42,013 nucleotides of DNA from positions 1 through 42,013 of the forward strand of contig CAZWEM010000043.1 of NCBI GenBank assembly GCA_964632315.1, in the 5' to 3' direction. This document shows positions 1 to 42,013 of this stretch, piece by piece. The DNA comes from an uncultured archaeon (GTDB lineage Archaea > Asgardarchaeota > Lokiarchaeia > Sigyniarchaeales > SOKP01). Below the pieces are notes generated by a model. That model worked only from the letters and a program-made list of their open reading frames with translations. It made no database searches and had not been told where the DNA came from. Each line of letters begins with the position of its first letter. Position 1 is the stretch's first letter. The position numbers and the translations under genes were made by a program.

Positions 1-41
1 TAACTCTGCAATAATGTTTTAGTAAAGTTGCTTTCAGGCAT
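1..41 (-). CDS. 5' end of a gene running off the left edge (MPESNFTKTLLQS...)
   Basis: ATG at 41-39 on the minus strand, open to the window edge; TTTATAAA TATA-like box about 25 nt upstream (64-71). Confidence 0.45.
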   Translation of the reverse strand, partial: MPESNFTKTLLQS

Positions 42-254
42 ATTTTTATCTTAAATATTGTTCTTTATAAAAAAACAAAAACTACGGACTTTTAAAACTA
101 AAGCCTTTATTAGTTAAAATATAAATCTATTTCTTTTTAAATTATTATTAGTTAGACGTTAATATTGCTTTGATTAAAATCTTAACACTCTAATGAATTT
201 CTTAAAATGAAAAATAGGTATAGAATTCAGAAAAAAAAGAATTTATAGAGAAAG

Positions 255-464
255 TTATAAATCTCTCTCTTTTACCGTTTTTCTACCGTTTGATTTAGCT
301 CGATTTACGGCTTTATCAAGCATGTTAATAATTATATTGTTTAAAGCTTCACCATCAAGCACAGCACTAGCTGTGTTTAAATCCTTACCTTTTATATATT
401 CTCGAACTTTTGATTTTACAAACAATGGTTCTACTTTAGCTCCTTTCGTTGCTTTTTTAGCCAT
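255..464 (-). CDS. Histone-fold protein, short-alpha3 (face-to-face / bacterial-dimer-like) type, with a Lys-rich N-terminal extension
   Basis: LFVKSKVREYIK alpha1; C-terminal RAKSNGRKTVKERDL histone L2/alpha3 motif that ends right after RD; GGGAG ribosome-binding site upstream; poly-T tract downstream. Confidence 0.88.
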   Translation of the reverse strand: MAKKATKGAKVEPLFVKSKVREYIKGKDLNTASAVLDGEALNNIIINMLDKAVNRAKSNGRKTVKERDL

Positions 465-676
465 TTAACATCTCCCTCTTTTCGATTTTAAATTCTTATT
501 CCTTTTTAAAAAAATTAATTTTTAGATATTATATTGCCAAACGTCTTTTTAAATCTTTTTGAAATGGTTTATTAAAGGGCAAATTCTACCGATTTTAAAT
601 AAATTTTTCAAAATGAATTTTAAGCGAGATTTCTGTTGATTGAATTAATCAATGTGCTAAAAACCTTGATTTTGAC

Positions 677-824
677 ACTAAATAAAATATAATGGTGATA
701 GAACCCTATTTATTTGAAAGCTTGCTCACAGAAAGAATAAAATGGATATTGATTTTTTCGGCGTGTAACCCAGAAAAACTACCCCTAAAAACTAATGTCT
801 ATAGAATGAGGAAAATAAATTAAA
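677..824. repeat. Copy 1 of a ~148-bp diverged direct repeat (period ~170-171 bp)
   Basis: Aligns by eye with 848-994: shared blocks actaaataa, agaacccta, ttatttgaa, ctcacagaa, aaaatggat, ggcgt, taacccagaaaaa, agaatgag; about 80% identity with one indel. Confidence 0.92.
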
Positions 825-847
825 CGATGAAAATAAATAATGTTGCT

Positions 848-994
848 ACTAAATAAGATATAATACTGAGAGAACCCTAATTATTTGAATTTTTACTCAC
901 AGAAGGAACAAAATGGATTTTAATTTTTTGGCGTTTAACCCAGAAAAAGTACCACCAAAAATTAATCTCCACAGAATGAGTTGCATAAATCAAA
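848..994. repeat. Copy 2 of the ~148-bp diverged direct repeat
   Basis: Same alignment as copy 1 (677-824). Confidence 0.92.
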
Positions 995-1016
995 TTAAAG
1001 GTTTAGAATTAATAAT

Positions 1017-1025
1017 AAAAAAAAA
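1017..1025 (-). terminator. Oligo-T archaeal terminator candidate downstream of albA
   Basis: Run of A on the + strand (T on minus) about 50 nt after the albA stop. Confidence 0.45.
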
Positions 1026-1072
1026 GTGTGGATGATTGTATTATCGATCTGAACTGACTTCCTTCAGAGTGA

Positions 1073-1354
1073 TTACTTTGGAGGAGCTAAGACGATCTCG
1101 ATGCTTGAAACGTTATTACTTTGACCATTTTCTCCTTCTAGTTGTTCTGTGGAGAGTTTTATGTCTCTATATTCAGTTCCTTTTAGAAATCTGTTTCGAA
1201 GGATTTCGCACACGTCAACAGCGTGAGAGATTGCTCTACCACGAGCTTTAACTGTGCATTCCTCTCCTTTGTTCAAAATCATCATCGTGGCCATTACGTA
1301 ATTCATAGTTGGCCTTCTACCGACGAATACGGAATTTGCTTCTTTTCCAGCCAT
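1073..1354 (-). CDS. albA: DNA/RNA-binding protein Alba
   Basis: VFVGRRPTMNYV, KARGRAISHAVDVCE and VSSIEIVL Alba motifs; start moved to ATG 1354 because GGTGA sits just upstream of it. Confidence 0.95.
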   Translation of the reverse strand: MAGKEANSVFVGRRPTMNYVMATMMILNKGEECTVKARGRAISHAVDVCEILRNRFLKGTEYRDIKLSTEQLEGENGQSNNVSSIEIVLAPPK

Positions 1355-1528
1355 TTGTTTCACCATTTTTAGGTTTTCAGTTGTTTTTTTTTGATTTTAT
1401 ATGTTTTTTTGTTTTTAACAGTAATATTGTGTCGTAATTACATTAATCAATTACGAGCATTTACATTAACTTCAATTTTAGAAATCTTAAAAATTTTATT
1501 AAACAAAAAATAATTATTAAAAAATAGA

Positions 1529-2185
1529 TCAAGAGCCTTCTTTTTTTAAACCTGGTTTATTTTCCCCATTAGTTACTACAGATTTACCTTTTTTCTCATT
1601 ATCTTCTTTAATTATATCCCAAATTATTGTAATAATTAAAAGAGCGGATATAATGATTAAAAGTGGTATTATTAAACCCGAATCTGTAAGAACTATTTTA
1701 ATCCATCCGATAAAGGGAATTCCTCCAACCACTACTCCAAAGACTCGATTTTCAGGAATTGGAACTGGATCTTGTATTGGATTAGCATCTCCTTTGGTTT
1801 GGAAATACCATGTATCTCCATCTAGCCATTTTCCAATAACCCTATGAACAATTGGATCTCGAGGGGCAGTGGGCCACCCAGGTAAACCCCAGGCATTAAA
1901 AACAATAACATCCCCATTTTGTTCAATAGCGGATCCATTTCTAATATCTTGAGGGTTCCTTCCTTGAACAAAAAGTAAATCGCCTTCATTTATATTTGGA
2001 CTCATTGATCCAGAAACCACAACTACTACTGGAGTTTCGGTATTAAGAGAAATTTGTAGGATAAAATACACAAAAAAAGAACCAAAAAAAGCAATAGAAA
2101 TCATTACAACGGAAAGAATAATTTTTTTTTTTGGTAATGATTTAATTTTTTCTCGTATTGTTTGTTTTGATTTGCTGGTTTCCAT
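1529..2185 (-). CDS. Signal peptidase I, archaeal/eukaryotic Sec11/SipW type
   Basis: N-terminal TM, VVVVSGSMSP catalytic Ser, PIVHRV His, TKGDAN..DP motif, C-terminal TM. Confidence 0.93.
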   Translation of the reverse strand: METSKSKQTIREKIKSLPKKKIILSVVMISIAFFGSFFVYFILQISLNTETPVVVVVSGSMSPNINEGDLLFVQGRNPQDIRNGSAIEQNGDVIVFNAWGLPGWPTAPRDPIVHRVIGKWLDGDTWYFQTKGDANPIQDPVPIPENRVFGVVVGGIPFIGWIKIVLTDSGLIIPLLIIISALLIITIIWDIIKEDNEKKGKSVVTNGENKPGLKKEGS

Positions 2186-2471
2186 AATAAGTCAAATTAA
2201 TCGTTCTTGACTAATAAAATAATGATCTATATATAAATTTTTTTTGTATATCAAATTATTTAGCTTGATTTGATGATGTGTAGAACAGTTGTAATATAAT
2301 CCCCTTCCCTCGTGATATTGGTTAAAAATTAATAAGATTTTGACGGGGTGGCTAATATAATCGGACATCGATCCAAGAGAAATTAATATATATTATAACA
2401 GATTAATCATTTGATGAAAGTATCAATTTAATTAATTGCACTAAAAAGGGAGATAGGTTGGGAATTTTATT

Positions 2472-2966
2472 ATGTATTTAGAGGAACCTCTTTCTAAAGA
2501 TGAAGTTAGTGATTGTATATATAATAAGGTTGAAGAACTTGGATTTAGTATAGAAAAAGAACAGGTAATTTCTTTTTTGGATAATTTTATTACTAAATAT
2601 AATAGGTTACCTAACGAAAATGAGATTAAACCAATAGTTCTAAGCTACATGAAGATATATCGAGAGGAAGAAAATTTTCCAGAATCAATTAATCAAGAGG
2701 ATTTCAATTATGGAGTGTTGGATAAAGAAATTTATGAAAATACTGTGAAACCTATTGATTTCTCTTCCTCAATCTCCAATTTTGATGATAAAATTCTAAT
2801 AATCCCTAAACCACAGGGACGTCGAGTTTGTCCTATTTGTGGACCTTTAAATCTCTACAAGATTCACGAAATAATTGATAAAGATGATATTTTATGTGCT
2901 TATCCTAAAATATACGGAAAAAAGTATATCTGTGATCAATGTGGAATTGAATGGAAAGAGAAATGA
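2472..2966 (+). CDS. Hypothetical protein with C-terminal C4 zinc ribbon
   Basis: RRVCPICG ... KIYGKKYICDQCGIEW, two CxxC pairs. Confidence 0.75.
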   Translation: MYLEEPLSKDEVSDCIYNKVEELGFSIEKEQVISFLDNFITKYNRLPNENEIKPIVLSYMKIYREEENFPESINQEDFNYGVLDKEIYENTVKPIDFSSSISNFDDKILIIPKPQGRRVCPICGPLNLYKIHEIIDKDDILCAYPKIYGKKYICDQCGIEWKEK

Positions 2967-3048
2967 TCTCTTACTTTAAATAAAAATAAGATATTTATAC
3001 TAAATAGGATAATTCTATATTACATTTTAAAATTAACTTGAATAGACC

Positions 3049-4002
3049 ATGACAGATTATGCGATAATTTACAATCCTACTGCTAATAAGGGTTCTGTAG
3101 GCAGACAAATTAATGAGGTTAGTAAGTATCTAGATGAACTTAATGTAAAATACGAGTTGTATGCCACCGAATTTGCAGGACATGCGATTGAATTAGCGAA
3201 GAGCCTTGCTAAAGATGGTTTACGGATCATTGGAGCAGGTGGAGATGGTACAGCCAATGAAGTTTTGCATGGAACGATAATTTCTAACACGGGAGCATTA
3301 TGTGGATTCATTCCGATGGGTTCCGGAAATGATATACCAGCAGCAATAGGATATCGAGCAGATATGAAGAGAGCTGCTGAGGTTATTGCTGAAGGTTTTT
3401 CTAGCAAGTGTGATATTGGATTTGCTAAAAGAGATGACAGTACTGAACGATACTTTTTAGGGATTGGTTCTCAGGGATTTGATAGCGAAGTTGCGCGTAG
3501 ATCAAATGAAGATAAAGAAAAAGATTATAACATGATAATTCTAAACTTATTGAGAGAATGGGAAAATCAAGAAATAATCGTTAAAATGGATAATGATACA
3601 TTTGAAGGTGAGGCTAATCTTGCAGCGGTGGGATTGTCAGGAGCATACGGAGGAGGGATGTTCATTTGTCAGAGAGCGAGTATTGAAGATGGCCTTTTTG
3701 ATATAAGCATCGTAAATATTGATAAGGTAAAATTAGCTAGACAGTTCAGGAGAATGTATAATGCTTCATTACTCCCTCATCCCAATGTTAGTGAATTTCA
3801 GAGCAAAAAAGTCAGAATTGAAATGAAAAATCCTCAAGAAGAACCTTATGTATGCCAAGTTGATGGTGAAGTGCTAGGACCACTTCCAGTTAATTATGAA
3901 TGCATTAAAGAGGGATATGAATTCATAAGACCAAGAATAAATGAGTTCGCAGAAGAGTTCAAAGAAAAATATGGACACTACTTCTGGGAATGTACGCATT
4001 GA
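3049..4002 (+). CDS. Diacylglycerol/lipid kinase family protein (YegS/DgkB/BmrU-like)
   Basis: IYNPTA, GGDGTANEV, PMGSGND, YGGG and QVDGE motifs. Confidence 0.92.
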   Translation: MTDYAIIYNPTANKGSVGRQINEVSKYLDELNVKYELYATEFAGHAIELAKSLAKDGLRIIGAGGDGTANEVLHGTIISNTGALCGFIPMGSGNDIPAAIGYRADMKRAAEVIAEGFSSKCDIGFAKRDDSTERYFLGIGSQGFDSEVARRSNEDKEKDYNMIILNLLREWENQEIIVKMDNDTFEGEANLAAVGLSGAYGGGMFICQRASIEDGLFDISIVNIDKVKLARQFRRMYNASLLPHPNVSEFQSKKVRIEMKNPQEEPYVCQVDGEVLGPLPVNYECIKEGYEFIRPRINEFAEEFKEKYGHYFWECTH

Positions 4003-4021
4003 CGAGTTTGTTTATGTGATT

Positions 4022-4654
4022 ATGATGGATTCTTGGAATTCTATTTTTAAAAAAAAAGGGAGAGTATTTACATCTCCACACCCAGATATGATTGATATTG
4101 TTGATTATTTAAAAGAAAGAGGAGCAAAACGTGTTTTAGACTTAGGATGTGGGACTGGACGGCATTTGGTTCTTTTTGCAAACGAAGGATTTGAAGTTTT
4201 TGGACTTGACTCAGCTCCTGAAGGAATTGAAATTGCTAAGAATTGGCTAACTGAAAAAAACCTAAGTTGCAATTTGATAGTCCATCGAATGGAAGAGAAA
4301 TTCCCCTATCAAGATTTATTTTTCGATGCTGTAATTTCAATCCAGGCAATTCATCACAATAAAATTGAAAAAATAAAATTTACGATTAAAGAGATTGAAC
4401 GAGTTTTAAAACCAAGAGGACTGCTTTTTATAACTGTTCCAACTTTTGATCGGTTTAATAGAAAAAATCGTTGGAACCTAAAAAAAGTGGAAAAAAGAAC
4501 TTTTGTGCCCCTTTCAGGACCAGAAAAAGGTCTTCTTCATCATTTTTTCTCTGAACGTGAAATTTATAAAGTTTTCAACAGATTTCAAATTAAAGAAATT
4601 TATATTGATAAAACAAAACACCGAGCTATTTTAGGATTTAGAAAAGAAGATTAG
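4022..4654 (+). CDS. Class I SAM-dependent methyltransferase
   Basis: VLDLGCGTGRH motif I, FDAVIS, RVLKPRG; start moved to ATG 4022 to remove the 62-nt overlap with the upstream gene. Confidence 0.88.
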   Translation: MMDSWNSIFKKKGRVFTSPHPDMIDIVDYLKERGAKRVLDLGCGTGRHLVLFANEGFEVFGLDSAPEGIEIAKNWLTEKNLSCNLIVHRMEEKFPYQDLFFDAVISIQAIHHNKIEKIKFTIKEIERVLKPRGLLFITVPTFDRFNRKNRWNLKKVEKRTFVPLSGPEKGLLHHFFSEREIYKVFNRFQIKEIYIDKTKHRAILGFRKED

Positions 4655-4710
4655 TTATATTTTATTTCAATGTTGTACATTTCAAATTACGAATATCACT
4701 TCTATTCAAA

Positions 4711-5664
4711 ATGAGTAATTTTAATTTTAGTCCGGCCAAAAAACCTACTTTCTATTATATTGGAGTTACTACTACGAGATCCTCAATAATGAGGGTTTTT
4801 CCTAAATGGGCAGTACATTTGGGGATTGGAGATACACCTATTGTAGGAATTGACTGTAAAATCCATGATTCTCCTGAGATTTATCGAAAAATAGTAGAAT
4901 TCATCAAACACGATGATCTTTCATTAGGTGCATTAGTAACTTCCCACAAAATAGATCTTTTTGATGCTGCTAAAGATTTATTCGATGAGATGGGGTCATA
5001 CACTAAGCTTCTAGGGGAACTAAGCTGTATTTCAAAAAAAGAACATAAATTGTGGGCACATGCTAAAGATCCGATTACAAGTGGTCTATCTTATGAATCA
5101 TTTATTCCTAAAAATCATTGGCTGCAAACTAAAGGAGAGATTTGTATTTTAGGGGCAGGTGGGGCTTCATTAGCTCTCACTACGTATTTTATTGAATCAT
5201 TAAAAAGAACACAATGGCCATCAGCAATTCATATAACGAATAGAACAATTCCAAGACTTGAAAAAATGGAAAAAATTCACGAGAAAATTAATCGGGGAAT
5301 AAATTTCGAATACCATCATTGTTCAAAACCAGAAGAGAACGATAAAATCGTAAATTCTTTAAAATCATCTTCTTTGATTATTAACGGAACAGGAGCTGGA
5401 AAAGATTTTCCGGGATCACCATTAACAAGTAAAGCTCAATTTCCAGAAAATGGATTTGTGTGGGATTATAATTTTCGAGGAGATTTAGTTTTTCTAAAGC
5501 AAGCAAGATTGCAACAAGAAGGAAAGAATTTGCACGTAGAAGATGGTTGGATTTACTTCTTGCACGGATGGCTAAGAGTTATTGCGGAAGTGTTTCATTT
5601 AAATATCCCAACTAGTGGTCCTGAATTTGATACCCTTTCAAGAATTGCTTTAGAAGTAAAATGA
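4711..5664 (+). CDS. Shikimate dehydrogenase-like NAD(P)-dependent oxidoreductase, non-canonical subfamily
   Basis: LVTSHK, ILGAGGAS, NRT, INGTGAG and EDGW motifs; lacks the canonical HSxSP, NTD and conserved Gln of AroE. Confidence 0.8.
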   Translation: MSNFNFSPAKKPTFYYIGVTTTRSSIMRVFPKWAVHLGIGDTPIVGIDCKIHDSPEIYRKIVEFIKHDDLSLGALVTSHKIDLFDAAKDLFDEMGSYTKLLGELSCISKKEHKLWAHAKDPITSGLSYESFIPKNHWLQTKGEICILGAGGASLALTTYFIESLKRTQWPSAIHITNRTIPRLEKMEKIHEKINRGINFEYHHCSKPEENDKIVNSLKSSSLIINGTGAGKDFPGSPLTSKAQFPENGFVWDYNFRGDLVFLKQARLQQEGKNLHVEDGWIYFLHGWLRVIAEVFHLNIPTSGPEFDTLSRIALEVK

Positions 5665-5679
5665 AAAAGGAGTCGCAAA

Positions 5680-6255
5680 ATGAAAGAAAAAAAATCTAGT
5701 TCTATAAAATTTAACCTTGAGGATGGTCAATCAACAGATCGTGTATCCACGAAAAGAATGCTGTCTGATATGAAGGGTATATATTTCGATAATGAATCAC
5801 TTGAATCACTACTCAAGAAAGGGGATTTATGCGTTTATGAATTTTATGAATTAGGAATACCAGAAGATTCAAGTCACTTAGCTTATGGTACGACTATTAT
5901 ATATCCTGGAAAGGTTGGGGACGAATACTTTATGACTAAGGGCCATTTTCATGAAAAATTAGATACTGCTGAGGTATATTATTGTATCAAAGGACATGGT
6001 TTTTTACTCATGGAAGATGTTAATGGAAGAGTGGAGACTCAGGAAATGTTACCTGGGATTTCTGTATATGTACCACCCAAATACGCCCATCGAAGTATTA
6101 ATATATCACAAAACGAACCATTTATAATGTTCTTCGTGTTTAGAGCGGATGCGGGGCATGATTATAAGACTATTGAAACGAAAGGATTCAGAAAGTTAAT
6201 AATCGAGAGAGATAGAAAACCAGAAATCATTGATAATCCTAAATGGATTGAGTAA
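5680..6255 (+). CDS. Cupin-type (archaeal) glucose-6-phosphate isomerase family
   Basis: TIIYPGKVGDEYFMTKGHFH...AEVY...YAHRSIN...DAGHDY signature. Confidence 0.92.
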   Translation: MKEKKSSSIKFNLEDGQSTDRVSTKRMLSDMKGIYFDNESLESLLKKGDLCVYEFYELGIPEDSSHLAYGTTIIYPGKVGDEYFMTKGHFHEKLDTAEVYYCIKGHGFLLMEDVNGRVETQEMLPGISVYVPPKYAHRSINISQNEPFIMFFVFRADAGHDYKTIETKGFRKLIIERDRKPEIIDNPKWIE

Positions 6256-6275
6256 TCGAATAAAGGTATAGTATC

Positions 6276-7208
6276 ATGAATAAGGTCTATATTGGGTCAA
6301 GAACGCTAACTCTTAATGGTCATCCAGCATTAAAAAGATTAGAGAACGCAGGATTAGAACTTGTTTTTGGCCCCGCTGGAGAAAGACCAAGTGAGGAGGA
6401 ACAACTTAGAGTGTTACCCGAATGCGTGGCATATCTAGCTGGAACTGAGAAAATTTCAAGCAAAGTTTTAAATTCTTCAAAAATGCTTAAAGTTATAAGC
6501 AGAAATGGAGTTGGGATTGAAAATATTGACCTTGAAGAAGCACAACGTCTTGGTATTACGATAATGATAACTCCTGGAGCTAATGCTCAAGGAGTAGCGG
6601 AGCTCACGATTGCATTAATGCTTAGTGCCATTCGTTTCATTCCGTTGCATCATACAGATTTAAAAAGAGGTAAATGGGACCGATTAATTGGAAATGAACT
6701 CCAAAATAAAATAATAGGGGTTATAGGTACCGGAAATATCGGTAAAAAGGTAATAAATATGACTTTAGGTTTAGGCATGACGGTTTTAGGATATGATCTT
6801 TTTCCCGATCCAAATTTTAATCCTTCTCCTAAGTTTAAGTATGTAGGTTTAAAGGAAATTTTTCAATCATCAGAAATTATAACCCTTCACATTCCCTCAC
6901 AAAAAAGACCAATACTTGATAAAGATGCATTTTCGTCGATGAAAGACGGGATCTATATCATAAATACGGCTCGAGCAGAACTGATTGATGAATTAGAGTT
7001 ACTAGAGGCCTTAAATACGAACAAAGTAAAGATTTACGCAACTGATGTATATAGACAAGAACCACCTGACATAGATGAGTTAATTAGTCATCCTCGAACA
7101 ATTTGTACGCCCCATATTGGTGCTTATACAGAAGAAAGTATTAGTCAAGCAGTAGAAATAGCAGTAGAAAATATATTAAAAGTACTAGGATTAAGTTATG
7201 AAGGTTAG
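6276..7208 (+). CDS. D-isomer-specific 2-hydroxyacid dehydrogenase (phosphoglycerate dehydrogenase-like, no ACT domain)
   Basis: RNGVGIENID, GVIGTGNIG, INTARAEL, DVYRQEPP, TPHIGAYT. Confidence 0.9.
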   Translation: MNKVYIGSRTLTLNGHPALKRLENAGLELVFGPAGERPSEEEQLRVLPECVAYLAGTEKISSKVLNSSKMLKVISRNGVGIENIDLEEAQRLGITIMITPGANAQGVAELTIALMLSAIRFIPLHHTDLKRGKWDRLIGNELQNKIIGVIGTGNIGKKVINMTLGLGMTVLGYDLFPDPNFNPSPKFKYVGLKEIFQSSEIITLHIPSQKRPILDKDAFSSMKDGIYIINTARAELIDELELLEALNTNKVKIYATDVYRQEPPDIDELISHPRTICTPHIGAYTEESISQAVEIAVENILKVLGLSYEG

Positions 7209-8064
7209 TTTAACACAAGAAGAATGTGAGAACTTAAAAGATTTTATTAAAAGTAAAAATTCTCCCTTAAATGAAGTACATATTGCTTGGATAGGACAAG
7301 CGGGGTTCATTTTCAAATTTAGAAATAAATTATTAATAATAGATCCATATCTCTCTGATTATCTATCAAAAAAATATAAGGGAAAAATATTTCCTCATAT
7401 CAGATTAATAGAAATTCCAATAAATCCAGAGAGAATCACAAATGTAGACTACGTACTTTGTTCACATGCTCATTCTGATCACATGGACCCAGAGACTATT
7501 TCAATTTTAAGTGAGCAAAATCCTAAAGTAAAAATAATCGTTCCTGCTGCAGAGAAAAAAGAGGCTTTAAATAGAGGTGCAAAATTTTCTCAAATTCTTC
7601 CTATAAACGATGGAAATATTTTAAAATTAGAAGAAGGATTAAAAGTAATTGGTATTGCCGCAGCTCATGAAAATTTAAAAGTCAACCAAAAAGGAGAACA
7701 TCATTTTCTGGGTTTTCTTATCGATTTTGAAGGAATTCGAATCTATCATTCTGGCGATTGCGTACCTTATGAAGGACTAATTCAAAAATTAAAAAAAATG
7801 GAAATTCATATCGCATTATTACCGATCAACGGTCGAGACGAATTTCGCTTAAAAAATAATATCGCGGGTAATTTTTTCATTGAAGAAGTTTTAGATATCT
7901 GTAAAATTGCTAAAATTGAAAAGGTAATTGTGCACCATTTTGGCATGTTCGCATATAACACTGTGGAAGAAGATCTATTAGAGAATTTAAGAAATTTCAA
8001 TTCCCCCCATTTCCAAATCATTATCCCAGAAATCAATAAAATTTACAAAATTAAAAAGATATAA
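7198..8064 (+). CDS. Metallo-beta-lactamase-fold hydrolase, UlaG-like (sugar-phosphate lactonase candidate)
   Basis: WIGQAGF, IDPYLSD, SHAHSDHMD (HxHxDH), YHSGD, LLPING. Confidence 0.85.
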   Translation: MKVSLTQEECENLKDFIKSKNSPLNEVHIAWIGQAGFIFKFRNKLLIIDPYLSDYLSKKYKGKIFPHIRLIEIPINPERITNVDYVLCSHAHSDHMDPETISILSEQNPKVKIIVPAAEKKEALNRGAKFSQILPINDGNILKLEEGLKVIGIAAAHENLKVNQKGEHHFLGFLIDFEGIRIYHSGDCVPYEGLIQKLKKMEIHIALLPINGRDEFRLKNNIAGNFFIEEVLDICKIAKIEKVIVHHFGMFAYNTVEEDLLENLRNFNSPHFQIIIPEINKIYKIKKI

Positions 8065-8080
8065 TACATGATGATTAGTT

Positions 8081-8710
8081 ATGGATGTTATTAAAAAAAT
8101 GGAAAAACTTAAGATCATTCCCGTGGCAGTGATTGAGGATGCTGAAAATGCCATTCCTTTAGGAAACGCTCTTATGGAAGCGGGGCTACCAGTTATAGAA
8201 GTCACTTTTAGAACGGATGCCGCAGCACGATCTATTTCACTAGTTAAAAAAGAGTTTCCTGAGATGCTGGTGGGAGCGGGTACAGTCCTTAAAATTGAGC
8301 ATGTAAAAGCTGCGATTGAATCAGGTTCTGATTTTATCGTTACTCCAGGTTTTAATCCTACGATTGTTGACTATTGTGTGGATAATGGGATTCCAATTGT
8401 GCCTGGATTGAATTCTCCTTCATTAATAGAATGGGGGATGGATCGCGAGCTTTATCATTTTAAATTCTTCCCTGCAGATCTTTCTGGTGGAACTAAAATG
8501 ATTCAATTATTATCGGGTCCTTATCCTGACGTAAAATTCATGCCTACGGGTGGTATTAATGATCAAACTCTTGTAGAGTACTTAAGATTAGATAACGTGT
8601 TTTCTTGTGGAGGAAGCTGGATTGTTAAGAAAAATCTTATCTCTGAAAGAAAATTTGATGTAATAAAATCTAAAACGCAAAATGCACTTACACTTCTGCA
8701 AGATATCTAA
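8081..8710 (+). CDS. eda: KDPG/KHG aldolase
   Basis: IEVTFRT, VGAGTV, FIVTPG, FKFFPA Schiff-base Lys, FMPTGGI. Confidence 0.95.
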   Translation: MDVIKKMEKLKIIPVAVIEDAENAIPLGNALMEAGLPVIEVTFRTDAAARSISLVKKEFPEMLVGAGTVLKIEHVKAAIESGSDFIVTPGFNPTIVDYCVDNGIPIVPGLNSPSLIEWGMDRELYHFKFFPADLSGGTKMIQLLSGPYPDVKFMPTGGINDQTLVEYLRLDNVFSCGGSWIVKKNLISERKFDVIKSKTQNALTLLQDI

Positions 8711-8717
8711 TCTTCTT

Positions 8718-9875
8718 TTAATTTTGCACTTTATTAACAAAATATTTCTTATAAATCACGATACTTATAGCCAAGAGACCTGCAATTGCAGATATGATTA
8801 TAATTATTGTTAAAATGTCAGTGTCTAACACATTGATATCCTCTTTCCAAGGAAAATTTCCCTTATAGTTATTACTTGGAATATTTAGGTAATTATTATA
8901 AATAAATTGTTCGATAGTTTTGCCAGTTATTGCTAAACTTTGATTTGAGATATGAGTTAAATCATCGTGAGTTGTGTGATGATAAGACCAAGAAGGATTA
9001 TTCCAGAAGTTAATAATAAGATCTGCTGATGCTATGCCTTTCCCAACAAATGAAACATGATCATCAGTTATACTTGCAGAGATTGGATTTTTTGGGTAAG
9101 TTTCTGAGAATCCTAACTGGCGCCCAATTTCAAAAATTTCTTGTAATAGTGAAGAAGTAGAATACTGCTCATTGATAAATTGGAGACTATAGCCACCTAC
9201 CATATCTAATAATATCATGCAATCAAAATGTTCATTAGGATCATAAAAACTCTCTAAATTACTAGCAAAACGAGTAGAACCTTCGCACCAGCTCCAACCA
9301 TATATTCCATAATCATTATCATGGCCTTGATCCTCTGCATCAAAAAATAAGAACCAAATTTGACAATCTAATTTTGATCTTTCTTGATAAAGAATACGTG
9401 CTAATTCCAGAAGAGTTGCACATCCACTAGCTCCATCATTGGCTCCAGGTACGGGATCAGACCTTAAAGCGATATTTGGATCTTTTGTTGCTTTAGCTCG
9501 GGAGTCATAATGAGAGGCTAGAATTACAATGTTGTTGAATTGTTCATTCATTTTAAACACTATATTTTGGCATGCGATTGATGATACAGTGAAGTTATGT
9601 AAAAGATAAGTAAAATTTTCATCAATTTTTTGAAACTTACTTACGAAATACTCAAGACAGTCTTTTCGACCTTGAGTACCAGGAATTCGATAATCAGTGA
9701 GATTTAGATTTATTTGATCTCCGACCGTAATGTATGCATTATCTCCATTAAAACTTAACGAATAATCTACATTTCGAATAGCAGGAGGATTTAAGAGTAC
9801 AACAAGAATTACAGTCGGAATAGAAACAATAAGCAAAGATATTATTATAATTATAATTTTTGAAGCTCTTTTGAT
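8718..9875 (-). CDS. M28-family glutaminyl-peptide cyclotransferase-like protein with N-terminal signal/TM and C-terminal TM
   Basis: ASHYDSR, PGANDGASG, FFDAEDQG, WCEGS, LLDMVG, ITDDH, HHTTHDD; reading frame extends upstream of the TTG at 9836 to an ATC at 9875 behind AGGTGG. Confidence 0.8.
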   Translation of the reverse strand: MKRASKIIIIIISLLIVSIPTVILVVLLNPPAIRNVDYSLSFNGDNAYITVGDQINLNLTDYRIPGTQGRKDCLEYFVSKFQKIDENFTYLLHNFTVSSIACQNIVFKMNEQFNNIVILASHYDSRAKATKDPNIALRSDPVPGANDGASGCATLLELARILYQERSKLDCQIWFLFFDAEDQGHDNDYGIYGWSWCEGSTRFASNLESFYDPNEHFDCMILLDMVGGYSLQFINEQYSTSSLLQEIFEIGRQLGFSETYPKNPISASITDDHVSFVGKGIASADLIINFWNNPSWSYHHTTHDDLTHISNQSLAITGKTIEQFIYNNYLNIPSNNYKGNFPWKEDINVLDTDILTIIIIISAIAGLLAISIVIYKKYFVNKVQN

Positions 9876-9935
9876 TAAAATCCACCTATAAACTAATAAC
9901 TATAATAAAGAAAATAAAAAGAAATAAAATTTTTT

Positions 9936-10355
9936 TTATTTCGGCATAAACCCGAGATCTATTTTAGTTTCACCCTTGATTTCAGTTTCAAGAAATGTTA
10001 CCTTTACCGGTATTCCGATTTTGATTGTATCCGGCTTTGATTCATCTACTCCTACCAATTGACCAGAAATCATTGGTCCCTCGTCTAATTTTATTACAGA
10101 AAAACAGTATGGTTTCTTTCTATCGTATCCCTTTTCGATGAAATAAGGGGTTCCAACAGTGATACTTGTAAAAGCAGCCAGTTCCCCATTCCCAGACATT
10201 TCAACCCATTCCATATCAGCTGAATTACATTTAGTACATAACTTTCTCACCGGAATATACAATTCATTGCATTTCTTACAACGAGTTCCCATTAATTTCT
10301 TATTCTGGATAAATTCTAAATAATTTTGTATTGTAAAATCTTTTGATTCTGACAT
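9936..10355 (-). CDS. DUF35-type Zn-ribbon/OB-fold protein (thiolase partner)
   Basis: CKKC...PVRKLCTKC, MSGNGEL, IKLDEGP; directly downstream of the thiolase with AGGTGA ribosome-binding site. Confidence 0.92.
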   Translation of the reverse strand: MSESKDFTIQNYLEFIQNKKLMGTRCKKCNELYIPVRKLCTKCNSADMEWVEMSGNGELAAFTSITVGTPYFIEKGYDRKKPYCFSVIKLDEGPMISGQLVGVDESKPDTIKIGIPVKVTFLETEIKGETKIDLGFMPK

Positions 10356-10366
10356 TTTGATTCACC

Positions 10367-11626
10367 TCATTTTTCATAAATTGTGACAACACAAGTTCCT
10401 CCTGAACCTCCGAGATTGTGTGTCAAAGCTCGAGTAACATCGATTTTAACTTGTCTATTGCGTTCTGCTATTCCCCGCATCTGTTTAAATATCTCTACTG
10501 CTTGAGCCGCTCCGGTTGCACCTACAGGATGACCCTTACTCTTTAGTCCTCCTGATGTATTAATTGGTAAAACGCCATCTCTTTTAGATTCTCCATTTCG
10601 TACAGCTTCTGCAGCTTTCCCTTTTTCATAAAACCCAAGATCTTCCATAGCTAATATTTCTGCGATTGTAAAACAATCATGAACTTCCGCAATTTGAATA
10701 TCCCTTGGTTTTAATCCAGACATTTCATATGCTTGTCTTGACGCCTCTCTTGTTGCAATAAAACTTGTTAGACTATCTCTATCATGGAGGGATAATGCAG
10801 CACTTCCTTGACCAGTACCAGTTATCCAGATCGGAGAATCAGTAAATTTTTTTGCTACATCTTCAGCTGCTAAAAATAAACAAGCTGCACCATCTGTTAC
10901 CAAAGAACAATCGAATAATCGAAGCGGATAAGCAATCATAGGATTACTGCTGCTTTTGAGAAAATCAAACTCATCCTTCCAATCCGGAACATCCCTTCCT
11001 TCTTCTTGGTACCTTGCTTTTTTACTCGCCATCATATCTTTAATCGACTGTTGCATTTGAGCATACGGATTTTCAGCACCATTTATATGGTTCTTGATCC
11101 CTACATGCATCAGATCTTCAGCTGTAGTCCCGTACTTGTGAAAATGAGCGGTTGCAATAGTAGCATACAATCCTGGAAAAGTTGCGCCTGCTGGGTATTC
11201 AAATAAAGCATCACTTGCAGTAGCTAAAGTATCCGTTACCAATGCAGTGGGAAGTTCGTTCATGCATTCAACACCAGAAACTGCAATCACATCGTGAATC
11301 CCTGAAGCGATGGCTATGACTGCTTGTCTTAGCGCAATTCCCGAACTTGCACACGCTCCTTCGAATCTAGATGCTGGTTTTGGTGTTAAACCTACTAGAT
11401 TTGCCATTTGTGGCCCCAGGTGTCCTTGATGGTTGAATAGATCGCTCGAATAATTCCCAACATAGCACGCATCGACATCTTTAGGTGCAATTCCATTATC
11501 TACAGTTCCTACCGCATTTAACCATGCTTCGACCCACATATCCGGATTTCTTTTCAAGGGAAAATTTCTTCCGAATTTAGACATGCCAGCTCCAATTAAA
11601 GCGACTTTCCTTGCCAATTTTGCCAT
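10367..11626 (-). CDS. Thiolase, SCP2/archaeal type (acetyl-CoA C-acyltransferase)
   Basis: EGACASSG nucleophilic Cys, EVHDCF, GGLKSKGHPVGATG, HNLGG. Confidence 0.93.
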   Translation of the reverse strand: MAKLARKVALIGAGMSKFGRNFPLKRNPDMWVEAWLNAVGTVDNGIAPKDVDACYVGNYSSDLFNHQGHLGPQMANLVGLTPKPASRFEGACASSGIALRQAVIAIASGIHDVIAVSGVECMNELPTALVTDTLATASDALFEYPAGATFPGLYATIATAHFHKYGTTAEDLMHVGIKNHINGAENPYAQMQQSIKDMMASKKARYQEEGRDVPDWKDEFDFLKSSSNPMIAYPLRLFDCSLVTDGAACLFLAAEDVAKKFTDSPIWITGTGQGSAALSLHDRDSLTSFIATREASRQAYEMSGLKPRDIQIAEVHDCFTIAEILAMEDLGFYEKGKAAEAVRNGESKRDGVLPINTSGGLKSKGHPVGATGAAQAVEIFKQMRGIAERNRQVKIDVTRALTHNLGGSGGTCVVTIYEK

Positions 11627-11731
11627 TTATTTTTCACTTTTTAATTTTTGTTTTTTATTTGAATAAACTAAGATTATTGAATTTTCGAATGATTTTATTT
11701 CTTATTTTTTCCACTATGAAGTTTGATCTTT

Positions 11732-12961
11732 TTATTCTAATGAATGAGGATGATGATGAAAAAATCTTAATAAAAAAATAATTTCTATTAAAACTCCAAT
11801 TAAACTAATGATGAAGAGCATCATATATCCAAGATTCTCCACAATTAAACCTGCTAAATAACCTGTTGGAATATATCCCAATCCTCTGGCAAAAGTTATA
11901 ATACCATAAGACTCTCCTTTTCTTTGAGTGTCTAAATTCGTTAAAATCATTTGTTCTGATGGAATAAAAGTCACTACTGAAAATGCGAAAGAAATATGAC
12001 CAATTAGTAAAATAAAAATTAAGTGAGCTACAATGTTAGCTGACCATAAACTAACTGCTAAGATATTCATGATAAAAAATCCTATTCCAAAGAATTGGCT
12101 TAGGATAAGCGCTTTTTTACTTCCAATCTTATCCGTGATCCTTCCTGCGGGGATTTGAAAAAGCATATTGGTAATATTCATCCCCATGGATAATATAGCG
12201 ATATCTTCCACCGTTAGATTATAATAGCTCTTTAATCCCGCATTGTAAATCGAAAGAGTAAGTCCATAGACAAAAATATCTAATGTAAAAAAGATTAAAA
12301 TCGATCTTAATGTTTTAGTTCGTAAGATTTTCTTCCATTGATTTTCTTTTTTCACTTTTGTATCGATTGAAAACTCATCCTCAAGATGTTGAGTCTTATT
12401 TGAGAGCAAAATTCCATATATCAAACATTCAAAAGCCAATATCCCAATAAATATTTCAAAGTATGCTCTAGCATCTAAGTTAGAATCAGAAACAACAAGT
12501 ATACTGCCTCCTATTGTTCCTAAAAAATAGGAGAAGAACATAATTCCATATATCAAACCTTTTGATTTAGTCGTGCTTTCTGCCACGATAAATTGAGAAT
12601 TCAAATTATTAATTGTAAATCCGAGAAAGTATATCATAATGCCCAACACAGCGAAGAAAATGGTGGTTGGATTAGCAATAATGAGAAGAAATAAACCCAA
12701 TATATAAACGGGCATACTAATGGTGATTATTAGTTTACGATTGAATTTATCTGAGATTTTACCAATGAGGGGCATTGGTAAGAATTGAATTACGGAACCT
12801 AACGAAACGATAATACCCGTAATAATGAGAGAGTTTGTTAGCTCAAACAAATACACTTGATAAACTACGCTAAAAATATTAGTCCCAAATCCGTGTAATA
12901 GTTTAGTAATTGAGATTGCGATGAGATTTTTACGTCGAATTTTATCAATATGAGTTAACAT
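11732..12961 (-). CDS. MFS transporter
   Basis: About 12 TM segments; GKISDKFNRK and GRITDKIGSK motif A repeats. Confidence 0.9.
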   Translation of the reverse strand: MLTHIDKIRRKNLIAISITKLLHGFGTNIFSVVYQVYLFELTNSLIITGIIVSLGSVIQFLPMPLIGKISDKFNRKLIITISMPVYILGLFLLIIANPTTIFFAVLGIMIYFLGFTINNLNSQFIVAESTTKSKGLIYGIMFFSYFLGTIGGSILVVSDSNLDARAYFEIFIGILAFECLIYGILLSNKTQHLEDEFSIDTKVKKENQWKKILRTKTLRSILIFFTLDIFVYGLTLSIYNAGLKSYYNLTVEDIAILSMGMNITNMLFQIPAGRITDKIGSKKALILSQFFGIGFFIMNILAVSLWSANIVAHLIFILLIGHISFAFSVVTFIPSEQMILTNLDTQRKGESYGIITFARGLGYIPTGYLAGLIVENLGYMMLFIISLIGVLIEIIFLLRFFHHHPHSLE

Positions 12962-13078
12962 TATTTAAACGAATTGATAATGTACTGTAAAATCATATTT
13001 CCTACAATAAGATTTCGTTTTTAAGATGCTTAACATAATAGTGAACATTTTTATCCCGTTTTACATTAATTATTTATT

Positions 13079-13513
13079 ATGTCAGATTTAAAAGCAGTCA
13101 AATGGGAAGATTATAAAGTTGGTGACTCTGCAGAATTTTCTAAAACAATTACTGAAGAAGATGTCATGAAATTTGCTGAAGTGACTGGAGATTACAACCC
13201 AATCCATGTGAATCCCGAATATGCAAAAACCCAAATGTTTGGGAAACAAGTAGCTCATGGGGCATTAAGTTCTGGTTTAATTTCAGCTGTATTAGGAACA
13301 AAATTATTTGGACCAGGTATATTATATGGTGGACAGACTGTTAAATTCATCAAACCCGTGTATTTTGGTGATACGCTTACTGCTATTGCAACTGTAAAAG
13401 AAAAATTCACTAAAAAAGAAGGAAAATTAAAATTCATAATTGCTGAAACCGTTGTTAAAAATCAAGATGGAGAGATTGTCACCTCGGGAGAAGGGACAAT
13501 AGTCTTCATGTAA
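13079..13513 (+). CDS. MaoC/PhaJ-type (R)-specific enoyl-CoA hydratase
   Basis: FAEVTGDYNPIH (D-x4-H), VAHG, FIKPVYFGD. Confidence 0.93.
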   Translation: MSDLKAVKWEDYKVGDSAEFSKTITEEDVMKFAEVTGDYNPIHVNPEYAKTQMFGKQVAHGALSSGLISAVLGTKLFGPGILYGGQTVKFIKPVYFGDTLTAIATVKEKFTKKEGKLKFIIAETVVKNQDGEIVTSGEGTIVFM

Positions 13514-13543
13514 TTAATTTTCTTTTTTATTTTTATTGTTTTC

Positions 13544-15058
13544 TTAAGAACCAGCAATTCTCTTGGGAAATCGAGTTTGAGCCTTGAGATTTTCATGCAA
13601 TAGTTTATCTACTAGCTCAAATCGTTTCTCCCTAAAACTTTTATCATGCCATAGGTTATTTAGTTCGTAAGGATCTTCATATCGGTCAAAAATATCTCCG
13701 AATCCGGGTTTACTTTGATAAACTGTTAACTTATATTTGTCGGTTATCAGATGTCTTATCCTAGACTTTAAGGGACCGATTTCCTCATCATTTTCGATGA
13801 AACAGCAATCTCTTATTTTCACGGTTGGATCCCTTAAAATTGGCGTAAAATCAAAACCTTGCATATCAGGAGGATGATATCTCTCTTTTATTTCAAGCAG
13901 GTGGAGAATAGTTTTAGGATAATCAATAGAACTAACTAATGAATCAGAAACCGTTCCAGGTTGAGTAATGCCTGGTACTTTTATGATCAAGGGCAATTGT
14001 AAGACACCATTATAAGGGCAAGGTCCTTTAAAGAGCAAGCCATGATCCCCCATTAAATCACCATGATCACTTGAAAACACGACAATGGTATTCTCAGCTA
14101 ATCCCAGATTCTCTAAGGAAGCTAAAATCTGACCAATACAAGCATCTACATATCCAATAGCCGCATATGTCAGAGCAGTGATTTTTTTTACCTCTTCCTC
14201 AGTGCTTTCTCTTATAAATGCCTTTTTGAAAGGTGGGTTCTTTAAATGATAACCCAAATATTCATGTTGATATAAATTCTGAATATCATCGAAATTAGGA
14301 GGGAGATCCATATCTTCAGGTCTATAGAGATCTTGAAATCCTTTAGGAGGATAAATAGGATAATGAGGGTCGGGAAATGAACAATGTAAATAAAATGGTT
14401 TTTTTCCATATTTCCCTTGGGCATAATTTTCTAAAAAATTTAACGTTCTTTCTTTAACATAAGTAGTATTGTAGAGATCTTCTGGAATTTCATCACAATA
14501 AAGACTAAAGAGTAGATCGTAATTTTTCACCTTTTTCCGCATTTCATCAGCGATTTTTGGGGCTTTTTCCTCTAGCCATCCCAAATAATGCCCAGCACAT
14601 ATCGTACCATTTCCAGAGACAACTTCAACATCTTCATAACCATAATAAGGCTTAGGAAAATTCTTAGAAGTAATTTTTTTATCTGCCCAATCATCTAAAC
14701 CTTCCATAGAATGATACTTATGTTTAAATGGAGCCATCCAATATTGATGGTGAATTTTACCTCTAGCTGCGGTGTACCAACCTCTTTTCCTTAATGTTTC
14801 AATTATGGTAGGGATATTTTCAGATAAATTCATTCCATTACTTCTTATTCCGTGAACATTAGGATAGACTCCTGTAATCAAAGTAGCCCGGTTGGGCATG
14901 CAAATTGGATTTGCACAAAAGTAATTAGAAAAGCGAATCCCATCACTTGCAAGACGATCTATGTTAGGTGTTTTTAATATAGCATTTCCATAGCATCCCA
15001 GATGATCAACTCGTTGAGCATCCGTAATAATAAATAAAACATTTTTCTTCTCAGTCAT
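13544..15058 (-). CDS. Formylglycine-dependent (Cys-type) sulfatase
   Basis: ITDAQR, CMPNRATLITG (CxPxR), GKIH, PDPH, SDHGD, LFKG; start at MTEKK (15058) behind GGTG. Confidence 0.92.
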   Translation of the reverse strand: MTEKKNVLFIITDAQRVDHLGCYGNAILKTPNIDRLASDGIRFSNYFCANPICMPNRATLITGVYPNVHGIRSNGMNLSENIPTIIETLRKRGWYTAARGKIHHQYWMAPFKHKYHSMEGLDDWADKKITSKNFPKPYYGYEDVEVVSGNGTICAGHYLGWLEEKAPKIADEMRKKVKNYDLLFSLYCDEIPEDLYNTTYVKERTLNFLENYAQGKYGKKPFYLHCSFPDPHYPIYPPKGFQDLYRPEDMDLPPNFDDIQNLYQHEYLGYHLKNPPFKKAFIRESTEEEVKKITALTYAAIGYVDACIGQILASLENLGLAENTIVVFSSDHGDLMGDHGLLFKGPCPYNGVLQLPLIIKVPGITQPGTVSDSLVSSIDYPKTILHLLEIKERYHPPDMQGFDFTPILRDPTVKIRDCCFIENDEEIGPLKSRIRHLITDKYKLTVYQSKPGFGDIFDRYEDPYELNNLWHDKSFREKRFELVDKLLHENLKAQTRFPKRIAGS

Positions 15059-15070
15059 TTGATACACCAA

Positions 15071-15403
15071 TTATTTCTTTTTCTCAAGAAGGCGGTGATA
15101 TGCTTGATAATTACCTTCATCTTTCTTAGTCCATTCTAAGTATTTCTTACATGGAAATAGGCTGCATTCAGAACAGTATAAAATATCTTTTTCACGAATA
15201 CATTTTCGAATCCAACAATCTGGACTCCACATTTGATTTTCGGGAGCAATACAACCATTACAATGAAAGTCTTGTGGTTTCACATCTTCCCATGATCCTT
15301 TAAAGTGTTTCGCTAATTTTTGGGCAATTTGAGGATCAGTCGGGGCAAGATGAATATTACATCTATAGCACTCTATTCCGCATACTCCAATTAAATCTTT
15401 CAT
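15071..15403 (-). CDS. DUF3795-like Cys-rich small protein
   Basis: VCGIECYRC...CNGC...CWIRKC...CSECSLFPC pattern. Confidence 0.85.
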   Translation of the reverse strand: MKDLIGVCGIECYRCNIHLAPTDPQIAQKLAKHFKGSWEDVKPQDFHCNGCIAPENQMWSPDCWIRKCIREKDILYCSECSLFPCKKYLEWTKKDEGNYQAYHRLLEKKK

Positions 15404-15427
15404 AATTAACTTGAATCATCATTAATT

Positions 15428-15973
15428 TTAATATTCTATCCCAAATCGAGCTTTTATACCTTTAGAAGCATAATAATGCTTTATTAATGTCATTTCAGTG
15501 AGCAAATCCGCTTCTTGTTTAATTTTTGGATGCATTTTTGGCCCTCCAGTTAAGATTAATTCCACTTTTGGTGGCTTTTTTTTAATCAATCCTAAAACGT
15601 CATTGACATCTACCACTCCATATTCTACTGCTACTCCTATTTCATCCAAAATAACAATATCATATTCATCACTCAAGATAATCTCTTCAGCAAACTTTAA
15701 TGCTTTTCTACCCTCTTCTAAATCGATTTCTTCTGGACTAGCTATCAATTTATCGGTTCCAAACTGTTTAAGTTCAAAATTTGGAGTGTTTTTTATTGCT
15801 TTTACCTCTCCATAAGCAGTATCTCCTTTCATGAATTGAATCATGTAAACTTTGAACCCGTGTCCTGTTGCCCGAAATCCTTGACCAAGTGCAGCAGTGG
15901 TTTTTCCCTTACCCCTACCAAAATATACTTGAACCATTCCTTGCGATAATCTCTTACGAGTCATTCCATTCAC
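15428..15973 (-). CDS. Cob(I)yrinic acid a,c-diamide / cob(I)alamin adenosyltransferase, CobA/BtuR/CobO type
   Basis: YFGRGKGKTTAALG, IQFMKG, ILDEI, ELILTG, ADLLTEM, GIEY. Confidence 0.93.
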   Translation of the reverse strand: MNGMTRKRLSQGMVQVYFGRGKGKTTAALGQGFRATGHGFKVYMIQFMKGDTAYGEVKAIKNTPNFELKQFGTDKLIASPEEIDLEEGRKALKFAEEIILSDEYDIVILDEIGVAVEYGVVDVNDVLGLIKKKPPKVELILTGGPKMHPKIKQEADLLTEMTLIKHYYASKGIKARFGIEY

Positions 15974-16050
15974 GTATTTTAATTATCTTTTTTTCATACT
16001 AATAATTATAAAATAGTTAAGGGAAATAATTTAATTATTGCTATTAAACA

Positions 16051-17181
16051 ATGATTAATAGGGATTTGAAATATAAAATGGCTAAAATAGAAAGAGATGA
16101 AGTTTATAGAGAATTACAAGTTCATTTGGATAAGATGCCCGTAGGATTTCCAGCAACTAAATCCGGTTCAGATATTCGGGTTTTAAAACATTTATTCTCG
16201 CCAGAGGAAGCAAAAATTGCAACGTTCTTGAAATTTGGATGGGATAGAGATCTTGAAACTATTGATACTATCTATGATCGAGCTAAAGATAGTGGCTATA
16301 CTAAAGATGAACTTGAATCTAAATTAGATGAAATGGGTAAGAAGGGGCTTATCATGACGAAGAGAGAATCCGGGCAGAAATTTTATGGTAATGCTTTACT
16401 AATGGTGGGAATATTTGAATTCCAAGTAAATCGCCTCAAAAAAGAGTTTATCAAAGATTTTCATGATTATTTTGACCAAGGGTGGCTTCCAGAAGCATTT
16501 AAAGTAAAGGGAGCACAACTCAGGACCATTCCCGTAGAAAAAAGCATAACTATGGAACACAATGTCGCTGATTTTGATAATCTTTCAAAGTTATTAGAAA
16601 CCACTACTGGCCCTTATATGGTGACAAATTGTATCTGTAAGCAACTAAAGGACATGGAAGGTCAACCCTGTAAAGTTACAGCCCGTCGAGAAGTTTGCAT
16701 GGGATTCGGAAACGCAGCTCAATTATATATTGATCAAGGTTGGGGCAGAGAAATTACTAAGGATGAAGCGATTGATATTCTTAATAAAAACCAAGACGAG
16801 GGCCTAGTATTGCAGCCAGATAATGCTCAAGAATTAAGTTTTATTTGTTCTTGTTGCTCTTGTTGTTGTGAATCATTGACAAGATACCTTAAAATCCCCT
16901 ATCCTGGAAAAGTTTCAATAAGTAATTTCTATACTGAAATAGATGAAGATTTATGCACTGGCTGTGGGACATGCATCGAAATATGCCCCATGGAAGCAAT
17001 AGAACCTTTAAATAACATTTCAATGATTAAACGTGAGAGATGTATAGGTTGTGGGAATTGTGTAGCAAAATGTCCTTCAGATGCGATCTCACTAAATAAG
17101 AAAGAAAAAGAATTTGTACCATATAAAACCATGGATGATCTATTTGATAGGATAATGCAACGAAAATTAGCTCAAAAATAA
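16051..17181 (+). CDS. Fe-S protein: N-terminal HTH-like region, Cys cluster and C-terminal 2x[4Fe-4S] ferredoxin domain
   Basis: CICK, C...C, ICSCCSCCC, CTGCGTCIEICP, CIGCGNCVAKCP; true start may be ATG 16078. Confidence 0.88.
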   Translation: MINRDLKYKMAKIERDEVYRELQVHLDKMPVGFPATKSGSDIRVLKHLFSPEEAKIATFLKFGWDRDLETIDTIYDRAKDSGYTKDELESKLDEMGKKGLIMTKRESGQKFYGNALLMVGIFEFQVNRLKKEFIKDFHDYFDQGWLPEAFKVKGAQLRTIPVEKSITMEHNVADFDNLSKLLETTTGPYMVTNCICKQLKDMEGQPCKVTARREVCMGFGNAAQLYIDQGWGREITKDEAIDILNKNQDEGLVLQPDNAQELSFICSCCSCCCESLTRYLKIPYPGKVSISNFYTEIDEDLCTGCGTCIEICPMEAIEPLNNISMIKRERCIGCGNCVAKCPSDAISLNKKEKEFVPYKTMDDLFDRIMQRKLAQK

Positions 17182-17303
17182 TTAACTCTTATCTTAAATA
17201 ATCACATTATTATTTCATAAAAACTTGAATTAAAATATTAGAGAATAACTCTCATTTGGAAGGTTTAAATACTCTATTTTTCTTAAAAATATGGGATAAG
17301 CTT

Positions 17304-17429
17304 ATGGGGAATAAAAAAGATAAAGAATATGGAGTAGTTTTAAAAAGAAATAAAAAATTTCGATTTAAAATTTTCCCTCAAAAGGGTAAAATTCCAAAAG
17401 AAGAAGATGAAACATATAAAATTGTTTGA
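17304..17429 (+). CDS. Small basic hypothetical protein (41 aa), absent from the ORF track
   Basis: ATG-to-TGA ORF MGNKKDKEYGVVLKRNKKFRFKIFPQKGKIPKEEDETYKIV in a ~400-bp gap; purine-rich coding-like composition. Confidence 0.55.
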   Translation: MGNKKDKEYGVVLKRNKKFRFKIFPQKGKIPKEEDETYKIV

Positions 17430-17578
17430 TCATCGCAAAAAATTTGTTTTTTCAAATTAGATTTTTATGTATTATAGTTAACTTTATCCAAAAGTTTTAG
17501 GAGATTTAAAGTCAATTATATAAGTTCCATAAACAATTTCTATTATAGAAATTACAATGAAATTTTAAAGTTTTAATC

Positions 17579-18718
17579 ATGTATTCAAAACCAAAAAAAA
17601 TTGGTCCAATTGAAATTAAAAATCGATTTGTAAGGTCTGCAACTTTTGAAGGAATGGCTACTGAAGATGGTTATGTTACTGAAAAGCATTTAGAATTATA
17701 CAAGAATTTGGCTCAAGGTGGAGTTGGATTAATAATTACAGGTTATGCATATGTTCAAGAAAACGGAAGAGCATTCGATAAACAAACTGGTGTTAGTAAA
17801 GATGAATTTATTCCTGGCTTACGTAAAATTGCTGAAATCGTTCATAAAAATGGAAAAGGCTGCAAAGTCACATTGCAAATAGCACATTGTGGACGCCAAT
17901 CCAGAATTCTTGAAAACACTATTGCTCCTTCAGCACTGGAGGAAAAATTAACTAGGAAAATGCCTAGAGAAATGACTAAGGAGGAAATTGAAGAATTAAT
18001 TGATGCTTTTGCTCATGCCATTAGAAGGGCAAAAGAAGCAGGATACGACGCTGTACAGCTACACGGTGCTCATGGATATATCATTACTCAATTTTTATCT
18101 CCTTATATCAACATCAGAAAGGATGAATATGGAGGAAACTTAGAGAATCGAGTCAGATTCCTTGAGGAAATATATAGCAAAGGTATTGAATTAGTAGGGA
18201 AAGATTTTCCTATCTTTATAAAAATGAACGCAGTTGATTTTGTAGAAGGAGGGTCAACCTTGGAAGAATCAATTGAAGTTGCTAAAAAGTTAGAAAAGAT
18301 AGGTTATGCTGCTATAGAAGTTAGCGCTGGAATCTGGGAGGTGGCAAAAATGAAAAAGAAGGATCTTGGGTGGAAACCAACCTTTTTACCAGAAAGTAGG
18401 ATATTTATTGGAACTATGAATGAACCAGCTTATAACTTAGTTTATGCAAGAGAATTTAAGAAAAATCTTAAAATCCCTGTAATTGTAATTGGCGGAATTA
18501 ATTCCCTTGATCTGGTTGAAGAAATTTTGTCTACAAATAGTGCTGACTTTGTATCCTTTTCTAGACCATTAATTCGCGAACCAAATCTTCCAAATCGATG
18601 GATGAAAGGTATTGGAAATCGAGAAGTTGAATGCATATTTTGTAATGGTTGTTTGTCAACAACAGTCGATCCTGGTTTAAGTTGTACCAAGATATTAGAA
18701 AAAGATGAAAAGGAGTAA
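17579..18718 (+). CDS. NADH:flavin oxidoreductase (Old Yellow Enzyme family)
   Basis: KNRFVRSAT, GGVGLIITG, QIAHCGRQ, AGYDAVQLHGAHGY, SRPLIREP, C-terminal CIFCNGC. Confidence 0.93.
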   Translation: MYSKPKKIGPIEIKNRFVRSATFEGMATEDGYVTEKHLELYKNLAQGGVGLIITGYAYVQENGRAFDKQTGVSKDEFIPGLRKIAEIVHKNGKGCKVTLQIAHCGRQSRILENTIAPSALEEKLTRKMPREMTKEEIEELIDAFAHAIRRAKEAGYDAVQLHGAHGYIITQFLSPYINIRKDEYGGNLENRVRFLEEIYSKGIELVGKDFPIFIKMNAVDFVEGGSTLEESIEVAKKLEKIGYAAIEVSAGIWEVAKMKKKDLGWKPTFLPESRIFIGTMNEPAYNLVYAREFKKNLKIPVIVIGGINSLDLVEEILSTNSADFVSFSRPLIREPNLPNRWMKGIGNREVECIFCNGCLSTTVDPGLSCTKILEKDEKE

Positions 18719-18761
18719 TTTTGATTACCATTTAATTAAAAAATTTCTTATTCGTGATCTT

Positions 18762-19526
18762 ATGGGTGAATATGAGACTTTAGATGCTTCAATAAATAAA
18801 TTTCTTAGATTAGCTACATTCTCAGTAGCAATAAAGCTATTCGAGTTTCCCGACGAGTTAGAATCGATCCAATTTTTAAAAAAACCAGAAAAAGATATAG
18901 CTTTATGTCAAATTTTTAGTTACGCGAGATATTATGGTTGGACTATGGGTTGTACGAAAGAGGATAATATTTGTCCGCTTGCTGATATAGCATTAGGATT
19001 TGAAAAAAGAAGTAAATTATTTGAAGAGGGGGCATTTTTTATTGGAAGATATAACTCTAATAAAAAAGCCGCTAAAAAAACCTCTGCTTCAATGTCTAAC
19101 ATCCCTTATGGAAAATTTAGCGCGATTGTTGCTGGCGCTTTAAGTCGAATAGATTTTTTACCGGATTTAATTTTGATCTGGGGAAATTCAGCTCAAATAA
19201 TGCGAATAATACAAGGTTATTTATGGAATAAGGGGGGAAAGATCTCAATGTCAACATTCTGTGATGGAGTGTGCGCTGATACCATTAGCAATGCTATTAT
19301 TACTGGAGAGCTTCAAATTGCGTTTCCTTGTTTAGGAGATCGCAGATTTGGAATGGCTTTAGATAGCGATCTAATAGCCTCAATCCCTTTTGCTTTAATT
19401 GATGAGATCATCAAAGGAATGGCTGAAACCCATAAAGCAGGTACCAGATATCCCATTCCTTTTCAATTATCTACCCCAGAGTTTTTCCTTAAATTAAAAA
19501 AACGATTAAAACGAGTGAATAAATAA
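18762..19526 (+). CDS. DUF169 family protein
   Basis: VAIKL, LCQ...AR, ICP...ALG, PDLILIWGNSAQIMR, GVCAD, PCLGDR; start likely ATG 18762. Confidence 0.85.
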   Translation: MGEYETLDASINKFLRLATFSVAIKLFEFPDELESIQFLKKPEKDIALCQIFSYARYYGWTMGCTKEDNICPLADIALGFEKRSKLFEEGAFFIGRYNSNKKAAKKTSASMSNIPYGKFSAIVAGALSRIDFLPDLILIWGNSAQIMRIIQGYLWNKGGKISMSTFCDGVCADTISNAIITGELQIAFPCLGDRRFGMALDSDLIASIPFALIDEIIKGMAETHKAGTRYPIPFQLSTPEFFLKLKKRLKRVNK

Positions 19527-19569
19527 TCTTTTTTATAAAACAAAAATTGTTCCTAAATATCAGAACATA

Positions 19570-20451
19570 TTGAATTCAGAGGGGATTTTTACTATAAAAT
19601 CAAAATTAATAACGTTAGAAGAAGCAATTCAAGAGCATGTGAAAGATGGAGATTTAATTGGTATTGGAGGTCTATCTTTTTGGAGGAAGCCAATGGGCTT
19701 ATGTCGCGAACTCATTCGTCAATCTAAAAGGCAATTAACATTATGCACTTTTGTTGGTGGAATTGAAGTGGATATGCTGATTGGAGCAGGATTAATCTCT
19801 GAAATAAAGGCTTGTTTCGTTGGAATGGAGATTTTCGGAATGGCGCCAAATTATCGAAAGGCAGTCGAATCTGGATCTATTAAGGTATCTGAAGAATCAG
19901 AGGCAACAATTGCTTTAGGATTAAGAGCATCGTATCTTAAAGTCCCTTTTATGCCATTAAAAGGAATTATTGGTACTGATTTTCTCAAAGTGAGAGATGA
20001 TATTAAAGAAATAGAAGATCCCCTTGGTTCAGGAACACGAGTTGTTGCTGTACCTAAAATTGATTTGGATGTTGCTTTATTACACGTACCATATGCAGAC
20101 GAATATGGAAATTGCAATATTGCGGGTGCTGTTTGGATGGATGATGACATAGCAAAAACTGCAAAGAAAACTATAGTTACTGCAGAAAGGATCGTGGAAA
20201 CTGAAGATATTAGATATTTACCAGGTAAAGCTCAATTGCCCCAGCAAACCACTAAAGCAGTGGTGAAACTACCGTTTGGAGCACATCCTACATCTTGTTA
20301 TGATAAATATACGTTTGATGCTACTCACATTCAATCCTATCTAAATATGGATTTCGAAAAGTACAAGCAAAATTACATCGACTTAGCTTCTCATTCGGAA
20401 TACTTAGATCGTGCGGGAGGAGCAAAAATGATCTTAGATATCCTATTATGA
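19570..20451 (+). CDS. Family I CoA-transferase-like alpha subunit (GctA/IpdA-like)
   Basis: GIGG...RKPM, DMLIGAG, LRASYLKVPFMP, DVALLH...DEYGN, PFGAHPTSC. Confidence 0.9.
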   Translation: MNSEGIFTIKSKLITLEEAIQEHVKDGDLIGIGGLSFWRKPMGLCRELIRQSKRQLTLCTFVGGIEVDMLIGAGLISEIKACFVGMEIFGMAPNYRKAVESGSIKVSEESEATIALGLRASYLKVPFMPLKGIIGTDFLKVRDDIKEIEDPLGSGTRVVAVPKIDLDVALLHVPYADEYGNCNIAGAVWMDDDIAKTAKKTIVTAERIVETEDIRYLPGKAQLPQQTTKAVVKLPFGAHPTSCYDKYTFDATHIQSYLNMDFEKYKQNYIDLASHSEYLDRAGGAKMILDILL

Positions 20452-20474
20452 CTTTCTTGATAGGATTTTGGTTC

Positions 20475-20903
20475 TTAATCATTTAATTTTAGATATTCTA
20501 CTAATCTATTTAGCACAATAAGATTATATTCCCAATTTAAGAAATTTCTAGCTTCCGCTTCAGTGCACCACTTATATTCTTGATGTTCATTACTCAAAGT
20601 GATTTTTCTTTTTTTATTGATCTCAACGGCAAAACAAATTTCTTTCATCTTTGTAAGATTTCCGTGCCACATCGTTTCAAACGTAAAACTATAATTCAAG
20701 TTAATAATGTTTTTGAGTTCTTTTATCCCTGTTTCTTCAAATAATTCTCTCTTTACCGTGTCAATTGGTTTCTCTCCCCTCTCTATACCTCCACTTATAG
20801 GTTGCCAATAACTATTCCTTTCTGGGACTCTTTGTAAGATTAATATTCTAAATATTGGAGTTTTTGTGAACACTAAGACTTGGACATTAATTCGCCCAAT
20901 CAT
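20475..20903 (-). CDS. NUDIX hydrolase (NudB-like)
   Basis: WQPISGGIERGE...RELFEETGI Nudix box; LSNEHQEYKW. Confidence 0.9.
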   Translation of the reverse strand: MIGRINVQVLVFTKTPIFRILILQRVPERNSYWQPISGGIERGEKPIDTVKRELFEETGIKELKNIINLNYSFTFETMWHGNLTKMKEICFAVEINKKRKITLSNEHQEYKWCTEAEARNFLNWEYNLIVLNRLVEYLKLND

Positions 20904-20971
20904 AGTTATAAATAATCAAAAAAATTATTTTAATAATTTTGGTTAACTTATATTTAAGATTAATTCTTCAA

Positions 20972-21475
20972 TTAAGCACTGGTATATTCCCTATTTTTGG
21001 AAAAAAAACCTAAACCAATTAGACCAGCACCTATAAAAGGCAAAATTATACCTAGAAAAGGTGTGTATCCACCACCAGTAAGAATCCAATGATTGTACCC
21101 ACTTGAATTATAAAAACCTTCCATCATAAAAATCCAAAATAGAGTCGAAGCTACAATTAACAATGCCATAACGAGACTCGTCCATCTGAGTTTCTTAAAA
21201 CTCAATGAGTTTCGAATATGAACAATAGTGAGTGTTATTGTTATAATTGAGCTTGTAATAATAATTAACATTAATATCCAAGAAACCAATACAAGTATCA
21301 CATCAGTTCTTAAAAGGTATATTGCCAGAGGTTCAGCATCAACACCTATCTGTGTCATCCAAACATAATAAAGAGTCGGAGTTGTATCATTAAAGCTGGT
21401 TGGAATTAAAACTGAAATAAATGATAAAATTCCTCCTAAAATGCTAAAAACCCAAAAATAATATCTAATTCTCAA
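20972..21475 (-). CDS. Hypothetical membrane protein (about 4 TM)
   Basis: Four hydrophobic segments in an intact ORF. Confidence 0.7.
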   Translation of the reverse strand: MRIRYYFWVFSILGGILSFISVLIPTSFNDTTPTLYYVWMTQIGVDAEPLAIYLLRTDVILVLVSWILMLIIITSSIITITLTIVHIRNSLSFKKLRWTSLVMALLIVASTLFWIFMMEGFYNSSGYNHWILTGGGYTPFLGIILPFIGAGLIGLGFFSKNREYTSA

Positions 21476-21589
21476 TTTAAATCATATTGTTAAATTTAAT
21501 ATAATTATTTTTAGCGAAGCAGCATAAATTAAAAAGGCTTCTGGTCTTCTATAAGTATATTTTAAAACCGATTTAAATGCTTAACTGCG

Positions 21590-22942
21590 ATGTCTGTTCA
21601 AATTTCGACTAAAGAAGAAATAATGGCGTGGATAACGAGTATCTATAAACAAGGTATCCGAAGACCTGGCTATGATGCTGATTACTGGGTTGAAACTTGG
21701 ATTAAGGAAAAATTGGAAGCTTTTGATTTTAATCAGATTACTCTTCAAACGCTTAAAATTAAGAGATGGAGATTTGAGAATCCTAAACTGCAAGTATGGA
21801 AAGGTGATAATCCTGAAGATGTTTTAGAGATTCCTTGTTTTCCCATTCCATATACAGCATCAGCAAAAGATGTAAATGGACAAATAACTAAAAATCAAAA
21901 AGAGGATTTAAGTGGAAAAATAATCCTAAACCGCTTTAATCTTATTAAATTACCAACGTCTTCTTTAAAAAGTCTTTCAAATAGATATTACGATCCTAGA
22001 GATGAATTTGATTCGCTTGATCAACTCATGCCGACTGGCTTTTTTAATAATCTAATGCAAGATGCGATACACGGGGGCGCTTCTGCTTTCATTGGATATA
22101 TCAGTAATTATCCTTGGGAAACTCAAGATTATTACGCTCCGTACGATGCTTTAGAAAAGAAAATACCTGGGGTTTGGATCAGCCCTAAAAATGGCAGGAA
22201 ATTAAATAATATGTTATTGAATAATCCAATTCATGCCAAGATCAATTACGAAGCTCAAATTGAAAGAGTTCAAACAAATAATATCTTTGGAATTTTAGAA
22301 GGTACATCAGATGAGTGGGTGATCATTAGCACGCATCATGATGCACCTTGGGCGTCTGCTACAGAAGAGGCTTCAGGCATCGCGCTAGTTCTTGCTCAAG
22401 CTAAATATTGGTCAGAAGTTCCTAAAAAAGACCGCCCCTTTAATCTCCTTTTCTTATGGAATTGTGCTCACATGGCAGGAGGGAAAGGCGGAAGATTTTT
22501 TGTAAAAAAAAATAAAAAATTACTTGAAAAGGTTGTGGTTTCTATTGTACTTGAACATGTGGCTCGAGATTGTAAAAAAGAAGAGGGAAAATTAATTCCA
22601 CTAAACGATCCCGTAGTAAGATGGTGGTTTACAACAAAAAACTCAGTATTGCAAAATATTACTCTTAAAGCTATCAAGAAAGAAGATTTATATCGTTCTA
22701 TAATCATGCCAACTGAAGGATTTCCTCCAGGATCGAAATATCCCCCTACAGATGCAGCTCAATTTCATCTTGCGGGAGTTCCAATTATTTCACTTCTCTC
22801 AGCACCACCATATCTCTTCGATCCTGCAGATACATTAGATAAAGTACATACATCTAGCTTAGAACCGATAACGAGAGCTGTTATTTACATTATTCAACAA
22901 CTCAAAGGTAAAAGGGCTTCAGAAACAAGAAGACAACTTTAA
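21590..22942 (+). CDS. M28-like peptidase/amidohydrolase with PA-like insert and atypical metal ligands
   Basis: RRPG, IPGVWISP, NNIFGIL, STHHDA, EEASG, PPTDA, DPADTLDKV. Confidence 0.78.
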   Translation: MSVQISTKEEIMAWITSIYKQGIRRPGYDADYWVETWIKEKLEAFDFNQITLQTLKIKRWRFENPKLQVWKGDNPEDVLEIPCFPIPYTASAKDVNGQITKNQKEDLSGKIILNRFNLIKLPTSSLKSLSNRYYDPRDEFDSLDQLMPTGFFNNLMQDAIHGGASAFIGYISNYPWETQDYYAPYDALEKKIPGVWISPKNGRKLNNMLLNNPIHAKINYEAQIERVQTNNIFGILEGTSDEWVIISTHHDAPWASATEEASGIALVLAQAKYWSEVPKKDRPFNLLFLWNCAHMAGGKGGRFFVKKNKKLLEKVVVSIVLEHVARDCKKEEGKLIPLNDPVVRWWFTTKNSVLQNITLKAIKKEDLYRSIIMPTEGFPPGSKYPPTDAAQFHLAGVPIISLLSAPPYLFDPADTLDKVHTSSLEPITRAVIYIIQQLKGKRASETRRQL

Positions 22943-23088
22943 AGTTTCTAATTCATTTTCTATTTTTAAGTTTAAATCAACCTTTTTTTAGTGATAATTA
23001 GTGTATATTAATACGACTTTAGAAACACTCAATAATCTAAGCTCGTGTTATATTGTAAAGTTTATGAAAAAAATAAGTGAGTTAAAGT

Positions 23089-23862
23089 ATGCAAAATAAT
23101 GAAACTATTGAACTAATAAATAAGCGACGAACTATCCGTGCTTATAATTCTAAACCACTTACTAATCAAGAAGAGAATATTATTATACAGGCCGCAATGA
23201 GAGCTCCGACCGCTGGAAATCTGATGCTTTACTCTGTTTTAAAAATTAGTGACCAAAAGTTGAAAGATAAGTTAGCTATTACCTGTGATAATCAACCTCA
23301 CATAGCAAAAGCCCCCTTAGTTTTAATATTCTTAGCTGATGTACAAAGGTGGTGGGATTATTTTAAAATCTGTGATGTACAACAGAAATGTGATAAAATG
23401 AAAGTCAATTTTGAACTCCCACAAGAATCTGATTTACTTTTAGCATGTTGTGATGCCTTAATTGCTGCACAAAATGCAGTTGTTGCAGCTGAAGCTTTAG
23501 GAATTGGCTCATGTTATATTGGAGATATAATGGAGAATTATGAAACTCATAAGGAAATCCTTAATTTACCCAATTGGGTTTTCCCGATAACCTTAATTTG
23601 TTTTGGGCATCCAAAAGGAGATAAAGAAAAAATACCACTTAAGTCTCGTTTTCCTCAAAACTATATTGTTCATGATAACGTATATCATAGGTTAAACGGA
23701 GAGGATTATAAAAAGATGTTTAAAGGAGTTGAAAGAATGAGGATTATTGAATATGCGGAAAACCTCGGACAGCAAATTTATTTTGAAAAACTTGGAGCTG
23801 ATTTTTCTAAAGAAATGCGACGTTCAGTGAAAGCTGCATTACAAGAATGGATTAGTAAATAA
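23089..23862 (+). CDS. Nitroreductase / NADPH-flavin oxidoreductase (NfsA/FRP-like)
   Basis: RRTIRAY, RAPTAGNL, DALIAAQN...AEALGIGSCYIG, FGHP, KSRFP. Confidence 0.92.
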   Translation: MQNNETIELINKRRTIRAYNSKPLTNQEENIIIQAAMRAPTAGNLMLYSVLKISDQKLKDKLAITCDNQPHIAKAPLVLIFLADVQRWWDYFKICDVQQKCDKMKVNFELPQESDLLLACCDALIAAQNAVVAAEALGIGSCYIGDIMENYETHKEILNLPNWVFPITLICFGHPKGDKEKIPLKSRFPQNYIVHDNVYHRLNGEDYKKMFKGVERMRIIEYAENLGQQIYFEKLGADFSKEMRRSVKAALQEWISK

Positions 23863-23895
23863 TATATATAAAATTAAAATTTTAGTAGAATAGAA

Positions 23896-24777
23896 ATGAC
23901 AGAATTTGCAAAAAGTTATACCACGGATGAACTGATGACAGTTTTAATGTCAAGAGAAGTCCGTAATGATGATGTAATGATTGTAGGGGTTGCAACACCC
24001 ATGGTATGGGCCGCTTTCACCTTAGCAAAATTAACACACGCACCAGATGCTATATATCATTATATCATGGGAAACACGTTCGTAAGAGAAGCTCGTCAAG
24101 TTTCCCTCTTATACCTTGAAATGAATACTACCAGAGCTTATAGATTTCAGAACAGCTGCGAATGTACTTTGGAATCATTGCCATCTGAAAAATTGACAAC
24201 AATTGAGTTTTTCCGACCTGCTCAAGTAGACCAATATGGAAACACGAACAATATATGTATAGGAGACTGGAATAAACCGAAAATTCGATTACCAGGATGT
24301 GCTGGAATAGCGGATTTTAGCATGTTTTATTCACGTGGCTCATTTCTATATACACCTCGACATGATACCAGAACATTCGTTCCATCTGAACAACTTTATT
24401 TTATATCAGGTGTAGGATTTCCAGAGGGAAAATATAGTATTTGTGGAGGTGCTGGTCCTCAATGCGTCATTACGAATTTAGCATACCTTGATTTTGATGA
24501 AGAAACAAAGAAAATGAGATTGAAATCAATCCATCCTGATTTTGAGCTTGAACATATCAAAAAGTCTACTGGTTTTGATATGATAATACCTGAAGATGTG
24601 GATTGTACTAAACCTCCAACTGTGGATGAATTAAGGTTATTAAGGGAGAAAGTAGATCCTTTGGGAATCAGAAAACTTGAAGTCCTCGCGGGTAAAGAGA
24701 GAGAAGAACTCTTAGATCATATAATTCAAAAAGAAAAGCAATTTGTCAATCGATTTCCTAAAATCATTCAATATTAA
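23896..24777 (+). CDS. Family I CoA-transferase-like beta subunit (GctB/IpdB-like)
   Basis: VGVATP, AKLTHAP, AQVDQYGNTN, RLPGCAG, GPQCVITNL, IHP, TGF, PPT..EL..LR..VDP. Confidence 0.9.
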   Translation: MTEFAKSYTTDELMTVLMSREVRNDDVMIVGVATPMVWAAFTLAKLTHAPDAIYHYIMGNTFVREARQVSLLYLEMNTTRAYRFQNSCECTLESLPSEKLTTIEFFRPAQVDQYGNTNNICIGDWNKPKIRLPGCAGIADFSMFYSRGSFLYTPRHDTRTFVPSEQLYFISGVGFPEGKYSICGGAGPQCVITNLAYLDFDEETKKMRLKSIHPDFELEHIKKSTGFDMIIPEDVDCTKPPTVDELRLLREKVDPLGIRKLEVLAGKEREELLDHIIQKEKQFVNRFPKIIQY

Positions 24778-24805
24778 TCTGGTTAGCATCAAAACTAAAA
24801 AAACA

Positions 24806-24820
24806 GTTCGAAAACCGAAC
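24806..24820. promoter_or_regulatory. Inverted repeat GTTCG-N5-CGAAC, possible operator
   Basis: Perfect 5-bp inverted repeat upstream of the ICMT-like / membrane wHTH gene pair. Confidence 0.3.
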
Positions 24821-24875
24821 CTTATTTCTTTTAAAGTATTGTTTTAATCATTAAAATAGCAGATAAATTTTAAAA

Positions 24876-25481
24876 GTGCAAAAAATGGTTAAAAACAAAA
24901 TTAGACTAAAAATTATTTCGAACTGGTTTACCTTTAATATCCTTTCGATAATGATATTATTAACTCAATATGTTGGTTGTGCCTCGGTATGGATGGGAAT
25001 TATGTCAATTCCATTAATTTCTTATATAATCCTATTTTTTCAAAATCCTTTAATTTTGCAACTCGATCTTAGGTTTTTTTTAGGATTTCACGGAGCTTAT
25101 ATTGCATATTTTGGATTAGGCTTTTATTTTTATTGTTTAATATATAAATTTAGTCATCGCAACAAATTAATTAAAACAGGCCCATATAGATTGATTCGCC
25201 ATCCACAATATTTAGCTTTCATTATTTTCACATTTGGGTTAACTTCAATATCACTCCAAACATCTCCTATAACTGATTTATTCATCCCTTTAGAATTTGA
25301 TAACTATTTTATGATTAATGGCTATCTTTTAATTTTTTACATTTGGATAGTAGAGGTTTTGGCATATGCATTTCTTGCTAAAGTGGAGGAGCATGCATTA
25401 AAGACTAAATATAGTGATGAATATTTAGAATATGCAAACGAAGTTGGATTCATGATCCCAAAATTCTTTTCAACAAATTAG
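24876..25481 (+). CDS. Isoprenylcysteine carboxyl methyltransferase / PEMT-family membrane methyltransferase
   Basis: LIKTGPYRLIRHPQY, EE..L..KY..EY..Y....GFMIP. Confidence 0.85.
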   Translation: MQKMVKNKIRLKIISNWFTFNILSIMILLTQYVGCASVWMGIMSIPLISYIILFFQNPLILQLDLRFFLGFHGAYIAYFGLGFYFYCLIYKFSHRNKLIKTGPYRLIRHPQYLAFIIFTFGLTSISLQTSPITDLFIPLEFDNYFMINGYLLIFYIWIVEVLAYAFLAKVEEHALKTKYSDEYLEYANEVGFMIPKFFSTN

Positions 25482-25517
25482 TAATAATTTAGAATGATAT
25501 TTTCGTCGGAGGCAATT

Positions 25518-26228
25518 ATGACTAAAAGAGATAAATCGCTTTATATTAAATTTCTCCAGATTTTTTTAATAATAACTGTAATGGGTAGCCTTATTATTCT
25601 TGCTACTCTACTTAAAGAAAGTAGCGATTCATTCTCTCTGGATATTAAAACCCAAAATTTTATAGAATCTTTAATTATACTAGCAATCTCATCCTTATCA
25701 ATAACATTAGCAATCACATTAGTACTAAGTCTAAATGAGTATAAGCAAAAATTTATTCATAAAAGAACCATTTCAGCTGGTCGCTCTTACCTTTCAATGG
25801 AGGATATCTTTCAAAATGAAAATAGAATTAAGATTGTTAAAGAGATTATAAATAAACCCGGAATCCATCATAACGAATTAATGAGAACATGTGATTTGCA
25901 AAGTGGGCAATTGCAATGGCATTTGGATATATTGCTGATAAATCAAATCATTAAGAAACAAACTAAAGGGCAATATTCTCTTTACTTTCCAAACTTGAAG
26001 TCATTTGAGGAGCCATTAGAAAGTAAAAAAGGAATTATTAGAAATTCTAGTAGTCATAATGTTCTAGAAATTATTAGAAATAACCCAGGAATTACTTCGA
26101 GCATAATTGCAAAAAAGACCCATCTAGCTAAAAACACGATAAAATATCATGTTGATAAATTACTTGAATTAAAGTTGATCTATACTAAAAGAGTTGGTCG
26201 CAAAAAAGAATTATATCTTCTAGATTAA
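25518..26228 (+). CDS. Membrane-anchored transcriptional regulator with two winged-HTH domains
   Basis: Two N-terminal TM segments; NENRIKI...PGIHHNEL...LQWHL and NPGIT..IA....NTIKYHV; GGAGG upstream of ATG 25518. Confidence 0.85.
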   Translation: MTKRDKSLYIKFLQIFLIITVMGSLIILATLLKESSDSFSLDIKTQNFIESLIILAISSLSITLAITLVLSLNEYKQKFIHKRTISAGRSYLSMEDIFQNENRIKIVKEIINKPGIHHNELMRTCDLQSGQLQWHLDILLINQIIKKQTKGQYSLYFPNLKSFEEPLESKKGIIRNSSSHNVLEIIRNNPGITSSIIAKKTHLAKNTIKYHVDKLLELKLIYTKRVGRKKELYLLD

Positions 26229-26243
26229 AAAGATTAAAAAAAA

Positions 26244-27509
26244 TTATTCACTTTTGATTTCTCTATATTCCTTTGCTTTAATGATTGGCAAAATCGCTAA
26301 AAGGATGATAAATGCTGCTACAAAGTAAATTTGAGGTGGTGGAACTAAACCTGTTACACCTTCAATATCTATTTTATAACCCCAGATTTCTGCAATCAAG
26401 TTGCCAATAAACGGTCCGATGAGCATCCCAATTAACACGTTAAATATTAAATAATAACCTTGAAAATGTCCAGCTTTATCCTTTGGAAATAAATCATTCA
26501 CCCACGTTTGAGCCGCAATTTGCCAAGTCGTCATTCCCAGTACCCACAATATCCCAAAAATGATCAATAAAGTTAAATCAGTAGTAAAAGAAAAGAGAAT
26601 TAAGGATACACTTATGAAAAATACCGAATAAATAGCGAATTTCTTTCTACCAACTCGATCAACGAGTTTCCCAATAGGTATTCCTAGTATAATCGATACT
26701 AATAATGCAATAAAAATGACTAAAGATGACATAGTTAAATCGAGACCTATGTAGTGCTGAAGATATATGATTATGAAAGGAAAGAATACATTGAATCCTA
26801 TAGCCCAAATCCCTATTGAAAGTAAAACCATAAATATATTTTTATTTTCCCTGATATTATCAACTCTAAACGTGCTCTTAATGTGATCCCAATATTTCAT
26901 ATCCAAGGGTTTTAAATCTGGCGAGTCTTTAGCTACATATGATCCACTTAAGCCTAAAATTCCTGTTACAATTCCAATTAAAATAAAGAAAATGTAATAT
27001 CCAAAAGCAGCAATGATGAAACCTGAGATCCCATAAGTTATAAGAGTAGCCACCAAAGTCATAATTTCATTTATTGCGACAGCCTTACCCCTATTATCTA
27101 AAGTTGATACATCTATAATGTATGCTCTGTAAGCTGCATCATAAGCAGTTGCTCCAAAAAACGACATTATGCTATCAAAAAGAATTGCTGTTGTTACAGC
27201 CATTAATACAGTAGTAATAAAAGCAGCAAAAGGAAACATTGCTGTAGTAATTGCCCAGAATATGAAGCTATAAAACATAAATTTCCTCCTCGTTCCTTTA
27301 ATATCACTCAAGGCTCCCATAAACATTGCCGTGAAAGTTGAAACTACTGCGGTTATAGCTACCATTAAAGAAACGTAAAATGGAATTGGAGCAATTACAT
27401 TATAGAGAAATACGTTATAGTATTGATTTTCCACGCCAAAAGCTATATTTCCTGCTAATGCAATTAAATACAAAGAAGTTGTCGTAGATCTTGAAAATTT
27501 AGTGCTCAT
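26244..27509 (-). CDS. MFS transporter
   Basis: About 12 TM segments; GALSD..GTRR and GKLVDRVGRK. Confidence 0.9.
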   Translation of the reverse strand: MSTKFSRSTTTSLYLIALAGNIAFGVENQYYNVFLYNVIAPIPFYVSLMVAITAVVSTFTAMFMGALSDIKGTRRKFMFYSFIFWAITTAMFPFAAFITTVLMAVTTAILFDSIMSFFGATAYDAAYRAYIIDVSTLDNRGKAVAINEIMTLVATLITYGISGFIIAAFGYYIFFILIGIVTGILGLSGSYVAKDSPDLKPLDMKYWDHIKSTFRVDNIRENKNIFMVLLSIGIWAIGFNVFFPFIIIYLQHYIGLDLTMSSLVIFIALLVSIILGIPIGKLVDRVGRKKFAIYSVFFISVSLILFSFTTDLTLLIIFGILWVLGMTTWQIAAQTWVNDLFPKDKAGHFQGYYLIFNVLIGMLIGPFIGNLIAEIWGYKIDIEGVTGLVPPPQIYFVAAFIILLAILPIIKAKEYREIKSE

Positions 27510-27604
27510 TCTAAATATCCTCCTAATGCATTAAAATTTTAATAGTACAATTTTTAATATGATTCAAAATTAAGATTAGTTAATTTAATTTTTGGAAGTT
27601 TAAT

Positions 27605-28213
27605 ATGGCAGAAATTGTCTCAACAATCAACTTTGCATCATTATTGATTGCTTCTATTTTAAGTTTCTATTTTTATATAAGAAGCGTGACGCCACTTACC
27701 CTTCAGAAAAAAATAGGGGATAAAGCTTGGAAAATCTCTAATCGTTATCGAATTCTCGCCGATACTTTTTGGACTATTTTAATTGTAAATCTAATTTTAT
27801 GGATTTGGTTTCCCTTAAATTATATCAATTATCCAATCACTGATAATTATCTTATATTGTTAATAGTATCTCTAATTTTAATGGTTCCCTTCATTATTAT
27901 AACGATAAAAGCTTTTCAAGACGCTGGAACAGAAACTGTTAAGGCATCGGAGAAAACTGAAATGTATGGAGGAATATATAATTATATAAGACATCCTCAA
28001 ATGTTAGGGGCGACGCCAATAATTTTATTAATCTGTTGTCTTTTGAATTCACTTACTCTTTTAATAATATTCATTATTTTAATGCTAATAATTGTGCCAA
28101 TAGTAATTTATTACGAAGAAAAAGATTTAATCCTTCGATTTGGAGATTCTTATTTAGAATATCGCAAAAAAACAGGGGCAATAATCCCCAAATTCTGGAA
28201 TAAAAAGAAATAA
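27605..28213 (+). CDS. Isoprenylcysteine carboxyl methyltransferase / PEMT-family membrane methyltransferase
   Basis: GIYNYIRHPQ, EEKDLILRFGDSYLEYRKKTGAIIP. Confidence 0.87.
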   Translation: MAEIVSTINFASLLIASILSFYFYIRSVTPLTLQKKIGDKAWKISNRYRILADTFWTILIVNLILWIWFPLNYINYPITDNYLILLIVSLILMVPFIIITIKAFQDAGTETVKASEKTEMYGGIYNYIRHPQMLGATPIILLICCLLNSLTLLIIFIILMLIIVPIVIYYEEKDLILRFGDSYLEYRKKTGAIIPKFWNKKK

Positions 28214-28214
28214 A

Positions 28215-29183
28215 TTACTCGTTCTTCAACTCAAACTTGATATTCTCGAATTTATCATGAATTGATTTGTAAATCTTAAATTTTCCATCATTCAATGCTT
28301 TTTTAACAAAGTCTTCGATTTCCCCTTCTTTCACCAATTCTTCGAATACAATTTTTTCCATTTTATACAATAACAGCTGTAGTATCTTATATTCAAACCG
28401 ATTTTGTCTTTTTTCAATAAGCAATTCTGAAAGCTCTAAATGCTCTTTATGATCATTAATCTGTTCGATAAGCTTATCAACACCTTCTCCTGAAAGAGCA
28501 TCAGTCATTGATACAGGAGGCCTCCAGCCCGTTTCAAAAGTGGTATCATCCAACATCATCTCAACTTGAACCGCCACATCTTCCCCACCAAGATCTTTTT
28601 TGTTGACATCATAGATATCACCAATTTCAATAATACCGGCTTTTTGCATTTGAATCGCATCGCCATAACCTGGTACTAGCACCACTACAACTGTATAAGC
28701 TAGATTATAAATATCAAATTCGGCTTGTCCAACTCCAACAGTTTCAATAATAATAAAATCCATCCCAAATGCTTCGTATAACAAGCTAATGTCAAAAACT
28801 GCTCTTGATATACCACCCTTAAAACCACGAGAAGCAAGACTTCGCATAAATACATTCGGATGTAAGGAGATATTCGTCATTCGAACTCTATCTCCAAGGA
28901 AAGCACCTCCACTGAATGGACTGGTTGGATCAACACATATAATCCCAATGGACTTTCCAGTATCCAATAATTTTTGCACTATAGCACCAGTAAGCGTGCT
29001 TTTTCCCACGCCAGGTGAACCAGTTATTCCAACGATGTAGGCATCATTTTTAATATCTTCAAAATGAGAAAATATTTCAGACGCAGTTTCGGGTTCATTC
29101 TCTAAAATTGTTATCAATTTCGCTAACGCAATTTTGTCTTTTTTCTTGAATCGTTCAATTAAAGCTTCTAATTCATCTTTCAA
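28215..29183 (-). CDS. meaB: MeaB/ArgK GTPase chaperone of B12-dependent acyl-CoA mutases
   Basis: GITGSPGVGKST, VDPTSPFSGGAFLGDRVRM, ETVGVGQAE, GDAIQ..KAGIIE, NKKD. Confidence 0.95.
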   Translation of the reverse strand: MKDELEALIERFKKKDKIALAKLITILENEPETASEIFSHFEDIKNDAYIVGITGSPGVGKSTLTGAIVQKLLDTGKSIGIICVDPTSPFSGGAFLGDRVRMTNISLHPNVFMRSLASRGFKGGISRAVFDISLLYEAFGMDFIIIETVGVGQAEFDIYNLAYTVVVVLVPGYGDAIQMQKAGIIEIGDIYDVNKKDLGGEDVAVQVEMMLDDTTFETGWRPPVSMTDALSGEGVDKLIEQINDHKEHLELSELLIEKRQNRFEYKILQLLLYKMEKIVFEELVKEGEIEDFVKKALNDGKFKIYKSIHDKFENIKFELKNE

Positions 29184-29398
29184 GTTAACAATTCCCCAGT
29201 AGGTTGTTCAAAAAATATTGATATGATAAAAAATATTAGGGGTCTTTTTTATTTTTTGAGAAAGCCAATATAAAAATTTCACTTTCCTCACAATTTGTAT
29301 TAATATTATTTCAAAAATACAAATTTTACGTTAATTTTTAATTGACTCCATTATTGTTGGAGAACTAATTACCTTACAACTTTAATTGGGGATAATGT

Positions 29399-30811
29399 AT
29401 GTCTGAAGAATATTTACCAACAAAGTCAAAGATAGCTTATGGAGGAATTTCATTTATCAGTGGGATTTTTTCTAATTTAGTTCTAGCAACATCGTTTACT
29501 TTCTTTTACAATGTAAAACTTGGGCTAAATGAATATTGGACGGGACTTGCATGGCTAATATTTATCATTTGGAACACGTTGAATGACCCATTATTTGGAT
29601 TTCTTGAGGATCGTACTAAATCTAAAAAATATGGAAGAAGAATTCCATATATTCGATTTGGGGGAATAGTTTATGGAATTGTATTTATATTAAGTTGGAT
29701 TCCATTTGTCAGCAGTTATAATCAGTTTGCTTTATTCTTAAACATGCTAATTGTACTATTTGCGTTTGATACGTTATTTACCTTAATAGGTTTAATCTCA
29801 TATTCATTACCTGCTGAAATGGCTATAACTGGTGCTACACGTTCGAGTCTGAATGTATTTGGGTCTATTGGAGGGGCATTCGCATTATTATTATCTTTTA
29901 TGATTCCTGCTTTGTTATTAACAGGAGATGAACCCGCGGGAAGTGATCCCAACTTTCCAATATTTCTCTTTACTGTGTTCTTCTTAGGTATTGCCGGAAT
30001 AATCATTTTATACGTGAGTAGTTATTTTATAAAGGAGAATAAATATACAATATTAGAAGAACCACTTACTATTAAGTCTAGCATCGTGGAAACATTTAAA
30101 AATCGAGGATTCTTGATATTCGAATTGTCTAACTTTTTCTTTTTAATCGCTCAATATATACTAACGAATGGAGTTCTTTATTGGGTAAGTTTTGTTCTTG
30201 GGTTATCTGGTTTCACGGCAATGCTCCCTTTACTCATTTTTTTCGTTGTTATATTCGTATTTTTCCCAGTATATAATAAATTGATTGTAAAATTCGGATT
30301 AAAAAAGATCTTTTTCTCGGTATTAATTTTCACAGGGATTTCTTTTATCATTTCTTTTTTTATAGCGTGGAATTTTTATCTGTCTTTTATAGCTATGGTA
30401 TTAATCGGGATTGGAATATCAGGATACTTTATAACAAATCAATTAATTATGGCAGATGTGATTGATAATGATGAGATATTAACGGGAAAAAGAAGAGAAA
30501 CAAGTTATGCTGGAATGAACGCATTGTTAACAAAACCCACAAATTCATTAGGTCCTTGGATATTACTGTCAGTTATAAGCTTATTTGGATTCGATAATAC
30601 TCCTGGAGCAATTCAAACTGATTCGGCGAGATTAGGAATAATGATTGCTTTCACAATAATTCCTGCCATCCTAATCCTAATTAGTGCATTCTTCATAATT
30701 TACTTTCCTCTAAGCGGACCAGAATGGCACATGAAGAAAGAAGAATTACATAAAATTCATAAAGAAAAAGAAAAAGCATACTTGGATCATATTAGAAATC
30801 AAGAAACTTGA
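29399..30811 (+). CDS. MFS transporter, glycoside-pentoside-hexuronide (GPH/MelB) family
   Basis: WNTLNDPLFG..DRTKS..GRRIPY, ADVID.DE..TGKRRE..Y. Confidence 0.9.
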   Translation: MSEEYLPTKSKIAYGGISFISGIFSNLVLATSFTFFYNVKLGLNEYWTGLAWLIFIIWNTLNDPLFGFLEDRTKSKKYGRRIPYIRFGGIVYGIVFILSWIPFVSSYNQFALFLNMLIVLFAFDTLFTLIGLISYSLPAEMAITGATRSSLNVFGSIGGAFALLLSFMIPALLLTGDEPAGSDPNFPIFLFTVFFLGIAGIIILYVSSYFIKENKYTILEEPLTIKSSIVETFKNRGFLIFELSNFFFLIAQYILTNGVLYWVSFVLGLSGFTAMLPLLIFFVVIFVFFPVYNKLIVKFGLKKIFFSVLIFTGISFIISFFIAWNFYLSFIAMVLIGIGISGYFITNQLIMADVIDNDEILTGKRRETSYAGMNALLTKPTNSLGPWILLSVISLFGFDNTPGAIQTDSARLGIMIAFTIIPAILILISAFFIIYFPLSGPEWHMKKEELHKIHKEKEKAYLDHIRNQET

Positions 30812-30929
30812 AAAAATAATTTAATTCTTACTTTTTATTTTTAATTTTACCCCAACCTTAAAGGTTTATTACATTTAAACTTTTAATGAATTATAATATA
30901 TACGCTATTACTAATTTTAATTCAAGAAA

Positions 30930-32108
30930 ATGACTATTAAAACTTCCTATATTGTAAACTTAATCTGTACAAATTGTGGTAAGCAATTTAATGTTGATGA
31001 AAAGAATGGGTTATGTACCTCGTGTGGAAAGGTATTATATCCTAAATATGATTTAGAAAGTGCTAAGGAAACTCTCTCAAAGCCAAAAATTGAGCAACGA
31101 AAAACTTATAACATTTGGCGGCTCCATGAATTAATGCCCGTGAAGAATGATAATTTCAGGATTACACTAGGCGAAGGATGGACGCCCATTGTAAAATTGA
31201 ATAACTTTGGTAAAGAATTAAGTTTAGATGAAATTTATTTGAAAGATGAAGGACAAAATCCAACTGGGACGTTTAAAAGTCGGGGTTTGTGTGCTGCTGT
31301 TTCTAAAGGTTTAGAATTAGGAGTGAAAGATTTTGCAATGCCTAGCGCTGGTAACGCTGGAGCTGCTTTATCAGCATATGCTGCTCATGTAGGAGTAAGA
31401 GCACATATTTTTGTACCTAAAGATACCCCAGAACTAATCCAAAAAGAGATAAAACACATGGGAGCCGAATTAACTTTAGTTGAAGGCTTGATAAGTGACG
31501 CTGGTAGAGTTGCTAAAGAGGAGTGTGAAAAGAACAATTGGTTTTCAGTTTCAACCCTTAAAGAACCATATAGAGTAGAAGGAAAGAAAACAATGGGTTT
31601 GGAACTAGCAGAGCAATTTGATTGGACTCTACCAGATGTGATCGTGTATCCAACTGGAGGAGGTACTGGTATAGTGGGTATGTGGAAGGCATTTGAAGAA
31701 ATGGAGTCTTTAGGGTTGATAGGCAGTGAGAGGCCAAAGATGGTTTCAGTGCAACCTTCTGGCTGTCAACCAATTGTAAGAGCATTTCAAAACAATGATA
31801 AATATGCAATTCCTTGGGAAAATGCCCATTCTTTCGCAAGCGGAATTCGAGTACCTGGAGCGATTGGAGATTATTTAATTTTAAATGCTTTAAGAGAATC
31901 TAGGGGAACTGCTATTGCTGTTGATGATTCAGAGATAAAGGATGCAATGTATTCATTTTCAAAGGTCGAAGGGATCATGGTATGTCCTGAAGCTGCTGCT
32001 ACAATTGCTGCGGTTGACAAATTAAGGGCTGAAGGATTTTTAGACACAAAAGATAAAATTGTGTTATTTGTAACGGGTTCTGGACTCACCACTCCTAATG
32101 ATTGGTAA
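30930..32108 (+). CDS. thrC: Threonine synthase family PLP enzyme
   Basis: N-terminal CxxC...CxxC, TLGEGWTP, KDEGQNPTGTFKSRG, SAGNAG, YRVEGKKT, PTGGGTG, TGSGL. Confidence 0.85.
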   Translation: MTIKTSYIVNLICTNCGKQFNVDEKNGLCTSCGKVLYPKYDLESAKETLSKPKIEQRKTYNIWRLHELMPVKNDNFRITLGEGWTPIVKLNNFGKELSLDEIYLKDEGQNPTGTFKSRGLCAAVSKGLELGVKDFAMPSAGNAGAALSAYAAHVGVRAHIFVPKDTPELIQKEIKHMGAELTLVEGLISDAGRVAKEECEKNNWFSVSTLKEPYRVEGKKTMGLELAEQFDWTLPDVIVYPTGGGTGIVGMWKAFEEMESLGLIGSERPKMVSVQPSGCQPIVRAFQNNDKYAIPWENAHSFASGIRVPGAIGDYLILNALRESRGTAIAVDDSEIKDAMYSFSKVEGIMVCPEAAATIAAVDKLRAEGFLDTKDKIVLFVTGSGLTTPNDW

Positions 32109-32344
32109 TAGAGAGTTAGTATTATTACTAAACTTCCAAATAAAATTGTATATAATCTTTTTATTGAGAGATTTAAAAAAGTTATTTTAAGGTTTTCTGA
32201 GTTCATTTTTTATTGAATATATTCAAAAATAGAACTATAAAGCAATAATTTTTAGTGATTATGTTTTTTAATCTTATTTCCCTTAGGTGTCTCAACCTCG
32301 AGTGATAATATCATATTAAATTATAAGATAAGGTAATCGAACCC

Positions 32345-34702
32345 ATGAGTGAAGCTGAAGGTTTAACAACTGAAGAAGTGAAACAAAAATTAGAAACTTA
32401 TGGTTACAACTCTATTCCTGAATTAAAACCTAATCAAGTGTTACAATTTTTTAAAAAATTTTGGGGTCTTACCCCTATAATGTTAGAGGGTACTATTATT
32501 CTTGAGTGGTTAATTGGAAAACAAATTGAATCTTTAATTATATTGGCTCTTTTATTTTTTAATGCACTTGTAGGATATTTACAAGAGAGAAAAACTAATT
32601 CTTCTTTAGAGCTTCTTAAACAACAATTACCCGTGAATGTGAGAGTTTTACGAGATCATGAATGGATTGTCATAGAAGCAAAAAATTTGGTTCCAAACGA
32701 CGTCATTCGTTTGAGATTGGGAGATTTTGTTGTGGCAGATGCCCAGATTATGAAGGGCAACTTAAGTGTTGATCAATCTTCTTTGACTGGAGAATCTCAA
32801 TTGATAGATAAATCTACGGAAGACATTATATATTCCGGATCTATGGTCAAAAGAGGCGAAGCAACTGCAATTGTTGTAAAGACGGGTATTAATACAAAAT
32901 TTGGACAAACTGCTGAGTTAATTCAAACTGCTAAACCAAAACTACATATTGAAGCTTTTATTTCCAAAGTGGTCAAAATATTACTTTTAATAGTTATTTT
33001 TTCTTTATTAATTGTCATTGTAGTTTCTTTAATTGATAGTGCAGATATTTTCCAAATCTTACCTCTCTTAGTTTTGCTACTCGTCTCAGCTATTCCAGTA
33101 GCATTGCCCACTATGTTTACAATCAGCATGGCGTTAGGTTCTCTAAAACTGTCTAAAATAGGTTTACTCATAACTCGATTAGATGCAATCGATGATGCAT
33201 CAACAATGAACATTCTTTGTGTTGATAAAACCGGAACCATTACGCTTAATAGACAACGGATCACTGATGCCATTCCCACAGAAGATTATAGTAAGAATGA
33301 TGTGATTACATTTGGAGCGTTGGCGTCTGAAGCAGCAGATCAAGATCCAATTGATATGGCATTTATTTCAAAATTTAAAGAGTTTGAAGTATCACCCCAG
33401 AATTACAATCGAATTGAGTTTGTACCTTTTGACCCTAAATCTCGAAGGACAGAAGCTCTCGTGACAATTAAAAATGAGAATTTGTACATTATGAAAGGAG
33501 CTTTAAATGAAATATTCAAAATCGTAAATGAGTCAGAAGAAAAAATTATATCCTTGCAACAAAAAATTACGAGTGAAGTACCTAAAGATCGTAAACTTAT
33601 CGCTGTAGCAGCTGGAGAAACAAAAGAAAATTTGAAATTAGTTGGAATTGCTATAATATTTGATGAAATTCGGTCTGATACTCCACATTTCATATCCGAA
33701 CTTGGAGAATTGGGGATATCTTTAAAAATGTTAACAGGAGACGCTTTATCCATCGCAAAAGATGTTGCAGAGAGCATAAAATTGGGTACAAATATAAAAA
33801 AAGTGTCTGATCTTAAATCTACCATAATAAAAAAAGGATCACGGGATCTATTAGAGAGTGTTAATGGATTTGCAGAGATTTATCCCGAAGATAAATATTT
33901 AATTGTGAAACGTTTTCAAGAATTAGGTCATGTTGTCGGAATGACGGGAGATGGAGTGAATGACGCTCCTGCGTTAAAGCAAGCGGAGGTGGGGATTGCT
34001 GTGAGTAATGCGAATGATGTTGCTAAAAATGCAGCGAGCGCAGTTTTGACAGTTGATGGTCTCGAGGGTATTGTAGAATTGATTAAGCAAGGTAGAAAGA
34101 TCTTTCAAAGAGTTTTAATCTGGATTACAAATAAAATTATAAAAACTTTTTACACTGTCTTATTCATCATCTTAGCCAATTTAATACTTCGAATTAATAT
34201 TATTTCTTCCCTTCACATCATTCTTTTCTTATTCTTAACGGATTATGTGACAATCTCAATTTCCACAGACAATGTTCAAGTACCATATCAACCAGAAACA
34301 GTTAAGATGAAACGAGAAATAATATTAGGATGCATTTTAGGAAGTCTTATTATCTTAGAAGGTTTTGGTCTATTACTCTTCGGAGATTTGTTATTTAATA
34401 TTTCAGAAAACATCCAAAATCTACAAACATTTGTTTTTACATTTCTAATATTTATAGGTTACTTCTCTCTATTAAGTATTAGAGAAAATAGACATTTTTG
34501 GTCATCCAAACCAAGCAATTTTTTGTTGATTGCGATGTTAATTAATATTCTTATAGTATTCATCATTTGCCTTTTAGGTTTTGCTGGATTTTCTGCGCTC
34601 TCGTTAAGTGAAATCGGTTTTGTATTTTTTTACAGCATTTTTATTGCTTTTCTTATCAATGATTTCATAAAATTTTACATTAAAAAATACTTTTGCTCAT
34701 AA
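32345..34702 (+). CDS. P-type ATPase type IIIA (plasma-membrane H+-exporting ATPase)
   Basis: DQSSLTGES, AIPVALP, DKTGT, QDPID, MKGA, MLTGD, GDGVNDAPALK, TM6 Asp in LTDYVTI. Confidence 0.9.
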   Translation: MSEAEGLTTEEVKQKLETYGYNSIPELKPNQVLQFFKKFWGLTPIMLEGTIILEWLIGKQIESLIILALLFFNALVGYLQERKTNSSLELLKQQLPVNVRVLRDHEWIVIEAKNLVPNDVIRLRLGDFVVADAQIMKGNLSVDQSSLTGESQLIDKSTEDIIYSGSMVKRGEATAIVVKTGINTKFGQTAELIQTAKPKLHIEAFISKVVKILLLIVIFSLLIVIVVSLIDSADIFQILPLLVLLLVSAIPVALPTMFTISMALGSLKLSKIGLLITRLDAIDDASTMNILCVDKTGTITLNRQRITDAIPTEDYSKNDVITFGALASEAADQDPIDMAFISKFKEFEVSPQNYNRIEFVPFDPKSRRTEALVTIKNENLYIMKGALNEIFKIVNESEEKIISLQQKITSEVPKDRKLIAVAAGETKENLKLVGIAIIFDEIRSDTPHFISELGELGISLKMLTGDALSIAKDVAESIKLGTNIKKVSDLKSTIIKKGSRDLLESVNGFAEIYPEDKYLIVKRFQELGHVVGMTGDGVNDAPALKQAEVGIAVSNANDVAKNAASAVLTVDGLEGIVELIKQGRKIFQRVLIWITNKIIKTFYTVLFIILANLILRINIISSLHIILFLFLTDYVTISISTDNVQVPYQPETVKMKREIILGCILGSLIILEGFGLLLFGDLLFNISENIQNLQTFVFTFLIFIGYFSLLSIRENRHFWSSKPSNFLLIAMLINILIVFIICLLGFAGFSALSLSEIGFVFFYSIFIAFLINDFIKFYIKKYFCS

Positions 34703-34798
34703 TCTGTCAATGATCTAATCTGTAGCTTTTTAGTTTAATAGAATTGAGGTAGTATCGTTTACAATCATCAATATATTTCCTAAATTTAGTAAATCAAT

Positions 34799-35353
34799 TT
34801 AGTTTTCTTTAATAAATTTGTAAATTATTGAATCTTCAATCCAAGCCCAATGAAACATGGGCTTTTTGAGTTTTAAGGATAAGCTAAGATGGTTTTTTTT
34901 CATTTCTTTACTAAGATTTTCAATGCTTATTGAATTGCTCATTCCTTGATGGGTTGCGTTATATAATACTAAACCATTCATTTTTAACACACGGTTAGTT
35001 TCTTTAATAAGTTCCTTTCTTAGGTTTTTGTCTAGTAAATGAAGGACATCAAACCATAATACTACGTCTATCGATTCATCTTTAAATGGAAACTCAACTT
35101 CTCCAGAGGTCTTATGAAATTCAATATTCTTTATATTATTACTCTTAATCTCGCTTAATAATTCTTTTACTAGATCTCTTTCATCAGAATCCAATGCAAA
35201 TATACTTCCCTTTGATCCTACTATTTTTGAAGCGATAATTGAATATATACCAGTTCCGCATCCAAAATCTAGAATCTTCTGACCTTCTTTAATACCAAGT
35301 TCGCGAAGAACATTTCCTCCGATTTTCTTTTTCCATTCTCTTAAATCAGTCAT
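34799..35353 (-). CDS. Class I SAM-dependent methyltransferase
   Basis: ILDFGCGTG, SIDVV..FDVLH, RVLKMNG. Confidence 0.88.
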   Translation of the reverse strand: MTDLREWKKKIGGNVLRELGIKEGQKILDFGCGTGIYSIIASKIVGSKGSIFALDSDERDLVKELLSEIKSNNIKNIEFHKTSGEVEFPFKDESIDVVLWFDVLHLLDKNLRKELIKETNRVLKMNGLVLYNATHQGMSNSISIENLSKEMKKNHLSLSLKLKKPMFHWAWIEDSIIYKFIKEN

Positions 35354-35507
35354 TATGCGTAAAATGAAAAGTTTTCTAATGTAAAAAATATTAGAAAGGT
35401 TATAAAATCTATAATAATAGAGATTAAATTAATCAATTCTTCGAAAATATTTTTTGAAAATTTAATCTTTCCCATAGATTAATATAATTTATGGTTGAAT
35501 TCTTATT

Positions 35508-36905
35508 ATGGAATATATCGAAGAACCAAAAAGGAAAGTTCCGATTTTGGCAGAAACAGATGTTTTAGTAGTCGGTGGGGGGCCTGCTGGGATTTCTGCG
35601 GCGTTAGCAGCTGCAAGAGAAGGAGCAGATACAATAATAATAGAACGCTATGGTTGCTTTGGGGGTGTTATTACTCAAACAATGGTAGGGACAATTGCTT
35701 GGTATCGTTACGCAAAAACCGTAGATGCTGGAGGGATCGGATTGGAATTTGAGCGAAGAGCCAAAGAATATGGAGCTACTATAAACATTATAGGGAATGT
35801 TAAAAACAAGGAAATGTTGGCTACATTAGAACAAGAAGGATTAATTAAAGATGGAGAACCTACATATGAAGTTCTTGACACTGAAAAATTTAAATTTTTG
35901 ATCGATGAGTTAATACAAGAAGCAGGAGTGAAACCATTACTACATTGCTATGTCACGGATGTGATTATGGATGATGAGAAGTTAATCGGTGTTATTACAG
36001 AAAGTAAATCTGGAAGACAAGCGATATTGGCAAAAAGAATAATTGATGCAACTGGGGATGCAGATGTTTCCTTTCATGCTGACGTTCCCTTTCGAAAAAA
36101 TCCAAAAAATGAGCTAATGGAAGTAACAGTGAATTATGGATGCAGTGGTATTAATATTGGTAAATTCCTAATGTATATTTATCTAAATCCTGGGAAAATA
36201 GGAGATTGGGGTGAAACACAGGATGAAAATGCATTCAGTACTTACCTTGTTGAACCATTTAATAAAGCAAGGGAAGCGGGTGAAATTCCGGAGGATGTGA
36301 ATATAGAAAGCTATTGGACTAATTATACAGATGCGGGAGAGATAACCTCGTTCAATGGTATCCATATGAATAACATAGATCCTACAGATGTATGGGATTT
36401 AACTAAAGCTGAAATAATGGGGAGGCAAAGAGTAATATGGGCAGTCAATGCATTGAAGAGGTATGCGCCTGGATTCAAAAAAGCTAGACTCAGAACTATT
36501 GGTTCCTCACTTGGAGTAAGAGAATCAAGGAAGATTATTGGTGAATATGAAATCACTGAAAATGATGTGAGGAATCAAGCTCGATTTGAGGATTCAATTG
36601 GAATCTGTCCTGAATTCATCGACGGATACGGTATAGCTATAATGCCAAAAACAGGAAAGTATTTCCACGTTCCATATAGAATTATGCTTCCGAAAAAAGT
36701 GGAAAACTTGCTTGTAGCAGGACGATGCGTTGCGGGAGATAAAATTTCTCACGCCGCAACTCGGCAGATGTGTTGTTGTTTCGTCACTGGGCAAGCAGCT
36801 GGAGTTGCTGCTGCGATATCTATAAAAGATCTAACTACATTTAGAAACGTGGATATCCATAAAGTTCAAACTGTATTAGAAAAACAAGGAGTGAGGATTA
36901 GCTAA
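35508..36905 (+). CDS. FAD-dependent oxidoreductase
   Basis: DVLVVGGGPAG, IDATGDAD, GVRESRKIIG, VPYRIMLP..NLLVAGRC, GQAAG. Confidence 0.9.
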   Translation: MEYIEEPKRKVPILAETDVLVVGGGPAGISAALAAAREGADTIIIERYGCFGGVITQTMVGTIAWYRYAKTVDAGGIGLEFERRAKEYGATINIIGNVKNKEMLATLEQEGLIKDGEPTYEVLDTEKFKFLIDELIQEAGVKPLLHCYVTDVIMDDEKLIGVITESKSGRQAILAKRIIDATGDADVSFHADVPFRKNPKNELMEVTVNYGCSGINIGKFLMYIYLNPGKIGDWGETQDENAFSTYLVEPFNKAREAGEIPEDVNIESYWTNYTDAGEITSFNGIHMNNIDPTDVWDLTKAEIMGRQRVIWAVNALKRYAPGFKKARLRTIGSSLGVRESRKIIGEYEITENDVRNQARFEDSIGICPEFIDGYGIAIMPKTGKYFHVPYRIMLPKKVENLLVAGRCVAGDKISHAATRQMCCCFVTGQAAGVAAAISIKDLTTFRNVDIHKVQTVLEKQGVRIS

Positions 36906-37006
36906 GCAATATTAATTCAAGTTTTACATCAAAATCGGTCTACAATTTCCTTTAATAATAAAAAAATCTTATTGTAATATTAAATTTAAAGTTAAAAATT
37001 TTTAAA

Positions 37007-37579
37007 ATGAAAGCACTAATCTTAGATGGATTTCAGAATGTAGACGATTCTATCGAATCCATAAGCAAGGGGATTATAGAAACTCTTAAAGAGCATAGTT
37101 GGGAGGTTGAATCTATCTTTCTAAAAGAACGTGACATTACTCCTTGTCAAGGGTGTTTCGATTGCTGGGTTAAAAATCCAGGATCTTGTAAAACCGATGA
37201 TGATGCAAGGGAAATCCGTAAAAAATGGGTTCAAAGTGATCTAATAATCCACTACACTCCTATAACGTTTGGGGGTTATTCATCTCAGCTTAAAAAACTC
37301 ATGGACAGATTCATTCCAGTTTTACTGCCTTTTTTTCAGAAGATTGATGGAGAGATCCATCATAAATTCCGCTATGAATCAAGACCTTCAATAATTGTAA
37401 TTGGTTATTTAAATAAGCCCAATGATGCACAAGAAAAAACTTTTAGAAAGTTAGTAAAGCGAAATTCATTAAATATGGGTGCTCCCTTACATGATGTCAT
37501 CATTCATTCAGAAAATGGCGATAAATCAGATTTATTTAATCAATTTAAAACATTAATTAGTAAATTGGAGGTAAAATGA
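37007..37579 (+). CDS. Flavodoxin-fold iron-sulfur flavoprotein-like protein
   Basis: PCQGCFDCWVKNPGSC (CX2CX2CX7C), TPITFGGYSSQLKKLMDR. Confidence 0.85.
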   Translation: MKALILDGFQNVDDSIESISKGIIETLKEHSWEVESIFLKERDITPCQGCFDCWVKNPGSCKTDDDAREIRKKWVQSDLIIHYTPITFGGYSSQLKKLMDRFIPVLLPFFQKIDGEIHHKFRYESRPSIIVIGYLNKPNDAQEKTFRKLVKRNSLNMGAPLHDVIIHSENGDKSDLFNQFKTLISKLEVK

Positions 37580-38256
37580 TGTCGGAAACAAAATCAGCTC
37601 TATTATTAGTTGGAAGTCCGAAAGGTGAAATCAGTACTTCAGCATCTTTAGGGAATTACTTATTACAATTATTAGCAGAGGCAGATTTTAAAACGGCTAA
37701 AGCAATTATCCATCGCTTTGTAAATAGGAGTGAAAAAGTTGAAGAATTATTGTCAATGGTCAACAATGCGGATATAATTATCCTTTCATTTCCACTATAT
37801 GTTGATAGCTTACCAGCACCGGTTATAAAGGCAATGGAATTAATAAGAGATAATGGAAATGAGGGGCAAAGAAAAACTCAAGACTTTATTGCTATATCAA
37901 ATTGTGGATTTCCAGAATCGAGCCAAATAGAGGTTGCATTAGAGATCTGTAAAAATTTTGCGGAAGAAGTTAATTTTAATTGGAGAGGTGGATTAGCATT
38001 AGGTGGAGGAGGAGCTGTGAATGGAAGACCTATAGATGAACGAGGAGGAATGCTTAGAAACGTAATTAAGGGACTTGAGATTACTGCTGAATACTTGAGT
38101 AAAGGAGAAGATATCCCAAATAAAGCCATTGAACTTGTTTCAAAAAGTATAATTCCTTCAGGCATGTATAAAATGATGGGAAATTTAGGATGGAGAATTC
38201 AAGCTCGGAGATATGGAGTTTTAAAAAGAATGAAGGACCAACCAGATCTTAATTAA
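37576..38256 (+). CDS. Flavodoxin-fold NAD(P)H-dependent oxidoreductase
   Basis: VGSPK...STS, FPLYVDSLP, NCGFPE; ATGA stop/start overlap with the upstream gene. Confidence 0.82.
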   Translation: MMSETKSALLLVGSPKGEISTSASLGNYLLQLLAEADFKTAKAIIHRFVNRSEKVEELLSMVNNADIIILSFPLYVDSLPAPVIKAMELIRDNGNEGQRKTQDFIAISNCGFPESSQIEVALEICKNFAEEVNFNWRGGLALGGGGAVNGRPIDERGGMLRNVIKGLEITAEYLSKGEDIPNKAIELVSKSIIPSGMYKMMGNLGWRIQARRYGVLKRMKDQPDLN

Positions 38257-38307
38257 TCCAATTTTAATTAAAAATTTCTCAAAAAAATTTAAAAAAATAA
38301 AAATACG

Positions 38308-38706
38308 CTATTTTTTCACATTTTCACGGATGAAATTAACAATTTCTGAAGTCATCGAGCCAGGACCATAAACATTAGCGACACCAATTGATCTTAACTT
38401 TACGAAATCTTTAGCAGGAATTACTCCACCAACTAAGATAAGAATGTTTTCAAAGACACCTTTTTCTTTTAAAATGTCAATAAGTTGTTGAGTATATGCG
38501 AAATGAGCTCCCGAATGAATGCTTAACCCGATCACATCAACGTCCTCTTGAATGGCAGCTGCAGCTATTTGTTCAACATTTTGAAAGCCTCCAAATATTA
38601 ACTCCATTCCAGCATCTCTTAAAGCACGTGACACCACGATTCCCCCTCTCCAGTGTCCATCTATTCCTGGTTTTGACATTAAAACTCTAATCTTTTTTTC
38701 TGACAT
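38308..38706 (-). CDS. B12-binding small subunit of acyl-CoA mutase
   Basis: KPGIDGHWRG (DxHxxG), AIQEDVDVIGLS, VGGVIP, YGPG. Confidence 0.93.
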   Translation of the reverse strand: MSEKKIRVLMSKPGIDGHWRGGIVVSRALRDAGMELIFGGFQNVEQIAAAAIQEDVDVIGLSIHSGAHFAYTQQLIDILKEKGVFENILILVGGVIPAKDFVKLRSIGVANVYGPGSMTSEIVNFIRENVKK

Positions 38707-38718
38707 TCAAATTACCTC

Positions 38719-40392
38719 CTATATTGCTAATGGGGGTTCCCATATTCCGTATATTTCTCGGTAGATATCACATACTTCTTGTACAGTTGCGCCTTCCTTC
38801 GTTGCCTCCATAACAGCGGGCATCACATTTTCTTCTTTTTCACAGACTTTTCTTAGCTTATCCAACGCTGCTTGCAATTTGTTTTCATCCCTTCTTGCTT
38901 TTAACTTGTTTATGCGATCTATTTCTATCTGTATGCTTTTAGGATTCGTTCTAAACACATCCGTTACAGTGTCATAATCAACTGGATATTTATTTACTCC
39001 AAGCATTATTTCTTCTTTAGTTTCAAGCTTCATCCGTCGCTTGTGGAAAGCATCTCGCATTTCTTTATAAAGCCATCCTGAGGATAATGCTTTATCAATG
39101 CTCCCTACTTTTTCTATTTTATCCATATAGTTCCAAACCTTCTCTTCTATTTCATCGGTTAAGTATTCAACATAGTAAGAACCAGCTAATGGATCTATAG
39201 TGTTCGCAATTCTAGTCTCATCTGAAATAACTTGCTGGGTCCTTAAAGCAACTAAAGCCGCTTCTTTGCTTGGCAGGCAAATTGCCTCATCAAAACTATT
39301 GGTATGAAGGGATTGACATCCGCCAAGATTGGCTTCTAATCCTTGAATTGCAGTACGAACAATATTAATCAAGGGTAGTTGGGCCGTCAAGGAGCTTCCT
39401 GCAGTTTGTACGTGAAACCTAAATTGAAGAGATCTCGGATCTTGAGCATCGTATCGCTCTTTCATTAACTTCGCCCAGATTCTCCTTGCTGCTCTGTATT
39501 TAGCTACTTCTTCGAAGAAATCTTTGTGTGCTGCAAGATGGAAAGCTAATCGATTTACGAAGTCGTCAATCTTCCACCCACGAGCAATCAAGTTATCAAT
39601 ATGAGAAATTGCACTCGCAAATACGAAACCTAATTCTTGAACCGCATCGATCCCTCCTTCGCGGTAATTATAGCCTGTAAAATTAATTGGATGCCAATTT
39701 GGTACATTCTTTTGAGGGACTGTCCATTCAATGAAATCACAAGCTAAACGAAGTAAATGATTTGGAGGACAGTTTTTATAAGGTATGTAGCCAACGGTCA
39801 TTGTTAAAATGTCATTCTGAGTCGTACCCATTAGTGATGATATGTCATAGCCCCGCATTTTAGCCATATTAAAGTACATTGCACATACAGGTGCGCATGT
39901 AAATGGTTCAACAACTAAAGCAACACTAATTTTATCTATAGGTATATCTTCTGTAAGGGCAAAAAGAGAATCGATGCAATACAATGGAACCCCGCTTGTT
40001 CCGACTTCAGGTGCACCATCTCTATTAGTTGGATCTATTCCATTGAAAGTTAAGGCATCAACAGCAGCGCTGAAACCAGTCTCTCCATTTTCATACAGAT
40101 ATTTCCAGCGCAGGTTTGTCTCTTCAGGGGTTCCATGGCCAGAAAATAAGCGCATTGTCCATAAACGCCCGCGATACATATTGGGATAGACTCCTCTTGT
40201 ATATGGTTCCTGTCCGGGAAATCCAATTTTTTCAAAATAATCTCCTTTTACATCCAATGGGGTATACAGTTTTTTAACCTGTATTCCAGAATCTGTTTGA
40301 AATTTGACGTCTCGTTCTTTTTTGCTTTTAACCTTTTCGTCCCAATTTTCTTTTTCTTTTTTTAATTTATCTAGAAAATTTTTGTCATACAC
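38719..40392 (-). CDS. Acyl-CoA mutase large (substrate-binding) subunit, methylmalonyl-CoA mutase family, atypical specificity residues
   Basis: FPGQEPYTRG, WTMR, GTTQNDIL, FEEVAKYRAARRIW, QTAGSSLT, GGCQSLHTNSFDEA, DPLAGSYYVE. Confidence 0.93.
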   Translation of the reverse strand: MYDKNFLDKLKKEKENWDEKVKSKKERDVKFQTDSGIQVKKLYTPLDVKGDYFEKIGFPGQEPYTRGVYPNMYRGRLWTMRLFSGHGTPEETNLRWKYLYENGETGFSAAVDALTFNGIDPTNRDGAPEVGTSGVPLYCIDSLFALTEDIPIDKISVALVVEPFTCAPVCAMYFNMAKMRGYDISSLMGTTQNDILTMTVGYIPYKNCPPNHLLRLACDFIEWTVPQKNVPNWHPINFTGYNYREGGIDAVQELGFVFASAISHIDNLIARGWKIDDFVNRLAFHLAAHKDFFEEVAKYRAARRIWAKLMKERYDAQDPRSLQFRFHVQTAGSSLTAQLPLINIVRTAIQGLEANLGGCQSLHTNSFDEAICLPSKEAALVALRTQQVISDETRIANTIDPLAGSYYVEYLTDEIEEKVWNYMDKIEKVGSIDKALSSGWLYKEMRDAFHKRRMKLETKEEIMLGVNKYPVDYDTVTDVFRTNPKSIQIEIDRINKLKARRDENKLQAALDKLRKVCEKEENVMPAVMEATKEGATVQEVCDIYREIYGIWEPPLAI

Positions 40393-40459
40393 TTGACCAT
40401 CACTCTAAAAATATTATTTAATAGTAGTGCTTCCAATCTAATTATTGTTGTGAAAATAA

Positions 40460-41647
40460 TTATTTATTTTTTTCAAGTGCTTTTTTCGATTTAAACTTAG
40501 AAGGTAAGTTCAATACCCAATCGAAAGATTTCTGTATTAGATAAGAAAATAAGAAGATAAAGGGAACAAATAATAAGACGACTTCAAAGTCAAGTCTTTC
40601 CCAGGTGCCCAAATTTAAAAGATCCATTAAAATTAAAGCATATAATCCTAAAAATATCCTATGAAACAAATAGACGCAATAAGTAGAATATGCGATCGGA
40701 GAAAAAACTTTACCAACGTTTCTTTGATGGAATAATATTCTTAATAAACCTAAAATAAAGTAAAAGGATGCCAACGAAAAAATAATAAATAATATTATTC
40801 TCAAGTCTACCAAGAGGATCACGGTGGTTGCTACTATAATACCTGGATCCTGATCTAGGATGAGTTCTAAATGACTTGTTCCGAATTCTAATAGAAAGTT
40901 ATCATAAACTACATTAGATAACGATAAATATACGAAAAAACTCAAAATGGCGATACCTAAAGCTAATAGCAAGGGTAATAATTTAAAAAGTCTCTTTATT
41001 CTTTCTTTGATGAGATTGTATTCAGAAGATGTATAAATATGTGCCGCCACAATTCCTAGAATGAAGAGAAGATAATAAAAGAAAAAACGATACTCCATTA
41101 GTCCAAAAAAAAGCTTTAAAGACGCGAAAAAAAAGAGAATCGCAATTGAGATGGGGAGAATTCTATAAATAGAGCCTGAAAAACTTAAAACAATGAATAT
41201 AAGATAATAAATTACAATAATCCCTATAAACCAAAGAGTTAACATGGGAGGACCATAAATGGGAGCGACAATCATCTGAATTCCGAAAACATGTGCTAAA
41301 ATATAAAAAGGATCCAAATTCGAATAACCCATAAAGAAAATAAAAAGTATAAGGGTGATCCAGTACAAAGGAAATATCCTTAGAAACCTTTTCTTTACAA
41401 ATTTCGATAACTTTTCAAAACTATTAATATTTCGATAATTCTTATTTAAATATAGCCCAAATCCTGAAATAAATGCAAATGAACCCATAGCAACATAGAT
41501 TCCGGAAGTATGAAGCAAATATCCAATATAAGGATCTAAGTCCATATAGAAACTATAAGCATAATCATTCGGAATGTGGATTAATATCACTACAATTAAA
41601 ATCGATACTATTCTAAAAATATCTAACTCAGCAAGTTTATCCTTCAT
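40460..41647 (-). CDS. Acyltransferase family 3 (OafA-like) membrane protein
   Basis: LDIFRIVSILIVVILIH, FAFISGFGL, KRFLRIFPLYW, LWFI, SYxVYLFH-like STYCVYLFH. Confidence 0.9.
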   Translation of the reverse strand: MKDKLAELDIFRIVSILIVVILIHIPNDYAYSFYMDLDPYIGYLLHTSGIYVAMGSFAFISGFGLYLNKNYRNINSFEKLSKFVKKRFLRIFPLYWITLILFIFFMGYSNLDPFYILAHVFGIQMIVAPIYGPPMLTLWFIGIIVIYYLIFIVLSFSGSIYRILPISIAILFFFASLKLFFGLMEYRFFFYYLLFILGIVAAHIYTSSEYNLIKERIKRLFKLLPLLLALGIAILSFFVYLSLSNVVYDNFLLEFGTSHLELILDQDPGIIVATTVILLVDLRIILFIIFSLASFYFILGLLRILFHQRNVGKVFSPIAYSTYCVYLFHRIFLGLYALILMDLLNLGTWERLDFEVVLLFVPFIFLFSYLIQKSFDWVLNLPSKFKSKKALEKNK

Positions 41648-41832
41648 CGAAAAAAGCCACTCTTAACTAAGGAAATATTGGAAAGGTTTTGAGATCTTAT
41701 TAAAGTAAATTAATAAATTTAATTAAAAAAAGCACAATATATATAGCTATTTTAACCATTTATTTTCACCTTAGTTAATGAATCGATTAAATAAGCTATA
41801 TTTTGTTTTAGATTATAATTTATCAATGAGTA

Positions 41833-42012
41833 CTATTTCGCAATAAAGTATCGAAATTTCTCATCCTCAATTTGCCAACTATTAAAAAAATTATGAAGTA
41901 TCTTGGAGTCCCATAAATTTTCGATATTTCTTATTCCTTTATAGAGTTCAGTTAGAAGTGTTCTATCACAGGGAGATTTCCTATGAGAGGGATATAGCTC
42001 AAGAATTCCCTC
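41833..42012 (-). CDS. 3' end of a gene entering from the right edge (...EGILELYPSHRKSPC...EKFRYFIAK*)
   Basis: 59 open codons from the window edge to TAG at 41835-41833. Confidence 0.6.
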   Translation of the reverse strand, partial: EGILELYPSHRKSPCDRTLLTELYKGIRNIENLWDSKILHNFFNSWQIEDEKFRYFIAK

Positions 42013-42013
42013 T

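Follow-up and report, generated by a model that had tools for sequence, protein, structure and literature searches.

A GCT-fold subunit pair with an IpdAB-type active-site swap, encoded near B12 acyl-CoA mutase genes in Lokiarchaeia, is probably not a CoA-transferase

The window analysed here is a stretch of 42,013 nt from an uncultured Lokiarchaeial archaeon (contig CAZWEM010000043.1), which encodes both subunits of a pair with the glutaconate-CoA-transferase (GCT) fold: alpha (19570..20451, + strand, 293 aa, TTG start) and beta (23896..24777, + strand, 293 aa), both above the cut-off of the Pfam CoA_trans profile (PF01144; 3.6e-18 and 6e-8, respectively). The region 19570-24777 is not one operon, as the 3.4-kb gap between alpha and beta holds genes for a NUDIX protein (20475-20903, - strand), a membrane protein (20972-21475, - strand), an M28 peptidase (21590-22942, + strand) and an NfsA-like nitroreductase-fold flavoprotein (NTR; 23089..23862, + strand; Pfam Nitroreductase 3.7e-19, NCBIfam NfsA 3.5e-39, below cut-off), the last of which ends 33 nt upstream of beta. 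In most relatives alpha and beta are adjacent or separated only by the nitroreductase gene, and the order alpha-NTR-beta recurs at ten loci (L025, L026, L028, L030, L032, L039-L043) and others. The first three intervening genes (20475..22942, mixed strands, identified with Pfam), which are not part of the enzyme, are missing from the alpha-NTR interval of L039, the closest relative, and represent a recent insertion. The split layout is real, because contigs from four separate studies, i.e. of independent runs, span the alpha/NUDIX, M28/nitroreductase and nitroreductase/beta junctions. Alpha relatives start about 9 residues further downstream, so the residue numbers used below for alpha hinge on the TTG start.

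Directly upstream of alpha lies a DUF169 gene (18705..19526, + strand; Pfam DUF169 5.5e-48), which occupies the same place at twelve other loci (L030, L041, L045, L047, L051-L054, L057, L058, L070, L145). Genes for an Old Yellow Enzyme-type FMN reductase (17579-18718, + strand; Pfam Oxidored_FMN 1e-67) and an Fe-S protein (16051-17181, + strand; Pfam Fer4) are co-directional with DUF169 and alpha; the Fe-S protein is seen again in some relatives and the reductase at a single locus (L144). Divergent from alpha is the gene of an ATP:corrinoid adenosyltransferase (CobA/BtuR; 15428..15973, - strand; Pfam CobA_CobO_BtuR 1.3e-55), which adjoins alpha at L034-L036, L068 and L147 and is close by in most other relatives. 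A MaoC-type (R)-specific enoyl-CoA hydratase (13079..13513, + strand; Pfam MaoC_dehydratas 2.2e-26) is syntenic at ten loci (L030, L034-L036, L054, L058, L066, L068, L070, L147) and is also found near the Helarchaeota-like pairs L133, L139 and L140, which are 58-65% identical. Conserved synteny extends to an SCP-x-type thiolase (10367-11626, - strand; Pfam Thiolase_C_1, NCBIfam thiolase-domain family) and its DUF35/OB-fold partner (9936-10355, - strand; Pfam OB_ChsH2_C, zf-ChsH2). On the other side of the pair are MeaB/ArgK, the G-protein chaperone of B12 acyl-CoA mutases (28215..29183, - strand; Pfam MeaB 5e-76, TIGR00750 above cut-off), and the small (38308-38706, - strand) and large (38719-40392, - strand) subunits of a divergent B12 acyl-CoA mutase, both assigned with Pfam. 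At L035, L036 and L147 MeaB is directly 3' of beta and the mutase adjoins both. The conserved Lokiarchaeial neighbourhood of the pair thus comprises the divergent mutase, MeaB, CobA, MaoC and thiolase/DUF35; no steroid-type (ipdC, ipdF, echA20, fadA6 type), ring-catabolic, ring-forming or crotonase ring-opening genes were found around the pair.

The original prediction proposed that the active site of this pair had been rearranged as in IpdAB, and both open reading frames and all the motifs that it quoted are present. In beta, HAPDAIYHYIMG occupies residues 48-59, and gapless counting from the APD motif places Ile57 opposite the catalytic Glu54 of GctB (VESG), Cys56 of AibB and Gly57 of IpdB. 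The predicted loss of the catalytic Glu is thus borne out, with the equivalence of Glu54 and Gly57 given in PMC5380842 and the replacement of the Gct glutamate by Cys56B of AibB in PMC7756340. Beta orthologues have Ile, Leu or His in this column, and the loop at residues 134-137 reads GCAG (GCAGI with the next residue), not the G-S-G-G-(A/F) of GctAB-type family I CoA-transferases. Comparison of 156 beta sequences (50%-identity cluster representatives and relatives from fetched loci) revealed that 144 lack the catalytic Glu, and that SGG is present in 11 of the 12 Glu-bearing relatives vs 4 of the 144 Glu-less ones. The Glu-less state is ancient: in the tree the window's clade is nested in a clade of 43-49 leaves, none of which has Glu in that column. 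Beta Glu75 falls at most one alignment position away from AibB Glu72; since canonical members, like the rest of the family, are also acidic there, it is not a replacement nucleophile.

Alpha contains GIGG...RKPM at residues 31-42 (GIGG at 31-34) and SEESEATIALGL at 107-118, where the SEESEA motif provides Glu108 and Glu111. The column of Glu111 holds Glu in 6co6 and 6co9 and Ala in 6coj, the entry titled 'IpdAB E105A', in agreement with the predicted alignment of Glu111 with IpdA Glu105, while the profile alignment gives Gln in GctA and Gly in AibA. Both Glu111 and Glu108 are unchanged in all 13 alpha relatives compared, from Lokiarchaeial, Jordarchaeial, Bathyarchaeotal and Chloroflexota genomes, with identity down to 37%; Glu108 is kept family-wide and is shared by AibA, IpdA and most of the fused relatives. 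Identity across the family (66-86% for alpha, 73-87% for beta) points to strong constraint on both subunits. As a control, the same genome has another pair on contig C5 (G000:C5), with FFEAGG including the Glu and PGSGGAN in its beta subunit and Asn at the 111 column of alpha. With this canonical pair and alignments at E-values of 1e-26 to 1e-58, the swap cannot be attributed to chance, and by residue correspondence it matches the IpdAB configuration rather than that of GctAB. IpdAB was found to have no CoA-transferase activity (PMC5380842), and together with the missing Glu and GSGG of beta and the invariant Glu111 of alpha this gives good support to the prediction that the Lokiarchaeial pair is not a CoA-transferase. 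We therefore consider it probably a GCT-fold heteromer that has abandoned CoA transfer and, having lost the catalytic Glu in beta and gained a Glu in alpha, one that probably carries out other acyl-CoA chemistry. Literature searches found no archaeal example, in line with the original prediction, which knew of no characterised one.

Among the solved relatives, the nearest by sequence is GctAB (PDB 1POI), the glutaconate CoA-transferase of Acidaminococcus fermentans (alpha 1e-42, profile 9e-58; beta 3e-26, profile 3e-52); subunit sizes and fold are alike, but Glu54 and the GSGGA loop of GctB are missing from the window's beta, and GctA has the Gln noted above. IpdAB (PDB 6CO6, 6CO9, 6COJ, 6CON), the hydrolase that cleaves the ring of COCHEA-CoA in Mycobacterium tuberculosis and Rhodococcus jostii, matches with E-values of 8e-33 (IpdA) and 7e-12 (IpdB). 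It shares with the window pair the GCT-type alpha/beta fold, a beta subunit without the catalytic Glu, an alpha Glu in an E-x-x-E motif (REMDEG in IpdA, SEESEA here) and an expected thiolase downstream. However, its subunits are only 20-29% identical to those of the window, IpdB has Gly-Glu where the window's beta has Ile-Met, and, unlike IpdAB, the window pair belongs to an archaeal host, is surrounded by a B12 mutase cluster and has no steroid or KstR2-type genes. By profile score the pair is not an orthologue of IpdAB, as GctAB ranks first for both subunits (199 vs 169 bits for alpha, 181 vs 144 for beta). The original interpretation thus stands as far as the IpdAB-type swap is concerned, which is real and old, but not with respect to orthology or a steroid-type context. 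AibA/AibB (PDB 5MZW-5N03), the 3-methylglutaconyl-CoA decarboxylase of Myxococcus xanthus, has the lowest profile scores of the three (sequence E-values 3e-23 for AibA and 1e-17 for AibB) and is the top Foldseek match for the window's beta. AibB resembles that subunit in being Glu-less, in having the HAPD motif and the x-A-G loop, and in carrying an acidic residue at or close to position Glu72, while the Glu111 region differs (REHDGY with Gly in AibA vs SEESEA). HMG-CoA synthase, HMG-CoA dehydratase and AibC reductase are absent from the annotated window genes. By these correspondences the window's clade unites the alpha Glu known from IpdA with features of beta that recall AibB. Structural comparison of AF2 models of the separate subunits with IpdAB and GctAB confirmed the shared fold (pLDDT 86.9 for alpha and 90.8 for beta; TM 0.86 of alpha to both GctA and IpdA; TM 0.74 to 0.86 of both subunits to 1POI), but GctAB, IpdAB and AibAB cannot be told apart by fold similarity.

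The phyletic pattern connects the pair with the divergent mutase, whose best PDB match is HcmA (2e-128 vs 1e-95 for MCM) and which has the signature motifs WTMRLFSGH, QNDILTMTVGY and GYNYRE, with Tyr in the window and Phe in Jordarchaeia in place of the carboxylate-binding Arg of MCM. Among 151 Asgard genomes the pair has orthologues only in the families f1 (24 of 25 genomes) and f19 (all 6), and the mutase only in the same two, i.e. the two co-occur in an identical 2 of 27 families, and the pair apparently works alongside an unusual vitamin-B12 mutase. Methylmalonyl-CoA epimerase is absent above the cut-off from both families (0/25 and 0/6) and carboxyltransferase is found in 1/25 and 0/6 genomes, in contrast to f7 (26/26 and 24/26) and f12 (18/19 for each). 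Canonical MCM genes are still present in G000 and in the closed genome G038, and a Jordarchaeial Glu-less paralogue (KEYSEL in alpha) lies ~1.7 kb from a canonical MCM gene. Homologues of the pair with 40% identity occur among housekeeping genes in Chloroflexota, and four Chloroflexota genomes with such homologues hold MCM, epimerase and carboxyltransferase together.

As the best, if tentative, explanation we propose an IpdAB-like hydrolytic (retro-Claisen) cleavage of a C-C bond in a Lokiarchaeial acyl-CoA pathway, and the hydrolase of a cyclic beta-keto acyl-CoA named by the original prediction may be kept as the leading guess. The conserved CoA site would take up the acyl-CoA, beta Gly137 (equivalent to AibB Gly134) would polarise the thioester carbonyl through its backbone NH, and alpha Glu111 would serve as general base or acid towards both water and the enolisable carbon, so that a 3-oxo- or enoyl-acyl-CoA might be hydrated and then cleaved as in IpdAB, whose reaction is retro-Claisen ring hydrolysis (PMC5380842, PMC6678751). 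According to PMC6678751, an IpdAB-like cluster of Sterolibacterium also includes a benzoylsuccinyl-CoA-thiolase-type pair. The substrate in Lokiarchaeia is probably not a steroid ring but more likely an intermediate of a pathway that would employ the MaoC hydratase, thiolase/DUF35 and the divergent mutase with MeaB and CobA. Synteny of the hydratase and thiolase/DUF35 genes with the pair was counted for hydrolysis, and the higher scores of GctAB than IpdAB, the low identity to IpdA and IpdB, the lack of ring-forming, steroid and ring-opening crotonase genes nearby, the AibB-like features of beta and the Chloroflexota homologues without pathway context were counted against it.

Comparably plausible to the hydrolase, although itself doubtful, is a biotin-independent decarboxylase like AibAB, in which the Glu-less pocket would take a methylmalonyl-, ethylmalonyl- or glutaconyl-type carboxy-acyl-CoA, CO2 would depart, and beta Glu75 or alpha Glu111 would reprotonate the enolate; it might turn B12 mutase chemistry towards propionyl- or crotonyl-CoA without epimerase or carboxyltransferase. 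The scarcity of these two enzymes in f1 and f19 keeps a role as such a decarboxylase or as an epimerase alive, and decarboxylation is further favoured by the retained canonical MCM genes, the position of the Jordarchaeial paralogue and the similarity of the beta x-A-G loop to the GVAGA loop of AibB. The C56A and C56V variants of AibB are still active (PMC7756340), hence a hydrophobic residue at beta 57, which they resemble, is compatible with decarboxylation. On the other hand, AibA has Gly where the window's clade has an invariant Glu, the mutase syntenic with the pair has no carboxylate-binding Arg, and the Chloroflexota genomes with homologues hold the classical enzymes as well; moreover, the phyletic complementarity is based on two lineages only, and the 19 crotonase-family genes of G000 could provide a YgfG-type decarboxylase. 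An acyl-CoA epimerase or isomerase, in which Glu111 and Glu108 would remove and return the alpha-proton of a 2-methyl-branched acyl-CoA that the B12 mutases make or use and so stand in for the missing methylmalonyl-CoA epimerase, would agree with the shared distribution of pair and mutase, their synteny in f1, the lack of epimerase there and in f19, and the two invariant Glu of alpha. The CoA-transferase fold has been recruited for racemisation in the family III alpha-methylacyl-CoA racemase, but family I offers no known precedent, Glu108 is family-wide, so that only one special base is evident, and the Chloroflexota homologues coexist with a normal epimerase; this function is therefore improbable.

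A genuine CoA-transferase that would employ alpha Glu111 or beta Glu75 as an unusual nucleophile and activate the acid substrate of the mutase pathway seems unlikely, though slightly less so than the epimerase. No acyl-CoA ligase is present in the conserved cluster, therefore a CoA-activating step would fit, CoA-transferases occur in mutase operons elsewhere, e.g. in the E. coli sbm operon, and fold and CoA-binding core are intact in the models. Against it, both signatures are gone, IpdAB with the same alpha Glu showed no CoA transfer (PMC5380842), the genome retains a canonical pair, and the acidic residue at beta 75, being family-wide, is no replacement nucleophile. Least probable is a thioesterase, i.e. 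a crippled transferase site that merely hydrolyses the thioester: the PDB entry of the CtfAB active-site variant E46D is titled hydrolase, so the fold can hydrolyse thioesters, but the invariant alpha Glu and the old, diverse Glu-less clade speak for a specific reaction rather than leakage, and the genome has dedicated 4HBT thioesterases.

To our knowledge the hydrolase IpdAB and the decarboxylase AibAB are the only two characterised Glu-less members of the GCT fold, while the counts above indicate that Glu-less proteins form a large, old radiation. The reaction of the window's clade, once solved, would give a correct name to a family routinely mis-annotated as "glutaconate CoA-transferase subunit A/B", might add a third reaction type to the scaffold, and would supply a missing step when the acyl-CoA metabolism of the archaea most closely related to eukaryotes is reconstructed. 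In Asgard archaea the window's clade is linked with a B12 acyl-CoA mutase, and its distribution complements that of the classical methylmalonyl-CoA enzymes. It is conceivable, if speculative, that the Lokiarchaeial and Jordarchaeial B12 acyl-CoA mutases have their missing partner in this pair, which would be a GCT-fold biotin-independent decarboxylase or epimerase that replaces both methylmalonyl-CoA epimerase and carboxyltransferase; if true, a new route would connect succinyl- or branched-acyl-CoA with propionyl- or short-chain acyl-CoA. In this reading each paralogue would have a mutase of its own, the divergent one for the orthologue and canonical MCM for the 40% paralogue.

The alpha and beta genes, which encode subunits of the glutaconate CoA-transferase (GCT) fold, reside in an Asgard archaeal genome of 4.45 Mb (G000), on a contig (C43) of low GC content (~32%) whose nearest relatives in the databases are MAGs that carry the label Promethearchaeota or Lokiarchaeota. 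Both are intact ORFs of 293 aa (alpha: 19570–20451, beta: 23896–24777) and score above the Pfam CoA_trans cut-off; in NCBIfam, no model was found for beta, and alpha obtained only weak matches, all sub-threshold. The nearest solved structures by sequence are the three GCT-type pairs, i.e. the transferase GctAB, the ring-opening hydrolase IpdAB and the 3-methylglutaconyl-CoA decarboxylase AibAB (E-values for alpha: 1e-42, 8e-33 and 3e-23; for beta: 3e-26, 7e-12 and 1e-17, respectively). The AF2 models are confident (pLDDT: beta 90.8, alpha 86.9) and place Ile57 of beta right behind strand 53–56 and Glu111 of alpha at the opening of helix 111–122. The fold scores of the subunits against GctAB, IpdAB and AibAB are alike, so the fold search cannot discriminate among the three.

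The active-site residues are more informative. Counted from the shared APD motif, Ile57 of beta occupies the column of GctB Glu54 (VESG), AibB Cys56 and IpdB Gly57, in agreement with the published equivalence of these three residues (PMC5380842, PMC7756340), and the predicted absence of the catalytic Glu from beta is thereby borne out. The second transferase signature is also gone from beta, which exhibits GCAGI versus GSGGA in GctB. Among 156 beta-subunit sequences (cluster representatives and relatives from the fetched loci), SGG is present in 11 of the 12 that carry the Glu versus 4 of the 144 that lack it. Position 57 is variable (Ile, Leu, His, Ala, Thr and others), yet Glu does not occur there in any of the 43–49 leaves of the surrounding clade; every Glu-bearing sequence falls in the opposite half of the tree. 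In alpha, the Glu111 column contains Glu in IpdA, Ala in 6COJ (entitled "IpdAB E105A"), Gln in GctA and Gly in AibA, which confirms the proposed correspondence to IpdA Glu105, a residue whose catalytic role is indicated by the 6COJ title. The acidic residue ahead of it, Glu108, is common to IpdA and AibA and is replaced by Asp in GctA. Both Glu108 and Glu111 are invariant in the aligned relatives (13/13), while among the fused alpha-beta relatives the second Glu appears in two proteins only, one of which combines it with a beta motif of the GN type; thus, Glu111 is a mark of the subfamily rather than a general feature of the family.

The same genome possesses a second, canonical Gct-type pair with the catalytic Glu (G000:C5:25588–27249; loci L001, L002 and L132), with FFEAGG and PGSGGAN (the GSGGA loop) in beta and Asn at the 111 column of alpha, which indicates that the active-site swap is specific to the pair in the window. 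The canonical pair adjoins a gene for an AMP-forming acyl-CoA synthetase. Glu-less GCT-fold enzymes are already known, and the window pair is a distinct variant: compared with IpdAB and AibAB, it is archaeal, orthologous to neither, combines features of both and has a B12 mutase in its neighborhood. Literature searches revealed no description of such an archaeal Glu-less pair, consistent with the earlier statement that no characterized archaeal example is known.

In most relatives, alpha and beta are adjacent or have a nitroreductase gene alone between them, and they are a true pair. In the window, three unrelated genes are inserted between alpha and the nitroreductase gene, with the junctions bridged by contigs from four independent marsh-sediment studies; the data sets listed as containing this stretch include none of RNA. 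Besides the nitroreductase, varied cargo separates alpha from beta in several relatives (L044, L054, L056, L058, L066, L045): one insertion is a cassette encoding an ACT-domain protein, homoserine dehydrogenase, threonine synthase and a HAD hydrolase, another carries the thiolase-like TLP1 gene, and that of L045 comprises a NosD-like beta-helix protein and a second alpha copy. These spacer genes, the nitroreductase included, appear to have no relation to the enzyme. Several M28-family peptidase paralogs were also observed (window 8718–9836, reverse strand, and 21590–22942, forward strand; L131:13138–14325), one of which belongs to the insertion splitting alpha and beta.

The compact version of the locus (L035, L036, L147) has the gene order MaoC, the corrinoid adenosyltransferase CobA (-), alpha, beta, the B12 mutase chaperone MeaB (-), mutase small (-) and mutase large (-), and it is adjoined by a thiolase/DUF35 pair; all these genes are also present in the window, spaced apart by insertions. 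Upstream, genes for an Fe-S protein (with an N-terminal domain without assignment), an Old Yellow Enzyme-type reductase and a DUF169 protein (16051–19526, forward strand) run co-directionally into alpha, the latter two ORFs overlapping by 14 nt. DUF169 is the commonest gene immediately upstream of alpha; the literature on this domain offered nothing useful. The B12 acyl-CoA mutase of the window (38308–40392, reverse strand) is divergent: its best PDB match is HcmA, of the 2-hydroxyisobutyryl-CoA mutase (HCM; 2e-128, compared with 1e-95 for methylmalonyl-CoA mutase, MCM), and it exhibits Phe, Tyr and Asn in place of MCM Tyr89, Arg207 and His244, and Ala in place of HCM Asp117. Hence, it is neither an MCM nor an HCM, and its substrate probably has no free carboxylate. 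In the Jordarchaeial ortholog this signature is conserved, the Arg207 column being occupied by Phe. G000 has two more MCM genes, canonical and at other sites, where no partner enzyme was found. The initial idea of a methylmalonyl-CoA decarboxylase beside a canonical MCM lost ground when the mutase next to the pair turned out to be non-canonical.

A search for related loci, seeded with an alignment of 8 sequences, and phyletic counts over 151 Asgard genomes (matched/searched) revealed orthologs of both subunits in the Lokiarchaeial family f1 (24/25; alpha 66–86%, beta 73–87% identical) and in the Jordarchaeial family f19 (6/6; ~50% identical), and in none of the other families. Orthologs of the divergent mutase (at least 68% identity) follow the same pattern (f1 23/25, f19 5/6; best match elsewhere 48%). 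The methylmalonyl-CoA epimerase shows the reverse (above cut-off in 0/25 f1 and 0/6 f19 genomes, versus 26/26 in f7 and 18/19 in f12), as does the carboxyltransferase (1/25 and 0/6, versus 24/26 and 18/19); searches of G000 (99.5% complete) and of the closed genome G038 turned up neither enzyme. In G000 and in families f1 and f19, genomes carrying two canonical MCM genes lack both an acyl-CoA carboxyltransferase (PF01039) and an epimerase above cut-off. The pair and the mutase are encoded apart from each other in f19 (at 2.77 and 3.24 Mb in G038). These patterns, with only two lineages behind them, connect the subfamily with the metabolism of B12 mutases.

With the catalytic Glu and GSGG lost, it is very probable that alpha and beta do not form a CoA-transferase, and a true transferase is an improbable reading. 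This half of the original prediction is well supported; as to hydrolysis of a cyclic beta-keto acyl-CoA, the evidence gathered contains no indication of a cyclic or steroid substrate. The single most likely function, although a tentative one, is IpdAB-like general-base chemistry, since the invariant Glu of alpha is common only to IpdA among the solved relatives. This residue would act as a general base in hydrating a 3-oxo- or enoyl-acyl-CoA and cleaving it by a retro-Claisen reaction, with MaoC and thiolase as the natural flanking steps. Or perhaps the pair could be an AibAB-like decarboxylase? Its presence complements the absence of the epimerase and carboxyltransferase, and beta exhibits AibB-like features; however, the signature of the neighboring mutase is carboxylate-free, AibA has Gly at the Glu111 column and the 19 crotonase genes of G000 could supply a decarboxylase, which leaves this alternative somewhat less likely. 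An epimerase is a still less likely candidate than a transferase, and a thioesterase is highly unlikely.

More distant relatives occur in other contexts. In the Helarchaeota-labelled group (58–65% identical to the window pair), MaoC and an HMGL-like (homocitrate/isopropylmalate-synthase-like) gene lie near the pair (L133:3520–4857, reverse strand; equivalents in L138–L140), and no mutase was found on contigs reaching 8–11 kb either side; two small conserved genes without known function directly precede alpha in these four loci. Homologs of ~40% identity are present in Bathyarchaeota, Chloroflexota and one Aneurinibacillus protein. The neighbors of the Chloroflexota homologs (tRNA synthetases, proteases, transporters, kinases) are of the housekeeping type and thus give no pathway clue, and four such genomes have all the classical enzymes (MCM, epimerase and carboxyltransferase) and lack the divergent mutase. 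The Jordarchaeial ortholog locus L029 has an uninformative gene context. Jordarchaeia also have a Glu-less E-x-x-E paralog (40% identity), with genes for a canonical MCM and a DUF35 protein ~1.7 kb away (L125, G070:C21:877–10439; also L126). The gene order in this cluster is canonical MCM, DUF35, a ~1.3-kb unannotated gap, the Glu-less alpha/beta paralog, and then DUF35, thiolase and a canonical Glu-bearing pair.

Follow-up and report, generated by a model that had tools for sequence, protein, structure and literature searches.

Characterised acyl-CoA mutases

To our knowledge, only about half a dozen reactions of acyl-CoA mutases have been characterised. In methylmalonyl-CoA mutase (MCM), Tyr89 and Arg207 bind the carboxylate of the substrate and His244 is hydrogen-bonded to the thioester carbonyl; when His244 is replaced, the rate drops by two to three orders of magnitude. 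Isobutyryl-CoA mutase is marked by Phe and Gln at positions 89 and 207, in combination with His244, and 2-hydroxyisobutyryl-CoA mutase (HCM) by Ile and Gln at the two specificity positions. Three of these reactions are represented among the family chains deposited in the Protein Data Bank, and all of the chains carry the histidine except the H244A mutant 1E1C.

The large subunit and its active site

The mutase genes analysed here belong to a salt-marsh Asgard archaeon and lie within a stretch of DNA of 42,013 nucleotides, hereafter the window. The gene for the large, substrate-binding TIM-barrel subunit (557 aa; nucleotides 38719–40392, minus strand) starts with a GTG codon. Its product matches PF01642 (E 2e-163) over positions 1–512 of 512, that is, over the full-length TIM-barrel domain, and scores 545 bits with TIGR00641 (cut-off 304). 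The AF2 model (pLDDT 92.6) was compared by Foldseek with HcmA (PDB 4R3U), giving a TM of 0.95 and an rmsd of 1.7 Å. Residues were mapped by HMMER alignments, the references being the Propionibacterium shermanii MCM chains 1REQ, 5REQ (Y89F) and 1E1C (H244A), human MCM and HcmA 4R3U.

A preliminary description of this DNA had listed a series of unusual motifs, all of which are present: WTMRLFSGH (residues 78–86), AAVDALTFNG (109–118), SVALVVEP (156–163), QNDILTMTVGY (192–202) and GYNYRE (240–245). In the alignment to solved chains, Phe83 occupies the position of Tyr89 of MCM, Tyr202 that of Arg207 and Asn242 that of His244, which are the same three replacements that had been proposed, the asparagine being residue 242. 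Tyr241, Glu245, Gln192, Gln329, Asn365 and Glu369 correspond to Tyr243, Glu247, Gln197, Gln330, Asn366 and Glu370, so that the retained equivalents named earlier (Tyr243, Glu247, Gln330 and Glu370) are all there, as is the DxHxxG motif of the small subunit. The CoA-tunnel motifs of the large subunit are also kept.

The best match of known structure, both in sequence (433 bits, 38% identity) and in fold, is HcmA of Aquincola tertiaricarbonis. HcmAB is likewise split into large and small subunits, of equal lengths to those found here, and the CoA-tunnel and adenosine-pocket motifs are common to both systems. However, alignment to 4R3U shows that Ile90, Asp117, Gln208 and the histidine of HcmA are replaced by Phe83, Ala110, Tyr202 and Asn242. 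The assumption that the best match makes the protein HCM-like was rejected, as the canonical paralogues of the same genome match HcmA better (554 and 581 bits); the match thus reflects the split-subunit lineage and not specificity.

Isobutyryl-CoA mutase (IcmAB; fused IcmF, PDB 4XC6 and 5CJT-5CJW) resembles the protein in having Phe at the Tyr89 position and no Arg at position 207, in the uncharged substrate that is expected, and in being served by a MeaB-type G-protein. It differs in that its Gln is here Tyr or Phe and its His is Asn, in the small subunit, which reads DGHWRG and not DGHDRG, and in its separate clade in the tree. The match to the IcmF chain is of only 190 bits, and with the IcmF model the score is 241 bits (cut-off 1500). 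MCM (P. shermanii 1REQ; human 2XIJ) shares the fold (TM about 0.9) and the cofactor-binding residues, but Tyr89, Arg207 and His244 are all replaced and the MCM equivalog model NF006944 reaches 438 bits, the cut-off being 876. By its defining residues and this score the protein is not an MCM, in agreement with the earlier view, and the genome already has paralogues with Tyr/Arg/His and Phe/Gln/His; public sources nevertheless name it methylmalonyl-CoA mutase, as had been anticipated.

A third mutase in the genome and the Asn-type branch

Three mutase large subunits are encoded in the genome, with the combinations Tyr/Arg/His, Phe/Gln/His and Phe/Tyr/Asn. Because a canonical and an isobutyryl-type mutase co-exist with it, the Phe/Tyr/Asn protein is a third enzyme. 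The Phe/Gln/His paralogue is 42% identical to it and has its own small subunit and MeaB.

The multiple alignment and phylogeny that had been recommended place the protein outside a clade of 30 tips, all with His (support 0.92), in which the MCM-type and isobutyryl-type signatures are found. It falls within an Asn-rich clade (SH-like support 0.987) in which 13 of the 15 tips have Asn. Among the 148 family representatives nearest to the protein, position 244 is Asn in 33 and Asp in 12, about a third taken together; many 'methylmalonyl-CoA mutase' annotations are thus probably wrong. The small subunits of this Asn/Asp branch mostly read DGH-W-xG instead of DGHDRG, and DGH-W or DGH-I small subunits pair with Asn-type large subunits in six of seven lineages and with His-type ones in none of six. 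The full signature, which had been presented as matching no recognised mutase, occurs in none of 136 non-orthologous representatives of 50%-identity clusters, and the combination of Phe83 and Asn242 in only one.

Asn-type mutase-like proteins of Desulfobacterales, Dehalococcoidia and Streptomyces (clusters P0133, P0162 and P0154) share the Asn at the His244 position and, where a small subunit is adjacent, its DGH-W-xG motif, although they are at most 46% identical and have other residues at positions 83 and 202. Some of their genes form tandem arrangements with genes for a His-type mutase and for ADP-forming acyl-CoA synthetases, and their source names say only 'methylmalonyl-CoA mutase family protein'. 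Neither the Protein Data Bank chains nor a literature search yielded a structure of, or a paper on, the Asn-type branch, and paper searches on the Asgard clade turned up nothing specific. The nearest relative, P0122, had no hit in the 151 Asgard genomes searched. The proteins of two further genomes (G029 and G048; 46–47% identical, encoded beside an acyl-CoA dehydrogenase and EtfBA) were considered as a sister clade, but in the alignment they are canonical Tyr/Arg/His mutases.

Small subunit and partner genes

The B12-binding small subunit (132 aa; 38308–38706, minus strand; PF02310) scores 133 bits with TIGR00640 (cut-off 57). It has DGHWRG, which fits the base-off/His-on motif DxHxxG, and the GG in LVGGVIP, with S-I-H in the place of SxL. 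DGHWRG is found in the small subunits of 78 of 84 orthologues, and identity to the small subunit of the other mutase operon of the genome is 48%. Between the stop of the large-subunit gene and the start of the small-subunit gene, the sequence reads as a spacer of only 12 nt (38707–38718, minus strand) that includes GGAGGT, and the two genes are therefore probably co-transcribed; they adjoin each other, co-directionally, in 82 of 87 loci. A T-rich tract that follows the small-subunit stop (38265–38305, minus strand, read from the sequence) is the likely transcript end in this genome; a consensus terminator scan gave no match there, sigma-70 promoter and terminator scans being uninformative for an archaeal host. 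A 163-nt contig identical to 38487–38648 occurs in two metatranscriptome runs of a single study, although, as an RNA-library contig, it is no proof of transcription.

A chaperone of the MeaB/MMAA type, as expected in the mutase family, is present within the window. This MeaB-type G-protein paralogue (28215–29183, minus strand; PF03308, 256 bits), displaced here by 9 kb from the mutase, has an intact P-loop (GSPGVGKST), ETVGVGQ and NKKD, and shares 43% identity with the genome's other MeaB. In 66 of 87 loci its orthologues lie at a median distance of 490 bp from the mutase; they are counted as adjacent to it in 63 and are co-directional with it in 52, the usual operon order being large subunit, small subunit and own MeaB (52/87 loci). 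This MeaB belongs to the Asn-type mutase, and in most relatives the two are adjacent. The preliminary description had mentioned neither this gene at 28215–29183, nor the minus-strand orientation, nor the wider Asn-type branch. An ATP:corrinoid adenosyltransferase of the CobA/CobO type (15428–15973, minus strand; PF02572, 189 bits) is possibly the supplier of AdoCbl, through a weak link: only by synteny, with orthologues in the vicinity of the mutase at 10 of 87 loci.

Distribution and conservation

Orthologues 67–95% identical to the large subunit were found in 87 Promethearchaeota loci, in only two (f1 and f19) of the 27 Asgard families sampled. The gene is missing from two genomes of the same family that are 99–100% complete, so the mutase is dispensable. 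The signature is more than the drift of a single protein: of the columns aligned for 84 full-length orthologues, 43% never vary, including those of Leu82, Phe83, Ala110, Val111, Asp112, Thr197, Gly201 and the run Tyr241-Asn242-Tyr243-Arg244-Glu245. The asparagine is therefore fixed where the family has His244, and the adenosine-pocket and radical-handling set (Tyr241, Glu245, Gln329, Asn365 and Glu369) is equally invariant. The only signature positions that vary are Tyr202, which is Phe in three sequences, and His86, which is Tyr in the same three; Tyr202/His86 of family f1 thus becomes Phe202/Tyr86 in f19, and one phenolic hydroxyl is kept in the region. Saturation of dS affects 75 of the 83 pairs compared; in the other 8, from which dN/dS was taken, it amounts to 0.05–0.08, a sign of strong purifying selection on the mutase.

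Gene neighbourhood

In family f1, the neighbours, as synteny only, include a Bcd-type acyl-CoA dehydrogenase with EtfBA (31, 27 and 23 of 87 loci), as well as a MaoC hydratase, a thiolase with DUF35, and AbfD-like and HGD-D genes. In f19, again as synteny only, two SDRs lie downstream and two thiolases with DUF35 upstream. The window and the surroundings of the orthologues contain DUF35 with SCP2-type thiolases, MaoC, an old-yellow-enzyme reductase and a glutamate-less IpdAB-like pair. Both the dehydrogenase/Etf genes and the IpdAB-like genes run in the direction opposite to the mutase, and their proximity could be inherited synteny within one family; the G029 and G048 proteins, being canonical mutases, lend the Bcd/Etf link no independent support. 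Apart from MeaB, the mutase has no metabolic partner with which it is consistently co-transcribed. A nitroreductase-fold flavoprotein with a ferredoxin domain often comes next after the large-small-MeaB operon (15 loci); NCBIfam gave no equivalog for this neighbour or for the HGD-D-like and HpaB-like ones, and the match to BluB was far below its cut-off. Taken together, the gene context points only loosely to the metabolism of short or branched acyl-CoAs. In the literature, a Hermodarchaeota paper merely lists a 'methylmalonyl-CoA mutase' as a candidate alkylsuccinyl-CoA mutase.

Probable reaction and substrate

The protein is probably an active AdoCbl-dependent acyl-CoA mutase with a dedicated MeaB, belonging to a deep Asn-type branch and acting on an uncharged acid moiety, with a short C4–C5 substrate as our guess. 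That it is an active mutase had been proposed before, and the full-length PF01642/TIGR00641 matches, the His-on small subunit, its own MeaB, the adenosine pocket, the purifying selection and the TM of 0.95 all agree with this prediction. With replacements at all three residues by which the acid part is held and activated, the enzyme very probably rearranges a CoA-bound acid other than methylmalonyl-CoA.

In the mechanism that we propose, the MeaB-type GTPase would load and repair the cofactor. Binding of the substrate would then cause Co–C homolysis, the 5′-deoxyadenosyl radical would abstract a hydrogen atom, and the CoA-thioester group would shift to the neighbouring carbon before the hydrogen is returned. 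The thioester carbonyl may be hydrogen-bonded by Asn242 and Gln192, in the place of the general acid His244. Since aromatics, namely Phe83 and Tyr202 (Phe in one family), stand in for both carboxylate ligands of MCM, the acid moiety is presumably uncharged; the best single guess is a straight or branched C4–C5 alkyl acyl-CoA derived from amino-acid or fatty-acid fermentation. The suggestion that the substrate is bulky finds no support, because large aromatics (Phe; Tyr/Phe) at both carboxylate-binding positions do not obviously enlarge the pocket. Considering what loss of His244 costs MCM, the asparagine could also mean a slow enzyme or a different chemistry. It is conceivable, although we would not count on it, that an Asn-type lineage, with Asn for the general-acid His and a DGH-W small subunit, becomes recognisable for the first time in the Asgard enzyme. 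Such a lineage would carry out an undescribed carbon-skeleton rearrangement, for instance of a hydroxylated or otherwise functionalised short acyl-CoA, and would stabilise the transition state of the migrating group with no protonating histidine.

At least 87 loci of Loki-type Asgard archaea thus hold a gene pair that lacks the histidine and both specificity residues, and yet keeps the radical-B12 machinery and its chaperone. Knowing its substrate would close a gap in the carbon metabolism of the nearest archaeal relatives of eukaryotes and would probe to what extent the 1,2-shift depends on the histidine; the enzyme could also offer pathway engineering a new rearrangement.

The phenolic hydroxyl conserved over the swap between Tyr202/His86 and Phe202/Tyr86 could point to a polar substrate group after all, and is consistent with a hydroxyacyl-CoA mutase in which Tyr202 (Tyr86 in f19) and Asn242 would bind the substrate hydroxyl. 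To this reading we assign a low probability. It would fit HcmA being the best solved match, the AbfD/HpaB-family, HGD-D and GlcD-like genes beside the mutase in some loci, and the f19 operon, which is preceded by thiolases, runs into two SDRs resembling 3-oxoacyl reductases, and is similar to a cluster of acetone-degrading sulfate reducers that contains a mutase and an SDR 3-hydroxybutyryl-CoA dehydrogenase (PMC7888143). The SDR link is, however, limited to one genus, the canonical paralogues outscore the protein against HcmA, and Phe83, Ala110 and Tyr202 occupy the positions of the HCM-defining Ile, Asp and Gln.

A second isobutyryl-CoA/butyryl-CoA mutase, catalysing the known reaction through other residues, would account for Phe at the Tyr89 position, the hydrophobic residue at that of Arg207 and the butyryl-CoA-type Bcd/EtfAB near about a third of the loci. 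It is improbable, given that the genome already has a Phe/Gln/His paralogue with small subunit and MeaB, that the Gln and His of the characterised enzymes are both replaced, and that the tree separates the Asn-type protein from the isobutyryl-type signature.

We see little likelihood that the mutase handles a larger branched, cyclic or aryl-substituted acyl-CoA as a step of a beta-oxidation-like route with the IpdAB-like pair, MaoC and DUF35-thiolases. The DUF35/SCP2-type thiolases, MaoC, old-yellow-enzyme reductase and IpdAB-like pair of the window and of loci near orthologues would suit such a route, and the IpdB-like gene and the mutase are found in the same two Asgard families. The coupling within these families is nevertheless imperfect: the pair occurs without the mutase in two genomes (G113, G008) and the mutase without the pair in one (G135), and in a complete f19 genome they are 475 kb apart. 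Furthermore, mutase and pair do not share a transcript, and the replacement residues of the pocket are bigger, not smaller.

Finally, although the source annotations and the loss of His244 might suggest, respectively, an MCM or a catalytically dead relative that, like the MutA beta chain, binds only CoA esters or B12, both are very improbable, the former given the replaced residues, the NF006944 score and the canonical MCM-type gene elsewhere in the genome, and the latter because inactive MutA-type chains have lost the motifs of the adenosine pocket and of CoA binding and align over residues 231–471 only, at about 100 bits, whereas the Asn-type protein keeps these motifs, has a His-on small subunit and a MeaB of its own, and is under strong purifying selection.

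Genes, Domains and Fold

The mutase is encoded on the minus strand by two co-directional open reading frames, one for a large subunit of 557 amino acids with a GTG start (38719–40392) and the other for a B12-binding small subunit of 132 amino acids (38308–38706). The 12-nt gap between them includes the sequence GGAGGT, and a T-rich tract lies 3′ of the small-subunit gene. Both proteins belong to the methylmalonyl-CoA mutase (MCM) family: the large subunit covers the PF01642 domain end to end (E 2e-163) and scores 545 bits against TIGR00641 (cut-off 304), and the small subunit comprises a B12-binding domain and scores 133 bits against TIGR00640 (cut-off 57). The AlphaFold2 model of the large subunit (mean pLDDT 92.6, pTM 0.92) superimposes on the large subunit of 2-hydroxyisobutyryl-CoA mutase (HCM or HcmA; PDB 4R3U) with a TM-score of 0.95 and an rmsd of 1.7 Å, and on MCM chains with a TM-score of about 0.9.

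Two flavodoxin-like FMN reductases (37007–38256, plus strand) are convergent with the mutase genes, and a membrane Acyl_transf_3 protein is encoded on the same strand 67 nt upstream of the mutase (40460–41647, minus strand); neither is conserved beside the mutase orthologues. A type IIIA plasma-membrane proton-efflux P-type ATPase is encoded at 32345–34702 (TIGR01647, 654 bits, above the equivalog cut-off).

Active-Site Residues

The preliminary description had singled out several motifs of the large subunit, overlooking that the genes lie on the minus strand. All of these motifs were found and, together with the residue equivalences, they bear the observation out. Equivalences were taken from HMMER alignments to solved chains; among these are the Y89F and H244A forms of P. 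shermanii MCM, whose substitutions make these positions unambiguous. Phe83, Tyr202 and Asn242 correspond to Tyr89, Arg207 and His244 of MCM, and MCM residues Gln197, Tyr243, Glu247, Gln330, Asn366 and Glu370 are retained as Gln192, Tyr241, Glu245, Gln329, Asn365 and Glu369. In the model, the active-site residues are located at the C-terminal ends of the barrel strands (79–83, 106–111, 156–160, 188–192, 237–239, 326–330, 361–363) or just beyond them, this being the active-site location of the family. Unlike HcmA, which is marked by Ile, Asp and Gln, the protein has Phe83, Ala110 and Tyr202 at these positions. It does not have the diagnostic residues of MCM, isobutyryl-CoA mutase (ICM) or HCM, and the full signature is present in 0 of 136 non-orthologous cluster representatives.

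The Asn-Type Branch

A FastTree phylogeny was built from 148 representatives of the top matches of an exhaustive HMMER search. The Asgard sequences form a clade (support 1.0) whose neighbor is a single metagenomic protein, P0122 (0.96). Both lie inside a 15-tip clade (0.987), where Asn replaces His244 in 13 tips, and this clade is nested in a looser group of 40 tips (0.68) that carry Asn or Asp there. The Asgard clade is excluded from the clade that includes the MCM-type and isobutyryl-type signatures, in which each of the 30 tips has His (0.92). The Asn-type proteins that have names are from Desulfobacterales, Dehalococcoidia and one Streptomyces isolate, and these names are at the family level only. 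None of the solved chains of the family has Asn at this position.

The catalytic-site Asn co-varies with the residue that follows the cobalt-binding His of the small subunit. Whereas canonical mutases have DGHDRG, small subunits with Asn-type partners show DGH-W-(R/T)G or DGH-I-RG (window 38308–38706 and the related loci L141, L142, L145, L147 and L150): DGH-W-xG is found in the Asgard clade and four metagenomic lineages, and DGH-I-RG in one lineage, with one exception to the pattern. Six His-type pairs carry DGHDRG (five) or DPHPQG (one), and Trp or Ile in no case. As the partner small subunit co-varies with the large one, the sequences indicate that the Asn-type is an old, separate two-subunit lineage and not a local change of specificity residues. 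The Asgard small subunit has S-I-H at the expected SxL element.

In two metagenome contigs of bacterial relatives (L141:789–11213 and L145:2102–8034), two or three differing large/small pairs stand in tandem. In L141, a His-type pair adjoins an Asn-type pair; three ADP-forming acyl-CoA synthetase-like genes come before the pairs, and after them are a branched-chain-type ABC transporter and an AMP-forming ligase.

Distribution and Selection

Orthologues (67–95% identity) were found at 87 loci, 80 of them contigs from a collection of species-representative genomes, where nearly all bear the label Promethearchaeota; relatives beyond these share at most 48% identity. Across 151 evenly sampled Asgard genomes from 27 families, the gene occurs in only two families (f1, 23/25 genomes; f19, 5/6), and His-type mutases in 107 genomes. 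Among 84 full-length orthologues, 43% of the columns are invariant, including Leu82, Phe83, Ala110-Val111-Asp112 and Tyr241 through Glu245; the three f19 sequences have both Tyr202 changed to Phe and His86 to Tyr. The gene is under purifying selection, dN/dS being 0.05–0.08 in the only eight pairs with unsaturated dS.

The stretch occurs in 18 DNA runs from 15 studies (salt-marsh, marsh and rhizosphere metagenomes). Two small metatranscriptome runs, both from the same study, each contain a single 163-nt contig identical to 38487–38648, inside the small-subunit gene, a faint hint of transcription.

Gene Context Across Loci

The co-directional core consists of the large subunit, the small subunit (82/87 loci) and a dedicated chaperone, the G-protein MeaB (52/87). 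Two further genes are often co-transcribed with it. One, directly 3′ of MeaB (15 loci; e.g., L054:12307–13131), encodes a nitroreductase-fold flavoprotein whose N-terminus is a ferredoxin domain and which scores far under the cut-off of the BluB model; the other (15 loci) encodes a 120-aa protein with no family match. We speculate that they may act in corrinoid reduction or repair. An ICMT-like membrane methyltransferase and an HTH regulator also follow the core at 17–18 loci, and at six the operon extends to two HGD-D-type proteins, a GlcD-like flavoprotein and a CCG protein.

Mostly on the opposite strand, neighboring genes encode an acyl-CoA dehydrogenase of the Bcd type (31 loci), whose best solved match is Bcd from the C. 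difficile Bcd-Etf complex, along with EtfB (27 loci) and an EtfA fused to a ferredoxin (23 loci). Further neighbors are a CoA-transferase-like, IpdAB-like pair without the glutamate (27 and 23 loci) and an AbfD/HpaB-family protein (seven loci). In f19, the small subunit is succeeded by two SDRs, while two thiolases and DUF35 proteins lie upstream on the opposite strand. The same set of genes is dispersed across 30 kb of the window: DUF35 with thiolase, MaoC, a CobO-type adenosyltransferase, MeaB and the IpdAB-like pair (19570–20451 and 23896–24777), with a nitroreductase gene between the latter two (23089–23862). No catabolic partner is consistently co-transcribed with the mutase across the 87 loci; the neighborhood points to acyl-CoA metabolism of short or branched chains.

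IpdAB-like orthologues are, like the mutase, confined to f1 and f19. Coupling of the IpdB-like gene to the mutase is imperfect: two complete genomes have it without the mutase, one genome has the mutase without it, and in a closed f19 genome the two are 475 kb apart.

Three Mutases in One Genome

The source genome (4.45 Mb, 99.5% complete), of a Loki-type Asgard archaeon from salt marshes, has genes for three mutase large subunits, against only two for small subunits of the mutase type and two for full MeaB proteins. One paralogue has the Tyr/Arg/His signature of MCM (C37:26374–28038); no small subunit lies alongside, and it presumably borrows that of the other paralogue, which has the Phe/Gln/His signature of ICM and precedes a small subunit and a MeaB of its own (C17:34378–37311). 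The second MeaB lies in the window (28215–29183), with intact GTPase motifs. The present large subunit is 42% identical to either paralogue, and these are 54% identical to each other; it is a third enzyme of the genome and no decayed copy. Since both paralogues score higher against HcmA (554 and 581 bits vs. 433), the HcmA match is uninformative on specificity.

Substrate

The mutase is probably catalytically active. As aromatic residues stand in for both carboxylate ligands (Phe83, and either Tyr or Phe at 202), its substrate likely has an uncharged acid moiety; Asn242 and Gln192 would instead of His244 hydrogen-bond the thioester carbonyl that migrates. Our first guess is a short alkyl (C4–C5) acyl-CoA, within which plain isobutyryl-/butyryl-CoA isomerization is kept as a separate conjecture. 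A hydroxyacyl-CoA, our second guess, would fit the swap of Tyr202/His86 for Phe202/Tyr86, which may keep one phenolic OH. A larger branched or cyclic acyl-CoA is our last; the residues give no support to the "bulky" substrate suggested previously.

Interrupted Small-Subunit Genes

At four orthologous loci (L029:8676–9110, L050:5640–6070, L123:11690–12125 and L091:6790–7226), the small-subunit gene is broken by inserts of 29–32 nt at or just past DxHxxG, each bringing a frame change. In three, a 32-nt insert lies between Asp16 and Gly17 of the motif; in the other, 29 nt follow Gly22. The small-subunit gene of the window is intact and carries no insert.
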